From positions 19,298 through 83,297 of IMG/VR virus record IMGVR_UViG_3300039167_000005: DNA of 64,000 bases. One strand, 5' to 3'. The DNA comes from a virus. Its lineage: Duplodnaviria; Caudoviricetes. The translations under genes were made by a program, and so were the position numbers. The notes below the pieces were generated by a model that saw nothing but the letters and a program-made list of their open reading frames with translations, was not told where the DNA came from and ran no database searches. Position 1 is the first letter of the stretch. Every line of letters begins with the position of its first letter. This document shows positions 1 through 64,000 of the stretch, piece after piece.

Positions 1-4
1 GCTA

Positions 5-643
5 ATGCGGGACACTCTCAAAATCCCGTCTGGTTACAGCACTTACGAATACAAATCAAGTCGTAGTCGAAACAAGACAGAAACACGTCACACAGCAGGC
101 TACATTGGCGATTTGCAACGAAACATTAAGACTTCTGATGGTTATGAGATGAAGCTTCGTGATTTGAATTCTTACCCTGAAACCTTTAAGCGTATTGCAA
201 ATGATCTGAAAGGTAAGATTCGTTCTGTTGAGGCTGAGAAAGCAAAAGAAGAGAAAGCTAAGAAAGAAGTGTTGGCTAAAGCTCGCTTGCAAGTGAAGTA
301 TGGTTTGACGGAAGACAGCGATTGGTCTGATGTTCTTGACATTCTCGACAGCAAGTGTAAATATTTCAAGCTTGCCCGAGCAATGGAGGATACACGTAAC
401 GATTGGAATGATGGATATGGTCGTGTACAATATGCAATCTCCTCATTCTCTGTAGAGACACCAGAAGATCAGGAGATCTATGATGAAATCTTTGAGCTTG
501 CACATGAGTATGAAGATATTGACGGTCGAATATTCCGTGACTGCACCCACAACTACTCAGTTCTTTACGGGAAGGTTGACTCTGATTTGAGGAGCGACTA
601 CAATACCCTGAAAGAATACTACGACACTTCTTGGGAGGAATAA
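5..643 (+). CDS. hypothetical phage protein
   Basis: 212-aa ORF on the coding strand; may start upstream of the window. Confidence 0.7.
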   Translation: MRDTLKIPSGYSTYEYKSSRSRNKTETRHTAGYIGDLQRNIKTSDGYEMKLRDLNSYPETFKRIANDLKGKIRSVEAEKAKEEKAKKEVLAKARLQVKYGLTEDSDWSDVLDILDSKCKYFKLARAMEDTRNDWNDGYGRVQYAISSFSVETPEDQEIYDEIFELAHEYEDIDGRIFRDCTHNYSVLYGKVDSDLRSDYNTLKEYYDTSWEE

Positions 644-646
644 TTT

Positions 647-828
647 ATGTTTGAAGCTTTCTGGAACACATCTTTCAGGGGATGATTTCTGAAGCTGAGG
701 CTGAGCGTATTGCTGAAGACGTTAAACAGCTCCGCATGGTAATTGTGAAACGTATCGACTCACGGAGTAAGGAGTATCGCTTAGCAAATAGTGGTGTAGA
801 GTTTGAAAACTGGATCAAAGGAGATTAA
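647..828 (+). pseudogene. small frameshifted ORF
   Basis: GGAGG RBS and ATG at 647 read MFEAF; a long open frame (LEHIFQGMISE...KGD*) continues one base off from 661 to TAA 828. Confidence 0.45.
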
Positions 829-829
829 A

Positions 830-1288
830 ATGGAAATTGACATTAGTGCATATTTGAGCGAAGAAGATAAACAACGTATTGCGGAAGAAGAATATCGAAA
901 AGTTATCCGTTCAATTGTCTACACAGACAAGGAGCGTCTCTTTAGTAATGCAGCTTATAGAACTGTTCAGAAACTGGTTGATGAGCGATTTGGTGAATCT
1001 CTAAGTAAAATCCTAGAGGAAAAGACTGTAAAGATCATTAATGATCTTTCTACGTATACCGTATTCAAAAAGAAAGATGCTTGGGATAATGATGATTCAA
1101 AAGGATGGAAGTATCTGCAAGAATCTGTGGACAAACATAAAGACCTTATCGAGGACAGGGTTGTGCAGATTATCCAAGAGGTGGATTCTGACTATGTTCG
1201 CAATCGCCTAGAGGACTTGATGTGTGAGGTGGTTGAGAATCGTTTGCTAGGTAAATCTTTTAAGAAGGAGGACAACAATGAGCTTTGA
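830..1288 (+). CDS. hypothetical protein
   Basis: ORF 803-1288; ATG 830 follows an AAGGAG RBS. Confidence 0.75.
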   Translation: MEIDISAYLSEEDKQRIAEEEYRKVIRSIVYTDKERLFSNAAYRTVQKLVDERFGESLSKILEEKTVKIINDLSTYTVFKKKDAWDNDDSKGWKYLQESVDKHKDLIEDRVVQIIQEVDSDYVRNRLEDLMCEVVENRLLGKSFKKEDNNEL

Positions 1289-1652
1289 CCTAAAGAAAGA
1301 CCCTTGGTATATCCGCGTGAATTCGCCTGAAGAGAGTGCTGCTGTACAAGAGTGGCTATTTGAACAAGGAATTACATGGTGGCGTAACTACACTGTAGTC
1401 AAACATACCTTTAGTCGCTATCTAACCAACTCATACTCTTCAGGAGATGTAGAGCCTCACCTGATGTTTGGCACGAACGAGATTGATAAGTTCTCAGATC
1501 AGCGCAAAGAACTTAAAGTCATCTTTGAGAAAGTCTTGCGGGTGGAAAAAGTAATCACCCCTGAAATCCGGGAGAAGATTGAAGTTGGTGGGAAGCAATA
1601 CTACAAAGAAGATGTAGAGAAGGCTTTACAACTGTTGAAGCCTATCAACTAG
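1278..1652 (+). CDS. hypothetical protein, paralog of 8657-9013
   Basis: AGGAGG RBS; shared RVxSPExS...WLFExG..W and C-terminal GK.Y.KE motifs. Confidence 0.75.
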   Translation: MSFDLKKDPWYIRVNSPEESAAVQEWLFEQGITWWRNYTVVKHTFSRYLTNSYSSGDVEPHLMFGTNEIDKFSDQRKELKVIFEKVLRVEKVITPEIREKIEVGGKQYYKEDVEKALQLLKPIN

Positions 1653-1670
1653 CTCGGAAGGAGAAACACT

Positions 1671-1847
1671 ATGACTATCAAGAACATTAATGTATTTGGA
1701 TATGAGATGGAAGTAGCTGTCAGCGACATTGGCTGGAAGCTTCTGTCTGCTTGTATTGGTGAGCATTGCGTGGACGAGGAAGAGCTTGAAGCTATCTCTG
1801 TTGAGTTTGCGGTAGAAATTGAAGAAGAGATTTATGGAGACCTCTGA
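1671..1847 (+). CDS. small acidic hypothetical protein (58 aa)
   Basis: AAGGAGA RBS, ATG 1671, TGA 1847. Confidence 0.6.
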   Translation: MTIKNINVFGYEMEVAVSDIGWKLLSACIGEHCVDEEELEAISVEFAVEIEEEIYGDL

Positions 1848-1849
1848 TA

Positions 1850-2047
1850 ATGACTAAGCAAGCAATTTTTACGGTAGAGATTTATGGTAAAGGCAGTAAT
1901 ACTCTAATAGGTTTTAGTACAATCACACTCGTATATTCTGCGGAAACCACGGCTGTGGAACTCTACGAAATGCTACTACAAGATATTAACGAGTATTGTA
2001 CAAATCAGGATATTGTTATCAAAATTACTAACAGTTTCGTGCTGTAA
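1850..2047 (+). CDS. hypothetical protein
   Basis: 65-aa ORF coupled to the upstream gene. Confidence 0.55.
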   Translation: MTKQAIFTVEIYGKGSNTLIGFSTITLVYSAETTAVELYEMLLQDINEYCTNQDIVIKITNSFVL

Positions 2048-2158
2048 CGATGTGGACAACGCTACTGGCTCTGCATAGCAGCACCCATGCGTGGCAGCTT
2101 AGTATTATAATAGGGGCTAAAATTGAGTTATTTTCGCAAGTTTAAGAAAGGAGAGAAC

Positions 2159-3799
2159 ATGGGCAGTGATGTAGGCTTTGAACCAAAAGAAACGCTCCAA
2201 GAGGTTTCTACTTTCAAGGCCGTAGATGTATCAGAACGTGGTATTCGAAAAGAGACTCTGGAGCGTTTTGGTGTAAAGGTGGCGGTATCTACTGAGGACG
2301 GCAAAACGCCTGTTGCAGTGTATTTTCCCTCTGTTAATCAGAAAGGTAAGGTAACGGGCTACGCCAAGCAAGACCTGACTAAAACTAAGGAAGAAAAAGG
2401 CCATTGGTCTTGTATTGGAAGTGTCACGATTGGAAATAAACTGTTCGGACAAAACGTAGCAGAACAACAGAACCGTAAACGGAATAATCTTGTAATCACT
2501 GAAGGCCAGTGGGATACCCTTTCGGTTTATCAAGCTCTGGTTGATAACGTCAAAGGAACTAAGTACGAGGGTCTTGAACCTCTTGTAGCTTCCATCCCTA
2601 TGGGCACTGCAAACGCGGTGGAGTCAATTCTTCACAATGAAGATTATGTGATGAGCCACGACGCTCTAACTATTTTCTTTGATGATGACCACTGCACGCC
2701 AGCAGAACTCAAGAGAAATATTATGAAAGGGCATGAAGCACGAGAAGCTGTAGCGAATGCTCTTGTTGGTAGCGGACTTTCCTTGTTTACGGTAAGCCCT
2801 GACGATGGCCTAAAAGATGCCTCTGATTACATGCAGATTGGGCGTTGGGAAGACCTAGCAAAGCTAGTACAGTTTGGTCGCCGGCCCTATTCTTCTGAGA
2901 AGATTGTGAAGGCTGCTGATTTGGATTTGGACTTTCTGTTAGAGCCTCGCCCAGAAGGGATTTATGTAGACAGCTTCCCCAAACTGATGGAAAAGCTACA
3001 CGGCTTTCGAACCCGAGAACTTGTGCTTCTGACCAGCCCAAGTGGTGTAGGTAAGAGTACGGTTTGTTCTATTTTTGCATCTGCTTTCATGGAGGCGGGT
3101 GAAAAGTTGGGTATGGTGTATTTGGAGGAAACCAACAAAGAAACGATGCAACGCCTCATTGCCTCTAAGTTGAAGGTCAATTATTTGGAGTTTAAAAACG
3201 ATCCGCTTAAAGTAGCTACACGGGATCAAATTGAAGCAGCTTACAAAAGCATCGTAGATAATGACCAACTGGTGATGTTGGGACACTTTGGTTCGTTGCC
3301 GGTAAGTGAGCTCATGGCAAAGATCAAGCATATGCATCTGGTTGAGGGCTGTAAGTTCATTATCTTGGATCACCTGAGCTTGGTTATTTCTGGCAGTGCT
3401 GTTAAGGATGAGCGTAAAGAGTTGGATATGGTCATGACTGAGCTTGCCGCATTTTGTGCAGCGAACGAAGTTTGCATTATTGCAGTAAGTCACATTAACC
3501 GTAGCGCTGCTGAACAGTTCAAAGCTCCGAAGTTAAAAGAAGGGGAGGAACCTAAGCCGTATTGGGTACAAGTGACCAAAGAAATGATGCGCGGTTCCGC
3601 TGCATTGGAACAACTGAGCTTTATTATTATCGGACTAGAGCCTGAGATTCTTCCTGATCGCAGCCGAGGCCGAGTACGGCTGACTGCCTTGAAGAACCGT
3701 CCGTGGGGGTATCTCGGGGTCTGCGATGCTTTCAAAATCGACGACGAAAGTTGGGAAGTTCTGCTATGCGAGGACCAGTTTGAGGATGTAACGTTTTGA
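2159..3799 (+). CDS. T7 gp4-type DNA primase-helicase
   Basis: TOPRIM motifs EGQWD, FFDDD, KDASD; DnaB-family motifs SPSGVGKST, ILDHL, HINR, RGSAALEQ, KNR; AAGGAG RBS before ATG 2159. Confidence 0.93.
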   Translation: MGSDVGFEPKETLQEVSTFKAVDVSERGIRKETLERFGVKVAVSTEDGKTPVAVYFPSVNQKGKVTGYAKQDLTKTKEEKGHWSCIGSVTIGNKLFGQNVAEQQNRKRNNLVITEGQWDTLSVYQALVDNVKGTKYEGLEPLVASIPMGTANAVESILHNEDYVMSHDALTIFFDDDHCTPAELKRNIMKGHEAREAVANALVGSGLSLFTVSPDDGLKDASDYMQIGRWEDLAKLVQFGRRPYSSEKIVKAADLDLDFLLEPRPEGIYVDSFPKLMEKLHGFRTRELVLLTSPSGVGKSTVCSIFASAFMEAGEKLGMVYLEETNKETMQRLIASKLKVNYLEFKNDPLKVATRDQIEAAYKSIVDNDQLVMLGHFGSLPVSELMAKIKHMHLVEGCKFIILDHLSLVISGSAVKDERKELDMVMTELAAFCAANEVCIIAVSHINRSAAEQFKAPKLKEGEEPKPYWVQVTKEMMRGSAALEQLSFIIIGLEPEILPDRSRGRVRLTALKNRPWGYLGVCDAFKIDDESWEVLLCEDQFEDVTF

Positions 3800-4428
3800 G
3801 CAAGTCGGTTGGTGGCTGGGGAGTTAATGACTCCTCAGAGCCTATTGGTAGTAGAAGCAGCGGGACGTTCAAGATAGTTTGTCCGTACTATGTCCGATGG
3901 GCTGCCATGATTAATAGGGCACATAACCCCGTATACCAAGAGGTGCAGAAAACTTACCAAGGTGTTGTAATTTGCGAGGAGTGGAGATTCTTCAGCAATT
4001 TCAAGGCTTGGATGGAACAACAAGATTGGGAAGATTATCAATTAGAGAAAGATATCCTCGGAGACGGAAAACTTTACAGCCCAGAGACATGCTGCTTTGT
4101 GCCTCAGAGGTTCAACGCACTCTTAACCCAAAGAGGAAACGCCCGTGGAGACTACCCTCTAGGTGTGCATTACAACAAGGCAAGAAAACCTTATAAAGCT
4201 ACGTGTCATGACGGTACAGGCCACGTTTACCTAGGAAGATTCTGTTGCCCTTACGAAGCTCACAAGGCTTGGCAACAAAAGAAAATTAGCGTCATTAGAC
4301 ATAGCGTCAGAGATTGGATGGAATCTTCTAGGCCGCCACACAGGCAAGAGATACCAGAGGCTTTACTTTCTAAGGCTAGCAAGATAGAGTCTGACCTACT
4401 AACTGGAAAAGTCACAGAAAATTTCTAG
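3796..4428 (+). CDS. free-standing HNH-like homing endonuclease
   Basis: YxxWxxMxxR...WxxFSNFKAWM...LEKD...YSPETCCFVP...N core plus AP2-like C-terminus; overlaps the helicase stop. Confidence 0.75.
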   Translation: MSKSVGGWGVNDSSEPIGSRSSGTFKIVCPYYVRWAAMINRAHNPVYQEVQKTYQGVVICEEWRFFSNFKAWMEQQDWEDYQLEKDILGDGKLYSPETCCFVPQRFNALLTQRGNARGDYPLGVHYNKARKPYKATCHDGTGHVYLGRFCCPYEAHKAWQQKKISVIRHSVRDWMESSRPPHRQEIPEALLSKASKIESDLLTGKVTENF

Positions 4429-4462
4429 GAGGCTTTTGCCTCCTAGGCTTACAGGAGGAAAT

Positions 4463-7012
4463 ATGCAACCTTGGGAAATTACGTGGGATATTGAAGCCAC
4501 AAATCTGCTTAACAGCGAATCTATCGACTACACAGCAATCCCCTATAAACTAAAAGATTCTTTCAAAATCCATTGTATTGTGGTAGGGGTGGTTGTTGGT
4601 GGTAAGGAGTACATGTATGGCTTCCATGACGGCGAGAAGTATATTTTCGACGGACGGGAGCGTAAGGTTACAGTAGAAGGTAAAACTTATGTACTGCCAG
4701 CAGGATATGCACCTGTAGATTACATTCATAAACCCTTGAACGAGTTTCCCAAGTTTGTAGAAAAACTCCCGGAAGGCTCCAAGGTGATTGCACATAACCA
4801 GATTAACTACGACCTACTGGCTGTCAAGCTCTATTGGGGCATCCCCTACGAGGTGGAGCGAGATATGTCTATCGAAGCAGATTTAGGGGACGATTATTGG
4901 GCAGGCAAGAAAGTAGTGTTTGATGACACCCTTGTACGCTCAAAAACCCTAAACCCGGATCGTTATGGTGGACACTCCCTTGATAACCTTTCACAGAAGG
5001 GCGAAGCACAGAAAATTGAATTCCGCAAACATCTTCCTCAAGAGGAACGATTCAAACACTTTGGTCCAGATATGTTGTACTACAACATCTTTGACGTTAA
5101 AGCAAACAAAGGTGTAGCCAAACTCCTAGACGAAGAGATGAAGGCGTACAATTGGAATGAGAAGTGGAATAAAGCGATTAAGTTGGAGAAAGCTGTTGCT
5201 GAACTGATTACTCGTCAGGAGCACCGGGGCTTCAAGTTTGATATTGAACTGGCACAACGGAATCTGGATGAGCTAGATAAGATGATGGAAGAGCGTCGAG
5301 TAAAAATCGAGGCCATTCTTCCTCCGCGTCCAGCTACAAAGAAAGTACAGGGAGATTCCACACCCCCGAAAGGTCAGTTTAAGAAAAATGGGGATTACTC
5401 TGCTAATTTGCTGAAGTTTGCTGATAAAATGGGGGCAGTCATTGAGGATGGAAAGTTTCTCTATGGGGGGAAGGCTTACGATCTTCCACTACCCTTGGAG
5501 CCTCTGATTACAGAGATGAAATCTACGGTGAATGACACTACGCACATCAAGGATTGGCTCGTTTCATTGGGATGGACTCCTTCAGAATACAAAGAGAAAG
5601 ACTTGACTGTTGATACCAAGAAAAATAAACTTTCTCCTGAAAAACTGAAGGCAGCAATTGAGCGGTACGTGGAGCAGACGGTAGACACGAGTTTCTGTAA
5701 GGATCGGTGTGAGCATTTGGGTATCCATGTCGGTCCTCGAATGACACAAGATTCTATTCGACAAAAGCTTTATGCTGAGTTGAACAAGCGCACAGACCGG
5801 AAGGGCGGCATCAAGGTGTTGACCAACCCGAGTTTCACGGTTGGTCAAGAGAAGGAAATTTGTCCCGACCTAGAGAGGTTGGCTAGTAGTTCCGAAGAGT
5901 TGCGTTGCATTACAGACATTACGGAATACTTAACTTATCGGCATCGGCGAAATAGTATTCTGGGTGGTGGTGCGGATTGGGAGGACGATGAAGAGCCTGA
6001 AAAGGGTTATCTTTCCGCTGTCAGGGAGGATGGGCGAATTCCAACCCCAGCGGATACTTGCGGAGCTGCAACTTCGCGCTTCAAGCATCGTTTGGTTACG
6101 AATATTCCACGGGTAACATCCCTTTTTGGGCATAATATGCGGGCTATGTTTGGGGTGGATGATACTTGTTACCAAATCGGCTACGACTTTGATTCCCTCG
6201 AAGCACGGGAAGAGGCAAACTTCTGTTGGCCATTTGAGAGCGGGGAGCGGGAATACTGCCAGTCGCTGTTGTTGGATAAGCCAAACGACGTGCATACAAA
6301 AATGGCACAAAAGATTTCGGCTATTATTGCGAGAGATTTTGCCCGTGGGCCTGCAAAGTCGGTAAAGTATGGTGCAACTTACGGGGCTCAAGGCCCAAAG
6401 ATTGCTAAGACAATTGGTTGTGACGTAGAAACTGGTAACATGATTTTCGAAGCTTTCTGGCAGGCAGCAGCACCGTTGAAGAAGCTGAAAGATGCTCTGA
6501 ATCTAGAGTGGGCTAAGTTTGATAAGAAAAAGATTATCGGTATTGATGGCCGTCTGGTCCCAACCCGTTCAGCCCATGCTATCCTGAACTCGAAGTTCCA
6601 GAGTTCTGGTGTTATCTGCGCGAAGCGAGCTATGGTGATCCATGATCGAAAACTAAAGGCTGCAGGATTGCTGGTAGACTTCTTTGCAGAAGATTGGACC
6701 AAGAAAGATTTTTGCCAACAACTCATTGCATACCATGACGAGGCGCAGCTTGAGGTGAACAAGGCTGCTGTCCAGTTTAAGCGTTTCCCTGAGAAGGAAG
6801 AAGCTCAAGCCTTTAAGGACGAGCGTTTTGAGCAATATGGAGAAATCTGGAGTGACATTAAGGATTCTCCAAAGGGGGGTATATATGTGGCTTATTGTAA
6901 GGGGGGTCAGATGGCTATTGAAGCAGTAAATGAGTCTGGCCGTGATTTTGGTATGGTGATTGACCTGACTGCCGGATATATGGTTGAGAAGTCATGGGCA
7001 GGGTGCCACTAA
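4463..7012 (+). CDS. family A DNA polymerase with 3'-5' exonuclease
   Basis: ExoI WDIEA, ExoII HNQINYD; motif A YDFDSLE, motif B AKSVKYGATYG, motif C YHDE; C-terminal WAGCH. Confidence 0.93.
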   Translation: MQPWEITWDIEATNLLNSESIDYTAIPYKLKDSFKIHCIVVGVVVGGKEYMYGFHDGEKYIFDGRERKVTVEGKTYVLPAGYAPVDYIHKPLNEFPKFVEKLPEGSKVIAHNQINYDLLAVKLYWGIPYEVERDMSIEADLGDDYWAGKKVVFDDTLVRSKTLNPDRYGGHSLDNLSQKGEAQKIEFRKHLPQEERFKHFGPDMLYYNIFDVKANKGVAKLLDEEMKAYNWNEKWNKAIKLEKAVAELITRQEHRGFKFDIELAQRNLDELDKMMEERRVKIEAILPPRPATKKVQGDSTPPKGQFKKNGDYSANLLKFADKMGAVIEDGKFLYGGKAYDLPLPLEPLITEMKSTVNDTTHIKDWLVSLGWTPSEYKEKDLTVDTKKNKLSPEKLKAAIERYVEQTVDTSFCKDRCEHLGIHVGPRMTQDSIRQKLYAELNKRTDRKGGIKVLTNPSFTVGQEKEICPDLERLASSSEELRCITDITEYLTYRHRRNSILGGGADWEDDEEPEKGYLSAVREDGRIPTPADTCGAATSRFKHRLVTNIPRVTSLFGHNMRAMFGVDDTCYQIGYDFDSLEAREEANFCWPFESGEREYCQSLLLDKPNDVHTKMAQKISAIIARDFARGPAKSVKYGATYGAQGPKIAKTIGCDVETGNMIFEAFWQAAAPLKKLKDALNLEWAKFDKKKIIGIDGRLVPTRSAHAILNSKFQSSGVICAKRAMVIHDRKLKAAGLLVDFFAEDWTKKDFCQQLIAYHDEAQLEVNKAAVQFKRFPEKEEAQAFKDERFEQYGEIWSDIKDSPKGGIYVAYCKGGQMAIEAVNESGRDFGMVIDLTAGYMVEKSWAGCH

Positions 7013-7032
7013 TGTGAGGGTAATATGAATTA

Positions 7033-8091
7033 ATGTTTTTCGTTAACAACATCACAGAAGATCATAAAAAGTCTTCTGGGATTTATGAGATAAGAAACAA
7101 ACTTAATAATAAAGTCTACGTGGGCAAGACAGTCAATTTCAGTAGAAGATACACTGCTTACAAGGGAGGATTTAAGAAGCAGGACGTTAGAAAAATAAAT
7201 CAACGTTTTCTGAATTCAATTAATAAGTATGGCCCAGAGAATTTCACATTTTCCGTTATTGAGGCGTGCCCTGTAGAACTCTTAGCTGAAAGAGAGCTGG
7301 CCTGGATGGAATATTTCGAATCAACCAATCCTGAAAAGGGTTACAACCTTAGAATGGACTCTTCCACAGGTATGGTCACACATCCCTCTACCAGCAAAAA
7401 GATATCTACGAGAATTAAGAAAGAGTACGATACCGGAGTTAGGAGCCGAGAGGCTATAAGTATCTGGGCCACGGCTTTATGGGAAGATGGGGACAAGAAA
7501 GAGCAGATGGCAAGGAGTGTTTCTAAAGCCAAGGCATCTTTCTTTATCCAGAGAACAATGGAAGGTGAGCCGATTGCTGTATGGTCAAACATAAATCAGA
7601 TCATAGAACACAATCCGGGCTATAAGTGGCAGAATATCTATGCCGCCTGTAATGGAAACAAGGCAAGCTACATGAAGTCCAAATGGGAACGGACAGCTTC
7701 AGTCCATGCAGAGCTTCAGCACCTTTTGATTGAGTATGATTTCTCGATAATCAATAGGAAAGGAGAGGATGGATTCTTTGACCAAGCTGGCGCACCTAAT
7801 AAGGCAGAATACACCTATCTGGTAGAGAGGGGTGGTAAAGTATACGAAATTTTGGGAGGTGCAATCCAAGATTTCTACTCAAACGTTTATTGTGCTTTCT
7901 ACAGAAAGAAATCTGATGTTATTAGGTATGGAGAGTATACTATTACCAGAACACCCTTCATAGCGTCAGAATCTAAGTCAGTGGAGCACTATCGACAAGA
8001 GCTTGAGAGGTTGTTGGAAACTGTAGCTTCTATCAACGAAGCACTCCTCATAGATAAAATCAACTGGAATACGCCAACAAATATGGAATAA
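7033..8091 (+). CDS. GIY-YIG (Seg-like) homing endonuclease
   Basis: SGIYEIRNKLNNKVYVGK...R...E...GYN; NUMOD1-like HTH segment downstream. Confidence 0.85.
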   Translation: MFFVNNITEDHKKSSGIYEIRNKLNNKVYVGKTVNFSRRYTAYKGGFKKQDVRKINQRFLNSINKYGPENFTFSVIEACPVELLAERELAWMEYFESTNPEKGYNLRMDSSTGMVTHPSTSKKISTRIKKEYDTGVRSREAISIWATALWEDGDKKEQMARSVSKAKASFFIQRTMEGEPIAVWSNINQIIEHNPGYKWQNIYAACNGNKASYMKSKWERTASVHAELQHLLIEYDFSIINRKGEDGFFDQAGAPNKAEYTYLVERGGKVYEILGGAIQDFYSNVYCAFYRKKSDVIRYGEYTITRTPFIASESKSVEHYRQELERLLETVASINEALLIDKINWNTPTNME

Positions 8092-8125
8092 TAGGTTCAT
8101 TGAAACGAACAAAGGAGAAAAATAA

Positions 8126-8320
8126 ATGAGTGAATACGTAAAGATTCGTCTATATGTTGGGACCGGCTTTGCTGGTTGTGACCATGAAGATATTTATGAG
8201 TACCCGCGAGAAGAATGGGAAGTAATGACCGAAGAACAGCAGGAAAAGACTCTAAGTCAACTTGCTACGGATTATTTGTGGAATACCATTGACTGTTCTG
8301 CTTGGGTAGAGGAAGAATGA
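8126..8320 (+). CDS. hypothetical protein
   Basis: AAGGAG RBS, 64 aa. Confidence 0.7.
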   Translation: MSEYVKIRLYVGTGFAGCDHEDIYEYPREEWEVMTEEQQEKTLSQLATDYLWNTIDCSAWVEEE

Positions 8321-8670
8321 CTAAAATCTATTGCAAAGACAAAGAGGGTAACCTTCGTTGTGTAGAAGCAGGTACTCAAGATGCTTCTATCTATGAAGAT
8401 GGGCAACAAAGCTTGCGCTCCCTCCTTCGTGATGTTAGTATCATCCCCAAGCAAAAGAGTTTCGTAGGTGTTGTACTGGATGGAGGATTGACAAGTTCTG
8501 AACAAGAGCCTGCTAAGCTCACGCAAGATGAGCGTGTTTACAATCTTCAAAACGCTGTGGTCTATTCAGGAAAACTGCTTGACTTCCTAGGAACGAAGGT
8601 GGATAATCTTGAAGAGTTGATTGATGAGTTTAACAATAAATTGCAGGAGGAATGTGATGACTCAATTTAA
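8317..8670 (+). CDS. hypothetical protein
   Basis: ATG overlaps the previous stop. Confidence 0.7.
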   Translation: MTKIYCKDKEGNLRCVEAGTQDASIYEDGQQSLRSLLRDVSIIPKQKSFVGVVLDGGLTSSEQEPAKLTQDERVYNLQNAVVYSGKLLDFLGTKVDNLEELIDEFNNKLQEECDDSI

Positions 8671-9013
8671 AGCAATGAAATTCCGGGTAGAATCTCCCGA
8701 GCATTCTGAGAAGACTCTGAATAAGCTGTTTGAAATGGGGTACGATTGGGAATGGAGCGTAGCTATCGAATGGCTACCTCCATACCATTTTATAAAATAC
8801 CTCTACACCTATGAGTGCGGAAAAATTACTTGGGGTGAAATGGAAGAGGTGTTTCTCGATAAACCTCATCAAGAAATGCAACTTGTGGAAATCTACGATT
8901 TTGTCCCTGTTCCAAAGAGCACACCAGAGAAAGATGTTGTAGTGTTTGACGGAAAGGAGTATGATAAGGAACAATTCAAAGAGCTTCTGAAGGAAGCATT
9001 GGACAAACTTTAA
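8657..9013 (+). CDS. hypothetical protein, paralog of 1278-1652
   Basis: AGGAGG RBS; motif similarity. Confidence 0.7.
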   Translation: MTQFKAMKFRVESPEHSEKTLNKLFEMGYDWEWSVAIEWLPPYHFIKYLYTYECGKITWGEMEEVFLDKPHQEMQLVEIYDFVPVPKSTPEKDVVVFDGKEYDKEQFKELLKEALDKL

Positions 9014-9025
9014 GGAGAAAGACCG

Positions 9026-9355
9026 ATGAAACCAACTGATAAGATCACGGTAGAGATTACCTTGGGCGAGCTTGCACGAATCTACGCCGTCATGGGTAAT
9101 GTCACAGCCGCCGCAGATTGTACGCTGTGGGACAAGGCTATGGAATTGCTTGACCCTGAGGGTGAAGTATATGACGCCATCATTGATGCAAGAGATGATG
9201 GGCGGACGACTAGGACCTTGCACTACCACACCTATCGAGAGGAATGGCTAAATGCTCTTTTCAAGCAAGAAACCGAGCAAGAAAAGCGTATCCGGGAGCT
9301 GAAGGAAACTATCACTAAAGCTCAACAGCAAATTAAAGAACTGGAGAATTGCTGA
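9026..9355 (+). CDS. hypothetical protein with C-terminal coiled coil
   Basis: AAGGAG RBS, 109 aa. Confidence 0.7.
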   Translation: MKPTDKITVEITLGELARIYAVMGNVTAAADCTLWDKAMELLDPEGEVYDAIIDARDDGRTTRTLHYHTYREEWLNALFKQETEQEKRIRELKETITKAQQQIKELENC

Positions 9356-9856
9356 TGCCGAGTAAACATATCTCTTCCATCCATGGGGAAACAGAACAAC
9401 ACGTATCCTATCACTTTGACACTATCCAAGAAATGATGGAGTTTGAGCGTTTCCAACAAGAGAGTACGTTTGAGAAGTATCAACAAGATCAGGAAGTTGC
9501 ACGAGAAGCTGTTTCTAACTTCATTTCCAAGCTCAAGTTTCCAATCAGTTATGAACTTCGTGACGATATTACCCCAGCAGACATTGACGCCCCCTCCACA
9601 AGAGGTCCCCGTCCATGGATCATTGATTGGAAGAAAGTGGAAGAAGATATTGGTCCTGAGTACAAGTGGTTTGCGGTAGATGAGGATGGGGAAAAGTGTG
9701 TATACTGGGCACCCCAAGCTTGATTGCGACGAAAAAGGAGGCTATTTCTATCCTGACGTTGATGATCGGGTGTACGGGATTAGTAGTGAATTCATCCTCC
9801 AAAAAGGTACTGTCCCTTGGAGTGAATCTCTTGTAAAGAAACCAGAGAAAAGCTAG
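9355..9856 (+). pseudogene. frameshifted hypothetical gene, paralog of 24037-24447
   Basis: ORF stops at 9723 after CCCC (9712-9715); the shifted frame continues ...PWSESLVKKPEKS*, matching WKESLVQRPESV of the paralog. Confidence 0.55.
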
Positions 9857-9866
9857 GAATCTTTTC

Positions 9867-9895
9867 TTGACAATAGCGTAATTTTCCTGTATATT
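9867..9895 (+). promoter_or_regulatory. sigma70-type promoter
   Basis: TTGACA-17-TATATT with extended -10 TG. Confidence 0.8.
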
Positions 9896-9930
9896 CCAAT
9901 CTCTCATCTAAACAATGAAGGAGAAAATAA

Positions 9931-10101
9931 ATGTCCAAAGAAGAATGGTTGCTGCAATGTTCTCTTCATCTTCAACGCTATGGTTGTGAAGAAGATGAAG
10001 CAGCGGAGCTAGCGGAAACCTTACTAGAAGAGACTTGCGAGGGTGATATTACCTATGACCCAGTTCAAATTGCTAACGAAGAAGTTTCATATTGGGATTA
10101 A
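9931..10101 (+). CDS. small acidic hypothetical protein
   Basis: AAGGAGA RBS, 56 aa. Confidence 0.6.
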   Translation: MSKEEWLLQCSLHLQRYGCEEDEAAELAETLLEETCEGDITYDPVQIANEEVSYWD

Positions 10102-10386
10102 CTAGAGGAGAAACATATGACATTACTGAATACACCAAGAATGTCCAAGTCGGCTTTGGTGTATCCCTGCCAATGAGAGTATACACTGCTACGCTGAAGG
10201 AAGGTTGCCAGCGTGCTCTGTATAAGAAGCTCAAAAAGGCTTCTTGAAGTAAAGATGAGAGAAGCTTATAGAAAAGATACACTATCATCTCAAAAACGGT
10301 GAGCTTACAAGTTCACTATAAATGCTGGAGACTTGCAATTTAAAACGTCTCACTATATGTTAATTTAATAAGAGGTAAACAATATT

Positions 10387-11391
10387 ATGGCGTTTGAAGT
10401 ATACGGTGTTGACCAAAAAGAGAGCGGTTCCGAGAAGAAAGTTGATTTCGAGAAACTGAACGAATATGTAGTCTCCACGGCGCAACTGGAAAATCGGGAA
10501 ACTCTGGTGGGAGTGGTGTCGATGATCGTAGATATCGGCACCCAAGAACAACCTGATGCGGAAGTAACTTTCGTAGGCGATGAAGAGGATGAGAAAAAAG
10601 CAATTGCGGAAAAACCTCAGACCTACTTTAAGGACGGGTTTGATCCCGAAACTAAGAAGCCTGTTCGTCTGAAATGCTGGCCGCAAAAGCCGATTCAGTC
10701 TGTTGCAGTTGCAGTGGACTTCCCCGACATTATTGTAGACAAGGGTCAGTTTTTTGGTGAATCTAAGCCTCTCCCGTTGCGTCTGTGGCTCGGTGGCCAG
10801 TTCTACATTCCTGATGTTGGAATGGTGATTGGTCGCCCTACTCCGCTAAAAGTTAATAAGAAACTTGGTGATTGGAGTCTTGACCAGAAGCATCTCTTCT
10901 ACAAGATGGCGGTGGCATCCAAGCTAATTAAGCCCGGTGAAGTATTCAAGCCTCAGCAAATTGACCAACTTCTAGGCAAGGCTTATCAATTTGAGGCACA
11001 GGTTTTCTTTAAGGAGAATAAGGGTAAGAAATACTACACTGAATACATCAAGTTTGTCAGTGGCCTTGGACGTGGTCAAGTAGAGCCTGAACTTTTCGTC
11101 CAACCGATGATGATTCAGTTTAACAAGGAGAACGATCCCTCAGCAATTAAAGACCTACGTAATCATGTAGTGAGCACTTTGAAGCGCGCCGTGAATTATC
11201 AAGGTTCTGCTATTCAGAAGCAGATTGAAGCTGTCCGGGGCACTAAGGAGAATTCTTCCCAAGAGCCTGTGAAGGAAGAAAAGAAGGAATCTCAAGCCCC
11301 TGTAGAACCGAAGGAAGATAAGACTATTCAACAAGCTAGCACTCAATTGGAGCAGTCTGATATTGATGACTCAGACGATCTTCCGTTCTGA
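10387..11391 (+). CDS. putative single-stranded DNA-binding protein
   Basis: replication cluster position; low-complexity linker and acidic tail ending DDSDDLPF. Confidence 0.55.
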   Translation: MAFEVYGVDQKESGSEKKVDFEKLNEYVVSTAQLENRETLVGVVSMIVDIGTQEQPDAEVTFVGDEEDEKKAIAEKPQTYFKDGFDPETKKPVRLKCWPQKPIQSVAVAVDFPDIIVDKGQFFGESKPLPLRLWLGGQFYIPDVGMVIGRPTPLKVNKKLGDWSLDQKHLFYKMAVASKLIKPGEVFKPQQIDQLLGKAYQFEAQVFFKENKGKKYYTEYIKFVSGLGRGQVEPELFVQPMMIQFNKENDPSAIKDLRNHVVSTLKRAVNYQGSAIQKQIEAVRGTKENSSQEPVKEEKKESQAPVEPKEDKTIQQASTQLEQSDIDDSDDLPF

Positions 11392-11402
11392 TCTAGCACA
11401 CT

Positions 11403-11427
11403 AGGAGGACTTCGGTCCTCCTTCTTT
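11403..11427 (+). terminator. Rho-independent terminator
   Basis: AGGAGGAC-TTCG-GTCCTCCT followed by TCTTT. Confidence 0.8.
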
Positions 11428-11440
11428 AAAGGAGTGAATA

Positions 11441-11617
11441 ATGCCTAAAGTAGTCTTTTATAAGGACAATGACAACGAAATGCTTAGGATTGAGGTAGAT
11501 GGTAAGCATTTTATTGAAGGTGATTTCTGGGATTTTGACTTTGCTAATGACTGTGAAGAACTTCTACAAATGTTGGGTATAGAAGTTGAACTTAAAAATT
11601 ATATTTATGGTGAATAA
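11441..11617 (+). CDS. small hypothetical protein
   Basis: AAGGAG RBS, 58 aa. Confidence 0.6.
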   Translation: MPKVVFYKDNDNEMLRIEVDGKHFIEGDFWDFDFANDCEELLQMLGIEVELKNYIYGE

Positions 11618-11629
11618 AGGAGAAATTTA

Positions 11630-11881
11630 ATGAGTAAGCAACAAGAACTGTTTGATAAGTTTGCAAACCTGTTCCGTGAAGTTATCACTCTGGAGCAAGA
11701 CCTAGATCAACTGGTTGAAGACAATATCTATTCTGGTGACAATCTGGAAGGCATTGATAAGAAGGAAGTGAAGGAAATCCGAAAGATTGCTGAACTGTAT
11801 GCTCGGGATTCCGCTTCCAAGATTGAAGATGATATCCAGAAGAAGAAAGAGCTGCTGGATAAGTACAACGACTTTGTCTAA
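11630..11881 (+). CDS. small helical protein, possibly GapR/DsbA-like DNA-binding
   Basis: 83 aa, charged helical pattern; family call is weak. Confidence 0.4.
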   Translation: MSKQQELFDKFANLFREVITLEQDLDQLVEDNIYSGDNLEGIDKKEVKEIRKIAELYARDSASKIEDDIQKKKELLDKYNDFV

Positions 11882-11890
11882 TTAGAAATT

Positions 11891-11916
11891 AGGGGAGCTA
11901 CGGCTCCTCTTTCTTT
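11891..11916 (+). terminator. Rho-independent terminator
   Basis: AGGGGAGC-TACG-GCTCCTCT followed by a T-rich tail. Confidence 0.75.
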
Positions 11917-11926
11917 AGGAGGAAAC

Positions 11927-12229
11927 ATGGGTATTGATATTTCAAATAGTCTTCTTGTAGGGGCTTCTTACGAAGAATTGGAGGACTTCATTCAAAGTAA
12001 AATGGGATCAGGCGAGTTTGATGAGGAGTGGGAGGTGCTGGACGAATACTTTGAGCGTGCCAGCCCTTGGTACGATGCTGGCTCAGATGAATGTTTCTAC
12101 GGTTTTCGAGTAGAGAATTTTAAACCTGTTACTAACGAATGGTTTACTGATTTAGTGAAGCTGTCTAAGGAGTTTGAAGACCTTACAGGCGTTAAACCAC
12201 GCCTTCGTGGTGGTGCAGATGTTTGGTGA
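11927..12229 (+). CDS. hypothetical protein
   Basis: AGGAGG RBS, 100 aa. Confidence 0.7.
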   Translation: MGIDISNSLLVGASYEELEDFIQSKMGSGEFDEEWEVLDEYFERASPWYDAGSDECFYGFRVENFKPVTNEWFTDLVKLSKEFEDLTGVKPRLRGGADVW

Positions 12230-12238
12230 GGAGAAAGA

Positions 12239-13258
12239 ATGATTCTAGTAGGACACGTAGACTTGGATGCACATAAGTATAGTTGTGCGTCTGTAGGAGA
12301 AACACGATCAATTGTAGCCATCCACAAAGAAAGTGGTCGGGAAAAAGCTTTCAAGACTCGTACTGAATTCTGGGGCCATCATAAAAAGAAGGCCGGGGGC
12401 TGGCTTGCGGAGGTTAATAAACAACGTCTGGAGAAAGGGCAAGAGCCTTTCAAACCAGAAGACTTTGAAATCCAAGACAAACAAGAAATCAAAGAACCTC
12501 TAGCCAATATCCTCCATACATGCAAACTTTCTGTTGAATCTGCTGTAAAAGCTTCCGGCGCGAATAAGGCAGTGTATTACATTGGTAAAGGTGAAAGTTT
12601 CCGGGTAGGCAAGAGCACCTTACTTGAGTATAAGGGTAATCGTACTGGAATGCTCAAGCCTCTACTTCTAGACGAAGTTAGTGAATACCTGACCCGTAAA
12701 TTTGGGGCTGAAGTGATTACTGGCTTGGAAGTGGACGATGTTGTGAATATGAATGCCTACCGAAAGAAAGGACACTTCCAGCTTATTCTAGATAAGGATG
12801 GGTATGGGGCTGGGGCAGATATGTTCAACTTCCAGAAGCCAGAAGAAGGGATTGTTAAGACAGATTGCTTCGGTAAGCTCTTCATTGATACAAGTGGTAA
12901 AAATGCCAAAGTGCGGGGTTATGGGCGGATGTTTAAGCTATGGCAATGCTGTAGTGGAGATGATTCCGATAATTATTTCGCCAATTGCAAGTCTGATATT
13001 GCATGGGCAGATATGTCCGCTTACAACGCTCTCGTCAATTGTCAAAACGACAAAGAGTTGTTTGAGGCTGCAATTGGGGTGTTTAAGCATCTCTACCCTG
13101 AACCAAAAGTTGTAACTGGTTGGCGAGGAGATGAAATTCTCATTGACTGGAAGTATGTTATGCAAGAGTGCTTTACTCTGTGTCACATGCTGCGCTGGGA
13201 AGGGGATGAAGTACATCTGCCCGATGTATTTGATAGGTTGAAGATTGCCTATGAATAA
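12239..13258 (+). CDS. 5'-3' exonuclease (T7 gp6/RNase H-like)
   Basis: DxD start, YKGNR, LEVDDVV, LDKD, GDDSDNY motifs. Confidence 0.8.
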   Translation: MILVGHVDLDAHKYSCASVGETRSIVAIHKESGREKAFKTRTEFWGHHKKKAGGWLAEVNKQRLEKGQEPFKPEDFEIQDKQEIKEPLANILHTCKLSVESAVKASGANKAVYYIGKGESFRVGKSTLLEYKGNRTGMLKPLLLDEVSEYLTRKFGAEVITGLEVDDVVNMNAYRKKGHFQLILDKDGYGAGADMFNFQKPEEGIVKTDCFGKLFIDTSGKNAKVRGYGRMFKLWQCCSGDDSDNYFANCKSDIAWADMSAYNALVNCQNDKELFEAAIGVFKHLYPEPKVVTGWRGDEILIDWKYVMQECFTLCHMLRWEGDEVHLPDVFDRLKIAYE

Positions 13259-13790
13259 GACACCTTGGGGACCAAACACACCTTGGAAGAACTCTGTTGC
13301 ATTCTATACATACCTGAGAGGCTGTCTAAGGTCTGCTTGGTCACGCAACCCAATCAAACACAACTTAATTAAGAAGCAACGTAGGCAGATTCCTAACCCC
13401 AACAAGAATGGAAAGAAGGCTACAGTGTGGGGTGCTGACTGTGCTATGTGCGATGGAGAGTTTCCAATCTCCCAGATTCAAGTTGACCACATCAACCCTG
13501 CTGGGAGCTTACAGTGCAAGGAAGACATTCCGGGATTTGTTGAACGACTCTTGTTTGTGACAGAGGATGACTTGCGGCTCGTTTGTAAGGGGTGCAACAG
13601 TGCGTTGGCATATGCTGACAAACACGGTATTCCTTATGAAGAAGCCCTACTCCTGAAGCAAGTAATCCAAATGGAAAAAGACAAGACTCTCAAGAAATTC
13701 CTTGACGATCATGAGGTTACGTGCAAAGCTACACAACGTAGAGAGAAAGCTCTAGAGATAATGAGAAAGGAGGGAAGGAATGAAGATTAA
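13251..13790 (+). CDS. HNH endonuclease coupled to the exonuclease
   Basis: CAMC...VDHINP...LVCKGCN zinc/HNH motif. Confidence 0.75.
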   Translation: MNKTPWGPNTPWKNSVAFYTYLRGCLRSAWSRNPIKHNLIKKQRRQIPNPNKNGKKATVWGADCAMCDGEFPISQIQVDHINPAGSLQCKEDIPGFVERLLFVTEDDLRLVCKGCNSALAYADKHGIPYEEALLLKQVIQMEKDKTLKKFLDDHEVTCKATQRREKALEIMRKEGRNED

Positions 13791-14106
13791 AGAATATCTA
13801 GATACATTGACAGTGGATCAGTTACGCACAGTATGTCGCATTGCAGAGGGAAAGATCAAAGCTGCTGAGGGATGTAAGCGAAAGGTTATTTGGTATGTGG
13901 AGGAAGGGGGATTTATTCTAGAGTCTTTCAGAGAGGAAGATTATGAGAAAGCTCTCCAATATTTGAAGAAGGCATTGGACGGAGAGGACATTATCCGTAA
14001 CATGCAAGAGACCATTAAAGCAGGTGAGCGTCTCGGCTACTTAGAGCTACCGAAGATTGTCCCTTCTTTTGAAAATGAAGTGGAGTATGAGGAATGGTTT
14101 AAATGA
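13780..14106 (+). CDS. hypothetical protein
   Basis: overlapping start and stop, RBS present. Confidence 0.7.
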   Translation: MKIKEYLDTLTVDQLRTVCRIAEGKIKAAEGCKRKVIWYVEEGGFILESFREEDYEKALQYLKKALDGEDIIRNMQETIKAGERLGYLELPKIVPSFENEVEYEEWFK

Positions 14107-14336
14107 GTGGAATCACGCACACTGATTATATGAGCCTTGTTGAGCGGATTGAGAAGCTAGAGAATGATCTTCGTTGGATTACTGGGGATATTCTGGTGAA
14201 AGAGTCTCAAGAGATGGGATTCTATGAGGGGATTAATATTAATCCCCCTCCAAAGGGTAGTGGGCGTCCTAGAGTTCCTCCCGCTGCTCCACCTAAACCC
14301 AACCGTTGTACTTGCTGTGGAGGGTGTAATAAATGA
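14103..14336 (+). CDS. hypothetical Pro-rich protein
   Basis: coupled ORF, 77 aa. Confidence 0.6.
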   Translation: MSGITHTDYMSLVERIEKLENDLRWITGDILVKESQEMGFYEGININPPPKGSGRPRVPPAAPPKPNRCTCCGGCNK

Positions 14337-14457
14337 TTAGTGAAGATAATTTCTTCTTTTGGTACGGAGCAAGTAAGAGTGTAGAGTTGTTCTGCTACCT
14401 TTTTGTTCTGTGGAATCAAATCGGCATCTGAGATGCCTATATTTAAGGAGAGTGGTT

Positions 14458-15237
14458 TTGAGTAAAAAGATTCTAGTTGTGGCAGATACACAATGTAAGC
14501 CCGGTGAAGATTTGTCCTACATGTCAGCTATAGGGAACTACATTGTTAATAAACGCCCGAACGTTGTCGTGCATATAGGAGACAATTTTGACTTCCCATC
14601 ATTGAGTATTTATGATAAGGGTAAAGCTTCCTTTGAAGGTCGTCGCCTGAAGGCGGACATTGATGCTGGTAATAAGGGTCTTGACCTTCTGTTGGCGCCC
14701 CTGCGCGAGTTGCAAGAACGTCAACGTCAGTCGAAGAAGAAAGTGTATAATCCTCGCCTAGTATTTTGTACGGGAAACCACGAGGAGCGCTTCGACCGGC
14801 TGGCAAGTAATATGCCAGAGCTTCAAGGCTTTGTAGGAATGGAAACTCTCGGTCTTGAAAATCAAGGTTGGGAAGTCATTCCATTCCTGCAACCTGTTGA
14901 AATCGAAGGTATTTTCTTTGTACACTATCTGGCTAACCCATTCACAGGTAAACCTTATGGTGGTACTGCAATGAATCAACTCAAAACTGTAGGTCGGAGC
15001 TTTGTATGCGGGCATAAACAAACTCTTGACGTGGCTATTCGCCCAAGTATTGACGGTAAAATGCAGATTGGTATTATCAACGGGGCTTGTTATCCTTTTG
15101 ATGAGGACTACAAAGGGTTCCAAGGTAATAATCATTTCCGGGGCGTCACTATGCTCCATGATGTTAAAGATGGGTTTGGTTGTCCTATGTTTGTTTCTCT
15201 AGAGTTTTTGATGGAGAAGTATGGAAAAGTATTTTAA
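14458..15237 (+). CDS. calcineurin-like metallophosphoesterase
   Basis: VADTQ, HIGDNFD, GNHE, GHKQ motifs; TTG start after AAGGAG. Confidence 0.85.
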   Translation: MSKKILVVADTQCKPGEDLSYMSAIGNYIVNKRPNVVVHIGDNFDFPSLSIYDKGKASFEGRRLKADIDAGNKGLDLLLAPLRELQERQRQSKKKVYNPRLVFCTGNHEERFDRLASNMPELQGFVGMETLGLENQGWEVIPFLQPVEIEGIFFVHYLANPFTGKPYGGTAMNQLKTVGRSFVCGHKQTLDVAIRPSIDGKMQIGIINGACYPFDEDYKGFQGNNHFRGVTMLHDVKDGFGCPMFVSLEFLMEKYGKVF

Positions 15238-15445
15238 TCCTGTTATTCCCACTAGAGAGTTTATGGAATGTTATGCCGAGGGAATATTCCCACCAATGCC
15301 TTTTGGGCAGCATGTCCAGTGGGCAGAGGACTATCTGCAAACAGGGAGGGTTGTAACGAAATCACCGGGCGACTCCAGCGATCCTACTTGGATTCGTAAT
15401 CTGAAGGTGGCTTCAAAAGCGTACCTAGAAGATACAAAAGGTTGA
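15221..15445 (+). CDS. hypothetical protein
   Basis: overlaps the upstream gene, GGAG RBS. Confidence 0.6.
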   Translation: MEKYFNPVIPTREFMECYAEGIFPPMPFGQHVQWAEDYLQTGRVVTKSPGDSSDPTWIRNLKVASKAYLEDTKG

Positions 15446-15470
15446 CACAGCACACGGAACGTGCTAATCT
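15442..15470 (+). promoter_or_regulatory. sigma70-type promoter
   Basis: TTGACA-17-TAATCT; AGCAC/GTGCT inverted repeat in the spacer. Confidence 0.75.
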
Positions 15471-15502
15471 TCTCACCAACACGTAAATAAATAGGAGGAA
15501 CT

Positions 15503-15988
15503 ATGGAAGAGTTTTATAAAACACTCAAAGTGGGGGATATTGTCAAGGTGGAAGGGGAGCAGTGGGGGATTCAATACGATGCTGTTGTCGAGGTTACCGG
15601 ACTATACGGTGGACTGGATTGCGGTTTTGATTACAAACGAGTATCCGGTAACCCCGAGAGAGAGCTGGGGATAATCGGTAGTTGTCACTTGAAAGGCGGT
15701 GATCTAATTGTTTTTCCGGTAGAAAACAAAGAGAATACTCCTGCACAAGACGTTGTTAATTCCCCCAACCATTATATTCTCTTCAAAGATATTGAAGTGA
15801 AAGATGTAGTGAAAGAAGTTCTTCGTCGTTGGCAAGATGAGAGCAATACTGATATGAGCTTTAATCAGGCTGGGATGATGAAGGAAGCTCTGCAATATCT
15901 TCTTCGTGCTCCTAAGAAGAACAAGAAAGAGGATGTCGAAAAGGCTGTATACTACCTGAAGGCTATTTTGGAGGAATGGGATGAGTAA
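15503..15988 (+). CDS. DUF3310-like domain protein
   Basis: DVVNSPNHY...ALQYLLRAPKKN..EDVEKAVYYL. Confidence 0.7.
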   Translation: MEEFYKTLKVGDIVKVEGEQWGIQYDAVVEVTGLYGGLDCGFDYKRVSGNPERELGIIGSCHLKGGDLIVFPVENKENTPAQDVVNSPNHYILFKDIEVKDVVKEVLRRWQDESNTDMSFNQAGMMKEALQYLLRAPKKNKKEDVEKAVYYLKAILEEWDE

Positions 15989-16889
15989 AGTCTATTTCGG
16001 GGAGGCTGGCTATGTCCAGCTTCTCAAGGATGTTCTAGAGAATGGAGTAGAGATTCCAGATCGTACAGGTATTGGTTGTCGAGCAATCTTTGATGCAAAA
16101 GTGGTGTATGATAAGCTCGAAAACGGAGAGACGGATTTTGCCCTCTCATCTCTTCGTTCTTGTCCTCCACGCTTCAGCTTCGAAGAAATGTGGATGTTCC
16201 TCCGACGAGAAACCAACACTAAAACTCTTGAAGAGAAAGGAATTTACTTTTGGAAGGGAAATACAAGCCGTGAGTTTCTGAATAAGCGGGACCTTCGCCA
16301 TCTGCCGGAGGGCGATCTTGGCAGGGCATACAGTGAACAGTGGCGAGATTTTGGTGGCTACTACGACTTCTACTCTCTGGGTGTAGATCAGCTCCTAAAA
16401 CTGATTGATACCTTGGGTTCTGACCGCTATTCTCGTCGAATGGTGGTGAGCCTGTGGAACCCAGCAGAGGAAGACTTGATGCCTCTAACTCCGTGCTGGT
16501 GGGCAAGTGAATATGTCGTCCTTCCGAATAAAGAGGGGAAAGATGTTCTTCACGTAAAGCTGATTAACCGTTCTTTGGATGTTCTGTTTGGTTTCCCGTT
16601 CGCTGTACAACAATACCGTTTGTTCCAGCTTGCGTTGTGTAAGATGTTCGGGTTTGAAATGGGCACGCTCAGTGCAGACCTCTCCCACGTTCACCTGTAC
16701 AACAACCAGCTAGAATATGCTCAGGAAACTGTACAACGTGAATTTGGTGAGCAGGGTAAAGTGCTGATTAACAAGGAAATTTCTTCTCTGGGGGACTTGC
16801 TTTCACTTCAGTGGGAGGATATCATTGTCACAGATTTGGAGATCAACAAGACTCCGTTTAGAACACCTAAGCCTAGTATGGCTATTTGA
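15981..16889 (+). CDS. thyA: thymidylate synthase (ThyA fold) with a divergent active site
   Basis: DRTG, GDLGRAY..QWR, SRRMVVSLWNP, LTPC, RSLD...GFPF, HLY motifs. Confidence 0.88.
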   Translation: MSKVYFGEAGYVQLLKDVLENGVEIPDRTGIGCRAIFDAKVVYDKLENGETDFALSSLRSCPPRFSFEEMWMFLRRETNTKTLEEKGIYFWKGNTSREFLNKRDLRHLPEGDLGRAYSEQWRDFGGYYDFYSLGVDQLLKLIDTLGSDRYSRRMVVSLWNPAEEDLMPLTPCWWASEYVVLPNKEGKDVLHVKLINRSLDVLFGFPFAVQQYRLFQLALCKMFGFEMGTLSADLSHVHLYNNQLEYAQETVQREFGEQGKVLINKEISSLGDLLSLQWEDIIVTDLEINKTPFRTPKPSMAI

Positions 16890-16908
16890 TAAACACAGGG
16901 GGGGTGCT

Positions 16909-17307
16909 ATGAGGTATTGCTATGAAATCGGCTGCATGGTGACGGATGTAGGTGATTTTGTTGGACAGACAATCCAATCTGTAGAGGGTCTGGTAAAGGA
17001 CAGTACGCAGATTACGTTCATTACTGACGCAGGTGTAAAGTATGCAATGTTTCACGAACAAGATTGCTGTGAGGCTGTCTGGTTAGAAGACATTGACGGG
17101 GACGCCTCAGACTTAATTGGTGCAAAGGTGCTATCCTTTGAAGAATCTAGTAAAGAAAATCCTGATGCCTCGGAATCTGGCACTTGGACTTTCTATACAA
17201 TTATTACGGACAAGGGACGTGTGTGGTTACGCTGGAATGGAGAGTCTAATGGTTTCTATTCAGAGTCTGTCAGCTTCTACAAGGTTCTACATGAGGGGCG
17301 TTTATGA
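16909..17307 (+). CDS. conserved hypothetical phage protein
   Basis: EQDCCEAVWLEDIDGD...TWTFY...W.GESNGFYSE pattern. Confidence 0.75.
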   Translation: MRYCYEIGCMVTDVGDFVGQTIQSVEGLVKDSTQITFITDAGVKYAMFHEQDCCEAVWLEDIDGDASDLIGAKVLSFEESSKENPDASESGTWTFYTIITDKGRVWLRWNGESNGFYSESVSFYKVLHEGRL

Positions 17308-17774
17308 TTAGCGCAATTGTAGCTGTAAGCCCTGATTGGGAAATTGGTTGTGGAGATGAGTTACTGTATCGTAACTCTTTTGATATGGGGTTCTTCTGCG
17401 GTCTGACACAGGGTCGTGCTTTAGTCGCGGGGAAGCGTACTGCTGATCTTATCCCAAGTCTTCCTAATAGGACTCTGTGGACACTGGGTAAACCAGCTTG
17501 GGAATTGCTAAGTTGTGATGCCGAAGACGTAGAAGAACTCGTGCGGAAGTTGTTCGGAAACGTCGTTGTAATTGGTGGAGGTAAGACGTATAAACTATTT
17601 GCCCCTTATGTAGATCAAATCTACGTCACACACTTCTTCAATCCTCCAGAGAAACAAGCAGACGTGTTCTTCCCAATCGAAGACTATCCATGGATTGTTC
17701 CTGAGAACGGGGTTAAGATTGTAAGTAATAAAGAATTTGAAATTGTATTGTATAGACGCCAAGGAGAAACATGA
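17304..17774 (+). CDS. folA: dihydrofolate reductase
   Basis: MISAIVAV...IG, D..FF...T, GKRT, LPNR, VIGGG..Y, ADVFFP. Confidence 0.85.
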   Translation: MISAIVAVSPDWEIGCGDELLYRNSFDMGFFCGLTQGRALVAGKRTADLIPSLPNRTLWTLGKPAWELLSCDAEDVEELVRKLFGNVVVIGGGKTYKLFAPYVDQIYVTHFFNPPEKQADVFFPIEDYPWIVPENGVKIVSNKEFEIVLYRRQGET

Positions 17775-18256
17775 AACACCTGATTCAACAAGCAAAACAA
17801 GTAATTGAGTTCAATCGTAAAGCAGGGAACGTCCTACACCCTGCCTACACCCTAGACTTTGATCGGAGCATTATCTCTCAGGCTGCTCTCATTAAAGAAG
17901 AGGGCCTTGAAGTGGAAGAAGCAGCACATGAGGGAGATTATAACCACCTGCTTAAAGAATTCTGTGATGTGTTCGTTGTTCTGATGGAGGGGATTCACCG
18001 ACTTGAAGTTGCAGGCTTTGATTTTGAAGGTGCTATGCAAGCGGTGAATGACAACAATTTCCTCAAGATTTACAGTAGTTATGCAGAAGCTGTAGAAGTG
18101 AAGGAGGCATTGGAAGAACGAGACGATAAGGAATATTTCATCAATACCAATTATCATAATGGCGTTCCTTTTTACGTTGTGGTAAACTCTGCTGGTAAGA
18201 TCATGAAGCGGATTGGACATCCTTCGGTCGATCTTAGTGAATACATTCCTAAGTAA
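17771..18256 (+). CDS. MazG-like nucleotide pyrophosphohydrolase
   Basis: IKEE..EV.EA...LLKEFCDV motif. Confidence 0.75.
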   Translation: MKHLIQQAKQVIEFNRKAGNVLHPAYTLDFDRSIISQAALIKEEGLEVEEAAHEGDYNHLLKEFCDVFVVLMEGIHRLEVAGFDFEGAMQAVNDNNFLKIYSSYAEAVEVKEALEERDDKEYFINTNYHNGVPFYVVVNSAGKIMKRIGHPSVDLSEYIPK

Positions 18257-18269
18257 TCGGAGAATACTA

Positions 18270-18494
18270 ATGGCAGAGCCTAATAAATATCAGATTGTGA
18301 AGATGAAGATGGAGTGGATGGAATCCCTCTTTCCCCACGACGGAGATTTTGTAGAGCTTCAAGGGAATGTTTGGTGTGCTGATGTATTCCCTGATTATAC
18401 AGAGCACTCTTATGTTCTACGAGAAGCAACAGAGCGAGAGAAAGAGGTGTGGAAGGCATTTAACACCCTTGCAGATTTTTATTTTAAGAGGTAA
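18270..18494 (+). CDS. hypothetical protein
   Basis: GGAG RBS before ATG 18270. Confidence 0.6.
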   Translation: MAEPNKYQIVKMKMEWMESLFPHDGDFVELQGNVWCADVFPDYTEHSYVLREATEREKEVWKAFNTLADFYFKR

Positions 18495-18506
18495 GGAGAA
18501 GAGGAT

Positions 18507-18746
18507 ATGAGTAAGAAACTTGTAATTGTATCGGCGGCGTGGTGTGCCAACTGCGGTCCACTAAAGAAGAAGCTAGAAGATGCAGGGATTGAGTTTGAAA
18601 CTGTAGATGCTGATGAGAATATGGAATTCTGCCGAAACTACGGGGTTCGTGGACTACCCACCACTCTGTTCTTTGAGAATGACGCGCTAGTGAAGAGCCT
18701 TGTTGGCAACTGCGCTCTAAAAGAATATGAAGGCTGGAGTAATTAA
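18507..18746 (+). CDS. thioredoxin-like protein
   Basis: WCANC, VDAD, GVRGLPT. Confidence 0.85.
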   Translation: MSKKLVIVSAAWCANCGPLKKKLEDAGIEFETVDADENMEFCRNYGVRGLPTTLFFENDALVKSLVGNCALKEYEGWSN

Positions 18747-18747
18747 A

Positions 18748-19116
18748 ATGGTGCCAATTCAACGTAGTTTTCATATCCTGATGCGATATGAACCATTTAA
18801 GAAAGCTGTAGAAGAAGACAATCAACAAGAGTTTAAGAATATTCTTTGGCAAGCTGGTGTAGATATTGAACTTCCTTACGAAGTTATCAGTTGTGAGCAT
18901 CGAGTTTACCCAGATAGTGATAATCCTCTACGATTTAATGGTCCATGTATTTTCGCTACAGAGCGTGGAGATAAGGAATGGTTGAAGTGTGGTGTTGCTA
19001 GCTGGAATGCTATTGTGGAGAGCTGCGACAGTGGTCTACGAGCTGACCTCAAGATTATGGGGCGTGAAGGCAGTTCTGATCGGGCTTTTGATAAATACGA
19101 TTCAAAGAATTATTGA
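18748..19116 (+). CDS. hypothetical protein
   Basis: ORF between thioredoxin and nrdA. Confidence 0.7.
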   Translation: MVPIQRSFHILMRYEPFKKAVEEDNQQEFKNILWQAGVDIELPYEVISCEHRVYPDSDNPLRFNGPCIFATERGDKEWLKCGVASWNAIVESCDSGLRADLKIMGREGSSDRAFDKYDSKNY

Positions 19117-19132
19117 GACAGAGGAGGGTTAA

Positions 19133-20387
19133 GTGGCTCTGAAGTATGTAGTAAAGAATGACGGCAGTACTCAAGATTTCTGCCCAGACAAGCTGAATAA
19201 ATGGGCACAGTATGCAACTAAGACTGGGGGTAGTTGGTCAGAGATTGCTCTGGCCACATACAAGCGACTCCCAGAGACAGCGAAAACTTCTGACATCCAC
19301 CAGACAATGATTAATGTCTGTCTAGATAAGGAAGATATTAACTTCTCTCGGATTGCAGCACGGCTGATGGTCGCTACGATTCGTAAGGGCATGGAGCGAC
19401 AGGTTGGTGTTACAGATCGCCACTCTTTTAAAGAAATCTACGATGCCCTGATCTCTAAAAATGTATGGGATTCTGAAACTCTTCCGACTTACAACCCTTT
19501 GTGGGAAAGCTGGTATCAAGAGATTTATAACGAGCAGCTTGAGTATTGGCAGATTGCCCAATGGTACGACAAGTACGCCTTGAAGGTGAACGATGTTGTT
19601 GTAGAGACCCCCCACATTGGTTGCCTCGGGATGGCTCTTGCATTACACGGTGATACACAACTAGCTTTTGATCTGGCGAAGTCTTTGGTTAAAGGTCAGT
19701 ACAACCTTCCGACTCCAGCACTGAACGGGATGCGTAATGGCGATTTCAACACCATCTCATGTTGCGTGATTACTGGCGGCGACAGCATGGAGAGTATCGG
19801 CGTTGCCCAGCACATCGCCTACACCATGACAGCAAAGAAAGCTGGTATTGGTTTGGAGATGGATACTCGGTCGAAGGGTGCGGATGTTAAAGCTGGTAAA
19901 GTGAAGCACCTTGGTAAGCATCCAATCTTCTCTGCTGTTGATAAGCTTGTGAAGGAAATGACTCAGATTACTCGTGGTGGCTCTGCAACTGTTACGTACA
20001 AGTGCATTGACCCAGAAGTGGAGAGCATGATCCTTTGGAAAACTCAGCGAGTAGATATCGAAACTCGATTGGATAAGTTGGATTTCAGCTTCGCATACAA
20101 TGATGCTTTCCTACAGGCTGTAGTAAGTGATGGTGATTGGTATCTGTTCGACTTGAAGGATGCTCCTGAAGTACACAGTGCTTTCTATGTAGAAGATGCA
20201 GATCAATACAAATCTATTGCTGAGAAAGCTGTTAATGCAGGAGTGAAGCATAAAGCAGTAAAGGCTCGGGAGATTTTGAAACTCTTCCTCACCGCTCGAA
20301 ATGAGACTGGTCGGGTGTATAGTATCAACGTAACTCGTGCAAACAAGCACACTCCGTTTGAAGATGTGGTACGACTCTCTAATCTGT
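19133..20387 (+). CDS. nrdA: ribonucleotide reductase class Ia alpha subunit, exon 1
   Basis: LPTPAL, SCC, AGIG, TQITRGGS; ends ...SNL plus the first base of the catalytic Cys codon. Confidence 0.93.
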
Positions 20388-20633
20388 GAAATTTGACGCA
20401 GCGTCACATAGTAATGTGTGAATGAAAATCATGTGAACTCAGGGAAAGCTAAGGGACAGATTGTTCTATGCCAATCCTGATCCAAGCCTCTAACGAGGAA
20501 GGAGCAGAGACTATCCCGCAAGGGAGTAGGTTGTAAGCACAACCGAAGCGCATGACGCCCTTTACAGGGTGATGATATAGTCCGACACTCAGGGAAACCT
20601 GAGAGAAGCCTAGCGAACTTCATAACAGTAAAG
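20388..20633 (+). mobile_element. group I intron (246 nt, no ORF) in nrdA
   Basis: removal restores SNL-C-QEI; P1 CUGU/GCAG with U.G; P10 UUGAC/GUCAA; P7 GACUA/UAGUC; terminal G. Confidence 0.93.
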
Positions 20634-21541
20634 GTCAAGAGATTTGTCTACCAACCAAACCATATGTTGATATGCGAGATTTGTACTCAGAGGAGTCTGT
20701 AGGGGAGACAGCTTTCTGTGTTCTCTCTGCAATCAATGTAGCGAAGGTTTCCAAGGAAGAATATGAGCATGTTGCAGAAGTAGCTGTACGCACCGTGGAT
20801 GCTTTGATTGATAAAGCGCCTATGATGGCGGTATCCATGGAGCAATCAATTCGGAAGCGCCGTAGTGTGGGTGTAGGTATTACTGGACTAGCCTCATCCT
20901 TGTACAAACAGTGGATGGATTACGATGGTAAAGAGTCTTCTCTGTCCTACACGTCAGAGTTGGCTGAGATGCACTACTACTATCTACTGAAAGCTTCTCA
21001 AAAGATGTCTGAGGAATCTGGAGAGTTTGCAGTGGGTGTGGATTTCAACTGGCTTCCAGTAGACACAGCAGTAAACGAATACATCCCCAAGATGGATTGG
21101 GAAGCTCTGCGAGGTAAGCAGCGTAAACACAGCGTGCTTGTTGCTCACATGCCTACGGAGTCTAGTGCTATTTTCAGTGGTAGTTCTAATGGCCTGTACC
21201 CAATCCGAGAGAAAGTGATTAATAAGAAGTCCCGCAAGGGGGTGGTACAGTACATTTGCAACGAATGGATGAGTAATAAGTATGCGTGGGATGTTGACAA
21301 CATCACACTGAGCCGCTACTATGGCCGTATTCAGGACTTCACGGACCAAGGTATTAGTGCAGACTACTACTTTGACCCAAGTAAGTACCCGGACGAGAAG
21401 AAGCCTCTGAGCGAGCTGATGCGGGAATGGGTGGCACAAGCCAAGCTTGGTAACAAGACCCAATACTACGTTAACACCCGAGATTTCAATGGTGGCGGCA
21501 TTCAAGACCAAGGAATTGATTGCGAATCCTGTAAGCTCTAA
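20634..21541 (+). CDS. nrdA: ribonucleotide reductase alpha subunit, exon 2
   Basis: CQEICLP, CVLSAIN, GVGITGL, MPTESS, KTQYY, C-terminal CESC; spliced product 720 aa. Confidence 0.93.
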
Positions 21542-21550
21542 GATACACAA

Positions 21551-21572
21551 GGGAGGCCCGTCCTCCCCTTTT
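21551..21572 (+). terminator. putative terminator
   Basis: GGGAGG-CCCGT-CCTCCC followed by CTTTT. Confidence 0.65.
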
Positions 21573-21591
21573 AAAGATTTAAGGAGAAGTA

Positions 21592-22665
21592 ATGACTGTT
21601 TTTAATAGTAAAAATCGCGGGTATGTGGAATCAAAGTACCCCCTCTTTCTTGGGCAGCAGCTTGGCCTGGTGGACACTATCCGTGTAAACTACCCTGAGT
21701 TGGAGGAGTTGTACCAAAAGCAAGTGAGTCAGATTTGGAACGAGACTGAAGTAAGTCTTGTGCAAGATAAACAAGATATGCTAGTCACATCAAAAGATAC
21801 TGTCGATCTGATGGTTAAGACAATCTCTTGGCAACACCTTGCGGACTCGGTAGCCTCTCGTTCTATCTCTGGTTTATTGCTACCTCATATCACCAACCCC
21901 GAACTGGAAATGCTGGTGAACGTGTGGAGTTTCTTTGAAACCATCCATGCCCGCACCTACTCTCATATCGTTAAGCAGACGTTCATTGATCCTGTGGCTG
22001 CACTTGATGAAACTTACTGCAGCACAGAAACCCTGATCCGCAGTGAGAATATTGTAGCAGCATTTGATCGCTTGCAAAACATTCCAAAGGATGCCCCTGA
22101 CGGAGAGAAGCGACAAGCTATTGTCCTTGCATTCTCTGCGTTGTTTGCCCTGGAAGCTATTGCATTCATGAGCAGTTTTGCTGTGACGTTTGGTATTGCC
22201 GAGACTGGCGTGTTCCAAGGGATCGGTCAACTCGTTACGCTTATCTGCCGCGATGAGCTTCTACACACTCGCATGGACTACGCAATCCTGAAGATTCTGA
22301 AGAATGATCCTCAGTGGAAGCAGACTATTGCAGAGATGAGTGGCGAGATTAAAGATGTGCTGGATGCTGTAGTTAAGCAGGAGCTTGAATGGGCAGACTA
22401 CTTGTTCAGTGAGGGTCGTCAGGTTGTAGGTTTGACCGCTGAGCTATTGAAGGAATACACCCTCTATATGTCCAAGCCTGTGTATGACTCAATGGGTATT
22501 TCATTCGACTTTGAAGTGATTAAGGAGAACCCTTGTCCTTACATGGAAAAGTACATTGACAGCTCCAAGGTGCAGGTAGCGGCTCAGGAGCTGCAACTGA
22601 CAGCCTATAAGATCGGGGCTATCAAGGATGACTCCGAGAACATTGACCTAGACTTTGACCTGTAA
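21592..22665 (+). CDS. nrdB: ribonucleotide reductase class Ia beta subunit
   Basis: W...E, DS, ETIHARTY, LEAIAF..SF, RDELLH. Confidence 0.93.
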   Translation: MTVFNSKNRGYVESKYPLFLGQQLGLVDTIRVNYPELEELYQKQVSQIWNETEVSLVQDKQDMLVTSKDTVDLMVKTISWQHLADSVASRSISGLLLPHITNPELEMLVNVWSFFETIHARTYSHIVKQTFIDPVAALDETYCSTETLIRSENIVAAFDRLQNIPKDAPDGEKRQAIVLAFSALFALEAIAFMSSFAVTFGIAETGVFQGIGQLVTLICRDELLHTRMDYAILKILKNDPQWKQTIAEMSGEIKDVLDAVVKQELEWADYLFSEGRQVVGLTAELLKEYTLYMSKPVYDSMGISFDFEVIKENPCPYMEKYIDSSKVQVAAQELQLTAYKIGAIKDDSENIDLDFDL

Positions 22666-22674
22666 GGAGAAAGG

Positions 22675-22893
22675 ATGTACGTTGTATACGGTAAACCAAA
22701 CTGCGCTTTCTGTGAGCAAGCCAAGATGCTATTGACTGCAAAAGGGCAAGACTTCACTTATGTGGATGTGTCTCAGGATGTAGAAGCAATGTCTAGGCTT
22801 CAAGAGATCGGTGCTCGTACAGTACCTCAGATATTCTTTGACGGCGAACTGATCGGCGGTTTCACCCATCTTCGTAATAAACTGGTCCAATGA
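22675..22893 (+). CDS. glutaredoxin/NrdH-like protein
   Basis: CAFC, TVPQIF, IGGF. Confidence 0.88.
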   Translation: MYVVYGKPNCAFCEQAKMLLTAKGQDFTYVDVSQDVEAMSRLQEIGARTVPQIFFDGELIGGFTHLRNKLVQ

Positions 22894-22896
22894 GGC

Positions 22897-22925
22897 TTGA
22901 CACGGCAATAAAATCCTGAGACACT
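22897..22925 (+). promoter_or_regulatory. putative sigma70 promoter
   Basis: TTGACA-17-GACACT. Confidence 0.5.
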
Positions 22926-22962
22926 AAGCCCATGCTTCTTCGGAGGTGTGGGCTTTTCTTTT
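22926..22962 (+). terminator. Rho-independent terminator
   Basis: GCCCATGCTTC-TTCG-GAGGTGTGGGC followed by a T-run. Confidence 0.8.
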
Positions 22963-22980
22963 AATAGGAGGAAATTATAA

Positions 22981-23676
22981 ATGGCACTGAAATATTACCG
23001 TAAACAGGCTGCGTGGAATTACTGGTCCAACTCTCGTTTCTCCAAATGGCTCCGCACCAAAGCGGGACTTGATAATCCCACAGCTCTTAGCTTTGAAGGT
23101 TGGGACGAGTATGAGAAGGATTGCAAACAGAGAGCACCCTTCACCTATTGGCTCACTGACACTGCGTTTGACAAACTACAAAATGTCGTGTACTTTATCC
23201 CTAACCTGTTCTACTCTGTAGGCGTGTTCTATAAGAACTGGAAGTGTAATTCCCACGTACTCAGTGGAAACCTCCCTGTAGGGGAGTGGTGTGATCTGAG
23301 TAATCGAATTCCGGTGTGCCTTTTCACTTCTCTAGAGCGCTTCATTGAGGATGAGAAGGGACTCGATACGCTTGCTTGGGAGCTGAGTGATGATCTGAAG
23401 GAAGACTGTCTCTGGCAACACGAGGCTGCTCTGGAACAGAAGGCGATCTACGAGTGGTGGAAGGTTAATAAAGATCGAGACACTTTCGTTGACAGTGGTC
23501 TACAAGACTACTATTATAGTAAGATTGAGAAGGGTGAGAACCTGTTTAGTCATATAGGCGATCCTGAGTGGAAAGAACTCAGCGCGAAGCAGAGTCAAAT
23601 GGAAAAGCAATTCAAAACCGAAGAGGAAGATATGCTGATCCGTCTCATTAAAATTCGTAACACATTATGGAGTTAA
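22981..23676 (+). CDS. conserved hypothetical phage protein
   Basis: 231-aa Trp-rich ORF, AGGAGG RBS. Confidence 0.75.
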   Translation: MALKYYRKQAAWNYWSNSRFSKWLRTKAGLDNPTALSFEGWDEYEKDCKQRAPFTYWLTDTAFDKLQNVVYFIPNLFYSVGVFYKNWKCNSHVLSGNLPVGEWCDLSNRIPVCLFTSLERFIEDEKGLDTLAWELSDDLKEDCLWQHEAALEQKAIYEWWKVNKDRDTFVDSGLQDYYYSKIEKGENLFSHIGDPEWKELSAKQSQMEKQFKTEEEDMLIRLIKIRNTLWS

Positions 23677-23689
23677 GAGGAGAATAAAT

Positions 23690-23866
23690 ATGTGGGCGCT
23701 AATTCTGGCAATCTATGTGAGTGATACCTCCGTAGCAGTATCCTCCCAAACCATCCAAGGCTTTTCATCTCAGCAGGACTGTGAAGTTGCTGGCAAGCGT
23801 GTACTAGACTTGTCACGAGGGCACAGGAGAGCTAACGTGATTTATACGTGCGTGCAGGTGAAATGA
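23690..23866 (+). CDS. small exported two-Cys protein (58 aa)
   Basis: GAGGAG RBS; MWALILAIYV hydrophobic N-terminus; F.S...C...C pattern. Confidence 0.6.
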   Translation: MWALILAIYVSDTSVAVSSQTIQGFSSQQDCEVAGKRVLDLSRGHRRANVIYTCVQVK

Positions 23867-23870
23867 GTTG

Positions 23871-23899
23871 TTGACCAGAGGCAGAGGACTTGATATCAT
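23871..23899 (+). promoter_or_regulatory. sigma70-type promoter
   Basis: TTGACC-17-TATCAT. Confidence 0.65.
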
Positions 23900-24036
23900 C
23901 TCATCACACAAACACAGAGGACTCGATAATGTCTCTTAAAGCTCAAAAGATGGTCTGTTTCATCTTGTACATGGGACTATTGCTTGCAGCTCATCAGGCT
24001 GCCACAATGCTTCACAACACCATTTAAGGAGAAATT

Positions 24037-24447
24037 GTGATGAACAAAGAACAAACCCTGAAAGCTATTGAAGTGATGCAGGCTTACGTAGATGGGAAGA
24101 AGATTCAGGTGACGCCACCTCGGAATCAACTACTCATAGGGATTGCTGCTGAACAGTGGATAGACATCGATAACCCATCTTGGGAGTGGCGGCTCGTGGA
24201 TTACCGTGTAAAACCTGTATCCAAACCTTCTATCATTTGGGACCATGTACATCCCGATTATAAATACCTGTTTACGGAATCTAATGGCAGCTCCTACCTC
24301 GTAGCGTCAGAGCCGACACTAAGTAGTGCATACTGGCTCATTGATGCTGAGGACGAGTATTACGTGAAAGCGGAAGGTTTCGCATCTTTCATCCCCGGAG
24401 ATTGCGATTGGAAAGAATCGCTTGTACAACGCCCTGAAAGCGTGTAA
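24037..24447 (+). CDS. hypothetical protein, paralog family of 9355-9856
   Basis: AAGGAG RBS; W..V.P.YKY...WKESLV.RP. Confidence 0.7.
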   Translation: MMNKEQTLKAIEVMQAYVDGKKIQVTPPRNQLLIGIAAEQWIDIDNPSWEWRLVDYRVKPVSKPSIIWDHVHPDYKYLFTESNGSSYLVASEPTLSSAYWLIDAEDEYYVKAEGFASFIPGDCDWKESLVQRPESV

Positions 24448-24482
24448 ACTTATAGCAACATTAATAAGACAGGAGAAACAAC

Positions 24483-24713
24483 ATGGAACTTGATATTCGC
24501 ACCAATCAAGCAGAAGAAATCACTGTTCTTCGTTTTGCAGACGATGGCGGTAATTACCATACAGCGAGTGGTATTCTGCGCCTCGGTGATTGGAGTGTTG
24601 CGGTGATTGATATCGAAGCGGAGCGTGATCTCCGAATCTTTTCAGAAGGACATGCCCTAAATCTAATCAAAGCTCTGAACAAGGCGATTGAGCTTGGTTG
24701 GTTTAAGGAGTAG
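24483..24713 (+). CDS. hypothetical protein
   Basis: AGGAGA RBS. Confidence 0.7.
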   Translation: MELDIRTNQAEEITVLRFADDGGNYHTASGILRLGDWSVAVIDIEAERDLRIFSEGHALNLIKALNKAIELGWFKE

Positions 24714-24718
24714 AATAA

Positions 24719-24892
24719 ATGAAGTTGGGATTTCTTAGCACACTCACACTGATTTTCATCACACTGAAGCTCACAAACGTCATTGCGTGGAGTTGGTGGT
24801 GGGTTCTTGGTCTTCTGTGGATTGTTACAGTAGCACTTGTGTTTCTCTGGTGCGTTATGATCTTTCTCAGAGTGGTTATTGCTGTTCGTTAA
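24719..24892 (+). CDS. small membrane protein (57 aa)
   Basis: LIFITLKLTNVIAWSWWWVL; two hydrophobic segments; AAGGAG RBS. Confidence 0.7.
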   Translation: MKLGFLSTLTLIFITLKLTNVIAWSWWWVLGLLWIVTVALVFLWCVMIFLRVVIAVR

Positions 24893-24939
24893 TTAAAGGA
24901 GAAATAGTCCTAGAACGTTAAAATCAAAGCCCCGAATGT

Positions 24940-25224
24940 GTGAAAAGAGGAAAATTCTTCTTGACATGCTCCGGGGCTTTGTCGTATCTTATACACATCA
25001 AAACAAACAGTGGAGGGCTTGGTATGTCAGAAAAGTTTCAGAATTGGAAAGAAAAAGGAATGGTTTACAACCGCCTCAATGTAATCAGAAAACACAAAGA
25101 ACTTATGGAAATCCTCAATCAAGATGCGCTAGACTTAGAGGACATCCGCCACGTTTTAAAGGTTTTGGTCTTGGAAGTAATCCCTGTCTCCGAACTCGAA
25201 CTAAAGGTTTATGACGAGTGTTAG
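24940..25224 (+). CDS. hypothetical protein (start uncertain)
   Basis: open frame coupled to the next gene. Confidence 0.5.
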   Translation: MKRGKFFLTCSGALSYLIHIKTNSGGLGMSEKFQNWKEKGMVYNRLNVIRKHKELMEILNQDALDLEDIRHVLKVLVLEVIPVSELELKVYDEC

Positions 25225-25451
25225 GCTGGAACAAAGACCCTCATTACAAAAACATCTACTATTGCCTAGACTCTATTGTAAAAGCACCGACACAACGTAC
25301 ATTGGCGTGGTATCAAGGAATGTTGCAAGGGTATCTTATAGGGAAGGGTGTACCAATCTTAGAAGAAATTCGTGTAAGGCAACTGATGACCGTTTTGGCG
25401 GGCAAGAGAATGTTCCAGCTTGAGAGGAGTGGAGAGTGTGAAACATCTTGA
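25218..25451 (+). CDS. hypothetical protein
   Basis: overlapping ORF, 77 aa. Confidence 0.55.
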   Translation: MLGWNKDPHYKNIYYCLDSIVKAPTQRTLAWYQGMLQGYLIGKGVPILEEIRVRQLMTVLAGKRMFQLERSGECETS

Positions 25452-25794
25452 CTATTGCTTGCAAAAAGCCAGAGAAATCCCATACGTTAGACACCAACAA
25501 CGACACTACGCTATTGTAGTGGATAAGCGAGGGAAGATTGTATCTGAGGGGTTTAACTCGTATTCTTGTACTCATCCGACCATGAAGAACCTGAGTCAAA
25601 AGTTAGGAGTTGATGGGAAAGAGTACAGACATGCAGAATTCCACGCTGTCCTAAAAGATAAGAGGAATCGAGGGCATTCTTTGTATGTGGCTAGAGTTGG
25701 AGCTAATGGTAAGCCAATGCCGTCTAGTCCATGCTTGGTTTGCTACTCGTTGATTAAGTCAAAGAAGAACATTAAGCAAATCTACTGGACCTGA
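25438..25794 (+). CDS. zinc-dependent cytidine-deaminase-fold protein
   Basis: HAE and PCLVC motifs; G.NS..THP. Confidence 0.8.
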   Translation: MKHLDYCLQKAREIPYVRHQQRHYAIVVDKRGKIVSEGFNSYSCTHPTMKNLSQKLGVDGKEYRHAEFHAVLKDKRNRGHSLYVARVGANGKPMPSSPCLVCYSLIKSKKNIKQIYWT

Positions 25795-25819
25795 GACGCT
25801 TAGGACTTGATGTCTTTGC

Positions 25820-25986
25820 TATAAACTCCCCCAAATGGCTAAAGTGTACTTGGACTCGATAAGTGCTTTTGCCATGCTGAACAGCTTGCTTTGGTGAGAG
25901 CTAGAGGGAAAGGTTGTAAATTGTTTGTGGTTAGGGTTGACAGCAGTAAGGAAATGATGAAGAATACCATTTCAACAACAAATTAA
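25820..25986 (+). pseudogene. decayed second deaminase fragment
   Basis: frame 25849-25986 reads LGLDKCFCHAEQLALVRARGKGCKLFVVRV, colinear with the upstream gene; no start codon, no PCxxC. Confidence 0.6.
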
Positions 25987-26036
25987 GGAGACATTTTAAA
26001 TGGCAAAGCTTGTAGAGATTTTTAATAGAGGAGATT

Positions 26037-26714
26037 ATGAGTAGAAGGAAAACAAAATTGGTACACGGAGTAGGCATTAATGATGCAGATTATATTGTAG
26101 CAACTAGGCGAAAAGATGGCTATACATATACGTGTCCCATATATGGAACGTGGGTACGTATGCTGGGCAGATGTTTCTATCCGAAGCAAAAGGAACAAAA
26201 CCCGTGTTATTTAAATACACATCTGTACGATGACTGGTATAGATTTTCCACATTTAAGGAATGGGTTGAGGGTCAAACATACCTAGATTTGTCAGGCAAG
26301 AAGTTGAACCTAGATAAAGACTTACTTGTACAAGGGAACCAAGAATACTCCCCAGACAAATGTGTATTTGTTCCTGCGAGAATTAATACCCTCTTATTAA
26401 CGAACGGGCGATCTAGAGGGGAGCAACCGATAGGCGTGTATTTACATACCGATAAGAAGTCTAAGCCGTTCAGAGCATCTGTTAACGATAATTTCGACGG
26501 AAGGATTCGTAGTAGTTATTTCGATACAGCCCAAGAAGCCCACGCGTGGTGGCAGAAAGAGAAAGCTAACATAATCCGAGAAGCTATAGACTTATGGAAG
26601 GTTGATCCTGTCCACAAAAATAGCTATAAGGATGACGTGGTCGACGCTATCCTGTCTAGGGCAAGTTTGTTAGATCATCACAGAGCTGAAGGAATTGAGA
26701 CAAAGTATTTATAA
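26037..26714 (+). CDS. free-standing HNH-like homing endonuclease
   Basis: VHGVGIND...Y..W..ML.RC...W.RFSTF..W...LDKD...YSPDKCVFVP..IN plus AP2-like tail. Confidence 0.8.
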   Translation: MSRRKTKLVHGVGINDADYIVATRRKDGYTYTCPIYGTWVRMLGRCFYPKQKEQNPCYLNTHLYDDWYRFSTFKEWVEGQTYLDLSGKKLNLDKDLLVQGNQEYSPDKCVFVPARINTLLLTNGRSRGEQPIGVYLHTDKKSKPFRASVNDNFDGRIRSSYFDTAQEAHAWWQKEKANIIREAIDLWKVDPVHKNSYKDDVVDAILSRASLLDHHRAEGIETKYL

Positions 26715-26818
26715 GGACTCGTCGAACCCTCTAAATAATTAAGACTCGACGGGTTTTCAAAATCCCAAGGACTCGATATACTTGCTAGAACCGGATCGAA
26801 ATTATTTAGGACTTGATG
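26714..26818 (+). repeat. four copies of (A/T)(G/A)GACTYG motif
   Basis: copies start at 26714, 26741, 26768, 26808. Confidence 0.6.
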
Positions 26819-27078
26819 CGGAAAATATTCTACACAAATTTGCAGATTTCCGAAGAAATTCTAACGCTTCTTGTGCCAGTCTCCGAGCTTCGTGCCTGTT
26901 GGCTGGCTTTCTTTTGTCCGCTGTTCATGGTGCGGTACGATGCCTGCCTGCAAAAGAATTTGCAATTTTCACTTGACAGCCTCCTAAGATTTGTGTTATT
27001 CGCGCACGCGCGTTCCTTTATCTACCCATCTCCCAGAGATTCCCTAGAAAAGAAAATCTCTTTTTCTTTGAAAAATGC

Positions 27079-27107
27079 TTGACATGTAAGAGCGCCGGCC
27101 TTAATAT
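27079..27107 (+). promoter_or_regulatory. early sigma70 promoter
   Basis: TTGACA-17-TAATAT. Confidence 0.85.
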
Positions 27108-27147
27108 CCACCTCAACGAAAACAAACAGATTCAGGAAGCTTTAAAG

Positions 27148-27501
27148 ATGGAAATGTCACGCGAACATTACAACCAGCTCAAAGAAAATTTTGTCAATAC
27201 TCGCCACTTAATGAGTGCGGAAGATTGTGAGACGATGAGGGTAAAGTTAAACGCCATCCAAAAGGAATTAGCGTTTAAAGACACTGCACAAGCGTGGAAA
27301 GATGGAAAAACTATAAATTGCATGGAATTCCTCCGCCTCTGTGATACTCTTGAGGTTAAGATGAGTGCCGTTGTGCGGAAATGGGTCGCCTCGGATATCA
27401 TCGAAGTAGGTCACAACTCTTATTCTTGTGTTGGGCGGCTACACAAAACAAAAGAGAAAACCCTTTTGTCGCTGTGCATTGCACTAACATTAAAGGTTTA
27501 A
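27148..27501 (+). CDS. early hypothetical protein
   Basis: AGGA RBS; first ATG after the promoter. Confidence 0.65.
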   Translation: MEMSREHYNQLKENFVNTRHLMSAEDCETMRVKLNAIQKELAFKDTAQAWKDGKTINCMEFLRLCDTLEVKMSAVVRKWVASDIIEVGHNSYSCVGRLHKTKEKTLLSLCIALTLKV

Positions 27502-27528
27502 AGATGACCGCCGTTCTTTTCTCTGATG

Positions 27529-27556
27529 TTGACAAAGAAAACGAAGACTGTAGAAT
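27529..27556 (+). promoter_or_regulatory. early sigma70 promoter
   Basis: TTGACA-16-TAGAAT with TG extension. Confidence 0.7.
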
Positions 27557-27591
27557 GGACGCCAACAAGGAACAAAATCGAGGCTCTAATA

Positions 27592-27717
27592 ATGCTGATT
27601 TTCTCGACTACTGACTATCGTCTAGCTTTTCAGGTGCATTACGTTAAGGCCGTGCGTGAAGGCATCAAGTGTAAACTTTCCCGCATTAATGGCGAGTGGC
27701 AAGTGGTGGCTGTATGA
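27592..27717 (+). CDS. small early protein
   Basis: GAGG RBS; stop overlaps the next ATG. Confidence 0.5.
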   Translation: MLIFSTTDYRLAFQVHYVKAVREGIKCKLSRINGEWQVVAV

Positions 27718-27932
27718 AAAAGATGCTTGCATTGGTGGCTTTGTCTGTAGGATTTTCGATTGCAAATGCAACACCGGGAGCACAGTATTCTTATCAGTGG
27801 TCAGTGTCTCCCGCTGTCTGCCCTATGCCTCATACGCAGATGCTTGTCAAGTGCCCGTCTCGTTACGAAGTGACGACAGCGACCACTAGCTGTAAAAAGT
27901 TTATACCCGTAGATTTGTGCGCTAGCTATTAA
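27714..27932 (+). CDS. small exported Cys-containing early protein
   Basis: signal peptide MKKMLALVALSVGFSIANA; four Cys. Confidence 0.65.
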   Translation: MKKMLALVALSVGFSIANATPGAQYSYQWSVSPAVCPMPHTQMLVKCPSRYEVTTATTSCKKFIPVDLCASY

Positions 27933-28046
27933 GAAAGTCTATCACCTAAGTGAAGACCTATAGAAAACCTTCATTAGACGGAAGCAAAACAGGCTGTAGA
28001 ATAGGCTACACGAAAGGCACAAGGCCTTGAATTAAGGAACTAGAAA

Positions 28047-28355
28047 ATGAACAAAATGCAAAAGCTGATCCGTCAAGTTGTGATCTCCTCCGTTGATCTT
28101 TCGGGGCGCGATGGTCAGACTTTGGCACAAGTGTATGACGCCGAATATGGCTATCATGGCCTGCCCACCCCTGAGCGTTGCCGTGACTACCTGCAAGGTT
28201 TGCCGAGTGTTTGCACGGTTCCTTTCATGAATGCCGACATTCTTGCCATTCTGGAAGCTGAAGGCATCACGAAAAAGACAGAAAAAGGTCGGCAAGGTCT
28301 GGTTGACCTGTATTGGCTGGAGGCTGGCAACCAATTCTGGCATCTGATAAAATAA
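28047..28355 (+). CDS. conserved early phage protein
   Basis: AAGGA RBS; YLQGLPSVCTVPF. Confidence 0.75.
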   Translation: MNKMQKLIRQVVISSVDLSGRDGQTLAQVYDAEYGYHGLPTPERCRDYLQGLPSVCTVPFMNADILAILEAEGITKKTEKGRQGLVDLYWLEAGNQFWHLIK

Positions 28356-28358
28356 TGC

Positions 28359-28387
28359 TTGACAGGGCGCCGGAAGCTATCTAATAT
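28359..28387 (+). promoter_or_regulatory. early sigma70 promoter
   Basis: TTGACA-17-TAATAT. Confidence 0.85.
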
Positions 28388-28455
28388 AAACCACGTAACA
28401 CAGTCTAGAGTTTAGCAGTCCTAGGCATTTAAACCTAAAACCAAAAGGTGACAAA

Positions 28456-28590
28456 ATGAAACAAGCCAACGCCAAACAATTCGCCAACGATTGGAGCTAC
28501 GAGCAAGAGCGACGCCAAGAGAAAAAGCGTCACACTGAGTTTCGTAAGATGCGGCAAAGTAAGCGTAACGTGTGGCAGGCGGCAGAATAA
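28456..28590 (+). CDS. small basic early protein (44 aa)
   Basis: AAGGT RBS; K/R-rich; ends R..W.AAE. Confidence 0.6.
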   Translation: MKQANAKQFANDWSYEQERRQEKKRHTEFRKMRQSKRNVWQAAE

Positions 28591-28608
28591 GCTAAGCTGT
28601 AAAATGCA

Positions 28609-28636
28609 AGGCCCGGCTTGTGTCGGGCTTTCTTTT
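28609..28636 (+). terminator. Rho-independent terminator
   Basis: GCCCGGC-TTGT-GTCGGGC followed by TTTCTTTT. Confidence 0.8.
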
Positions 28637-28658
28637 GTCTGAAATATAAGGCTAGATT

Positions 28659-29294
28659 ATGGGTGAGCGTCTTTATATTGTACCGACTTGGGTAGGTGCT
28701 GCCTCCGATCAATACCATGGCGGGGCGGGGATTCGTAGACGGGACGGCGGTGGGTCTGTAGGTCTGTCTTATGACAAATCTACGGGGGAAATTTATAGTG
28801 AGACGGACCTATATAAACCCAACGGCGCTGCAAACGTTGCTTTGTTCGGGCAAATTGACGAAACAAAAGCCGCACTAGGCCGGCTCTGGAAAGCATCGAA
28901 GCAAAAGCGTATCGACATTGACACACTAGACGAATTGTGCGAGCTATTGCACAAACATTCCCTAGACGTTAGTCCCGACGATTATGCTCACTTACACTAT
29001 CAGTTAGAGTCGAAGCGTCATGCCTCCTTTATGGCTAGCCTCTCGCCAGATGAAAGGGAGGAAGTAGAAAAGGAGGAGCAGCTAGAGTACGTCAAAGCAC
29101 ACGCTGATAAACACCCTTTGTTGGCGCTTTCGCTGGGGATTCAACCTAGCCTACAGACTATCAGGCAGCTAGAGCGGGAAGGCTTCCTAGCGCCTTCTGG
29201 TGGGCTTGCAAACGTCGATTGGTGGGAGCTAGTAAAGACGGTTGGCGGTTGGCTGTTGATTGTTCTAGTGGCGTGGAAAATATTTTCTCTTTGA
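28659..29294 (+). CDS. hypothetical protein with C-terminal membrane anchor
   Basis: 211-aa ORF; weak RBS. Confidence 0.6.
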   Translation: MGERLYIVPTWVGAASDQYHGGAGIRRRDGGGSVGLSYDKSTGEIYSETDLYKPNGAANVALFGQIDETKAALGRLWKASKQKRIDIDTLDELCELLHKHSLDVSPDDYAHLHYQLESKRHASFMASLSPDEREEVEKEEQLEYVKAHADKHPLLALSLGIQPSLQTIRQLEREGFLAPSGGLANVDWWELVKTVGGWLLIVLVAWKIFSL

Positions 29295-29297
29295 CTA

Positions 29298-29325
29298 TTG
29301 ACAGACTCTCGCAAGGCTGTAGAAT
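29298..29325 (+). promoter_or_regulatory. early sigma70 promoter
   Basis: TTGACA-16-TAGAAT with TG extension. Confidence 0.7.
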
Positions 29326-29374
29326 GGCAGCCACAAGGGAGACAATCAGCCTCCCAGCCTAAAGGAAAGCGAGA

Positions 29375-29620
29375 ATGAAAACCTTCCATATCTACATTAC
29401 CGACCTGTTTTGTGGTGAACTGAATTATTCCAGTCTCACGAAATTCAAGGTGACAGCCAACACCGAGCGCGGGGCTGTTTGCAAAGTTTCCAAATATACA
29501 TGCCTGAATTTCCGCAAATACGATTCCGACCTCTATCACAGCACCACAAAGCTCTCGGGGCTTGTAATTGAATCTGAAGATTTCCTTTCCTATGACTACG
29601 AAGGCGCGATTGAAATTTAA
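29375..29620 (+). CDS. early hypothetical protein
   Basis: AAGGA RBS. Confidence 0.7.
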   Translation: MKTFHIYITDLFCGELNYSSLTKFKVTANTERGAVCKVSKYTCLNFRKYDSDLYHSTTKLSGLVIESEDFLSYDYEGAIEI

Positions 29621-29623
29621 AGC

Positions 29624-29652
29624 TTGACACCCTAGGCGGTGGTCTTCATACT
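29624..29652 (+). promoter_or_regulatory. early sigma70 promoter
   Basis: TTGACA-17-CATACT. Confidence 0.75.
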
Positions 29653-29691
29653 GTCGCCATCCTAAACAGAATCAAAACAGGAATAAAGAAA

Positions 29692-30102
29692 ATGTCTGAC
29701 GCAAAGAACCAAGCAAAAGCCCATGTAAAATCTATCGTTTCCCTCATCCAATGCCTGAATTGGGATTGGGACGGGCACGACGTGGAAGATGAACTCCCGC
29801 ACCCTCTTGACTATCAATCCCGCGAGGAAGTGGAACAAGCCATCCAAGAAAAGCCGCTTTCGGTGGAAGTGCGAGAGCATTGGCACGCAGTAGGAGAAAA
29901 GGTTGAAGCTGTAGAATTCCGCATTCTCCTATGCTGGGGCGGGCCTTCTGTCGAAATTCGAGGCGTACTTGGTTTGCATGGGCATCCGGAAAACGTCAAA
30001 GTATTTTATGCTGAATGGGGTGATTCCGGGGAGTATGTCCTTTCCGAAGAAGAGCGGGAAGCTGTAGAACAATTCTGCCAGCAATTCTACTTTGGCGAAT
30101 AA
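29692..30102 (+). CDS. conserved early phage protein
   Basis: PLSVEVR...FRILLCWGGPSVEIRG. Confidence 0.75.
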   Translation: MSDAKNQAKAHVKSIVSLIQCLNWDWDGHDVEDELPHPLDYQSREEVEQAIQEKPLSVEVREHWHAVGEKVEAVEFRILLCWGGPSVEIRGVLGLHGHPENVKVFYAEWGDSGEYVLSEEEREAVEQFCQQFYFGE

Positions 30103-30126
30103 AGCTTAAATTTTAGCGTCTCAGGC

Positions 30127-30156
30127 TTGACAGTGTGGGGCGCTAATGTGTAGGCT
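30127..30156 (+). promoter_or_regulatory. early sigma70 promoter
   Basis: TTGACA-18-TAGGCT. Confidence 0.6.
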
Positions 30157-30187
30157 TTGACTGTCTTAAACGTACAGGGTAACATCA

Positions 30188-30559
30188 ATGTGCATTCTGA
30201 CCCTTCCAATGCCTCCCGACCAGATGACTACAGGCGATATCATGCGCCTTGCACACAGGATAGCGAAGCAAGCACACAAGGTTGGTGAGTGCTACGCTGT
30301 GACGTTTGGCGCTTCCTTGCGGCTGGTATATCAGATGCTCAAAGCTAAACCTGTGCAATCTACGCTTTCCATTGCCACACTTACAGTGGCATCCTTTGTC
30401 GTCTTGTATTGCCTAGGTTTCACTGGCTACAGCTTGGAAGCTGGGAGCATTGGCTATGCCATCCTATTCTCTATCTTTGCTGCAATTTCCGCTTTTGTGG
30501 GGTTGACGGCAGCAAAGGAAGGGTTTAAAATCCGTCTCAACATCAGCAAGCAAGCCTAA
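30188..30559 (+). CDS. early membrane protein
   Basis: two C-terminal hydrophobic helices; start uncertain. Confidence 0.6.
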   Translation: MCILTLPMPPDQMTTGDIMRLAHRIAKQAHKVGECYAVTFGASLRLVYQMLKAKPVQSTLSIATLTVASFVVLYCLGFTGYSLEAGSIGYAILFSIFAAISAFVGLTAAKEGFKIRLNISKQA

Positions 30560-30578
30560 CAGGCTAGGAAGGAAAGAA

Positions 30579-30860
30579 ATGCAAAAATTTGACTATGAAT
30601 TCACTCGCGTCAACAATGATGTAAACGGCAATCCCCGTTATGTCGTACACTACCTTGCCCTCCTGACCGACAAAGAAAAGTATGGTCCTTACCTGTCTAA
30701 TGGCTACGAAATTGCCCTGAAACGTTCCCGCGCTTTCGGTGGCAAGAAGTATCGCGGCAAAGACTACGGCGGTGGAATTGTGTTCCAAAGCTATAACACG
30801 CAATTCGAGGCTGAAAGGATTGCGCGCATTGTAGAGCAAGCAAGCAAAGAACAAGAATAA
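30579..30860 (+). CDS. conserved early phage protein
   Basis: NDVNGNPRYVVH...GGGIVFQSYN. Confidence 0.75.
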   Translation: MQKFDYEFTRVNNDVNGNPRYVVHYLALLTDKEKYGPYLSNGYEIALKRSRAFGGKKYRGKDYGGGIVFQSYNTQFEAERIARIVEQASKEQE

Positions 30861-30935
30861 CACTAGTGTCTCAAATCAAGCGGCTTAGAGATAGGTCGCT
30901 TCGCTGGAAACACTAAACAATTAAAGGGCTAGACT

Positions 30936-31157
30936 ATGTATTCCGTTGAAGTGGTGAGCGTGTTTAATCGTGACAATGATGAAACCACTTATTATAAAGG
31001 AACAAAGGAAGGTTTGCAGCGTATCAACAGGTCTGAATATACGCGACTTGATTCTCTGGCTTTTGATTCCGACACTTTCTACACTGCCACCAGCGGGTCT
31101 TTGATCCGCAACGGTAAGATTCTGAAGTTTCTGTATAATCCGTTTAAGGAAGTGTAA
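30936..31157 (+). CDS. early hypothetical protein
   Basis: ORF followed by a terminator. Confidence 0.65.
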   Translation: MYSVEVVSVFNRDNDETTYYKGTKEGLQRINRSEYTRLDSLAFDSDTFYTATSGSLIRNGKILKFLYNPFKEV

Positions 31158-31163
31158 CCACAC

Positions 31164-31189
31164 AGCCCGCTTTACGCGGGCTTTCTTTT
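31164..31189 (+). terminator. Rho-independent terminator
   Basis: AGCCCGC stem with GCGGGCT followed by a T-run. Confidence 0.8.
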
Positions 31190-31215
31190 GCCTGTGAGAA
31201 TCTTACAAAAATAGC

Positions 31216-31244
31216 TTGACAGCTTGGGGCGTAGTCTCTAGAAT
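31216..31244 (+). promoter_or_regulatory. early sigma70 promoter
   Basis: TTGACA-17-TAGAAT. Confidence 0.85.
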
Positions 31245-31283
31245 CCATCCTATCGAAAGCAAACGAGTAAAGGAAACGTCATA

Positions 31284-31466
31284 ATGTTCTTCGACAAAGT
31301 AAGTGGTTTTTGGGTTGAATCTACTTTTAAAGCGATGGCTCCGAAGATTGGAGAAATTCGCTTAATAAATTGCGGTGGCCCGTGGTCTTGTATTCGCGTT
31401 GAGGTGGTTAAAATTGAAGATATCGGTATTGACAGAGTTCGCGTCTTTGCCGAGGAGGTTAAATAA
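31284..31466 (+). CDS. early hypothetical protein
   Basis: AAGGA RBS. Confidence 0.6.
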   Translation: MFFDKVSGFWVESTFKAMAPKIGEIRLINCGGPWSCIRVEVVKIEDIGIDRVRVFAEEVK

Positions 31467-31711
31467 TGCGATACATCAACAAAAACGCCATCCATGTTAA
31501 AGCTGTTCAGATTGGCCGCGCAAGTAAAAACAACATGAAAAGGACTGCCAACCGCCTGGCGGCCTGCAACGTTGATAATCAAGTAGATAACACCCTGTCC
31601 ACACTAAAGCCTGAAGCTTGGAAATTTAACGATGAGACGATAATTGAGGCATGCGCCCGCCGTCTTTGGCAAGACTTCTGTCAAGCGGAGATTAACTTAC
31701 AGACGAGATAA
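31466..31711 (+). CDS. early hypothetical protein
   Basis: GAGGAGG RBS; TAATG overlap. Confidence 0.65.
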   Translation: MRYINKNAIHVKAVQIGRASKNNMKRTANRLAACNVDNQVDNTLSTLKPEAWKFNDETIIEACARRLWQDFCQAEINLQTR

Positions 31712-31737
31712 CAATCGAAAATAAATGCAAAAGATGC

Positions 31738-31766
31738 TTGACATCCTGGGCGCAAGTAAGTAAGAT
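31738..31766 (+). promoter_or_regulatory. early sigma70 promoter
   Basis: TTGACA-17-TAAGAT. Confidence 0.85.
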
Positions 31767-31931
31767 GGCGCCTATAGCAAACAAACACAGGAACGCAAGC
31801 CAATGTCCTCTCGTCAAATTGCAATAATCCAAGAAACTCGCCTAATGACTGGCTTCCTTAATCTTGCTGGGATGATGTTTGTTAGCTCGGTTATGTCTTT
31901 TATTCAACTTGTAGTGTGAGGAGTGTTGGAG

Positions 31932-32189
31932 ATGAACGATTGGCATAATGTTTACATTACAGACAAAAGCGGTAAAAAGTTTTTCAACACCCACGCTTCG
32001 CGGTAGGCCACCGCATCCGAGATTAAGAACATCTCCCGACACTTGGAGGCAATCAAAGCGGGTCATCCGTCTTATGCCAAATGTGGCATTAACCGCGAAA
32101 CGGTAACCCTGCTGTTAGACGGTAGCCCTTACGTTTCGCTAGATGACATCCTGTCAGATGATGATTTGCTAGCAGAGCTAGAGAACTGA
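31932..32189 (+). pseudogene. early gene with an in-frame amber stop
   Basis: GGAG RBS; 85-codon frame with a single TAG at 32004-32006; ends DDDLLAELEN. Confidence 0.65.
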
Positions 32190-32197
32190 GCCCTTAC

Positions 32198-32226
32198 AAG
32201 CCCCCAAGTTAAGGGGGCTTTTCTTT
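32198..32226 (+). terminator. Rho-independent terminator ending the early block
   Basis: AAGCCCCC-AAGTTAA-GGGGGCTT followed by a T-run. Confidence 0.8.
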
Positions 32227-32229
32227 ATC

Positions 32230-33385
32230 TGCTAAATACTCCCTGTCCCTATGTACATAATTATTTACTCTTTGTTTAAGTAATTAAACATCTATCCTTC
32301 CTTCCTTCTAGTCCCCCTTCACCCTTCCTCTAGTACCTCTTCTAGTATCCTCCTATAAGCCCCTCATTCAAGCGTTCTACGCTTAGTCCATAGCTACCTA
32401 TAGCCATACCCTCTAAACGTCTGTAAGCCTTCCTGCAAGCGTTCTACGCTTAAGAGGGGACACTCAAAGGCGTATGCCTTTAGGGATGTCTATTTCTCCC
32501 ATTAGGCTATCGGGAAGGCGTACACATTCGGAAAGAATGGGTTAAGCCTGACCATCCCAAGCTCGCGCATTCTGCGCTCTAGCCTCCCCATACGCCACCC
32601 CAGTGGCAGTCTAACCCCTCTTATCTGCGTTGCAGATAGCTATAAACCCCTCCTGATCCTTCCAATACCCTCCAAATCACACTCTAGGATCATTCGTACC
32701 ATTACGTACTACTGTATCGAGTGGGACGCTCAAAAGGTCATTATCCCTGTCATATACCCTCTCACATAAGATAACCCTTAATTATCACATGTGAGACTCT
32801 AGGGTATGACTGAAGGTGGAATACTCTCGAAGTGTACTGAATACGTACAAGAAGGGAACAGGAATAACTCTTAGATATTTCTAGATTATCAGATAAGGGT
32901 GGTTATCATTTGTGGGTAGTGCTAAGCACATCAGATAGATATCTAAGATTTTAAGGATAGTCATAGCTGCTGGATATCTGGTTCCCAGAAACGTATCCTT
33001 CTAGGGACACTAGATATTCCCCATAAGGATATTTCCTAAGACACTGAATACTACGAGAGGATATTTAGAGGGGGTGGTTTAAACTTTCAGTTTAGAATGG
33101 TGGGGTAGGATGTCCTATTAGTGCATCGCACTAGGATATTTTAAACACTCAAAAAGAAAGCCTCCCTACCATAAGCAAGGAGGCTTTATAATGCTTAGGG
33201 ATACACCTTAATGTGGGATATTAGGTGTTATAGTGCCTAAAGTGAGAGATTGATGATGGTGTGTATTTAGTCTCTACCATCTCTATTACTAATTATAGAT
33301 TCTTTAAGGAACGTACCTCCACAGACCCCGCAAAATAAGGCATTCCAGAGATCAAGTCCATTTCAGATAGGGGTCGAGTTGGACT
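32230..33385. other. 1.15-kb non-coding region, candidate genome terminus or terminal repeat
   Basis: no ORF of 60 aa or more; C/T-rich then G/A-rich; duplicated palindrome AAGCGTTCTACGCTT; eight RGATAT copies. Confidence 0.5.
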
Positions 33386-33389
33386 ACGC

Positions 33390-34631
33390 CTATTTGTCCA
33401 GTTCTAACCACTCTTTAAGAAGTCCTTCCATTCGTTCAGACAGGATGTACACCCACATATCTTTGTGTTCTCGTATACATCCTCTGAATACAAACTGTAC
33501 TAACTCTGATAGAGCGTAAAGGTCATCATTGATATGAACGCCAAACTGAGCAAGGTGAGAGTCTAAGCTACCATTAGGGTAAATGTTTACTGTGTAAATA
33601 CAATTGACACAATCTCGGTATTCGTTACTAGCTCTCATATTCTTGGAGACAAAAGGTTCTCTTAGTTCCCCTCTGATTTTCTTTGCTCGTGTGTATCCAG
33701 TGCCGGTTAGTTTGTGTCTGTAGTCTTTGAATGTGGTCCAGAACACCTCACCCTTAGGCATTTGCCTCTTTAGTGTTGTTTCGATACTAGCCCTCACAGC
33801 AGAGAGAGTTTCGTCTGTTTGTCTCTGATACCAAGTTACATTGAATGCTGATCGAGAGTACAAGCCTTGATGTGTTCTTTGTAAGTCTGTAATCAGTTTT
33901 GTTCTTGGAACGAAGTGAAGCTTCTCCCGGAGGATTTGTTTGATCTCCGCTGGGCTTCTCATCTGCTCAGGGTAGTGGTATTCCCAGTCCATTGAGTTTA
34001 GTTGTAGCCAACTGTGCATCAAACTACCTTCAAACAAGTAGGTGAGGATAGTGGTGGACTCACATGCTTTGATGCAAGTAGGTGGGATTCTCTGGATTAG
34101 AACATCATCTCCATACAACCACAAACACCCTAGTTGGCAGAGTTCTTTTACTCTGATATCTCTCCCATTATATCCTCCCCATTTCTCATCGTTCCAAGAT
34201 AGCTGACCATTAGAACCGCATATCACCATCCCTGCTAGAATTAGAAACTTTACATCTTCGTGGTGTATGTCATCGTAGAACGTAACAAGATCAATTGTTT
34301 CATCAATCACTAGATGATATTTCTGTTCCTTGAGCACCATTGCCACTTCCACGTTAAAGTCTGTGAACAGTTTGTGAGTGATGGCTATATTGTACCCTCT
34401 CCTCGCCATGCGTAAAAAGTCAGCACGCTTTGAGGGTGTGCTAGAAGGGGATTTGAAGTTTAGCTCTGGGAGTTCATTCTGGATACGTCCTTTTGTACTT
34501 CCGTCTCCTGCTTCATCTAAGTAAGGACTGACAAATAACCACTTCCTGTCTGGATACTTTCTCATCTCGTCAAATATCCATGTTGTTTTCCCTGCACCAC
34601 ATACAGCATCGACAACTCTAATCTTTGTCAC
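33390..34631 (-). CDS. SF2 helicase-like P-loop ATPase
   Basis: VVDAVCGAGKT, FVSPY, LVIDET, ILTY motifs. Confidence 0.65.
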   Translation of the reverse strand: MTKIRVVDAVCGAGKTTWIFDEMRKYPDRKWLFVSPYLDEAGDGSTKGRIQNELPELNFKSPSSTPSKRADFLRMARRGYNIAITHKLFTDFNVEVAMVLKEQKYHLVIDETIDLVTFYDDIHHEDVKFLILAGMVICGSNGQLSWNDEKWGGYNGRDIRVKELCQLGCLWLYGDDVLIQRIPPTCIKACESTTILTYLFEGSLMHSWLQLNSMDWEYHYPEQMRSPAEIKQILREKLHFVPRTKLITDLQRTHQGLYSRSAFNVTWYQRQTDETLSAVRASIETTLKRQMPKGEVFWTTFKDYRHKLTGTGYTRAKKIRGELREPFVSKNMRASNEYRDCVNCIYTVNIYPNGSLDSHLAQFGVHINDDLYALSELVQFVFRGCIREHKDMWVYILSERMEGLLKEWLELDK

Positions 34632-34661
34632 TCAATCTTTTCTCCTATAATAAGAAAACCC

Positions 34662-34856
34662 TCAATTAAGAGGGTTCCCGTCTACATCACATTGAATGGG
34701 TACATCCGCGATAGTGGAATTCCAGAAAGAGATGGCTCCACAATTCCCACACTCCCAAGAATATCCCCAATCTTCCTGTTGGATGAATATATTCATGCCC
34801 TCATCCATTATTTTAGACAACCGTTTGTTACATCCTGGACACTTCAAATCACACAT
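34662..34856 (-). CDS. small zinc-ribbon protein
   Basis: CPGC...CGNC. Confidence 0.6.
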   Translation of the reverse strand: MCDLKCPGCNKRLSKIMDEGMNIFIQQEDWGYSWECGNCGAISFWNSTIADVPIQCDVDGNPLN

Positions 34857-34894
34857 TTAAACTTCTCTATTTAGTCCAACCCAACTCCTTAAAC

Positions 34895-35284
34895 CTATTC
34901 TCCACCAATTGCTGCCTTACTAAATGTCCGAACAGTAACCACCTTCTGTTCTTCTACACAATCTAGGAAGTATGCGTATTCCATCCAATCAATTTCTTCT
35001 GGGCATCCGTGCTTACCTCCTCCATACCAGTAAGTCCAGCCCACCCATTGCCCATTAGGGGCTTTAGCTGCTACTGACTTGCTTTCGTAGTGGCGACAAT
35101 ATTCCGAAGGAATGTTTGTCTCTACATCTCCTTCTCGTGTTTCACTTGTCGCGTCACTCAGGCAAGATTCCTGATCGTACAACTCATCCACTTCCTCTCC
35201 CGTGAGATTGATGGGAATTTCCTTCCCGTCCCAACGGTATTGTGTTTCTAGGATGATGTACTTAACTGCTTGTTCTGGTGTCAT
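34895..35284 (-). CDS. hypothetical protein
   Basis: GGAGG RBS, coupled ORF. Confidence 0.7.
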   Translation of the reverse strand: MTPEQAVKYIILETQYRWDGKEIPINLTGEEVDELYDQESCLSDATSETREGDVETNIPSEYCRHYESKSVAAKAPNGQWVGWTYWYGGGKHGCPEEIDWMEYAYFLDCVEEQKVVTVRTFSKAAIGGE

Positions 35285-35544
35285 TTCATACCCTCCATCA
35301 ATTCCTGATACTTCGCTGGTTCATCTTCTGAGTAACACGTAAAACCCCAACGACAATCAGGGCAACCCACCTCTACCTTAGACCCATAAGAATAATCGTA
35401 GTCAAATTCTACAGTTTTGTTCGTATGCGGACAAGAATCTTGTAGGACTTTCAAGGAATCGGCATACTTTTCCTGTACAGGTTTCATCTCTTCAGAGAAC
35501 TTCCTCTTGATTTCTAAATATTGCTTTTGGATTTCGTTCATCAT
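35281..35544 (-). CDS. hypothetical protein
   Basis: CPH...CPDC; coupled ORF. Confidence 0.65.
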   Translation of the reverse strand: MMNEIQKQYLEIKRKFSEEMKPVQEKYADSLKVLQDSCPHTNKTVEFDYDYSYGSKVEVGCPDCRWGFTCYSEDEPAKYQELMEGMK

Positions 35545-36050
35545 TTTACTCCTTTACCAGACAAGGCTTCGTCTGCCGTTTCAATAATGTGCCAAAGCGC
35601 GTCTGCCATTGCCTGCTCGTTCTGGTCACGGTTCCAGTATTCACGGATATGTTCCAGCGCCTCAACTAGCGCTCTATCGGGGTCTGCTGTATAAAGTGGC
35701 ATAGTACAAGGCATCGTATCTTCCTCCACTTGAACCAACGGGCCTTCCACACAAGTCCTGACGAAATACCCTACAGGTTCCTCCCTTTTCAAATCAATCA
35801 TTCCAGAACAGATAAGCCTATCAGCGTGTCCGCTTGGATGTTCTCCCCTGTTCCAATAACCTTTCTGTATGATGGAAAAGCTCCCGTCCATGTAAAGTTC
35901 TGAGGCGAAAATATCCGTGCTATCCACACAGGCGTCTTCTAGCTCTCCTAGCAGACTCACAGCGTCCTTCATTGAAATCTTACCGAGATCAGTTTGTTTG
36001 TGCCCATTAAATTCATCTGGACAATTTAAAAGAAATTCAGCTAATTTCAT
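35541..36050 (-). CDS. hypothetical protein
   Basis: 169 aa, coupled ORF. Confidence 0.7.
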   Translation of the reverse strand: MKLAEFLLNCPDEFNGHKQTDLGKISMKDAVSLLGELEDACVDSTDIFASELYMDGSFSIIQKGYWNRGEHPSGHADRLICSGMIDLKREEPVGYFVRTCVEGPLVQVEEDTMPCTMPLYTADPDRALVEALEHIREYWNRDQNEQAMADALWHIIETADEALSGKGVK

Positions 36051-36436
36051 TGTTGAACCGCCTTATAGTAGTCTACTTCTCTCACATAAAACCTTGCATT
36101 CGCCTCGTTCCGGTCTCCAGATAGGTTGGGATACTTCTCGCACACTTTAAGTAGCAGGGCGTCTTCAATCCTCTGAACCTCGTCCCAGAAGGCGTCAGAG
36201 TCATACTCAATCTCGGCTTTCCTGCAAACGTGGTTATAAGCGAAGTCTGGGATTCTGCGGTTAAGCTTATAAACATGCTCATCGTAACAGGGGACACTCT
36301 GTTCTGACTTAATCTTAAAGTCCTCGGCATCTTTCTCCGATTCGAACACTCCCTCCACCCACTCGTAACCAGCATCGTAAGGGTCGTCCCAACTGTGGCC
36401 AATTACTGCGTAAGCTTTAATCTTCCGCATGTTCAT
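36047..36436 (-). CDS. hypothetical protein
   Basis: likely start MNMRKIKAY within ORF 36047-36514. Confidence 0.65.
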   Translation of the reverse strand: MNMRKIKAYAVIGHSWDDPYDAGYEWVEGVFESEKDAEDFKIKSEQSVPCYDEHVYKLNRRIPDFAYNHVCRKAEIEYDSDAFWDEVQRIEDALLLKVCEKYPNLSGDRNEANARFYVREVDYYKAVQQ

Positions 36437-36714
36437 TCTCCGTGTCTGGATAGTTGATGATTTTTTACAATAGGTTTTGACTTCCGTCCAGTTTTCCCTA
36501 CTCCGCTTGTCCACCTGTGAAAATCTCTCCGTAGGAAATCATCAATGCGACTTTGAGCCTCTTCCGAGGTGAATATATAATCACTTGCTGTGAGGCACGG
36601 TCGGATAAATTGCCAACCCAAGATAAAACCTAGCCTATATTCCGCATAATACTTGGTGACACCGTTCTTAATCACCTGCTTAATTCTAGTTTCCGGTTTC
36701 TTATACCTCTTCAT
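36433..36714 (-). CDS. hypothetical protein
   Basis: likely start MKRYKKP after GGAGG. Confidence 0.55.
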   Translation of the reverse strand: MKRYKKPETRIKQVIKNGVTKYYAEYRLGFILGWQFIRPCLTASDYIFTSEEAQSRIDDFLRRDFHRWTSGVGKTGRKSKPIVKNHQLSRHGE

Positions 36715-36910
36715 ACACCTCCTCCACACTTTGGAGAATAACAGCCCAGCTATCATAATTTCCACTAGGATTGCCCATCATGCCTTTAACTTTTTGCGTA
36801 GCGTCTTCTTTTGTTGTAGCATACACAGTCACCTGAGCACAAGAACCCCACTGTGTGGCGTAATAACCCTTGGAGTCTTTCTCTGCCACGCTCATGTTGA
36901 ATTTAAACAT
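36701..36910 (-). CDS. hypothetical protein
   Basis: AGGAG RBS. Confidence 0.65.
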   Translation of the reverse strand: MFKFNMSVAEKDSKGYYATQWGSCAQVTVYATTKEDATQKVKGMMGNPSGNYDSWAVILQSVEEVYEEV

Positions 36911-36926
36911 TATTTCAAATCTCCTC

Positions 36927-37646
36927 CTAATCTACATACATTACACGGTTTTCTTCGGTCAGCTCCATCTGATTAACAGATGAGATGAAGAAGTCATTTG
37001 CTTTGGGCGTAAGAGTGTACCCTTTCAGCGCGTACTTTACAATACGCTTCAACGTCGCGTTCGGATACTCCACGACATTTAGGTTGATGCGCTTATTCAG
37101 TACATCAAAGACGAAGCGCTCATGCTTGTAGAAATTCTCTCCGTCCCAAGCTGCACAACAAGCAGTAATATCGAAAGAAGAAATGAGGTCTTCACAGTCC
37201 ACATACGGTCGCTTATTAATCACTTGAATTTTATATTCATCTTCCATGATGAAAGTGAATAGCTCTCGTTTAGGACATTCAAACACCTTAGTATAACCAA
37301 GAGCTTGAATATCAGCTAGCAGCTTCTCAAGGACACCTTGGTCCGTTACGAACAGGTCATAGTCGCAGATTTCTTCGTTACAAGGATCAACAAGCACCCG
37401 TAGTGCCCCGCCAGCAAGGACCACACTCGGTGACTCTTGAACCAGCTTCTTAATATTGTAAGAGAGTTCTTCTATGTTGTCTTCCATATCAAAGGCGGCG
37501 TTATCAAAGCATTTCTCACAGGTACACGTGATGCCTACTTCCGCCCAACCCGCCTCGGTGGCGGTGTTCGTCCAGTTAATCTCTTCACTGCATACTCGAC
37601 AATGTTTTACTTGGTCCTCTGACTTCAGTTCTTCTTTAATGTTCAT
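36927..37646 (-). CDS. nucleotidyltransferase (CCA/poly(A) polymerase head-like) with N-terminal zinc finger
   Basis: LAGGALR...DYDLF...FDITAC; N-terminal CRVC...CTCEKC. Confidence 0.75.
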   Translation of the reverse strand: MNIKEELKSEDQVKHCRVCSEEINWTNTATEAGWAEVGITCTCEKCFDNAAFDMEDNIEELSYNIKKLVQESPSVVLAGGALRVLVDPCNEEICDYDLFVTDQGVLEKLLADIQALGYTKVFECPKRELFTFIMEDEYKIQVINKRPYVDCEDLISSFDITACCAAWDGENFYKHERFVFDVLNKRINLNVVEYPNATLKRIVKYALKGYTLTPKANDFFISSVNQMELTEENRVMYVD

Positions 37647-38053
37647 TAAATCTCTCCTTCTAAATAAACTCTAGCTGCGAAAATCACCTGTCTCCGCAAC
37701 CCCTCTTTGTAATCATACACTACCCCGTCCTTCACACAATAAGCATGACCACGGGAGCACACATAATATCTTCCTTTAGGGTGCTTCTGCAAGAACTTGG
37801 ATAAACTGATCCTGTTTTGATTTGAATACGGACCAAACTTCACTTTAGCCTTCTTACACGCTTTCAGTGCGGAAGTCAACTCCTTATTGTACATTCCCCG
37901 CCTATTGATACGACCATGCTTCTTCAACCAAGCATGAGCATTTTCGTAGGACGAATCAAAACACTCAGCCCATGCTACGACAGTGCAGTCGTTGTATTCT
38001 TTGTAATTCTCTCGTTCTGGGTACTTCCCTACTGTACTTTGGAATCTTTCCAT
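37646..38053 (-). CDS. conserved phage protein with a Cys-His-Asp pattern
   Basis: NDCTVVA...GHAYCVKDG..YD. Confidence 0.65.
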   Translation of the reverse strand: MERFQSTVGKYPERENYKEYNDCTVVAWAECFDSSYENAHAWLKKHGRINRRGMYNKELTSALKACKKAKVKFGPYSNQNRISLSKFLQKHPKGRYYVCSRGHAYCVKDGVVYDYKEGLRRQVIFAARVYLEGEI

Positions 38054-38055
38054 GC

Positions 38056-38358
38056 TTATCTCCGCACTGTGTTCATTCCGTTTTCATCGTCAAAGTATAC
38101 AACCCTGGCCTCTGGGTGAATTATCACTGAACTACTCTCAGCGTTGATTACATGCCCTACATTGAACAGGATGACCCTTGTCTCTTGCGAGAGGCTTAGA
38201 TCGACTGTAACCATTCTAGCTAGTTCCCTAGATTGTCCGCTACAGGTAATATCTCGTCCTTCACAAATCCACTTCTCGATTGTAGAGGTATAGGCTTTCC
38301 ACTCGTCTAGTTGCCGTTTCTCTATAAGCCCTAGTTTATTCAATAACCACTTTTTCAT
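38056..38358 (-). CDS. hypothetical protein
   Basis: likely start MKKWLLNKLG after GAGGAGG. Confidence 0.6.
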   Translation of the reverse strand: MKKWLLNKLGLIEKRQLDEWKAYTSTIEKWICEGRDITCSGQSRELARMVTVDLSLSQETRVILFNVGHVINAESSSVIIHPEARVVYFDDENGMNTVRR

Positions 38359-38404
38359 ATTTCCTCCTCTTTTCATCTTTTCTACAGCTAAGCTGTGTAC
38401 ACTA

Positions 38405-38641
38405 TCAGTGGACACTAGAGTTAATGTGTTTAACGATTGGAGATTGCTCTAGAACATCTTGTAACACCTTGTCTAGAGGGTTCAAGATGGTTGAGAGTTC
38501 GCCTAGTGTCACCCCTTCTTCGGGAATTACAATTGGACCGTTTTGCTCAAAGTAAGCTTTTAGAGCTTCCTGCATCGCACTATTGAGCGCCTGAACCATC
38601 TCCTCCTCGTCCATCTCAAACAATTCTTCACCGGTATTCAT
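38405..38641 (-). CDS. hypothetical acidic protein
   Basis: likely start MNTGEEL after GGAGGAGG. Confidence 0.55.
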   Translation of the reverse strand: MNTGEELFEMDEEEMVQALNSAMQEALKAYFEQNGPIVIPEEGVTLGELSTILNPLDKVLQDVLEQSPIVKHINSSVH

Positions 38642-38697
38642 ACTCCCTCCTCCATAAACAAAAGCCACCAGAACGAAATGCTCTAGTGGCTCAAAGA

Positions 38698-38982
38698 TTA
38701 CTCCAGATTTTCTTCTTTGTCAACAGGCTTACCAGAGAAATATCCGGGACCGTTAAACAGGTTGTCAAGGTTACTTGGATGACTCTCTTGCTCTACCCTG
38801 GCCTGAATTGCCTGCCAAGTGGGTTCATATTCGGGCCAGTCTTTTTCAACAACGACACAATCTACAAAAGGTAGAGGTTTACTCGTGACAGCAACCTTGA
38901 AAATTTGCTCGAACTGCTCACTAGATAGAAGATCGAGTTTCAGCACCATATAGCGATGTTCTCGTTTAAATGTCTTCTTCAT
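38698..38982 (-). CDS. hypothetical protein
   Basis: KREHRY.VLK...CVVVEKDWPEYE; AGGAG RBS. Confidence 0.65.
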   Translation of the reverse strand: MKKTFKREHRYMVLKLDLLSSEQFEQIFKVAVTSKPLPFVDCVVVEKDWPEYEPTWQAIQARVEQESHPSNLDNLFNGPGYFSGKPVDKEENLE

Positions 38983-39181
38983 CCTCATCTCCTGAAATGT
39001 CTCGAATGAACCAAGGCCAAGCAACCATTGTGAGAATAATAAACTTGACGTGATTGATATTAAACTCTGGGATGTCCTCTTCAAATGCTTCAGCAACATG
39101 GTTCATCAGCATGTGGTATGTAATACCAACACCAAGACCAATTGCAAGATAGATGCAAAGAACTGAAATTAGAATGCTCAT
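38966..39181 (-). CDS. small membrane protein
   Basis: hydrophobic N-terminus; ..AWPWF motif. Confidence 0.65.
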   Translation of the reverse strand: MSILISVLCIYLAIGLGVGITYHMLMNHVAEAFEEDIPEFNINHVKFIILTMVAWPWFIRDISGDEDEEDI

Positions 39182-39447
39182 CAGTATAGCACCACAACAT
39201 CTTTCAGAGATTCAATGAAATCTTCAATCTCTTCGCCATTAAAACAGAAGTCATCGACCATTTCATCAACGCTGGAATAGTGGCTCAGGAATGCAGGACT
39301 GTCAGAAATATCTGAGCCGTGATAAGAGTCTTCTTCTACGCCCCGCACCAGCTTATAGTAATTGCCCTCATCATCTCCTTGTAGCACCACTTCTGCATCC
39401 TCATTATAATACTCTTGCAGTAGAGCGATCAAATCTTTAACTTTCAT
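39181..39447 (-). CDS. hypothetical protein
   Basis: MKVKDLIALLQ..D.EGN. Confidence 0.7.
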   Translation of the reverse strand: MKVKDLIALLQEYYNEDAEVVLQGDDEGNYYKLVRGVEEDSYHGSDISDSPAFLSHYSSVDEMVDDFCFNGEEIEDFIESLKDVVVLY

Positions 39448-39755
39448 TTCTTCTCCTTAATCTTCTTCAGAGTAGCTTCAGCAGCCCCAAGACTTTCTTT
39501 TGCTTTACGAACAGCATCTTCTGCTACTGCCTCTTCTTGAGATTTAAATTTTTCCACAAACATCACCACATTCAGTGTTTCGCGGGAAGGAGAAAATTCG
39601 CAATCATGTACTTCAGTTTGGATAGCTTCTGCTTCTTCTATGTAATATTTGTATCCGTTAACAATGACACCTCGGCATTTTTGTAGAGTTTCAATCCCTA
39701 GTTCACCCAGCACCCCAAACACTTCGTCAACACTTCCATAAAGACTAACACGCAT
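39444..39755 (-). CDS. hypothetical protein
   Basis: AGGAGG RBS, coiled-coil end. Confidence 0.65.
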   Translation of the reverse strand: MRVSLYGSVDEVFGVLGELGIETLQKCRGVIVNGYKYYIEEAEAIQTEVHDCEFSPSRETLNVVMFVEKFKSQEEAVAEDAVRKAKESLGAAEATLKKIKEKK

Positions 39756-39851
39756 ACCTTCTAAAACCTCCTATTTTGCGTTATAAGCTCTTTTCTCATC
39801 TAAGAGCCACCCTTGTATACCTTATACCCTTAAAACGTTGTGTAGAGCGTC

Positions 39852-40166
39852 CTAGGATGCTTCTTGGTGCATCTTGTCAATATCTTCTGCACTAATTTTA
39901 AGAAACACGAGTCCAAACGCGTAAACCATGATAAGGGATACAAATGCTACCGAAGATGCGCTAAATACCAGATAGCCTAGAATCCCTAGGACGATGCCGC
40001 AGTGTGCCACAATCTCCTGCCGTACTTTAGAGGCTTTCAGAAACCATACAGCACTGATATTTCCCAGTGCAATAAACAGTAGTCCCACATCCAACGTTAC
40101 ACAGAATAGGCCAACGCAACCGATAAAGGATAGAACGTTCAACCACTTGATGAAAATCTTATGCAT
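39852..40166 (-). CDS. membrane protein
   Basis: several hydrophobic helices; likely start MHKIFIKW. Confidence 0.55.
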   Translation of the reverse strand: MHKIFIKWLNVLSFIGCVGLFCVTLDVGLLFIALGNISAVWFLKASKVRQEIVAHCGIVLGILGYLVFSASSVAFVSLIMVYAFGLVFLKISAEDIDKMHQEAS

Positions 40167-40392
40167 CTTCTTCCTCCATCTGTGCGTCAATAGCTTCTTT
40201 GGCAGAAGTGTACCAACTTCGTTGAACATAGCCATCAAAAGGCCATTCTAGTCGATAATGGTATTTCTCCCAAATCTGTGTTGTGGTGATTACACACCGT
40301 TCATCCATTAGGAATTGAAGGCGCTTGGCATCCTGTACCAGTGATTTGTAGGAGGATGCAGGAATTGATACCTCATCAAAGGTGTGTTCCAT
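40159..40392 (-). CDS. hypothetical protein
   Basis: 77 aa, coupled ORF. Confidence 0.6.
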   Translation of the reverse strand: MEHTFDEVSIPASSYKSLVQDAKRLQFLMDERCVITTTQIWEKYHYRLEWPFDGYVQRSWYTSAKEAIDAQMEEEDA

Positions 40393-40587
40393 CTAACCCT
40401 CCTGATATGTCATTTCAAAAGTATTATCTTGTTTCAGACGAACATTGTACTCGTAGATACGGAAAGACTTTACATAATTACAAAGCGCGTCATGTGTACG
40501 GAACATCCGTTGACGCACGTTAGGAGTTTGTAACATGCCCTCGATAGGTGGTACATTCTGCTCAGTAGTGGTTTCAATTTGTTGCAT
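40393..40587 (-). CDS. hypothetical protein
   Basis: GGAGG RBS. Confidence 0.6.
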   Translation of the reverse strand: MQQIETTTEQNVPPIEGMLQTPNVRQRMFRTHDALCNYVKSFRIYEYNVRLKQDNTFEMTYQEG

Positions 40588-40922
40588 TATTGTTTATTCC
40601 TCCAAATAAGAAGTTCCCTCACCAACAGCTCTGAGGAATTCTTTACAATCTCAGGATACTCCGACGCTTTAAGATTGTAAAGACTTCCGGCAGTTAAATT
40701 TTCCTTTGATATCAGGTGTAGATGGGGATGCTTCAGATTTTCAAAGTTTTTCTGGATGTACTTGGCCATCCTGTCATAACATTCATCAGAAAGCAAGGAT
40801 TCGTTGCAATGGTAGTATTGATAGGAAGCGGCAATCCACCAAGACACAGCAGAGCTTGGGTTAACTTTGAAGCTTTCTCGTGCTACTTCATCGTAGTTTC
40901 CATTTACTACAGGAAGGGTCAC
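40587..40922 (-). CDS. stand-alone NAD+-ligase domain Ia-like (Nlig-Ia) protein
   Basis: ASYQYY....LLSDECYD matches the LigA Ia signature YY...SD.EYD. Confidence 0.6.
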   Translation of the reverse strand: MTLPVVNGNYDEVARESFKVNPSSAVSWWIAASYQYYHCNESLLSDECYDRMAKYIQKNFENLKHPHLHLISKENLTAGSLYNLKASEYPEIVKNSSELLVRELLIWRNKQ

Positions 40923-41107
40923 TCACCCTCTCCTTCAGTTTCCCAAATACGCTTCTGTCGCAGGAACTCTTGAATCTTATGATTCTTTTCAAACGGGTGT
41001 TCCTCAAGACTTTTGACAAAAGAGTCGAAGTCATCATCATTCAGAATGTACACCTCCGTCACTTTCAGATTCTTGAAATCTTCAATATCTTCAGCGGTTA
41101 ATTTCAT
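40919..41107 (-). CDS. hypothetical protein
   Basis: coupled ORF. Confidence 0.6.
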   Translation of the reverse strand: MKLTAEDIEDFKNLKVTEVYILNDDDFDSFVKSLEEHPFEKNHKIQEFLRQKRIWETEGEGE

Positions 41108-41475
41108 ACACTCTCCTTAATAAAATATTGAACATTCTCAGGATTTACAAATTTTACCATATGCCCCTGAACAATCAAACCCTTCCGCTTACTGTGTTGC
41201 AATTTTGCAACGTGTACGATTTTCGCTTTCTTCGCAGAAGAATACCAGTCAGTAGGAATATCCCCAAACGGTTCTTTGAAGTAGCGCTGATGAATCTCAT
41301 CATACACAGCATTGTGCAATTTAATCGCATTGCGCAAACTCACTTCCTTCCGACCACGGTTCACCCAAGCTTCACTCTGAAATACGTGACTCACAGGGAG
41401 ATACTGATAGCCCAATTCGTGCATAAAATTGATAACACTCTGTAGTTGTAACACCTTTGTGTTGGTAGTATCCAT
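41104..41475 (-). CDS. hypothetical protein
   Basis: AAGGAG RBS. Confidence 0.65.
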   Translation of the reverse strand: MDTTNTKVLQLQSVINFMHELGYQYLPVSHVFQSEAWVNRGRKEVSLRNAIKLHNAVYDEIHQRYFKEPFGDIPTDWYSSAKKAKIVHVAKLQHSKRKGLIVQGHMVKFVNPENVQYFIKESV

Positions 41476-41487
41476 ATTCGATTCTCC

Positions 41488-41886
41488 TTAAAGTTTAAAG
41501 CTAAAACGATCCTTCATCTTCTGAATGGTAGTTTCAGGAACATTGTGAACAGACTTGCTCCCGTGACGATTCTCCACAACGAGAGAAACTACCCTATAAT
41601 CGTACTTTTTAGCAAGATCGAGGTAAGGTTTCAGTTCCTTCTCTGTTGTGAATGTGTTAGAAACAACTACTCCATGACCGAGCATCATACATGCCTCGGT
41701 TTTGTCTTGACATTCGTTATGAGCTTTGTGCAGAAGGGTCGGGTTGAAATTGTAATTACCTCCACGATCATAGAAATAGTCGTCTGCTTCAAACATAGCG
41801 AGGTTCAGACTTTCTGCAAGGTCGGTCGCAAACGTAGTCTTTCCAGCACCGGCAACCCCACGAATCAGATACAAAGTCTTATTCAT
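41488..41886 (-). CDS. AAA_33-type P-loop kinase (Pnk kinase-like)
   Basis: LIRGVAGAGKTT, EADDYF, VSNTF. Confidence 0.8.
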   Translation of the reverse strand: MNKTLYLIRGVAGAGKTTFATDLAESLNLAMFEADDYFYDRGGNYNFNPTLLHKAHNECQDKTEACMMLGHGVVVSNTFTTEKELKPYLDLAKKYDYRVVSLVVENRHGSKSVHNVPETTIQKMKDRFSFKL

Positions 41887-42751
41887 TGAAATACTCCTCA
41901 ATAACCTTACGCCGCTCTTGATCGTTCATTTCTTTCCATTCCTCTTTAGAAAACTTCTGAGTGATGAATTCTGCCACACTCCAGAACTCTTCGTCAAGGG
42001 ATTCTTTGATTAGGGACGGATTATCAAACAGACTATCCACCCGCTTATCTCCCATCCGCATCAAAGCTTTCTTGCTTAGGTAGTAGTTGGACTTAACCTT
42101 CATCAGAATTTCCCACGTAAGCAGGTCGCGGATCATCCAACCTTCTACGTCAACGCCCTTCTTCAGATCGAGAATATTTCTGAACGTTGCTACAGCCCAA
42201 TAAGGGCGCATAAAATCAAATGTATCCGCTACATCATCCAGTGCAGTCTCTGACCACATGTCACCAGATGTCATGCACCGTGCCCCGATTAGGTAGGCGC
42301 CATGCACCTCATCAATGATGTGAGGGTCTTGTTCCACACAAATCTCAAACATGAAGGTAATTTGCGGGAAAGTTGAGAAAAGGAGATTTCCTTCCAGAAG
42401 CCCCCTTGCCCATTTAGCATACTGACTGTCCAGTGTACCTGTGGTGCTAACAATAAGTTCGCCATTCCACCAGCGGGCACAAGCAAGATACCCGTTCACT
42501 TTACGAACAGCGATAACCTCTTTATCAAGAGGGAGGGTAGTTCCATTCTCTTGATAGTTGAATACCTTGGTAAACGGCCAAATCACCTTATTACCTTCAT
42601 CATCCAGAACCATACCGCGAGCATCCAAAAGACGCTCGTCAGTGTGCCAGAGGTTATCCCAGAAGACATTTTTCTTATACTTGTAAATAGAAAGACCATT
42701 GGGGTAGGTTTTCTTTTGTACAAGCTTCTTTTCTACCAGATCGTCGAACAT
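41879..42751 (-). CDS. RNA ligase (T4 Rnl1 family)
   Basis: ARG, PFTKVFN, motif I KVNG, FMFE, EGW, KVKS..Y. Confidence 0.85.
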   Translation of the reverse strand: MFDDLVEKKLVQKKTYPNGLSIYKYKKNVFWDNLWHTDERLLDARGMVLDDEGNKVIWPFTKVFNYQENGTTLPLDKEVIAVRKVNGYLACARWWNGELIVSTTGTLDSQYAKWARGLLEGNLLFSTFPQITFMFEICVEQDPHIIDEVHGAYLIGARCMTSGDMWSETALDDVADTFDFMRPYWAVATFRNILDLKKGVDVEGWMIRDLLTWEILMKVKSNYYLSKKALMRMGDKRVDSLFDNPSLIKESLDEEFWSVAEFITQKFSKEEWKEMNDQERRKVIEEYFNE

Positions 42752-42760
42752 TTAATCCTC

Positions 42761-43303
42761 CTAATGGTGTTTGATAATTTCCTTCTGTAAAAGGATTTCT
42801 TTAATCTCTTCCCAGCTCCACAACATCATATCACCATCTGGGCGAGCGTCAATACCTACGTTCATAGAACGTCCTCGACCAAACTGGTATGAAGCATGTA
42901 CGTGTCCGAATAGATGGAAAGCTCCGTAATTTATCTGCTCCCACTCATAAATAGGATAGTGCAACATCACGACTTTAATTCCATCGACACGAATCGTCTT
43001 GTAATCCTGTCGGGAACGGAAGAACTTCTTGAAGTCAGGACCAGATAGTTGACGGTCATGGTTCCCATAGACTAGGTGAATGTTTCCTTTGAGTTGAGAC
43101 AGGACTTCAATTGTACGCTCCTTTCCAGCAAAGGATACGTCTCCAAGGAGATACACCTCATCACAAGATGATACTTGAGAATTCCAATTGTCAATTAGCT
43201 TCCGGTCATGCTCTTCAAGTGTTCCTTGGATACGGGTGTTTGGGCAGAACTGTTGAATTTTATTATGTCCCCAATGGGTATCTGATACGAACCATTTAGC
43301 CAT
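42761..43303 (-). CDS. calcineurin-like phosphoesterase
   Basis: SDTHWGH, LGD, GNHD, HYP, GHVH. Confidence 0.85.
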   Translation of the reverse strand: MAKWFVSDTHWGHNKIQQFCPNTRIQGTLEEHDRKLIDNWNSQVSSCDEVYLLGDVSFAGKERTIEVLSQLKGNIHLVYGNHDRQLSGPDFKKFFRSRQDYKTIRVDGIKVVMLHYPIYEWEQINYGAFHLFGHVHASYQFGRGRSMNVGIDARPDGDMMLWSWEEIKEILLQKEIIKHH

Positions 43304-43541
43304 TATAAACTCCAAGAAGTAAGGTAGCATTTCCTTTTGTATCCATCTCATATTCCCAAGTTTTACCACGCCTATAGTTGCCAGATTCATACCCTTGCTC
43401 AACATCAGGATCGAACCCTACAACGTAAGCTGTACCTCCCTGCGTGTAGTACGAATCCCCAGAAAAATGCTCAACTACTGTTACGTCTGCATTCTGGTCA
43501 AAATCTTTTAACCACTCAATTAATTCTGATACTTTCATCAA
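43296..43541 (-). CDS. hypothetical protein
   Basis: MKVSELIEWL; coupled ORF. Confidence 0.65.
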   Translation of the reverse strand: MMKVSELIEWLKDFDQNADVTVVEHFSGDSYYTQGGTAYVVGFDPDVEQGYESGNYRRGKTWEYEMDTKGNATLLLGVYNG

Positions 43542-43975
43542 TCCTCCTTAAATTTCTCCACGATTACTCCAAGATTCTTCAAATTCTCAATTCCAGATGT
43601 GTCCCGGTAAGTCTCCTTGTATACTACACGAGAAATGCCAGCCGCTGCAACCATCTCGGAGCACGGCTTACAACAGCTCATGGTAGTGTAAAGCGTGCCA
43701 CCTACCACAGAAACACCCTCCCTGGCCGCACGCAACACAGCGGAAAGTTCCGCGTGGATTGTTTCTTCTTTAGTAACAAGATTTCCTTCTAAATCCGTAT
43801 ACTCTAGCTCATTGGAAGACCCTGGTGCCAAGCCATTACAACCTCCCAAGATAGTCCCGTTACGGGTGACAATTACCACTCCAACCTTTGCCCTGACTCC
43901 TCTGCTGAGGGAGGCATGAGCCTCCGCACAGGTTAGGTAGCAACAGTCAAGAGATTCTTTACTTGCCACTTTCAC
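43538..43975 (-). CDS. dCMP deaminase
   Basis: KVGVVIV...GCNG...HAE...TTMSCCKPC...AGISRVVY. Confidence 0.85.
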   Translation of the reverse strand: MKVASKESLDCCYLTCAEAHASLSRGVRAKVGVVIVTRNGTILGGCNGLAPGSSNELEYTDLEGNLVTKEETIHAELSAVLRAAREGVSVVGGTLYTTMSCCKPCSEMVAAAGISRVVYKETYRDTSGIENLKNLGVIVEKFKED

Positions 43976-44222
43976 CCCGCTTATACTTCTTATACAAACC
44001 ATAAGCAATCACAGGGTATCCAAACATCACCATGAAGAATACTAGAGGGTAAAACAGCACTTTAAATGTTGAGTATCCTACAGGATTGTTAGTATGCTCT
44101 TGATAGTCATCCCACCACTCCTTCGTTGTAGCTTTCATAGACATCAGGAAAATAGTCGTTGCACCAAGCCCGAAACCGACACAGGTGTAAATAAGTAGAA
44201 TTGCTAGAATTACAGTAATCAT
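43959..44222 (-). CDS. small membrane protein
   Basis: two hydrophobic helices. Confidence 0.6.
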   Translation of the reverse strand: MITVILAILLIYTCVGFGLGATTIFLMSMKATTKEWWDDYQEHTNNPVGYSTFKVLFYPLVFFMVMFGYPVIAYGLYKKYKRGESGK

Positions 44223-44551
44223 TGATCCTCCAGTTTAATCATTTCATAGTCACATTTGGAGTCCCACTCTTCCGCCCAGTAATTTCCTTCTGAATCATGT
44301 CCGTCCTCGTCAATCTCATCTTCTGGTGGACGATGCACAACATTAACTTTCTCGCAAGTGTGGGTGATTTCACCACAGATGATCTGTTCTACGTCCTCAT
44401 TCCAACCATCATCACAGTACATATAGATCATCTCGTCTGCGTACTTGTCTCGCTCTTCTACGTTATTGAAGTAACGAAAATCTCCGTCTTCATATACAAA
44501 GAAGCGATATTCTTTACAAGGTTTACTCTTTCCGTTATAGCTCATTCTCAT
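44219..44551 (-). CDS. hypothetical acidic protein
   Basis: GGAGG RBS. Confidence 0.65.
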   Translation of the reverse strand: MRMSYNGKSKPCKEYRFFVYEDGDFRYFNNVEERDKYADEMIYMYCDDGWNEDVEQIICGEITHTCEKVNVVHRPPEDEIDEDGHDSEGNYWAEEWDSKCDYEMIKLEDQ

Positions 44552-44814
44552 TTCCTCCGACTTTGTGTCCCACGGACTGTATATTCACCACTTTCGTTTT
44601 TAATCTTACCTTTTGTAATCTTTGATGCTTTAACGGTGTACCTACCCTTGCCATAATACTCATCACAAGCATGTTGTGCCTTAGCTCGATCTGAAGTCTT
44701 GTAAAACACATAGTTCTGAAGAGAGTCCATTATATAAAATGATGCAGGTGGAATGAATTCATAGTCTGTAAATTCCTGATAGCTTACAACGACTGTCTCT
44801 ACTTCTTTACTCAA
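44548..44814 (-). CDS. hypothetical protein
   Basis: TTG start after AGGAG. Confidence 0.6.
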   Translation of the reverse strand: MSKEVETVVVSYQEFTDYEFIPPASFYIMDSLQNYVFYKTSDRAKAQHACDEYYGKGRYTVKASKITKGKIKNESGEYTVRGTQSRRK

Positions 44815-44938
44815 TCAAGAATCTCCTGTTCAGCTTCAACAGCATACACCATTTCACCAAAGCTACTCTCATCCGCCTCTACGCTACTTAGATCGAAATC
44901 TTCGCCAGTGAATTCCACTTCAGTTACAACAAAAGACA

Positions 44939-45232
44939 TTAAAATTCCTCTTTCTGAATTACAGGCTTAGGATACGGTACAAATGTAATCATGTCTAGAG
45001 GAAAATCCTCATCATAACGACAAGAGTACATATTCAAGCGATTCTCCGTCTGTTCCTTGCAAGGAAAACGAGCGTAGATATATCGTCCCACCTTTACAGC
45101 TTGAGCACTGTTTACTGTGGTTCCGTGAGAATCTGTCTTATACGCTACGCCGATCTTGTCAAGGTTTTGTGCAAAGATTCGTGAGAATTTATGATCTGAG
45201 ATTTGTCGTTTAATGATCTTGAGTTTGTTCAT
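44939..45232 (-). CDS. hypothetical protein
   Basis: coupled ORF. Confidence 0.6.
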   Translation of the reverse strand: MNKLKIIKRQISDHKFSRIFAQNLDKIGVAYKTDSHGTTVNSAQAVKVGRYIYARFPCKEQTENRLNMYSCRYDEDFPLDMITFVPYPKPVIQKEEF

Positions 45233-45419
45233 AGCAGCGCTCCCCTCCGCACTCTTTTGGAATACACTTCAAAAACTCATTCAAACTGTCGCGAATCATC
45301 TTGGCAGATTCTGCATCTTCAATCCTAATCCAACCACTATCTGTTTTCATCACAACCTCAAGTACAGGTTGAGGCCATTCATACAGTTCAAAAATTTTAT
45401 TTTCACGGGACGGCTTCAT
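45210..45419 (-). CDS. hypothetical protein
   Basis: GAGG RBS. Confidence 0.6.
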   Translation of the reverse strand: MKPSRENKIFELYEWPQPVLEVVMKTDSGWIRIEDAESAKMIRDSLNEFLKCIPKECGGERCYEQTQDH

Positions 45420-45588
45420 TAAAACACCTCATCAACACATTGTTGCACAGACCTACCTTCCTCGTAGCACTCCTCAATATCAATACGGAATACCGCAGGG
45501 TGTACATATCCCAGCTTACGAGATTCTGCACAGCAGGCTTCAAAGTATTCCTCGAACTCAATTTGGTTCTTAGTAGCGTCAAGAATGT

Positions 45589-45759
45589 TCATTCAAAGTC
45601 CTCCTTCTTCACATTATGAGGTAGTGTAATCCCCGCTACAGCCAGACCAAGCCACGTGATAATATGCCAACTTTCGTTGTTAGGGTTGATGATGGGCATT
45701 ACAAATGCTGCAATGATAAAGAATCGTACAATGTTGAGACGGATGTTGATGTTACCCAT
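45589..45759 (-). CDS. small membrane protein
   Basis: hydrophobic; GAGGAG RBS before MGNIN. Confidence 0.55.
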   Translation of the reverse strand: MGNINIRLNIVRFFIIAAFVMPIINPNNESWHIITWLGLAVAGITLPHNVKKEDFE

Positions 45760-45826
45760 TTTATTTCTCCTCAGTAGCTCTTGAGCCACAATATGTCTCG
45801 TTTAGTGTTGTTTCGTAGCCTGAGAG

Positions 45827-46030
45827 CTACACAGACCCACACCAAGAATTTGTGCTGGGTAGTGGTAGGATGCAGCCAGTTTTCACCCTTCCTTTGCAAG
45901 TACACAAATAGTGTCCCCGGTTAACGTACACCACTTGAGTCCAAACATCACCCTCTTTGAGCACCATGACACGCTCCATCTTTCCCCGAGACAGAGCGTA
46001 ACCTTGCTCATACTTCTGAAATGTCCTCAT
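45827..46030 (-). CDS. hypothetical protein
   Basis: 67-aa ORF near the leftward promoter. Confidence 0.55.
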   Translation of the reverse strand: MRTFQKYEQGYALSRGKMERVMVLKEGDVWTQVVYVNRGHYLCTCKGRVKTGCILPLPSTNSWCGSV

Positions 46031-46304
46031 TCTATTCCCCTACTGGCAATGTCAGATTTTCTTTCAGGCACTCCTTAATAGCCTCGTTCAGACCTTCTTT
46101 GTCAATACTCATCATTCCTCCAGTTGTTTCAAAGCATCTTCAACAGACACTCCTATGATGTAGAGCTGCATCATCTCAGAGCATTCCACTTGTGTCAATC
46201 GTCTACCTAGCTTTTCTTTTAGGAAAGATGTGTAGGCACACCAAGAGGACATTGGGTGGCGTTCTTTGGGCATTTTTCGATCCCCTTTCTATTGAATTTC
46301 AGCT

Positions 46305-46334
46305 ATCTTAGCGTGTACTTGATGTGGGAGTCAA
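46305..46334 (-). promoter_or_regulatory. leftward sigma70 promoter for the minus-strand block
   Basis: reverse strand TTGACT-18-TAAGAT. Confidence 0.65.
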
Positions 46335-46403
46335 GATGTAGAGTAGTGGATAATTTCTATTGGGTGTGGGTTGGGCGATAGGGAGAATTTATCATTTAAC
46401 CTA

Positions 46404-46440
46404 TTGACTTATCTCAAAAACATGCTAATATAAAAGCATG
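46404..46440 (+). promoter_or_regulatory. rightward promoter with an operator-like palindrome
   Basis: TTGACT-16-TAATAT with TG extension; CATGCT-N8-AGCATG overlaps the -10. Confidence 0.6.
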
Positions 46441-46489
46441 TAGGAAAAATTTTCCTGCAAAAATGTCCCACAAGATTAGAGAGGTATAA

Positions 46490-47173
46490 GTGCTAAATTT
46501 TGAACATTTCGTAGTTACAGGGTGCGTGTCCGAGAGTACCAATGGGTGTGTGGCAGAACTTGCAAGCTCTGAGGTTAAGGTATTCTGGTTCATTTACAAA
46601 GAACTAAAAACAAACAATCGTCCTGTAATCAAAACGATGGACGAGATAGCGGACTTTTGTGGCATGTCTCGGCGGTCGGTCAGTAGAGCAGTATCCAAGC
46701 TGACAGATTTGGGAATTCTTCTTGTACACGAACAAACATCTAAGCAATTGTGGTACTATGGTGTAAATAAGGTAACATTCACACTCCCCAGTATCTATAA
46801 TAAAAACATAGACGTAGAAGAGCTTGTTTTTGACGAAGACATTGGGAAATTCCCCTGTCGTAAAGATGCCAAGAATAGTGCAAATGAACACTACGTTTAT
46901 ATCTGCAAACTTGATGATAAACCGGTCTACGTTGGGAAGGGGGTTAAAGATAGGTATAAGCACGCTATTAGCGGACAGAGTTCGAATCTTAAATTAAATG
47001 AAGCTTTCTTTACTTACGGTAAAGAGAGAATGAGCGTAGAAATTCTACGAGGCGGTCTTGATAACAAGACAGCTATCGAGGTGGAAGCTTCTACAATTCG
47101 TGCTCTACTAGCCAGCGGGGTAGAGCTATACAATACAACGATCCCTGTAGCCGTCCCTACACAAAGGTGGTGA
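46490..47173 (+). CDS. winged HTH-GIY-YIG fusion protein
   Basis: TMDEIADFCGMSRRSVSRAVSKL..LGIL, then YVYICK...VYVGKG...R...E. Confidence 0.7.
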   Translation: MLNFEHFVVTGCVSESTNGCVAELASSEVKVFWFIYKELKTNNRPVIKTMDEIADFCGMSRRSVSRAVSKLTDLGILLVHEQTSKQLWYYGVNKVTFTLPSIYNKNIDVEELVFDEDIGKFPCRKDAKNSANEHYVYICKLDDKPVYVGKGVKDRYKHAISGQSSNLKLNEAFFTYGKERMSVEILRGGLDNKTAIEVEASTIRALLASGVELYNTTIPVAVPTQRW

Positions 47174-47176
47174 AGC

Positions 47177-47233
47177 ACATAGGGAGAATCTCCACGTGTA
47201 CATAGGGAGAAACTGCTGACGTACATAGGGAGA
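47177..47233 (+). repeat. three iteron-like direct repeats ACATAGGGAGA
   Basis: copies at 47177, 47200, 47223 (23-bp period), followed by an A-rich tract. Confidence 0.8.
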
Positions 47234-47414
47234 TTCTCCCTAGTAGTAATATAGAATAAAGAGATAGAAAGAATAAAAGATTTAATCTTGATTTTCTCAC
47301 TACGTATTTGGACTGCTTGTGCAACCACATTGTCTTGTGTTAATATAGCGAAGCTATAGTAAGATAAACTTCACATAGTGAATTTCTCACCATGTGCATA
47401 TGAATGGAGGTGTT

Positions 47415-47555
47415 ATGAATCTTTATATACCTAAAGACCTCTTGGATTGGATAGATCAAAACAGGGGAGCATTGTCAAGACAAGCGTTCATTATACAATG
47501 TGCTTATAAGATTATGGAAATCGCTAAGATTAAGGAACTGCAACCTAGAAAATAA
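47415..47555 (+). CDS. ribbon-helix-helix-like small protein (46 aa)
   Basis: GGAGG RBS; LYIPKDLLDWIDQNRGALSRQAFI pattern. Confidence 0.6.
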   Translation: MNLYIPKDLLDWIDQNRGALSRQAFIIQCAYKIMEIAKIKELQPRK

Positions 47556-47587
47556 CTGGAATACTTAAAAACTGGAGACATATCTGT

Positions 47588-48028
47588 ATGACTGAAATTA
47601 AACCGTACATAACGGTTGACTATGATCTTTTGAAAGCTGATGGATTTGTTAATAAAGAGACAGGAGAGTTCTTTAAGCTGATTGCAAACGACAAACTGCT
47701 CTACTCTTATCTAAAAGCACGGATAAAATATTTCGTAATTGAACGAGGAGGGGAGTATTACGATACTCAAGAATCAATTGCAAATGCTTGTGGTATGAAT
47801 GTAACATCTGCTCGGAAAAGTCTTGCCAAATTTAGAGATAACGGAATCCTTGAGGCCAAGCTTCAACCGTTTAAAAACTACAATAATTGGAGGTACTATA
47901 GACTTCACAATCTTGAATTGTGGATGGGTGCTACTGGAAAAGAAAAGATGGTAGAGTCAACCACCAATGTTAACGTTAAAGAAAAACCTTACAACTTTGA
48001 CTTTGATGAGGAAGGGGTTCCGTTTTAA
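47588..48028 (+). CDS. winged-HTH protein, replication-initiator-like
   Basis: DKLLYSYL...YYDTQESIANACGM....ARKSL.KF...GIL; acidic tail DEEGVPF. Confidence 0.65.
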   Translation: MTEIKPYITVDYDLLKADGFVNKETGEFFKLIANDKLLYSYLKARIKYFVIERGGEYYDTQESIANACGMNVTSARKSLAKFRDNGILEAKLQPFKNYNNWRYYRLHNLELWMGATGKEKMVESTTNVNVKEKPYNFDFDEEGVPF

Positions 48029-48813
48029 TGAATTACTCTAAGATTTATAAATCATTGGTGGCAAACTGTAAATCTAGAAAAGTTTTACCTGAGTACTACG
48101 AGGCACATCATATTGTGCCTCGATGTATGGGAGGCGGTAATAACAGCGAAAACATTGTGAAATTTACTCCAAGAGAGCACTATATTGCACACAGATTGCT
48201 GAGTAAAATTTATCCAGAAGTTCTTGGACTTAAACTCGCGGTTATATTCTTAGCAGGTAGACATAAAGAAGATACTACTCTCAAGATTAGCTCAAAAGTA
48301 TATGAAAGGTTAAGAATTGATCTTATAGAAAGTAAGAGATTGTCGTGTATGAGGGCTGGTACAAGTGAGGTTTCCTACGCCGTTAAAATTCCAAAAGGAG
48401 TTTCAAATAAAATCAGGTGGTTTGACATCAAACCTCTATATAAGCCTACCCTATATTTGCTTGTTGTTAATTTAATAGCGGTCAGGTCCATAGCTATTTC
48501 TAAAAAGAATAGCTATGCAGCACTATCTTGCTGTGTGGGAGGAAACTGGCGCAAGATACCTAGTAAGACTCTCTTATGGGGAGCTGTGGAGTTTTTAGAG
48601 AAAAATGGCTATGTGGTCGTGGAGAGTTGCGCAAAGGATGTTCCGTTCCCTCTTAGAAAAAGAGCATCAGTCACAGCAACCGATAAGCTAATAAAGGAGT
48701 TTGAGTCATGTGCTGAGGAATGCCAAAGTACTTACTACGATAGTCTTGTGTTGACAAAGTTTAGAATACTCAAGACAAAGGAAGTTTATTACTCCCTCCC
48801 GTTTACAAAGTGA
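48028..48813 (+). CDS. HNH homing endonuclease (MobE-like)
   Basis: HHIVPRCMGG...N...T.REHYIAH.LL.K. Confidence 0.85.
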   Translation: MNYSKIYKSLVANCKSRKVLPEYYEAHHIVPRCMGGGNNSENIVKFTPREHYIAHRLLSKIYPEVLGLKLAVIFLAGRHKEDTTLKISSKVYERLRIDLIESKRLSCMRAGTSEVSYAVKIPKGVSNKIRWFDIKPLYKPTLYLLVVNLIAVRSIAISKKNSYAALSCCVGGNWRKIPSKTLLWGAVEFLEKNGYVVVESCAKDVPFPLRKRASVTATDKLIKEFESCAEECQSTYYDSLVLTKFRILKTKEVYYSLPFTK

Positions 48814-48865
48814 GAGCGGTTGGTGAAAATAAACCCAAACACCTACGAATCTGAGGAGAAAATTT

Positions 48866-49111
48866 GTGTTTAAAAAGAAGAACAAACGCAGTGAGTGGTT
48901 TCAAGGCTTGCTAGAAGCTGAGGAGCTTTATAAGGAAGGATATGTGTATTCATTTCATAGTGGACCAACAGTATTCTTTCGTGGAAAGAATTGTCACGGA
49001 ATGAAGGAAGCTATTTCTGGGTCATTTTATAAAAGATGGGGTGTAATGCAATATGTCATACACCAGATGTGTAATCCAGAAATCTTTCAAAAAGATTCTC
49101 AAGAGTATTGA
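48866..49111 (+). CDS. hypothetical protein
   Basis: GAGGAG RBS, GTG start. Confidence 0.55.
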   Translation: MFKKKNKRSEWFQGLLEAEELYKEGYVYSFHSGPTVFFRGKNCHGMKEAISGSFYKRWGVMQYVIHQMCNPEIFQKDSQEY

Positions 49112-49187
49112 CAAACACTTCTTTGTTTTGATATAGTATCCCTTCTGGTAACGAATTTGGAGGATTCACTTTACATGAAGAACTATT

Positions 49188-49370
49188 ATGACCGTAGATA
49201 CAATTTATCAGGAAGTAGTTGACTTCCTAGAACAGCTTGACGAAGAAGACCTAAAGCACATTATTGTGACAGAGGAAGAACTTATTGAACCTGTGTTCCG
49301 TTGGGAATACCAGTTCGAGAGTCTTACCGAGACAGAGAGTTTATTCCAAAGGGTTACTTCTTTTGATTGA
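49188..49370 (+). CDS. hypothetical acidic protein
   Basis: 60-aa ORF after a TTGACA-18-TATAGT promoter (49108-49137). Confidence 0.5.
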   Translation: MTVDTIYQEVVDFLEQLDEEDLKHIIVTEEELIEPVFRWEYQFESLTETESLFQRVTSFD

Positions 49371-49391
49371 CAAATAAATTCTGTCAACCTC

Positions 49392-49420
49392 TTGACATAT
49401 AACTGAATGTATGCTAAAGT
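49392..49420 (+). promoter_or_regulatory. tRNA operon promoter
   Basis: TTGACA-17-TAAAGT with TG extension. Confidence 0.8.
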
Positions 49421-49427
49421 GGACTCT

Positions 49428-49632
49428 TAACAGATGAGAAAAGCGTTGCTTCGATTTCTCTCCTTCTGACGTTTTCTCCTTGCGTCAGAAACCGCTACCT
49501 AACGGTAGCTCTCCGTCAGCTCCGGGTGTCCTCCTCCCGCTCAGAGCTGGCATTAAGATTCTCGTATTGTAGTTTCATCTATTACGGGAATCTTTCTTTT
49601 AGGGATTGTGAAGTCTTTAAAAGAAAGATTCT
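49428..49632 (+). ncRNA. structured leader or sRNA with CUCC(U) loops
   Basis: six successive hairpins, no ORF with an RBS. Confidence 0.5.
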
Positions 49633-49634
49633 TT

Positions 49635-49709
49635 TGGGAAGTAGCTCAGAGGCAGAGCGATCCGCTGTTAACGGATTGGTCGTAGGTTCGATCCCTACCT
49701 TCCCAGCCA
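49635..49709 (+). tRNA. tRNA-Asn(GTT)
   Basis: cloverleaf, TTCGA T-loop, encoded CCA. Confidence 0.95.
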
Positions 49710-49714
49710 AATAT

Positions 49715-49791
49715 CTTCGTATAATGTCAATCGGTAGACGGCCTGCTTTGGAAGCAGGAGGTTGGAGGTTCGAGTCCTCCTGCGAAGACCA
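49715..49791 (+). tRNA. tRNA-Pro(TGG)
   Basis: C1-G72, A73, encoded CCA. Confidence 0.93.
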
Positions 49792-49796
49792 GATTA

Positions 49797-49872
49797 GCCG
49801 TCATAGCACAGCAGGTAGTGCAGCTCACTTGTAATGAGAAGGTCGAGAGTTCAAATCTTTCTGACGGCACCA
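49797..49872 (+). tRNA. tRNA-Thr(TGT)
   Basis: GCCGTCA/TGACGGC acceptor, CT-TGT-AA loop, CCA. Confidence 0.92.
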
Positions 49873-49875
49873 TAT

Positions 49876-49951
49876 ATTCTCGTAGCTCAGTCTGGATTAG
49901 AGCAAGGAGCTTCTATCTCCTAGGTCGTAGGTTCGAATCCTACCGGGAATG
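49876..49951 (+). tRNA. tRNA-Arg(TCT), CCA not encoded
   Basis: AGGAG-CTTCTAT-CTCCT arm; TTCGAAT T-loop. Confidence 0.9.
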
Positions 49952-49957
49952 AACAAA

Positions 49958-50045
49958 GGATTCCTTTCCTCCCACCGGCATGAACGTAGGCGCGTTTATA
50001 AGGGAGGTTGGTTCGCGTGAGGATCATAACCTCGGGAGTCCACCA
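49958..50045 (+). ncRNA. tRNA-like RNA A (acceptor stem, T-arm, ACCA)
   Basis: GGATTCC/GGAGTCC stem; TGAGG-ATCATAA-CCTCG arm; no D or anticodon arm. Confidence 0.65.
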
Positions 50046-50048
50046 AAT

Positions 50049-50138
50049 ATGACAGCCTCTTTTGAGGATATTCCCGTAAGGGTGTACCGGATGTGTCCCA
50101 CAAGCGTAGAAAAACGATACGAGACGCCTGTCATTCCA
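50049..50138 (+). ncRNA. tRNA-like RNA B (7-bp closing stem, TCCA)
   Basis: ATGACAG/CTGTCAT plus T-CCA; internal hairpins. Confidence 0.5.
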
Positions 50139-50143
50139 ATAAA

Positions 50144-50218
50144 GCGGGTAAGTTGTTTACGGATACACGGCATCCTTCCAAGTTGCAATAGTCAGATCGT
50201 TACTGACTACCCGCTCCA
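50144..50218 (+). tRNA. atypical tRNA-Gly(TCC)
   Basis: GCGGGTA/TACCCGC, U73, CCA, CT-TCC-AA loop; T-loop ATCGTTA. Confidence 0.8.
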
Positions 50219-50248
50219 AGTTCCCGCTCTGCTTATCACATCGGGCTT

Positions 50249-50272
50249 ACCCACTTCTTGTGGGTTTTCTTA
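50249..50272 (+). terminator. terminator of the tRNA operon
   Basis: ACCCAC-TTCTT-GTGGGT followed by a T-run. Confidence 0.7.
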
Positions 50273-50371
50273 TTTCCTCCCGACAAGGAATCGTCTTTGT
50301 TCCACATAGACGTTAAAGAAAGAGTGAGGGTGAAAGTCCCTCAATTTCTATTCAAGAATTCATGGTGAAAT

Positions 50372-51178
50372 ATGCAAGTATCCCTGCAAAGAGACAATGG
50401 GTTTGTCGATCTTTATCCGCTCACCCCGTATTCAGCAGGAACTAGCCTGCAAATCACAAACCAATCTGGTCATTCCATCTATCTATCCCAAGACACTGTA
50501 GCTCCTACATCCCGTGTAATGAGCTTTCCCGTCCTCCCCGGACAAACTGTGATTGCACATGGTGGAAAGACCCATCTCTGGATCAGCTCAGATGGTGGGA
50601 TTGGCACTGTACAAACTCTCACTGACACAATCAGTCCCTTCATTGCCACAGACCTCCCATCCGATCTCTATACATCCGAGAAAGAAGGCATTCGTCGTCT
50701 GCGTGTTGACGTAGCACAGACAGGCTTCTTCGATGGTAGGCAGTTTGAGTTTATCAAGAAATTTACAAGTCCTGTAGTTTATCGTTTCACCTCTCCTCTT
50801 CCATTCATTCTGCAATTCCAAGACCTTACAGTAAATACTGGTAAGGTTGAATTATTCGCTTGGCATTCGAGTAATGTCACTCCTTCTGGAACATGGATAA
50901 CTGATCCTACTCCAATTTGGAGACTGAATGAGTTTAATACTTCATATACAAGACAAGCAACTATTGAGTCTGGTGGCACTGTAACTGTAGCTAACCAGAA
51001 TCTCTATAGGGATTATATTGTAATTGAAACAGCAGCATCTACAGGGCAGCGTACAAGCGTTGGTACACACCAAGCTGATGAGCGCTATCACATGCCAGGA
51101 ACATATTATGTCCAACTTGCAGGTGCTGGCACTGGAAGTTATCACATTAAGTGGGAAGAACGTCCTTACGGGATGTAA
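50372..51178 (+). CDS. hypothetical protein, possibly virion-associated
   Basis: 268-aa beta-rich ORF ahead of the packaging genes. Confidence 0.65.
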   Translation: MQVSLQRDNGFVDLYPLTPYSAGTSLQITNQSGHSIYLSQDTVAPTSRVMSFPVLPGQTVIAHGGKTHLWISSDGGIGTVQTLTDTISPFIATDLPSDLYTSEKEGIRRLRVDVAQTGFFDGRQFEFIKKFTSPVVYRFTSPLPFILQFQDLTVNTGKVELFAWHSSNVTPSGTWITDPTPIWRLNEFNTSYTRQATIESGGTVTVANQNLYRDYIVIETAASTGQRTSVGTHQADERYHMPGTYYVQLAGAGTGSYHIKWEERPYGM

Positions 51179-51196
51179 TTCCTGAAAGGAAGGTTT

Positions 51197-51628
51197 ATGA
51201 CAGAGAAAAAGAAACGTGGGCCGGGCAACCCTAACTTCCACAAGGGGATGCAGAGTCTTAATCCTACGGGCCGCCCTGTGGGAAGCGGCAAGACAGGGCT
51301 GAAGCGTAGTCGTCTACGGACAATTGAGAGCAAACTACTAGCGCTTAATCCTGAATCATTTGCGGTGATTGAGAAGTCTCTGAAGACTGAAGCCGTAGAT
51401 AAAGAAGCTGTACAAACAGCTAAGTGGATTCTACAGAATACTGTTATTGTGAATAAGGCAGCTCTTGCAGAAGAAATCACAATTAACGGATTGTCTGCCA
51501 AAGGTAAAGAAGATATGGAAGATGCACAGTCTGAAGAATCTGGTGCTCGCTTCACTATGGAATTTATCTCCGATGAAGAAGTTCCATATACCCTAGATAA
51601 TCTACCAGAGAAAGGAACACTGCAATGA
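51197..51628 (+). CDS. putative terminase small subunit
   Basis: GNPNF..G.SLNPTGRPVG N-terminal motif; upstream of terL. Confidence 0.6.
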   Translation: MTEKKKRGPGNPNFHKGMQSLNPTGRPVGSGKTGLKRSRLRTIESKLLALNPESFAVIEKSLKTEAVDKEAVQTAKWILQNTVIVNKAALAEEITINGLSAKGKEDMEDAQSEESGARFTMEFISDEEVPYTLDNLPEKGTLQ

Positions 51629-51870
51629 TTCAGATTAAAGAACCTTACGTGCAAAGTAACTTCAACAATGTACGCGGTCAGTATGCTTGCGTGAAGCCTC
51701 ACATTGGTGGCTATAACCAATACCTGAAAGAAGATGGTAAGTGGGGATATGTGCAAGATGCTAAAATCTTTACCAATCCAAATGACGCTGTAGCAGCCCT
51801 GCGAGGTAATATGGCCTCACAAGCAGGTTCTGTGCAGATTACACGTCCAAACCAACGAAAGCGTAAATAA
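51625..51870 (+). CDS. hypothetical protein
   Basis: coupled ORF. Confidence 0.65.
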   Translation: MIQIKEPYVQSNFNNVRGQYACVKPHIGGYNQYLKEDGKWGYVQDAKIFTNPNDAVAALRGNMASQAGSVQITRPNQRKRK

Positions 51871-51889
51871 GATTCTCTAGGAGGAGATA

Positions 51890-52282
51890 GTGTCAAAGAA
51901 TATTGAAATGAAGGATGTGAAGATTAAAGAACGAGTAGTCCTACGAGAGTACGACCCTATTAAGTTTACACAAAAGCTACAAGAGCTTTTTCTTGATGGG
52001 TGTGAAGTTGATACAAGTGTAATGCCTCGTTATAAGACGATGATGATGGAAGTAACCCTTACACGAGAACTTTCCCTTGAAGATGTGAAGGGAGGTAAGG
52101 CTTACAGTCAGCAAACTCTCCCTAATGTCATTGCAAGCGTAGAACCTAAGAGTGTACAACTTCCGAAGGAAGCTCTAGACGACCTGAGTTGGGATGCCCT
52201 CAAGGCTCTAGTCTCTATTCGAGGAATTACTGGAAGAGATCGTAACAAGATTACGAACGAATTTATTGCAACTTACTGTTAA
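51890..52282 (+). CDS. hypothetical protein
   Basis: AGGAG RBS, GTG start. Confidence 0.65.
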   Translation: MSKNIEMKDVKIKERVVLREYDPIKFTQKLQELFLDGCEVDTSVMPRYKTMMMEVTLTRELSLEDVKGGKAYSQQTLPNVIASVEPKSVQLPKEALDDLSWDALKALVSIRGITGRDRNKITNEFIATYC

Positions 52283-52337
52283 TAAGTGTACTTACTGTTG
52301 ATAAGTATTGACTTTTAGAGAATAAGTGTGATAAGAT
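52271..52337 (+). promoter_or_regulatory. terL promoter with three tandem palindromic operators
   Basis: ACTT(A/T)-N7-TAAGT at 52271, 52290, 52311; TTGACT-18-TAAGAT at 52308-52337. Confidence 0.55.
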
Positions 52338-52447
52338 TAACTTTTAGTTGAAAGAATTAAGGCTCGTCGAGATGACGCCCTTGTTTATTTAAATTCATGC
52401 CTTGTCGAGATGACACGCAGCCTTTTAAATAATTTAAAGGGGGATAG

Positions 52448-52549
52448 GTGAGTAAAGAAGAGAAGAAAGTATTTGGGCCTGCTAGTAAAAAGCAGGCCAT
52501 GTTCCTACAAAGTAATGCCGACATCATCGTATATGGCGGAGCCATGGGT
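52448..52549 (+). CDS. terL: terminase large subunit, exon 1 (34 codons; not in the ORF track)
   Basis: GTG start; FGPASKKQAMFL...IIVYGGAMG, first half of Walker A. Confidence 0.9.
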
Positions 52550-52821
52550 AAACTTCACTGCCCCTTCTACAAGAAATTGTAGAAAGATAACTCTTTTAAT
52601 TGCTGGAAACTCCTAACGTAAAGACGAGGACAATCAGCAGCCAAGCCCTAAAGGGAAGGCTCATCGACTATCCCGCGAGGGAGTAAGATCAAGTGATCTG
52701 AAACGGAGAGAGTCCTAACGTAAAGACGAGGACTAAGATATAGTCAGAACTATATGGAGACATATAGCAGAAACAGTTTTTTGTTTCGGGGAGAGATTAA
52801 CGAACTCTCTTGAACATTTTG
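52550..52821 (+). mobile_element. group I intron 1 in terL (272 nt, no ORF)
   Basis: removal gives GGAMG-GGKT; P1 GGGU/GCCC; P7 GACUA/UAGUC; ends in G. Confidence 0.9.
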
Positions 52822-54090
52822 GGTGGTAAGACCTACAACGGTCTTATGCGACATTTACGATGGGTTGATGACCCTCTTTACAGAGGGTATGTGATTCGTA
52901 AACACCAGACAACTCTGGCTAAAGCCGGTGGTGTTATCGACGAATCTAAAGGTTTATATAAAGACGTATATCCAGATGCTGTATATAAGGCTAAGGAAAT
53001 GCGTTGGATCTTCCCTTCAGGTGGTCAAGTTGCCTTTGGGCACCTAGATACCGAGGAAGATGCTGAGAAATATCGTGGGTTACAGATCAGTGCTGCAATG
53101 CTGGATGAAAGTACGCAATTTTCTGAGGAGAACGTGCTTGTCGTTTTATCCCGTCTTCGTACACAAGCGAAGATGAAACCTTCGCTTTGGCTAACTTGCA
53201 ACCCCTCCCCAACATCATTTATTAGACGCTGGATTGATTGGTGGATTATCCCACAAGGCGAAGAGAACTCTGGTCGCCCCGACCCAGAACGAGACGGTAA
53301 GATTCGTTGGTTCATTCGTGATTCTAGTGAAATGATCTGGGCTGACACGAGAGAAGAACTCCTAGAGAAGTACGGTAATCGTGATCTGAATGGTAATCTT
53401 ATCCCAGATGAGTCAGAACATCAACATTGCCGACCACTTTCTTTGCAGTTTATCAGTGCAACCATCTTCGATAACCCTCCGCTGCTTAGGGCAAACCCCG
53501 GCTATTTGGCAAACCTTCAAGGCTTGAAACGAGTTAAGAGGGAGCGCGACCTCTACGGGAGTTGGGACGTAAAAGAGGAGGTTTCAAATTTCTTTCAGAA
53601 GGATTGGACACTCCCTGTAAAGTACCACGAGCAAGAGTTTGTGTCCTATGTTCGTGCGTGGGACCTTGCTGGAAGTAAGCCCTCAGAGGTAAATACAAAT
53701 CCAGATTTTTCTGTCGGCGTTTTGATGGCCCGCACAAAGCAAGGTAGGTATGTAATCATTGATGTCGAAAGGTTCCGCGAAAACTACGGGACTGTAATGC
53801 AGCGTATCATTGATTGTGCCCGAAAAGACCCTTATGGAACCAAGATTCTCTTGCCGAAGGAGCCGGGACAAGCAGGTAAGATTGCAGCCGGCGCTCAATT
53901 GAAGGCTTTGCAGTATGAAGGGTTTACCCCTGCTTTTATGGGGACGGGGAGTAAGAGTAAAGTCTTACGTTTTCAACCGTTTGCTACTGCTGCCGAGATG
54001 GGGCTTATTGATTATATCGAGGGTCCTTGGAATGATACTTTCTTTGATGAACTCGAACAGTTCACAGGAGAAAGGAAGAATAAAGACGAT
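52822..54090 (+). CDS. terL: terminase large subunit, exon 2
   Basis: GGKT, Walker B AMLDESTQ, TCNP, RAWDLA, C-terminal ...KNKDD. Confidence 0.93.
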
Positions 54091-55087
54091 TGACAAACTG
54101 GTCGTCTATAAACTCCTCTAATTCGGGGAACATCTCTATAAGAATTTAAAGAGACAATCCCGAGCGAAGCCTAGAAATAGGAACGTGTAACGACTATTAT
54201 GTAGGGTCAAGTGGCCCGAAACGGGGAGCACGCTTTAGAGCGTGAAGAGATAGTCTGCTCTGCATAGCGATATGCAGCACCCACTAAGTTAATAATATAG
54301 GAGAATTTCTATGGGACGTAAAGCTCTAACTGTAATTGAAATTGGCGATGTGATGCCCACTAACAAGTACGGAGATGTCCGGGTTGTTGAAAAGCAAGGT
54401 CAAAAGTTTCTGGTGTCTTTTGTAGATTCTGGTTACGAGACTCTGGTTCACAGGGTAAACCTAATAGCTGGTAAAGTCAAAGATTACACAAAACCTCACC
54501 ACGCGTTGAAAGACTGGGAAGATTGCCAAGAGCCGGGAATCTCCAACAGTGGACACAAGTTTACCATCATCAAGAAGAACGCCAAGAAGTGTATCGTTAA
54601 GTTCAATGATACAGGCTACATTCGAGAGTGTTTTATTGAAAACGTGAAAGTTGGTAAAGTCTCTGACCCATACAGCAAGAGTTTCCTTGGTATAGGTTAT
54701 CTTGGAGAGTATTCCAAATCAAAGCCTTACTGGAAACAAGCTAAACAACTCTGGAGCAACATGATGAAGCGTTGCTATAACCCTAAAGATGACAAAGGGT
54801 ACTACGGACGTTGTTTTGTCGATGATCGCTGGAAGTGTTTTGCTAACTTCCTAGAAGATTTGCCGAAGTTAGAGGGTTTTGATGATTGGCTTCTTGGTTT
54901 TGAGGAAGGTAACACTAAGTACAATCTAGAGAAAGACTTGAAGATTCCGGGGAATGACACGTATTCCCGAGAAGCTTGTATGTTCTTAAGTGAACATATT
55001 AACAAAGGTGCTACATCCCGTAATAACTACGGTAGAGATTAAAGTGGGTGGTCAAGGAATTAACGAGCCTTGATTAACAAGTAAATG
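54091..55087 (+). mobile_element. group I intron 2 in terL (997 nt) carrying an endonuclease
   Basis: removal gives KDD-QVDA; P1 AGACGAU/GUCGUCU; P7 GACUA/UAGUC; CACCCACU/AGUGGGUG loops out the ORF; ends in G. Confidence 0.93.
54311..55042 (+). CDS. intron-encoded HNH-like homing endonuclease
   Basis: W..MMKRCY...W.CFANF...LEKD...YS...C.F.....N; duplicated N-terminal domain. Confidence 0.8.
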   Translation: MGRKALTVIEIGDVMPTNKYGDVRVVEKQGQKFLVSFVDSGYETLVHRVNLIAGKVKDYTKPHHALKDWEDCQEPGISNSGHKFTIIKKNAKKCIVKFNDTGYIRECFIENVKVGKVSDPYSKSFLGIGYLGEYSKSKPYWKQAKQLWSNMMKRCYNPKDDKGYYGRCFVDDRWKCFANFLEDLPKLEGFDDWLLGFEEGNTKYNLEKDLKIPGNDTYSREACMFLSEHINKGATSRNNYGRD

Positions 55088-55204
55088 CAGGTTGACGCTG
55101 TTGCAGATGCGTATGCGTCACTGTCACAAAAGAAACACATGCCAACCATCACAGGCTCTTTAGCTTCAGGCGCAATCGGGAGAACTAATAATTTACCATT
55201 CTAG
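55088..55204 (+). CDS. terL: terminase large subunit, exon 3
   Basis: QVDAVADAY...LPF*; spliced TerL is 495 aa. Confidence 0.9.
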   Translation, partial: QVDAVADAYASLSQKKHMPTITGSLASGAIGRTNNLPF

Positions 55205-55251
55205 TAAATTTATTCTCTCCCATTTTAAAATAAAACTCTCAGGAGGCTACA

Positions 55252-56745
55252 TTGGCCGAAAACATTGAAGCCTCTTCTGAGGCAACGGAAGCCATTCCGG
55301 CCCCCAGAATTAGATTGGGACAAATGTCGTTCAACGGCGTTCCCACTCTAGGGGGAGAAATTCTTGAGAACTGCAATCATGAATTGGAGTTCCCCAGAAG
55401 TATCCATACATTTGATAAGATGGCGGAAGACCAAGATATCCAGCCCGCCCTTGATGTTGTGGATGCTTCTATTTGTAAAGTTCCTTGGTATGTTGAAATT
55501 CCTGAAGGATATGAAGACTCCCTGAAAGATGAGAAGTCGTTCCTTGAGCAATGTCTATTTAAGGATATGGAACATCCTTTTGAGGAATTTATTCAGCAAG
55601 TTGTTTCTATGAGGCGATACGGATTTGCTCCTATTGAGAAGGTGTTCCGTAGACGTACATTCTCCTCTGGTAGTAGATTCAATGATGGAAGGATTGGACT
55701 TCGTTGTCTACCCCTGATCGACCAACGTACAGTTCTTGGTTGGAAGTGGGATGAACAAACAGGACGATCCCTTACACATCTTGTGCAATATAACACAAAG
55801 CCTGTAGGGATCAATCAAACAACTCCCCCGAGAGTAGAAGATTCCTCAGAGCTGAATTACAAAGATATCCCTCGCTACAAATTCCTCCTGTTCCGCAATA
55901 AACGTAAGGGTGAAAGCCCTCAAGGACAAAGCGTCCTCATTGGGGCTTGGAAGGCGTGGCGACTTAAACAATCTCTTGAAGAGTTTCTTGCAGTTGGTGT
56001 TGTCAAAGACCTCCAAGGTCTTCCCATTCTTGAGATTCCTGCTGAAGTGATGGATGACAATGCTGATGAGGGCAAGAAAGCTGAGTTTCAATTCTGGCAA
56101 AAGGTTATCCGTAACATCCACCAGAATGCTCAAGCTGGACTTATCCTTCCAAGCAACGTAGACGAAAGCAATAATAAGCTTTACAAGCTTGGTACTGTAG
56201 AAACAGGTGGGCAGAAGGCATACAACGTCCTCTCCATTATTGAGTTCTACCGTAAAGCAATTCTTACTGCGCTATCTGCTCAACAACTTGTACTTGGTCA
56301 AGACGGTACTGGCTCTTACTCTCTATCAGAGAACATCTCTGGTGTAACTTCTCTTACTGTTGAAATGTCTCTTCGTGAGATTGAGCAAGTATTGAATCAC
56401 GATTTGATTCCTCAACTATTCGCCCTAAATGGCAACAGAAAAGATGTTCTTCCTAAAGTACGCTTTGGTGATTTGTCATCTCCCGACCTTGAAACTCTTT
56501 CTAAGTTCATCCAACGCGTGAGCGCCGTGGGCCTCGTAGCCAAGAACGCTAAGACGGTTAACTGGATTGCTAAGCAAGCAAATATGCCTGTTCCTTTTGC
56601 TGGAGATGAAACTACTGAAGAGATTGCACCAATGCTTACAGGGTATACGTCTGGGGCTGGTGAAGGACTTGTAAAAGGCAGCGGAAACGGTACTTCCGAC
56701 AGTAATGCAACAAAAGACAACTCTACAAGTAATCTGGAGAACTGA
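55252..56745 (+). CDS. portal protein
   Basis: 497 aa after terL; YGFAPIEKV, KDLQGLP, LGQ..GSYSLSE. Confidence 0.85.
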   Translation: MAENIEASSEATEAIPAPRIRLGQMSFNGVPTLGGEILENCNHELEFPRSIHTFDKMAEDQDIQPALDVVDASICKVPWYVEIPEGYEDSLKDEKSFLEQCLFKDMEHPFEEFIQQVVSMRRYGFAPIEKVFRRRTFSSGSRFNDGRIGLRCLPLIDQRTVLGWKWDEQTGRSLTHLVQYNTKPVGINQTTPPRVEDSSELNYKDIPRYKFLLFRNKRKGESPQGQSVLIGAWKAWRLKQSLEEFLAVGVVKDLQGLPILEIPAEVMDDNADEGKKAEFQFWQKVIRNIHQNAQAGLILPSNVDESNNKLYKLGTVETGGQKAYNVLSIIEFYRKAILTALSAQQLVLGQDGTGSYSLSENISGVTSLTVEMSLREIEQVLNHDLIPQLFALNGNRKDVLPKVRFGDLSSPDLETLSKFIQRVSAVGLVAKNAKTVNWIAKQANMPVPFAGDETTEEIAPMLTGYTSGAGEGLVKGSGNGTSDSNATKDNSTSNLEN

Positions 56746-58121
56746 TGTCAAAAGACTTAATTAGAATCAGGAGCAGTCTTCTTGACACGCCTCACCTGAT
56801 TGATGAACAAACTTACCGAGCTATTCAAAGTTATTTTGAAGACAGAGCTACGGGAGCAGTTGAAGCGAAAGACGGAGAAGATTTTGGTAAACGTGAGAGC
56901 TATATCTATAACTCAGATACCAAAACAGCCGTTATCAAGATCGAGGGTCCGCTGACTAATCGCTCTACGCCTATTCAAGCGTTGTGTGGTGGTGCTTCAT
57001 ATAACAAACTTAAAGCAGATTTCTCTGAACTGATTGCATCCGGTGCAAAAACTATTGCAATGGAAATTCGGTCTGGCGGCGGGGAAGCCGTAGGTTGTTT
57101 CTCTGCTGCTAAGTTTGTCAGAAAGCTAGCTACAGATAATGGCGTAAGACTCCTTGCTTATACAGATGATCGAGCGTGTTCCGCTGCCTATGCTTGGGCA
57201 TCTATTGCTGATGAATTCATTGTAGCAGAAGACTCCACTATTGGCTCTATTGGTGTTCTTGTACAGATTAGCAATGATCTCAAGAAGAAGAACCAAGAGG
57301 GTATTGAAACAATCTTTATTACTGCGGGTAAAAGTAAAACCCCTTTTAACAAAGATGGAAGTTTCAGTGAAGAAGCCCTTGAGGATATTCAAAGTAAAGT
57401 TGACAAAACTTATGCGTCTTTCGTTAAGCACGTTGTCACTATGCGGAATATTTCAGAGGAAGCGGTCAAGGCGACAGAAGCCAAAACCTTTATGGGTGAT
57501 GATGCTGTAGCGCTTGGCCTTGCTGATAAGGTCATGACTCAAGAAGAGTTCTACGAGTATCTGGCCGATGTTGCCCAAGGCAGCGCTAAAGAAGTTGCCA
57601 AGATGATTGGTTCAACTAGTTATAAACTAACCCTAGAGGAAACTCTCCAAATGGAAGAACTCCAAAAACTGCAAGCTGCTCTAGACGCTAAAGATGTAGA
57701 GATGAGCACCCTTGCTACTCAATTCTCTGAGCTTACTGCTCAAATGGAATCCCTACAGGCTGCCCTTGGTGAAAAGGAAGCTGCTCTCTCCGAAGCTCTG
57801 GCTAAGGCTCAAGCCTCTGAAGAACAAGCTGCTCTGCAAGCCAAAGAAGCCAAACTGAAAGATCGTCAAGCCTCTCTGTTCGCTGCTGGTCTTTCTGAAG
57901 AAGACGCTAAATCTCAGGCCGCTTCTCTGGAAGCTCTTGATGACGCCACCTTTGAAACTGTCCGTGCCGGCTTTGCTAAGCAATCCGCCGCTGTTCAAGG
58001 TTCTGACCTTTTCCAACAACAAAGTGCTGCTGCAACAGAGGCCGTTGTTGAAAACACCAAGACCGCTGCTGAAGCCGCTGTCGAGGCCACCCGTAAAGCC
58101 ATGAAAGATCGTGGCATTTAA
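56745..58121 (+). CDS. S49-family prohead protease fused to scaffold
   Basis: SGGGE, SAAYAWAS, GSIGV motifs; C-terminal coiled coil. Confidence 0.85.
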   Translation: MSKDLIRIRSSLLDTPHLIDEQTYRAIQSYFEDRATGAVEAKDGEDFGKRESYIYNSDTKTAVIKIEGPLTNRSTPIQALCGGASYNKLKADFSELIASGAKTIAMEIRSGGGEAVGCFSAAKFVRKLATDNGVRLLAYTDDRACSAAYAWASIADEFIVAEDSTIGSIGVLVQISNDLKKKNQEGIETIFITAGKSKTPFNKDGSFSEEALEDIQSKVDKTYASFVKHVVTMRNISEEAVKATEAKTFMGDDAVALGLADKVMTQEEFYEYLADVAQGSAKEVAKMIGSTSYKLTLEETLQMEELQKLQAALDAKDVEMSTLATQFSELTAQMESLQAALGEKEAALSEALAKAQASEEQAALQAKEAKLKDRQASLFAAGLSEEDAKSQAASLEALDDATFETVRAGFAKQSAAVQGSDLFQQQSAAATEAVVENTKTAAEAAVEATRKAMKDRGI

Positions 58122-58159
58122 TTACCTGTACTTGTCTCTCTCCTAAAGGAAATAAATTA

Positions 58160-58951
58160 ATGGCTTTTCAAACTATCTCTGGCAAGCGTTTCAGCGATCT
58201 TGTTGTACACGAACTAGACCCGAGCGTTGGTTACTCCCGCAAAAGTGTTAACGTAACCCCTCCGGCTGCTTCTGCTCCTATTAAGCTTGGTCAAGTTGTA
58301 TTCCGTGCCAAGGCTACCCCTGCTTTCAACAACACCGAAACTGCAACCTTCACCTTTGAAGATGTCACTGCTGCTGGTGAGAACGCGACAATTACTATTG
58401 CTGGTCGCGTGATTACCATCACCGATGCCAGTAGCGCTACTGCTGCTCAGATTGCCCAGGCGTTCATTACGGGCGTAACTGTTGGCAGTGCTGCTGTTTC
58501 CGGTACTCTGTCTGGTTACACCATTGTTGCCGGCGCTACCGCAGCCGAAGCTGTATTCGCTTCTGCCACTCCGAACACTAACGTAACCGACCTGACCGCT
58601 ACCGTGGCTGGTGATGCTGGTGCTCTGACTCCGGTCATCTCTCAGGGTGTTGCTGGCAACCAAACCTACGCCGTTATCGCAGACGCAACTGCTCTGGTTA
58701 ATACCAATGAGTTTGCTGTTATTTATGGCGATCATTATGGTTACAACCCGGAGTTCGTTCCGAACGCTGTTGTTGATGGCGAGTTTAACGCTGTCGGCTT
58801 TGTAGGTCATTCTGGTGGTCTGCAACTGAAAGAATACTACATCAAGCAAGTGGCTCAAGACCCCGCTGGTGCTGCTCTCACTGATACACAGTTTGAAGTT
58901 CTTCGTGAACTTCTGGATCAGCAAGGCATTACACTTCTCGTCACTAAGTAA
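58160..58951 (+). CDS. head decoration protein with an inserted domain
   Basis: position between protease and MCP; Ala/Thr-rich central insert. Confidence 0.65.
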   Translation: MAFQTISGKRFSDLVVHELDPSVGYSRKSVNVTPPAASAPIKLGQVVFRAKATPAFNNTETATFTFEDVTAAGENATITIAGRVITITDASSATAAQIAQAFITGVTVGSAAVSGTLSGYTIVAGATAAEAVFASATPNTNVTDLTATVAGDAGALTPVISQGVAGNQTYAVIADATALVNTNEFAVIYGDHYGYNPEFVPNAVVDGEFNAVGFVGHSGGLQLKEYYIKQVAQDPAGAALTDTQFEVLRELLDQQGITLLVTK

Positions 58952-58976
58952 AGTAACCTAAAAGGATAAGATATAA

Positions 58977-60050
58977 ATGGCTCTAGTAATTAATCGTAAT
59001 AACCTGAATCAGTGGGTTGACTTTACTGACGTTCTGGCGGAAGTACCAAAAGCTAACTACCTGCTGAATGATCTAGGTGTCTTCACCCCGGAATATTCCA
59101 GTCAGAAGACTATTGAAATTCGTCAGAAGGTGGGTAACGCTCATGTTCTGGAAGATCGTAACTGGGATGAACGTAACCAAACCATCGCTGGTGGTGAAGT
59201 TCGCTCTCTGCAACTGAAAATCCCGCACTTCCCCCTGGACGATGCAATCACTCCTAACGATGTCGACGGTCAAGTGGCTGTTGAGTCTCTGGCTGCTGCT
59301 ATGCAACTGGAGAGCGTTGCTAACGTCCGTGCTAGCAAGATGGAAAACCTGCGCGCTGCTCATGACCTGACCATGGAAGTTGGTCGCTGGCAGCTTCTGG
59401 TGGAGGGTGAGGTGTATTCTCCGAAGGGTACTCTGCGTACCTCTTATGGTCCTACTGTAAACTTCTACACCGAATTTGGTATTTCCCGTACAGAGAGTCA
59501 GATCACCACTTTCGCAGGCACTGCGGACCCTCGTGCTCAGCTTGAAGCCATCCGCAAGGCTGTTCTGGCGGGTGTTCGTGGTGTGGCTGGTACTGCCCGT
59601 GTTGTTGCTCTGTGTGGTACTGACTACTTCAACGCCCTGCTGGCTAACGGTTTCGTTACCAACACTCTGATGTCACTGGATGTTCCTCTGGCCCGCCAAC
59701 TGCTGCTCGGCAACCCGGAGGCATTCGGCCCCAACGGTATCTACCGCACTGTAAATATCTTCGGTATCACATTCATTGATGCTGGTGAGGCTGGCTATGA
59801 TCGTAACGGTACTTTTGTTCCGTTCATCGAAGCTAAGGAAGCTCGCTTCATGCCTGTTGGTATCCGTGGTGCTTTCAAGACCTACTTCGCCCCGGCCAAT
59901 CGCTTCAGCACCATCAACCGCCGTGCTCAAGGCAGCTACTGGTATGAATATGCCAACGAGAAGGACGATCTGATTGAAATCATGACCGAACAGAACTTCC
60001 TGAACGCCATGCTGTACCCGGCGTCTGTTGTTCGTAGCTGGATTGCCTAA
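58977..60050 (+). CDS. major capsid protein (lambda gpE-like family)
   Basis: 357 aa; IPHFP.DD.I...D, T.E.....PA; highly biased codon use. Confidence 0.88.
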   Translation: MALVINRNNLNQWVDFTDVLAEVPKANYLLNDLGVFTPEYSSQKTIEIRQKVGNAHVLEDRNWDERNQTIAGGEVRSLQLKIPHFPLDDAITPNDVDGQVAVESLAAAMQLESVANVRASKMENLRAAHDLTMEVGRWQLLVEGEVYSPKGTLRTSYGPTVNFYTEFGISRTESQITTFAGTADPRAQLEAIRKAVLAGVRGVAGTARVVALCGTDYFNALLANGFVTNTLMSLDVPLARQLLLGNPEAFGPNGIYRTVNIFGITFIDAGEAGYDRNGTFVPFIEAKEARFMPVGIRGAFKTYFAPANRFSTINRRAQGSYWYEYANEKDDLIEIMTEQNFLNAMLYPASVVRSWIA

Positions 60051-60066
60051 GCCAGTTAGGTGATTT

Positions 60067-60099
60067 AAAGGGAGGAGGAGATTTCTCTTTCTCCCTTTT
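60067..60099 (+). terminator. terminator after the MCP gene
   Basis: AAAGGGAG...CTCCCTTT hairpin followed by T's. Confidence 0.7.
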
Positions 60100-60114
60100 C
60101 TATCGGAGAATTAA

Positions 60115-60333
60115 ATGATTAAAGATGATGAAATTCCTGTACTTCTAAATTTCCAATCTCTTGCTCACCTTGCAACTCTTGTGAATCGTGAACTAGCAAA
60201 ACTAGAAAAGCGTATCGAGGAAGTTGAAGCAAGGAAAGAAATTAAAACCGAAGTAAAGATTGAAGTAGAAGAGAAGCAAGAAGTTCCTGTTGTGAAGGCT
60301 ACTCAACAACGCCGAACTTCAAAAGATAAGTAA
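60115..60333 (+). CDS. hypothetical protein
   Basis: GGAG RBS. Confidence 0.6.
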   Translation: MIKDDEIPVLLNFQSLAHLATLVNRELAKLEKRIEEVEARKEIKTEVKIEVEEKQEVPVVKATQQRRTSKDK

Positions 60334-60368
60334 CTTAGTCGGGGAGCTTTCCCCTTAGAGGGGTAACG

Positions 60369-60833
60369 ATGGCCGTTTATTTAACTCCCGATCAAGAAAA
60401 GATTCTAAGTATGGTAAAAATCCTCCTTGGTGATATTGAAGGAAACCCATACTACCCCATGATGACAGATGAGCAATATGTTGAGATTCTAGAGTTCTTT
60501 GATTGGAACTGGAAGAAAGCTATTGGAAATCTAGGTCTGTCAATTCTAGCAATGTCGTCTGGTTGGAATACACGAGAGACTGTTGGTCTAGAAACAATTG
60601 AAAATAACTTCAATAAGAATTATCAGGCTTATTTAAACAAACTCCTTGATGGGGTGAATTCTATAAGTCAGTTGAATATCACACCCTATGCGGCTGGCAT
60701 CTCTTGGTCAGATTGGTGTTCTAATAATCTAAATCCTGACAACATTATTCCAGAGCTAAGTAGAATTAAGAGTTGTAGATGTAGGCGTAAATGCAGTTGT
60801 GGAAAGTCTCTGACATTTAGAGGGCTTTTCTAA
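60369..60833 (+). CDS. putative head-tail adaptor
   Basis: synteny; VKILLGD......D..Y..IL. Confidence 0.6.
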   Translation: MAVYLTPDQEKILSMVKILLGDIEGNPYYPMMTDEQYVEILEFFDWNWKKAIGNLGLSILAMSSGWNTRETVGLETIENNFNKNYQAYLNKLLDGVNSISQLNITPYAAGISWSDWCSNNLNPDNIIPELSRIKSCRCRRKCSCGKSLTFRGLF

Positions 60834-61198
60834 TGAAGTTTCAGCTAATCAAGTTTGCTCCTTACAGCATCACACGGATGGGCGAAGGTAAGTATGTGAA
60901 TGGACGGTGGGTCGAATCAGAGCCAGAAACATTCGAACGTCATCTGAAAATTCAACCGTTGCGACCTGCTGAAGTCTTGAACTTCCCAGAAGCAGAGAGA
61001 AACAGGTCATTCCTACAAGTTTTTTGCCAAGAGGCTGACTTGAGAGTGATGCAACAAGGTGTTGGTGGCCACCCTGCTGACAGATTCCAGTATCGTGGAT
61101 TCTGGTATGAGATTTATAAAGAAGACTTCCATGATGCCTCAGCTTGCATCCCTCATGCGCGGTACGTTGCAGTTAGAGAGGAGGTTACTCCAAACTAA
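60833..61198 (+). CDS. putative head closure (stopper) protein
   Basis: synteny; G.YVNGRWV...IQP...D...Y.G..YEI. Confidence 0.6.
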   Translation: MKFQLIKFAPYSITRMGEGKYVNGRWVESEPETFERHLKIQPLRPAEVLNFPEAERNRSFLQVFCQEADLRVMQQGVGGHPADRFQYRGFWYEIYKEDFHDASACIPHARYVAVREEVTPN

Positions 61199-61707
61199 TG
61201 GCTATCAAGATTACCTCCAAAGTCGTTGCAAAGAAAAAGAACTGGGAAGCTGTAAAGAAGAATCTAATCTCTGCACAAAACAAATCTACGGATGTTGGTT
61301 GGTGGGATGGTTTCCACATTAACGACAGAAGTGATGGAATCCCTTTAGCTCAGATTGCTCAATGGGTGGAAGAAGGTCACGCACCGGGAGCTTTCGGTGG
61401 GATGAGAACGCCCCCAAGACCTTTCATGACGGTTGCTCTCGAAGCTGCACTTAGGCAGAACGGATGGCTTGAGAAGAAAGTTAGAGCTAATGCAACGCTT
61501 GTGTTTGCTAAGAAACTTACTTGGAGCGGGTTCTTCAAGAAGCTTGGTCCTGATCTAGTTATTCTTGTCCAGGGAGTAATGGAAGAACTCAGCAATCCTT
61601 CGAACAGTGAAGTAACTGTTGCTCTAAAAGGCTTTGATAATCCAACTATTGAAACTGGTCATCTTCTCAGTAAGGTTGATTGGAGAATTGCGGAGAGGAA
61701 GAAATGA
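61198..61707 (+). CDS. putative neck/tail completion protein
   Basis: E.G......PPRPF...N...T...KGFDNP.IETG.L. Confidence 0.6.
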   Translation: MAIKITSKVVAKKKNWEAVKKNLISAQNKSTDVGWWDGFHINDRSDGIPLAQIAQWVEEGHAPGAFGGMRTPPRPFMTVALEAALRQNGWLEKKVRANATLVFAKKLTWSGFFKKLGPDLVILVQGVMEELSNPSNSEVTVALKGFDNPTIETGHLLSKVDWRIAERKK

Positions 61708-62249
61708 GTTTGTATTCAGACCTAGAAGACTTCCTCTTAGAGGGGACTCAGGAGTCATTTGCACTTCTTGGATACCCCACTCCAAATACAGATGGGGATG
61801 AGTGGATTATCTTCTCTCACTCAAATGGTGCGGAACCTTGTGAATCTTACTGTGTAATTAATGTCCTTAGCACTCTTGCAGTTGGCAGAGCATTTGAATC
61901 TACAGCAATTGCTACACAAACCGGACTAGTTTACACGCAACAGTACGAACTAACTGTGAGGTTTCAGTTCATCGGCTCTCAGTCGGGGGAGTTGTCTCAC
62001 GTATTTTTTGAAAACATTAACAAAAACAGGCTTGTCAGAGAGATATTCCAAGTAAAGGGAATCTCCCCAACAAGAAAGACCCCTGTCCGAAGAGTTCCAC
62101 AGCTCCGTACTGTTACTTGGATCGACAGTTTCAACGTAGATGTTGTCTTCTCCTTTAATCATAAAACCACTCAACTTGTTAACTGGGTGGAACATGTACG
62201 TATTAAGGATGAGAAGAATGACATTACAACAATCCCTCCCCTCCCTTGA
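61704..62249 (+). CDS. putative tail terminator/sheath stabiliser
   Basis: synteny, immediately before the sheath gene. Confidence 0.55.
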   Translation: MSLYSDLEDFLLEGTQESFALLGYPTPNTDGDEWIIFSHSNGAEPCESYCVINVLSTLAVGRAFESTAIATQTGLVYTQQYELTVRFQFIGSQSGELSHVFFENINKNRLVREIFQVKGISPTRKTPVRRVPQLRTVTWIDSFNVDVVFSFNHKTTQLVNWVEHVRIKDEKNDITTIPPLP

Positions 62250-62264
62250 TTTCGAGGAATTTAA

Positions 62265-63560
62265 ATGGCTCAACTTGATCGTTATGTTTCAGTAAATATT
62301 ACTAGAAACACGCAAGCTATCTCGGTAGCTAGTTTTTCTATCCCTCTACTGCTGGGTGAGCACGCTGCCTTTACAGAGCGCTCCCGTGTTTATAGTAGCC
62401 TAGAGGCAATTGCTGCGGACTTCCCGACAGCATCTAAGATTTATCAAATGGCTCAGACGCTTTACTCTCAACCGCTGGTTAGTGGTACTGTCGTTGTTGG
62501 TCGTAAAGAAGCTGGTTATTCGTCTGCTCTTGCTGTAGCTCCTACAGGGACTGCTGAAACCTATGAAGTGCTTCTAGACGGCATCCCCGTTGCTACCTAC
62601 GAAGCTGCCGATGACCAAGTGCCACTTGCAGACGTAATCAACGGTCTAGCTCTTTCTGCTGAAGACAGCATCATCTTTGAAGTGATTGATGCAAGTGCTG
62701 GCACTTTCAATGTAACTCCTGTTGTTGCTGGTGGCGTACTGACTGCTACAGCAAATATCACTCTTACTTCTGTAGTGAGTGGTGAGACTTACGCCGACGC
62801 TATTCTTGCCGTAAACGACGAAAATAGCCAGTGGTTTGGTGCTGCTATTGATAGCCGTGCTGATGCAGATATCGAATCTGCTGCCGCAACGATTGAAGGT
62901 CTCAAGAAGATGTTCTTCGCTGCCACTTCCAGTGCTGATGTTTTGAATGGTGTACTTGACACAGATATTGCTTCTCGTCTAATGGCGCTCAGCTATGAGG
63001 GTACGCACCTTTCCTATATTAAGGACAGCAGCATTGTACAGTGGCCCGACGTTGCAAATATGTGGCTTCTGAATGAGGTGGTTGGTTCTACTACTTGGGC
63101 ATTCAAGCAACTGATTGGTGTTCCTGCTGTTAACTACACAGAGCAAGAAATCTCTGTAATGGATGCCAAGCATGTGAACTTCTATCGAACTGTTGCTGGC
63201 GTGAATATCACCGATCCGGGTAAACAAGTTGGTGGTGAGTGGACGGATATTATTTTAACGCAACGCTGGCTGACTGCCCGGATTCAAGAAGCTGTGTTTG
63301 GTCTTCTAGTGCGTAATAAGAAGGTTCCGATGACCGCTGCTGGCGTTGCCATGATTGAGGCTGCTATTCGTTCTGTACTGAACCAAGCAGTGACTAATGG
63401 TGCTATCGCCCCTGCCCCGGCATACACGGTGACTTCTCCGAACATCCTCACTGTTTCCACTAACGACAAGGCCAACCGCATTCTCGGTGACTTCCGCTTT
63501 GTGGCAATCCTTGCAGGTGCTGTTCACAAGGTCACTATCTTCGGTTCTCTGGAATACTAA
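62265..63560 (+). CDS. contractile tail sheath protein (DUF3383-like)
   Basis: V.V.I.R, TWAFK.L.GV, W.D......WL...IQ, GA.H.V.I.G. Confidence 0.85.
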   Translation: MAQLDRYVSVNITRNTQAISVASFSIPLLLGEHAAFTERSRVYSSLEAIAADFPTASKIYQMAQTLYSQPLVSGTVVVGRKEAGYSSALAVAPTGTAETYEVLLDGIPVATYEAADDQVPLADVINGLALSAEDSIIFEVIDASAGTFNVTPVVAGGVLTATANITLTSVVSGETYADAILAVNDENSQWFGAAIDSRADADIESAAATIEGLKKMFFAATSSADVLNGVLDTDIASRLMALSYEGTHLSYIKDSSIVQWPDVANMWLLNEVVGSTTWAFKQLIGVPAVNYTEQEISVMDAKHVNFYRTVAGVNITDPGKQVGGEWTDIILTQRWLTARIQEAVFGLLVRNKKVPMTAAGVAMIEAAIRSVLNQAVTNGAIAPAPAYTVTSPNILTVSTNDKANRILGDFRFVAILAGAVHKVTIFGSLEY

Positions 63561-63572
63561 GGAATAAAATAA

Positions 63573-64000
63573 ATGGCTAATGCTCAATTTTATAGCTATG
63601 CACCAGAAGATACCGTAATGGTCATCACGTGGACTGGTAATGGCGGTGGAACCCACGTTGTTGAGGGTGTTGCAGACGGTACTTTCTTTGAAGTGACACC
63701 CGAAGGCGCCCCTATTACTATGTCCATTGGTGCTTACGGTAGCATGGCGCGTACTGTACTTGGTCGCAGTAATGCCTCCATTGCAGTTACTCTGCAAGAT
63801 GGTAGTGCTTCAAATGACATTCTTTCTGCTCTGCACAAGAACGACCGTACTTCTCGAAACCTTGACTGGGTTTTCCAAGTGACTCTAAAGAGTGGTGAAC
63901 GTACTTTCTTCACTGCTCCGTTTGCGTACATTGAAGACTATCCTGCTAAGAGTTATAGCACCGAGGCTTCCACCGTAACTTGGAATATTGTGTGTAACGA
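63573..64000 (+). CDS. tail tube protein (truncated by the window end)
   Basis: Y.P.D....V.G.ADGTF..V...G......TL...S.SND.L. Confidence 0.75.
   Translation, partial: MANAQFYSYAPEDTVMVITWTGNGGGTHVVEGVADGTFFEVTPEGAPITMSIGAYGSMARTVLGRSNASIAVTLQDGSASNDILSALHKNDRTSRNLDWVFQVTLKSGERTFFTAPFAYIEDYPAKSYSTEASTVTWNIVCN

Follow-up and report, generated by a model that had tools for sequence, protein, structure and literature searches.

An anticodon-disabled copy of a rewired tRNA-Tyr gene in a phage tRNA operon

According to a 2024 paper (PMC11551756), all known bacterial tRNAs are cloverleaves, and natural armless tRNAs are confined to mitochondria. The D-armless mitochondrial tRNAs and the engineered mini HisT (PMC11551756, PMC7609411) have a non-cloverleaf D region, as does the phage tRNA family described here; those molecules lack a D helix, whereas in the phage family the helix is rebuilt from non-adjacent strands. 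We found no description in the literature of a tRNA wired in this way. The family, whose total length is that of class II tRNAs, shares with canonical class II tRNA-Tyr(GUA) a body of 85 nt plus CCA, a 7-bp acceptor stem, A73, the CCA end and a 5-bp T stem with a 7-nt loop, and its intact members also share the 5-bp anticodon stem, the loop CUGUAAA and a long variable region. It differs from that tRNA in lacking a D hairpin, positions 11-16 pairing instead into the variable arm as a pseudoknot, and the copy studied here differs further in having no anticodon loop and in carrying an A54/U58 T-loop.

The rnaC and rnaD RNAs of phage T4 (species 1 and species 2) are comparable in position: they are small RNAs without an anticodon and without known function, located just after tRNA-Arg at the distal end of the tRNA cluster with few-nt spacers, and rnaC has a T-arm at its 3' end. 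Unlike the element described here, they measure 119 and 139 nt and are not known as derivatives of a specific tRNA. tRNA pseudogenes, mascRNA and the tRNA-like domain of tmRNA are similar in concept only, each combining an acceptor/T-arm half and CCA with the lack of a functional anticodon.

The window analysed in this study is a 64,000-nt stretch of an 83-kb contig of a Caudoviricetes virus (IMG/VR record IMGVR_UViG_3300039167_000005, positions 19,298 to 83,297). In its portal protein the phage shares 45% identity with Pseudomonas phage vB_PsaM_M1, the portal proteins of other ~90 kb myoviruses being more distant. An RNA operon occupies 49392-50265 on the + strand, where a promoter is followed by a 205-nt leader, four canonical tRNAs, the units A, B and C, and a terminator-like hairpin. 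RNA A, the subject of this analysis, is the unit at 49958-50045. The operon is composed as follows:

49392-49420, + strand: predicted sigma-70-like promoter (TTGACA, 17-nt spacer, TAAAGT; 10/12 consensus matches)
49428-49632, + strand: structured leader RNA with CU-rich (anti-Shine-Dalgarno-like) hairpin loops; fold z-score -8.1
49635-49952, + strand: canonical tRNA genes Asn(GUU), Pro(UGG), Thr(UGU) and Arg(UCU), called by ARAGORN and by Rfam RF00005 at 57-68 bits
49958-50045, + strand: RNA A, 88 nt with its encoded ACCA; a rewired tRNA-Tyr gene copy whose anticodon is disabled, identified through its homologs
50049-50138, + strand: RNA B, the next operon unit, 100% identical in contigs L029 and L031
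50144-50218, + strand: unit C, tRNA-Gly(UCC)-like with T-loop AUCGUUA; matches the tRNA-half descriptor given below, and its L020 homolog is called as tRNA-Gly by ARAGORN
50249-50265, + strand: terminator-like hairpin and T-rich tail at the end of the operon, conserved in relatives

The leader is 96.5-98.5% identical across relatives, where the flanking genes reach only 83-92%, and it gives a weak, sub-threshold match to Rfam ar14. The homologs of RNA B in L020 (~108-200) and L022 (3056-3143) end without CCA, so a CCA end is not a conserved property of that unit. A 109-codon open reading frame (49980-50309) overlaps RNA A and runs on through RNA B and unit C; it has no Pfam match. No second tRNA-Tyr was found in the same contig. 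Elsewhere in the window, three group I introns scored above the Rfam gathering threshold (20378-20604, 52540-52767 and 54035-54277), two of them in the terminase region. On the - strand, 41488-43405 holds genes for an RNA ligase resembling Rnl1 (phrog_562, E = 3e-50), for a P-loop kinase (AAA_33, with a weak polynucleotide kinase match) and for a metallophosphoesterase, and a nucleotidyltransferase-like gene lies near this cluster at 36927-37646 (-). Together these genes probably constitute a tRNA repair kit.

We scanned the whole window on both strands with a descriptor consisting of a 7-bp stem, NCCA and an abutting T-arm of 5 bp and 7 nt. The results showed five matches on the + strand, every one of them within the operon and including RNA A and unit C, and a single match on the - strand, which is a chance hit. 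Simulated sequence gave a mean of 0.43 matches per 64 kb over both strands; the five operon matches against this expectation indicate that the acceptor/T-arm/CCA module is not a product of chance. The original prediction, made from the letters of this DNA, had proposed a tRNA-shaped RNA gene belonging to the tRNA operon, and both the spacing (6 nt between the tRNA-Arg discriminator and the start of RNA A) and the descriptor statistics bear this out; all the complementary segments that it listed are present. Its expectation that tRNA scanners would miss the gene was also borne out: ARAGORN made no call on RNA A, and the Rfam tRNA model RF00005 gave no match even at E<=10. The intact alleles in L029 and L034 likewise went unmatched by RF00005 (29-bit cloverleaf cut-off) and by ARAGORN, and every family member tested was undetected by the two programs.

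In predicted folding of RNA A, the acceptor stem and an apical hairpin were robust, while the T-arm and the 6-bp helix faced competing pairings, and the tRNA-like fold lay 1.1 kcal/mol above the minimum free energy. RNA A is a real tRNA-shaped gene within the phage tRNA operon. Its position behind the operon promoter suggests that it is still transcribed, and its intact acceptor/T half and ACCA end make continued excision by RNase P probable.

A covariance model built from the window's copy alone (R1) was applied to contigs reached through relatives of the upstream 60-aa protein. R1 matched an allele, V1, in L031, L032 and L033 (98 bits), a second allele, V2, in L028, L029 and L030 (86 bits), and a divergent copy in L034 (52 bits). 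DNA patterns that omitted the anticodon region recovered two more copies on the unrelated viral contigs L044 and L045 (61 kb and 424 kb), and a further pattern yielded two more types, L048 and L054, on contigs of up to 461 kb. The family thus comprises eight distinct sequences, the window's copy and seven homologs, and some of the contigs exceed 200 kb. Thirteen further pattern matches (L046, L047, L049-L053, L056, L058 and L060-L063) were discarded as chance.

V2, L034, L044, L045, L048 and L054 all carry a 5-bp stem with the 7-nt loop CUGUAAA, placed 1 nt after the 6-bp helix. By standard anticodon-loop numbering, CUGUAAA presents the anticodon GUA, that of tyrosine. Both the loop and the 5-bp stem are present in all homologs that were ascertained without reference to the anticodon loop (L029-type, L034, L044 and L045), and in the five homologs from outside the phage's closest relatives the loop is CUGUAAA in 5/5. 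The tyrosine ancestry of RNA A is shown by these sequences.

Several other searches returned no homolog. When the operon was compared by BLASTN with 50,697 phage records, the canonical tRNAs were the sole matches. A set of four DNA patterns, three run against viral contigs and one against genome contigs, found no RNA A homolog, and a metagenome scan with the terminase produced one 1.7-kb contig and one distant relative, again with no RNA A homolog. Six relatives reached mostly via the downstream 268-aa protein (G001, L016, L017, L020, L022 and L025) contained none by blastn, nhmmer or the covariance model. The RNA A gene is absent from these six and from L038. G001 is the closest IMG/VR relative (terminase 98% identical), and there an HNH gene replaces the 3' portion of tRNA-Arg together with units A, B and C.

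The fold of the family was read from the eight sequences. Its elements in RNA A are as follows, with pairing counted over all sequences:

49958-49964, + strand: 5' strand of the acceptor stem, pairing with 50035-50041 (7 bp, one G-U; 55/56 cells paired)
49968-49973, + strand: 5' strand of the D-type helix, pairing with 50002-50007 (48/48 cells paired; 4/6 pairs covary)
49975-49990, + strand: remnant anticodon arm, with stem 49975-49979/49986-49990 (one G.A mismatch) and the 6-nt loop AUGAAC at 49980-49985
49991-49994, + strand: 5' strand of the variable-arm stem, pairing with 50014-50017 (4 bp; 30/32 cells paired; 2/4 pairs covary)
50002-50007, + strand: 3' strand of the D-type helix, inside the variable arm, pairing with 49968-49973
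50008-50013, + strand: UUGGUU linker, with GGUU in 7/8 sequences
50014-50017, + strand: 3' strand of the variable-arm stem, pairing with 49991-49994 and predicted to cross the D-type helix
50018-50034, + strand: T-arm abutting the acceptor 3' strand, with stem 50018-50022/50030-50034 (5 bp) and loop AUCAUAA (A54/U58)
50035-50045, + strand: 3' strand of the acceptor stem, discriminator A and encoded CCA, supported by complementarity, the descriptor and the eight-sequence pair table

Since the 4-bp stem crosses the 6-bp helix, within which the anticodon arm lies, the conserved pairings make a pseudoknot and not a cloverleaf. This design has no D hairpin; the strand following U8-U10 pairs into the long variable arm, giving a 6-bp D-type helix that would stack on the anticodon stem, with the short variable stem crossing the helix. 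Family members keep the acceptor stem, the T-arm, A73-CCA and a normal anticodon arm. The UUGGUU linker probably takes the place of the GG by which a D-loop touches the T-loop.

Support for the individual stems came from covariation. The anticodon stem was paired in 39/40 cells with 4/5 pairs covarying, and the T stem in 38/40 cells with 3/5 covarying; in the acceptor stem 1/7 pairs covaried, pair 3:70 being A-U, G-C or U-A, and the U.G pair of RNA A is U-A in the other alleles. In alignment A2 of the four closest sequences, 98% of cells were paired and 6 pairs had changed on both sides; the anticodon-type stem (49975-49979/49986-49990) was 95% paired there with two covarying pairs. As controls for A2, 1/500 shuffles matched and slid versions were 39-57% paired. 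RNAalifold, given no structure, recovered the same nested helices, the anticodon stem included.

These helices revise the arrangement first proposed, in which one long arm stood in place of the D and anticodon arms: the region forms a D-type helix and an anticodon arm instead. The apical hairpin of that earlier model can form, as a 7-bp stem with a 6-nt loop, but it is only 75% paired in the homologs and shows no covariation. Covariation of the stems among homologs, named in advance as a check, was accordingly found for the D-type, anticodon and variable stems and not for the apical hairpin. In RNA A itself, 4/5 pairs of the anticodon stem are kept and one is G.A, and the alternative 7-bp apical hairpin is favoured thermodynamically. 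Three further assignments were tried and rejected. Threading RNA A onto a class II cloverleaf failed in that no D hairpin could be drawn; a G3:U70 alanine identity is contradicted by the A-U at position 3:70; and an 8-nt quadruplet-decoding loop in the apical hairpin had no support from the homologs.

The remodelled 6-nt loop AUGAAC was common to the window's copy and V1 (L031/L032/L033) and occurred in no other member. It takes the place of CUGUAAA, so the original prediction was right that this copy has no anticodon. Of the events that separate the window's copy from V2, the closest intact allele, 7 fall within the 17 nt of the anticodon arm and a single one in the remaining 72 nt (Fisher p = 2e-5). 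Two of the seven arm events changed both sides of the closing pair, from A-U to C-G, and three turned CUGUAAA into AUGAAC through the loss of one base and two substitutions. When a donor for the remodelled loop was sought, nothing beyond chance-level 11-12-mers turned up. With the GUA in its 7-nt loop lost, RNA A is expected neither to read tyrosine codons (UAY) any longer nor to be charged with tyrosine. U35 is an identity element for TyrRS, and it is missing from the RNA A loop.

V1 has the identical remodelled loop, which places the remodelling before the split between V1 and the window's copy. After the split, the anticodon stem of the window's copy acquired its G.A mismatch, and its acceptor stem a harmless change from U-A to U.G. 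In V1 a C.C mismatch arose in the variable stem, and tandem duplication of 6 nt expanded the T-loop to 13 nt. The anticodon stem of V1 is a perfect 5 bp. Outside the arm, the acceptor stem, D-type helix, variable stem, T-arm and ACCA of the window's copy are all intact. Between the two alleles that lack the anticodon there are 4 differing sites in 88 nt, as against 6 in 523 nt for the leader, three tRNAs and RNA B on the same two contigs. Four contigs or more (G000 and three others), drawn from no fewer than four samples, carry the anticodon-less allele. Intact and anticodon-less alleles share metagenomes, namely L029 with L031 (JGI 3300038536) and L030 with L033 (ENA ERZ27298585), and their sets of tRNA modules differ.

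The T-loop of RNA A is 7 nt long and retains U55 and C56; it has A54/U58, versus U54/A58 in distant members, where the distant homologs have canonical T-loops starting UUC. The inversion noted in RNA A and its Gly-like neighbour is therefore real in both units, but it is not conserved in the family. A54/U58 T-loops were observed in the window at 50023-50029 and 50196-50202, in L034 (~1785-1791), in L003 (~5560-5566) and in rewired Arg units; no fewer than five distinct tRNA or tRNA-like genes of the clade have them, all with different T stems. U54/A58 is retained in the canonical tRNAs of the same operon. The A54/U58 T-loops look like parallel change, not gene conversion.

Across relatives, the operon is a mosaic of RNA modules that varies by contig, with endonuclease genes among them. 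These are three different genes, encoding an HNH protein (G001; L003:5870-6420), a DUF559/Vsr-like protein (L016:631-1311) and a PD-(D/E)XK protein (L038:5768-6208), each of which replaces or splits tRNA units, and segB of the T4 tRNA cluster resembles them. The RNA modules of the operon may be homogenised by recombination near such homing endonuclease genes. Unit C is intact in the window and in L020. It has been eroded by short-repeat deletions in L029 (~908-962), L031 (~5948-5985) and L017 (5312-5343), and in L016 it is cut by the DUF559 endonuclease gene (1302-1338).

A second rewired tRNA, tRNA-Arg(UCU), was present in six relatives (L003:5634-5716, L016:308-390, L017:5188-5270, L022:2966-3048, L025:4108-4191 and L029:629-711), in L029 immediately upstream of the intact RNA A allele. 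It has no D hairpin, 97.5% of its cells are paired and 12/20 pairs covary; ARAGORN misses it, and its Rfam score of 28.4 bits falls just below the cut-off. It resembles the tyrosine family in having an outer helix round the anticodon arm and a GG linker followed by the T-arm, and differs in its 3-bp outer helix, the lack of a variable stem and pseudoknot, and the anticodon UCU; R1 did not match it. In L038 (5560-5700), a recombination joint lies in the anticodon loop of this tRNA-Arg, where a motif is duplicated and a second, divergent Arg allele follows. Two other units of the relatives are unusual. The one at L025:3043-3170 has canonical acceptor, D and T arms with an insert of ~65 nt between the anticodon-stem strands and received no ARAGORN call; a group I intron was rejected for this insert, ~65 nt being too short. 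The other is a tRNA-like unit directly after the leader (L003:5426-5506, L016:147-227, L022:2885-2957) with a canonical T-arm and a loop without U33, which ARAGORN misses or assigns an undefined anticodon.

We read RNA A as a transcribed, non-decoding relic of a rewired tRNA-Tyr that is en route to loss, with a probability of roughly 0.6. This reading is favoured by the disruptive later changes in both anticodon-less alleles, the absence of the gene in close relatives and the decay of unit C. The family fold and the loss of the anticodon loop are, like the ancestry, shown, and on our best reading a loss of decoding, followed by a relaxation of constraint, accounts for the pattern better than a designed mimic does; statistically, the case for such relaxation is weak, because only four lesions postdate the change. 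The original prediction had held RNA A to be selected rather than decayed, a view that its descent from tRNA-Tyr(GUA), the later helix-breaking changes and the close relatives without the gene do not support. Counting against the relic are the clustered changes in the arm and the compensated closing pair, which plain neutral decay does not predict; they might stem either from selection acting on the arm or from one complex mutation. The undamaged body outside the arm and the persistence of the anticodon-less allele across contigs and samples also count against it. A tentative alternative, which we think unlikely though the strongest of those considered, is that RNA A is a neofunctionalised tRNA mimic whose tRNA body was kept for use without decoding after the arm was remodelled. 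As such it might act on host factors that bind tRNA, serving as decoy or sponge (candidates are anticodon nucleases, modification enzymes, TyrRS, the CCA enzyme and EF-Tu), or else be an RNase P/3'-end processing signal that frees tRNA-Arg and RNA B. The confinement of most changes to the anticodon arm with the rest near-identical (p = 2e-5) speaks for this, as do the compensated closing pair, the perfect stem of V1 and the presence of the allele in G000 and three further contigs; the Rnl1-like RNA ligase, kinase, phosphoesterase and nucleotidyltransferase suggest pressure from tRNA-cleaving defences, and T4 keeps two non-tRNA stable RNAs at the same position after tRNA-Arg. However, the 13-nt T-loop and variable-stem mismatch of V1 and the G.A of the window's copy harm the very body that a mimic needs, the apical hairpin shows no covariation, and close relatives dispense with the gene. 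The more specific proposal, a selected non-decoding mimic made by targeted remodelling of the arm and kept by a phage with a tRNA repair kit, is slightly more doubtful; if true, a natural tRNA gene would have turned into a tRNA-shaped regulator beside a still-decoding allele in the same communities. A secondary role of RNA A as decoy, sponge or processing signal is possible.

The other explanations are far less probable than a mimic. That RNA A still decodes through its abnormal 6-nt loop, in which U-G-A-A could read Phe-type codons or promote frameshifting, is very improbable: AUGAAC does keep a U followed by GAA, and the V1 stem is an intact 5 bp, but the loop has no position 38, has C in place of purine 37 and has lost U35, the window's copy has a stem mismatch, and no other family member has such a loop. 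Less credible again is the idea that RNA A has no tRNA gene in its ancestry and is an independent small stable RNA like species 1 and species 2 of T4 (rnaC/rnaD). The operon position is shared, T4 tRNA-Arg, rnaD and rnaC being separated by 1-6 nt spacers, and T4 rnaC ends in a canonical T-arm; against this, tRNA ancestry is evident from direct homologs whose Tyr anticodon arm is intact, and R1 had no match in the T4 locus (L013). Neither R1 against L013 nor direct comparison revealed any sequence or model similarity between RNA A and rnaC/rnaD, which have gene order alone in common. The least credible suggestion of all is that RNA A is no RNA gene and represents a chance fold or part of the 109-codon open reading frame that overlaps it. 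That frame lacks a Pfam match and extends across RNA B and unit C, both of which are conserved elsewhere, in different arrangements, as RNA modules of their own, and the descriptor statistics and covariation exclude chance.

The relic reading carries a caution for annotation: a tRNA-like RNA without an anticodon can be a recently inactivated tRNA and not a designed mimic. What the window adds to the family is an anticodon-disabled allele, and to the phage clade the A54/U58 T-loops in several of its tRNA genes. Disabled and intact alleles that are otherwise near-identical, found in the same metagenomes, amount to a natural experiment on the function of the tRNA body. Genes that standard finders miss bear on the number of unannotated phage tRNAs, and non-cloverleaf phage tRNAs bear on the structural freedom that the bacterial translation machinery tolerates.

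What the first reader, a model, noticed from the sequence alone, without database searches (positions are those of the whole stretch)
50049..50138. tRNA-like RNA B: a second CCA-terminated RNA with a non-cloverleaf interior
ATGACAG/CTGTCAT (7 bp) is followed by T-CCA, with 3-nt and 5-nt spacers to its neighbours. Inside are CCTC-TTTT-GAGG, a GTAA tetraloop hairpin and a GCGT/ACGC stem stacked on the closing helix. Two consecutive 88-90-nt units ending in a 7-bp stem plus NCCA inside a tRNA operon are unlikely by chance. Together they suggest an undescribed class of phage CCA-RNAs, possibly served by the phage ligase, kinase and NTase.
Basis: partly seen in the sequence, partly recalled or inferred. 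Interest (0 to 1): 0.7.

Follow-up and report, generated by a model that had tools for sequence, protein, structure and literature searches.

The report
New folded phage RNA, tRNA-operon copy
The stretch is a real gene for a small, intricately folded non-coding RNA of a family that no database I could search holds, found in at least eight different phages; here it sits among tRNA genes and borrows a tRNA-like end, but the CCA tail is not a feature of the family and what the RNA does is unknown.

Summary
A single such unit is chance-level, at about 31 per genome. Six head-to-tail between a promoter and a terminator is not.

RNA B is not a tRNA or a decaying one. There is no Rfam match at E<=10, and relaxed ARAGORN does not call it.

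B has two orthologues in related phages (L052, L054). Its 60-nt core recurs in six other phage contigs. A covariance model scores the nine members at 45-82 bits, against 26 or less for chance pattern hits.

Covariation supports:
- a four-way junction of P1 to P4, with no unpaired junction bases
- an internal loop in the P3 arm that pairs with the 25-nt P4 loop as a pseudoknot
- 94.8% of cells paired, with compensatory changes in 10 of 13 pairs

About 30 nucleotides are invariant.

The CCA tail occurs only in this window. Both orthologues lack it, as do the six members outside tRNA operons. The phage ligase and nucleotidyltransferase genes do not travel with the RNA.

My reading is an accessory structured RNA, here probably cut out by tRNA-processing enzymes. 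Its function is unknown.

Earlier reports of this scan describe other non-decoding phage RNAs near tRNA genes. Sequence look-ups found none of this family.

The parts
49392..49420 (+). Promoter-like site TTGACA-17-TAAAGT ahead of the operon
   Evidence: consensus match only
49635..49952 (+). Four canonical tRNA genes: Asn GUU, Pro UGG, Thr UGU and Arg UCU. Arg lacks an encoded CCA.
49958..50045 (+). Unit A: 7-bp closing stem, T-arm-like hairpin and A-CCA. It has a different interior and is not a relative of B.
50049..50055 (+). B, P1 5' strand AUGACAG
   Evidence: P1 is complementary in all 9 members, with unrelated sequences outside the three orthologues.
50056..50067 (+). B, P2 hairpin CCUC-UUUU-GAGG
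   Evidence: It becomes CCUUC-AAAA-GAAGG in L052 and CUUUC-UUCG-GAAAG in L054. Other members have other short hairpins, which single-sequence folding does not call in L104.
50068..50092 (+). B, P3 arm. It consists of the closing pair A50068-U50092, the internal loop UAUU (50069-50072) opposite UGUACCGGA (50083-50091), and CCC-GUAA-GGG (50073-50082).
   Evidence: The closing pair is kept in 9 of 9 members (GC 5, AU 2, CG 2). P3 is 96% paired, and all 3 pairs show compensatory change.
50084..50087 (+). B, pseudoknot 5' strand GUAC, which pairs with GUAG at 50106-50109 (3 of 4 pairs here)
   Evidence: pair 18-41 is AU 3, UA 3, CG 1; pair 19-40 is GC 7, AU 1, UA 1
50093..50127 (+). B, P4. The stem GUGUC/GACGC encloses the 25-nt loop CCACAAGC-N8-AACGAUACGA, most of which is invariant.
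   Evidence: 100% paired and 4 of 5 pairs compensatory. RNAalifold recovered it on an unfitted alignment.
50128..50134 (+). B, P1 3' strand CUGUCAU, directly abutting P4
50135..50138 (+). U-CCA tail, present only in this genome
50144..50218 (+). Unit C: non-canonical tRNA-Gly(UCC) with T loop AUCGUUA
   Evidence: Relaxed and mitochondrial-mode ARAGORN call it. Homologues are in L052, L057 and L048.
50249..50275 (+). Intrinsic-terminator-like hairpin ACCCAC-TTCTT-GTGGGT followed by a T-rich tail, ending the operon
   Evidence: It is conserved in G001 and L048.

Best explanation
B is the gene of a small stable non-coding RNA with an 86-nt body. It belongs to an uncatalogued family of phage RNAs.

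Fold. A perfect four-way junction (P1, P2, P3 arm, P4) brings a conserved internal loop (UAUY opposite UGNNCCGGN) against a conserved 25-nt terminal loop (CCACAAGC-N8-AACGAUACGA), and a 3-4-bp pseudoknot locks them together. This part is shown by comparison.

Setting. In this phage lineage the RNA is a movable cassette inside the tRNA operon. P1 (7 bp) stacked on P4 (5 bp), followed by U-CCA, copies the 12-bp acceptor/T-stem minihelix of a tRNA.

Processing (inferred). The RNA is cut out of the operon transcript by RNase P at its 5' end and by the usual 3' trimming, as its neighbours are, and then accumulates.

Action (inferred, weakest step). It acts in trans through the invariant loop-loop pocket, binding a protein or a small ligand. 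It cannot decode, because it has no anticodon loop.
For: Transcription unit: a promoter-like site, four tRNAs, units A, B and C, then a terminator.

Not coding: the overlapping ORFs match no Pfam or PHROG family, and one of them runs through the terminator.

Orthologues L052:112-198 and L054:2851-2938 keep P1, change P2 and P4 by compensatory substitutions, and keep the loops.

Six further members in unrelated phage contigs, plus one MAG copy identical to L060, score 45-74 bits with model R1. Chance hits to the same 17-base pattern score 26 or less.

Covariation: 94.8% of cells are paired against 67% in shuffles and 61% or less when slid, and 10 of 13 pairs have double changes. P4 was recovered without fitting.

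Three members (L059, L062, L100) carry the same core inside a larger unit with an extra hairpin next to the 3' strand of P1. In two of them the loop is T-loop-like, UGCAAUU. This fits a payload carried in different stabilising frames.

No neighbouring gene is shared, which argues for an autonomous RNA.

T4 has the same layout: tRNA-Arg followed by the stable RNAs rnaD and rnaC.
Against: The CCA is present in 1 of 9 members. Here the string CCAAUAAA-GCGGG resembles L052's ACCAAUUAU-GCGGG, which is the end of tRNA-Pro plus the spacer before C. The tail may therefore be a by-product of cassette joining.

P1 is 7-13 bp across the family, so the tRNA-like 7+5 geometry is not general.

The pattern of invariant loops with covarying stems is typical of ribozymes and riboswitch aptamers rather than of protein-binding RNAs.

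In L059, L100 and L104 an open frame seems to start 20-35 nt downstream. In L060 a terminator follows. Both would suit a cis-acting element.

Fold energies are unremarkable, with z from -1.1 to -2.4.

Only nine members are known, and the pseudoknot was found by scanning all column pairs.
Confidence: 0.55

Rival explanations
1. Self-cleaving ribozyme that punctuates polycistronic phage transcripts. In the tRNA operon it would help to separate neighbouring RNAs.
For: The stems covary while about 30 loop and junction nucleotides stay invariant.

An internal loop docks on a terminal loop across a four-way junction, as in twister-sister (PMC5660989).

The loop begins CCACAAGC, a word I recall from the L4 loop of twister; this rests on my memory and on the unchecked note e1-5853743.

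The family is scattered through phage intergenic regions with no shared neighbour gene.

HDV-like theta ribozymes are known next to phage tRNAs (PMC10879173).
Against: No match to any Rfam ribozyme model at E<=10 at B or at the L062 member; the other members were searched at the curated thresholds only.

The loop is 25 nt, against 8-9 nt in twister and twister-sister.

No candidate cleavage site can be named.

With spacers of 3-5 nt, RNase P cuts at the neighbours' 5' ends would already separate the units.
Confidence: 0.15
2. Ligand-binding aptamer. Either a riboswitch controlling the downstream gene, or a free sponge for a small molecule.
For: The conservation pattern is that of an aptamer.

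In L060 the RNA is followed within about 10 nt by a terminator-like hairpin and then an ORF.

In L059, L100 and L104 a ribosome-binding site and start codon lie 20-35 nt after P1 (my reading).

In L060 it lies directly after a gene with a Tad2-like anti-defence domain.
Against: The downstream genes are unrelated to one another.

In the window and in L052 the RNA is followed by tRNA genes, which a riboswitch would not be expected to regulate.

No alternative pairing between P1 and an expression platform was found.
Confidence: 0.12
3. A tRNA mimic defined by its CCA end, either charged or used as a decoy for enzymes that attack tRNA ends, and maintained by the phage ligase, kinase and nucleotidyltransferase.
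For: P1 (7 bp) plus P4 (5 bp) plus U-CCA equals a tRNA minihelix, and U precedes the 5' end.

The neighbours A and C have the same ends.

A kinase-like gene, a phosphoesterase gene and a weakly supported nucleotidyltransferase-like gene are in the window.
Against: The CCA is absent in 8 of 9 members, including both orthologues.

The ligase and nucleotidyltransferase genes are present in G001, which lacks B, and absent from four other carriers.

What is conserved is the interior, not the end.
Confidence: 0.1
4. Decaying tRNA gene or a chance arrangement.
For: The operon is a recombination hot spot with truncated and internally deleted tRNA genes in relatives. The 7-bp + NCCA pattern is common by chance.
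Against: Compensatory changes in four helices and invariant loops across nine members from unrelated phages. No residual tRNA signal.
Confidence: 0.02

Closest known systems
Phage T4 species 1 and species 2 RNAs (rnaC, rnaD)
   Same: Small non-tRNA RNA genes placed head-to-tail after tRNA-Arg(UCU) at the 3' end of a phage tRNA cluster that also holds a homing endonuclease gene. They are annotated as small stable RNAs, and to my knowledge their function is still unknown.
   Different: No sequence or structural relation: model R1 finds nothing in the T4 cluster. The T4 RNAs are 119 and 139 nt and are not closed by a 7-bp stem plus NCCA.
Canonical and unusual tRNAs (Rfam RF00005; allo-tRNAs with 8/4 or 9/3 branches, PMC5389517)
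   Same: Four helices around a junction, a 7-bp terminal helix stacked on a 5-bp helix, a U-CCA tail here, and residence in a tRNA operon.
   Different: No 7-nt anticodon loop, since P3 is capped by a tetraloop. No T loop, no D loop, and no linkers at the junction. No hit to the tRNA model at E<=10, and not called by ARAGORN even at 60% threshold.
Twister and twister-sister self-cleaving ribozymes
   Same: Covarying stems with invariant loops. An internal loop meets a terminal loop across a multi-helix junction (PMC5660989). The loop word CCACAAGC resembles twister L4, which is my recollection. Scattered occurrence in phage DNA.
   Different: No match to the Rfam models. The loop is 25 nt rather than 8-9 nt. 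The pseudoknot partners are different, and no cleavage-site motif is recognisable.
HDV-like theta ribozymes beside phage tRNAs (PMC10879173)
   Same: A non-tRNA functional RNA unit placed directly next to tRNA genes in phage genomes.
   Different: A different fold, with no nested double pseudoknot of the HDV type and no Rfam HDV-type hit. Six of the nine members found here are not next to tRNAs.
Non-decoding tRNA-shaped phage RNAs reported earlier in this scan (e1-3440211, e1-3410465, e1-5741191)
   Same: Uncatalogued phage RNAs that use tRNA-like ends or scaffolds around a structured 'cargo' and often lie among tRNA genes.
   Different: Sequence look-ups with B and with the L059 member found no look-alike in other windows. 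This is therefore a different cargo family as far as I can tell, and I could not inspect those sequences.

Membership tests
tRNA (RF00005) | Cloverleaf scoring at or above 29 bits with the Rfam model | tested here: not met
   No match at B even at E<=10 with lax filters, while the four neighbours score 57-68 bits.
tRNA (RF00005) | 7-nt anticodon loop and T loop | tested here: not met
   P3 ends in the tetraloop GUAA and P4 closes a 25-nt loop. ARAGORN at ps80, ps60, intron and mitochondrial modes never calls the unit.
allo-tRNA / tRNA-Sec-like (PMC5389517) | 12-bp acceptor branch as 8/4 or 9/3 with a T loop, a long variable arm and an anticodon | tested here: not met
   The branch is 7+5 bp without a T loop or an anticodon.
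T4 rnaC/rnaD-type stable RNAs | Non-tRNA gene inside a phage tRNA cluster, after tRNA-Arg | tested here: met
T4 rnaC/rnaD-type stable RNAs | Sequence or structural homology to rnaC or rnaD | tested here: not met
   R1 finds nothing in L022. The ends are different.
T4 rnaC/rnaD-type stable RNAs | Accumulates as a discrete stable RNA processed with the tRNAs | not testable with these tools
Twister / twister-sister / hatchet / pistol / hammerhead / HDV-like ribozymes (Rfam 15) | Match to the family covariance model | tested here: not met
   No ribozyme match at E<=10 in window 49560-50380 or L062 1-480. None at gathering score in nine loci.
Twister / twister-sister / hatchet / pistol / hammerhead / HDV-like ribozymes (Rfam 15) | Site-specific self-cleavage | not testable with these tools
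   Needs in-vitro transcription and a cleavage assay.
tmRNA | tRNA-Ala-like domain with G3:U70 plus a tag reading frame | tested here: not met
   ARAGORN finds no tmRNA. P1 has G3-C, and there is no tag frame.
The new family defined here (model R1) | 60-nt core at or above 45 bits: P3 arm with UAUY/UGNNCCGGN loop, and 5-bp P4 with CCACAAGC-N8-AACGAUACGA | tested here: met
   B scores 75.1 bits. It is one of the six sequences the model was built from. Three members found later score 45-66 bits.
The new family defined here (model R1) | P1 closing helix abutting P4, and a P2 hairpin abutting P1 | tested here: met
   zero unpaired bases at the junction in the six four-way members
The new family defined here (model R1) | Pseudoknot between the internal loop and the P4 loop | tested here: met
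   3 of 4 pairs form in B (UAC with GUA). There is family-wide covariation at two positions.

The most novel reading that the evidence does not exclude
The family is a new class of catalytic or ligand-binding RNA: a self-cleaving ribozyme, or an aptamer that phages express in tRNA-like frames. One example would be an RNA sponge for a host immune signalling nucleotide. One member lies directly after a Tad2-like anti-defence gene.
Probability: 0.2. Interest if true: 0.85.

Novelty: new variant of a known kind. Interest (0 to 1): 0.62.

Why it matters
Non-tRNA stable RNAs in phage tRNA clusters have been known since T4 species 1 and 2, and to my knowledge remain unexplained.

This case offers a conserved fold with a covariation-supported pseudoknot and about 30 invariant nucleotides. 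The same core appears in three settings: inside tRNA operons, inside larger units with an extra hairpin that looks like a T arm in two of them, and alone. That points to a payload with its own activity, which phages deliver through tRNA processing.

It is small enough, at 86 nt, for direct tests of self-cleavage, ligand binding and structure. It would also add a family to RNA databases.

The relatives show as well that the tRNA operon is rebuilt unit by unit around homing-endonuclease genes.

Tried and rejected
Searches that found no homologue of B:
- blastn of the operon against 50,697 phage records matched only the four tRNAs.
- Exact 18-19-mers of B found nothing in IMG/VR.
- The acceptor pattern ATGACAG...CTGTCATTCCA gave 25 hits in IMG/VR, all unrelated.
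- The portal-based metagenome scan returned only short contigs.
- The L059 and L060 members have no blastn match in the phage or plasmid collections.
- R1 was not found in 300 bacterial genomes sampled around the one MAG that holds a copy.
- R1 found nothing in more distant relatives L105-L107, in G001, in vB_PsaM_M1 or in T4.

Other dead ends:
- Distant homologues of the downstream protein (P0011, P0015, P0031) lie in other phage types without a tRNA cluster.
- Coding reading: ORFs 49980-50309(+) and 50024-50188(-) have no family hit.
- Literature search for the invariant strings returned only unrelated primers. Searches for T4 species 1 RNA found nothing usable.
- Inner stems in the 25-nt loop (CGU/ACG, CGUA/UACG, CUCG/CGAG) are not kept across members.
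- A GUAUY:GAUAC pairing is possible, but both sides are invariant, so it cannot be tested.
- RNAalifold on a MAFFT alignment recovered P4 but scrambled P1 and P2, whose sequences are unrelated between members.

Full report
**Setting**

The window is part of an 83-kb IMG/VR virus record. Its closest cultured relative is Pseudomonas phage vB_PsaM_M1 (Ounavirinae), with 45% portal identity.

The stretch 49392-50275 reads as one transcription unit:
- a promoter-like site
- a structured leader
- tRNA-Asn, tRNA-Pro, tRNA-Thr and tRNA-Arg
- three further units, A (49958-50045), B (50049-50138) and C (50144-50218)
- an intrinsic-terminator-like hairpin at 50249-50275

ORFs that overlap A to C match no protein family, and one of them runs through the terminator.

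**The observation**

A 7-bp stem plus NCCA around 60-110 nt is common. There are 44 in the genome, against 31 +/- 6 in shuffles. The argument therefore rests on the tiling: six such units lie head-to-tail with spacers of 3-5 nt between B and its neighbours, which chance does not give.

The fold energy of B is only mildly better than shuffles, with z = -1.96.

**Not a tRNA**

Rfam's tRNA model scores the four neighbours at 57-68 bits. It finds nothing at A, B or C even at E<=10.

Relaxed ARAGORN behaves differently for each unit:
- it recovers C as tRNA-Gly(UCC)
- it calls A only at 60% threshold, with a 2-nt 'anticodon'
- it never calls B

**Relatives**

The nearest genome, G001 (94% portal identity), keeps both flanks but carries a different cassette set. 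This comprises odd tRNA-like units, a truncated tRNA-Arg and an HNH-type ORF. It has no B.

I reached further relatives through homologues of the downstream 268-aa protein:
- L048 has a DUF559 endonuclease ORF in place of A, B and the 5' half of C. It also has another non-tRNA unit, D, closed by 7 bp plus U-CCA.
- L049 has an internally deleted C.
- L052 and L054 each hold an orthologue of B.

The operon is thus rebuilt unit by unit, and B is an accessory cassette. It is present in 3 of about 10 relatives examined.

**The orthologues**

L052:112-198 and L054:2851-2938 compare with B as follows:
- P1 stays as AUGACAG/CUGUCAU.
- P2 changes from CCUC-UUUU-GAGG to CCUUC-AAAA-GAAGG and CUUUC-UUCG-GAAAG.
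- The stem next to P1 changes from GUGUC/GACGC to GCCAC/GUGGC and GUGAC/GUCGC.
- CCGG, CCACAAGC and ACGAUACG are kept unchanged.

Neither orthologue encodes CCA. L052 ends UUAU. L054 ends UAA, which pairs with UUA upstream and lengthens P1 to 10 bp.

In L052 the RNA is the first unit of the cluster. In L054 it is the last.

**A wider family**

Scanning IMG/VR and the species-genome collection for the invariant core, first as an exact 17-base pattern and then in a relaxed form, gave six more members. These are L059, L060 (also found in a Proteobacteria MAG as L087), L062, L100, L101 and L104. The remaining hits were chance.

A covariance model built from six cores (R1) scores the nine distinct members at 45-82 bits and the chance hits at 26 or less. 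The three members found after the model was built score 45-66 bits.

None of the six lies in a tRNA cluster. Only L104 has a tRNA, 1.1 kb away. None ends in CCA.

Their neighbours differ: a Tad2-like gene and portal, major head protein, ribonucleotide reductase, helicase, and unknown small ORFs.

Nothing in Rfam 15 matches these sites.

**Structure**

The six shorter members share one plan:
- P1 is 7-13 bp, with unrelated sequences between lineages.
- P2 is a short hairpin, often with a GNRA or UUCG loop. It starts directly after P1.
- The P3 arm comes next.
- P4 has a 3' strand that runs straight into the 3' strand of P1.

The first core base pairs with the base just before P4 in 9 of 9 members (GC 5, AU 2, CG 2). 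The junction therefore has no unpaired bases.

The P3 arm carries a conserved internal loop, UAUY opposite UGNNCCGGN, below CCC-GNRA-GGG. In L104 this stem is GUGA/UCAC, and L059 and L062 have a 33-nt insert.

P4 is paired in all 45 cells, with compensatory changes in 4 of 5 pairs.

GNNC of the internal loop pairs with GNNC after CCACAAGC in the P4 loop. Covariation is seen at both variable positions: AU 3, UA 3, CG 1 at one, and GC 7, AU 1, UA 1 at the other.

| Measure | Result |
|---|---|
| Cells paired, proposed structure | 94.8% |
| Cells paired, shuffled | 67% |
| Cells paired, slid | 61% or less |
| Pairs with double changes | 10 of 13 |

RNAalifold on an unfitted alignment recovers P4.

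There are three caveats. Only nine sequences are available. The alignment was fitted to the model. The pseudoknot was found by scanning all column pairs, although four adjacent antiparallel pairs are unlikely by chance.

L059, L062 and L100 add a fifth hairpin between P4 and the 3' strand of P1. In two of them its loop, UGCAAUU, looks like a T loop (my reading), which suggests a tRNA-like frame around the same core.

**What this means for B**

The interior, not the end, is what selection keeps.

The U-CCA is unique to this genome. The string CCAAUAAA-GCGGG resembles L052's ACCAAUUAU-GCGGG, which is the end of tRNA-Pro plus the spacer before C. The tail may therefore have come with the junction.

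Even so, in this operon P1 (7 bp) plus P4 (5 bp) plus U-CCA, with U at position -1, is what RNase P and the 3' trimming enzymes accept. This follows from established knowledge of minihelix substrates. Release as a discrete RNA is the most economical reading, but it is inferred and not shown.

The ligase-like and nucleotidyltransferase-like genes do not co-occur with the RNA.

**Function**

Function is open. The pattern of invariant loops with covarying stems, and a loop-loop pseudoknot across a four-way junction, is what ribozymes and aptamers look like. Twister-sister shows a similar docking of an internal loop on a terminal loop (PMC5660989).

My ranking is:

| Reading | Confidence |
|---|---|
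| Trans-acting stable RNA released by tRNA processing | 0.55 |
| Self-cleaving ribozyme | 0.15 |
| Ligand sensor or sponge | 0.12 |
| CCA-dependent tRNA mimic | 0.10 |
| Pseudogene or chance | 0.02 |

**Comparison with known systems**

The closest known arrangement is T4's tRNA-Arg, rnaD and rnaC, but there is no homology.

Earlier reports of this scan describe other uncatalogued, non-decoding phage RNAs with tRNA-like ends. Sequence look-ups found none of this family.

Noticed in passing
window 50144-50218; L052:290-365; L057:3980-4054; L048:1302-1338; L049:2311-2343: Unit C is a non-canonical tRNA-Gly(UCC) with T loop AUCGUUA (A54/U58). It is missed by default ARAGORN here and by Rfam. It is intact in L052 and L057, cut by a DUF559 endonuclease ORF in L048, and internally deleted in L049.
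   Followed up: partly
L048:1342-1443; L052:369-465: Unit D is a second non-tRNA unit of about 100 nt closed by a 7-bp stem. The stem is TACCGTG/CACGGTA plus T-CCA in L048, and TACAGTG/CACTGTA without CCA in L052, with a compensatory change between them. It is absent from the window.
   Followed up: partly
L004:5204-5286; L048:306-390; L049:2188-2270; L054:2762-2845: tRNA-Arg(UCU)-like genes with a minimal D arm, a variable arm of about 20 nt and, in three of the four, a T loop of the AUCGU type (canonical UUCGACU in L004). Default ARAGORN does not call them. In G001 one follows a truncated copy of the canonical tRNA-Arg.
   Followed up: partly
L004:5417-5990; L048:631-1311: Endonuclease ORFs lie inside the tRNA operon of close relatives: HNH-like by my reading of the sequence in G001 (no family scan), and DUF559 in L048. 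The arrangement recalls segB in the T4 tRNA cluster and probably drives the cassette turnover.
   Followed up: no
window 49958-50045: Unit A has a 7-8-bp closing stem and a T-arm-like hairpin UGAGG-AUCAUAA-CCUCG followed by A-CCA. It has no homologue in any relative fetched and does not match the model of B.
   Followed up: partly
L057:2735-2860: A tRNA-like gene (GACGAAT...TTCGTC, with a canonical T arm) carries an insert of about 60 nt in the anticodon region. It may be an intron or a cargo insert.
   Followed up: no
L054:2540-2690; L057:2550-2650: A conserved non-coding leader upstream of the tRNA units is shared by two distant relatives.
   Followed up: no
window 52540-52767, 54035-54277, 20378-20604: There are three group I introns, two of which interrupt the large terminase gene. 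A relative (L049) has one intron upstream of its terminase ORF.
   Followed up: no
L060:3127-3828: The gene directly upstream of the L060 member of the RNA family has a Tad2-like (Thoeris anti-defence 2) domain.
   Followed up: no
window 50050-50055; L059 and L062 P2 loops: The word UGACAG forms the 5' strand of P1 in the three tRNA-operon copies. It recurs as the P2 loop UGACAGUGAA in L059 and L062. Unexplained.
   Followed up: no
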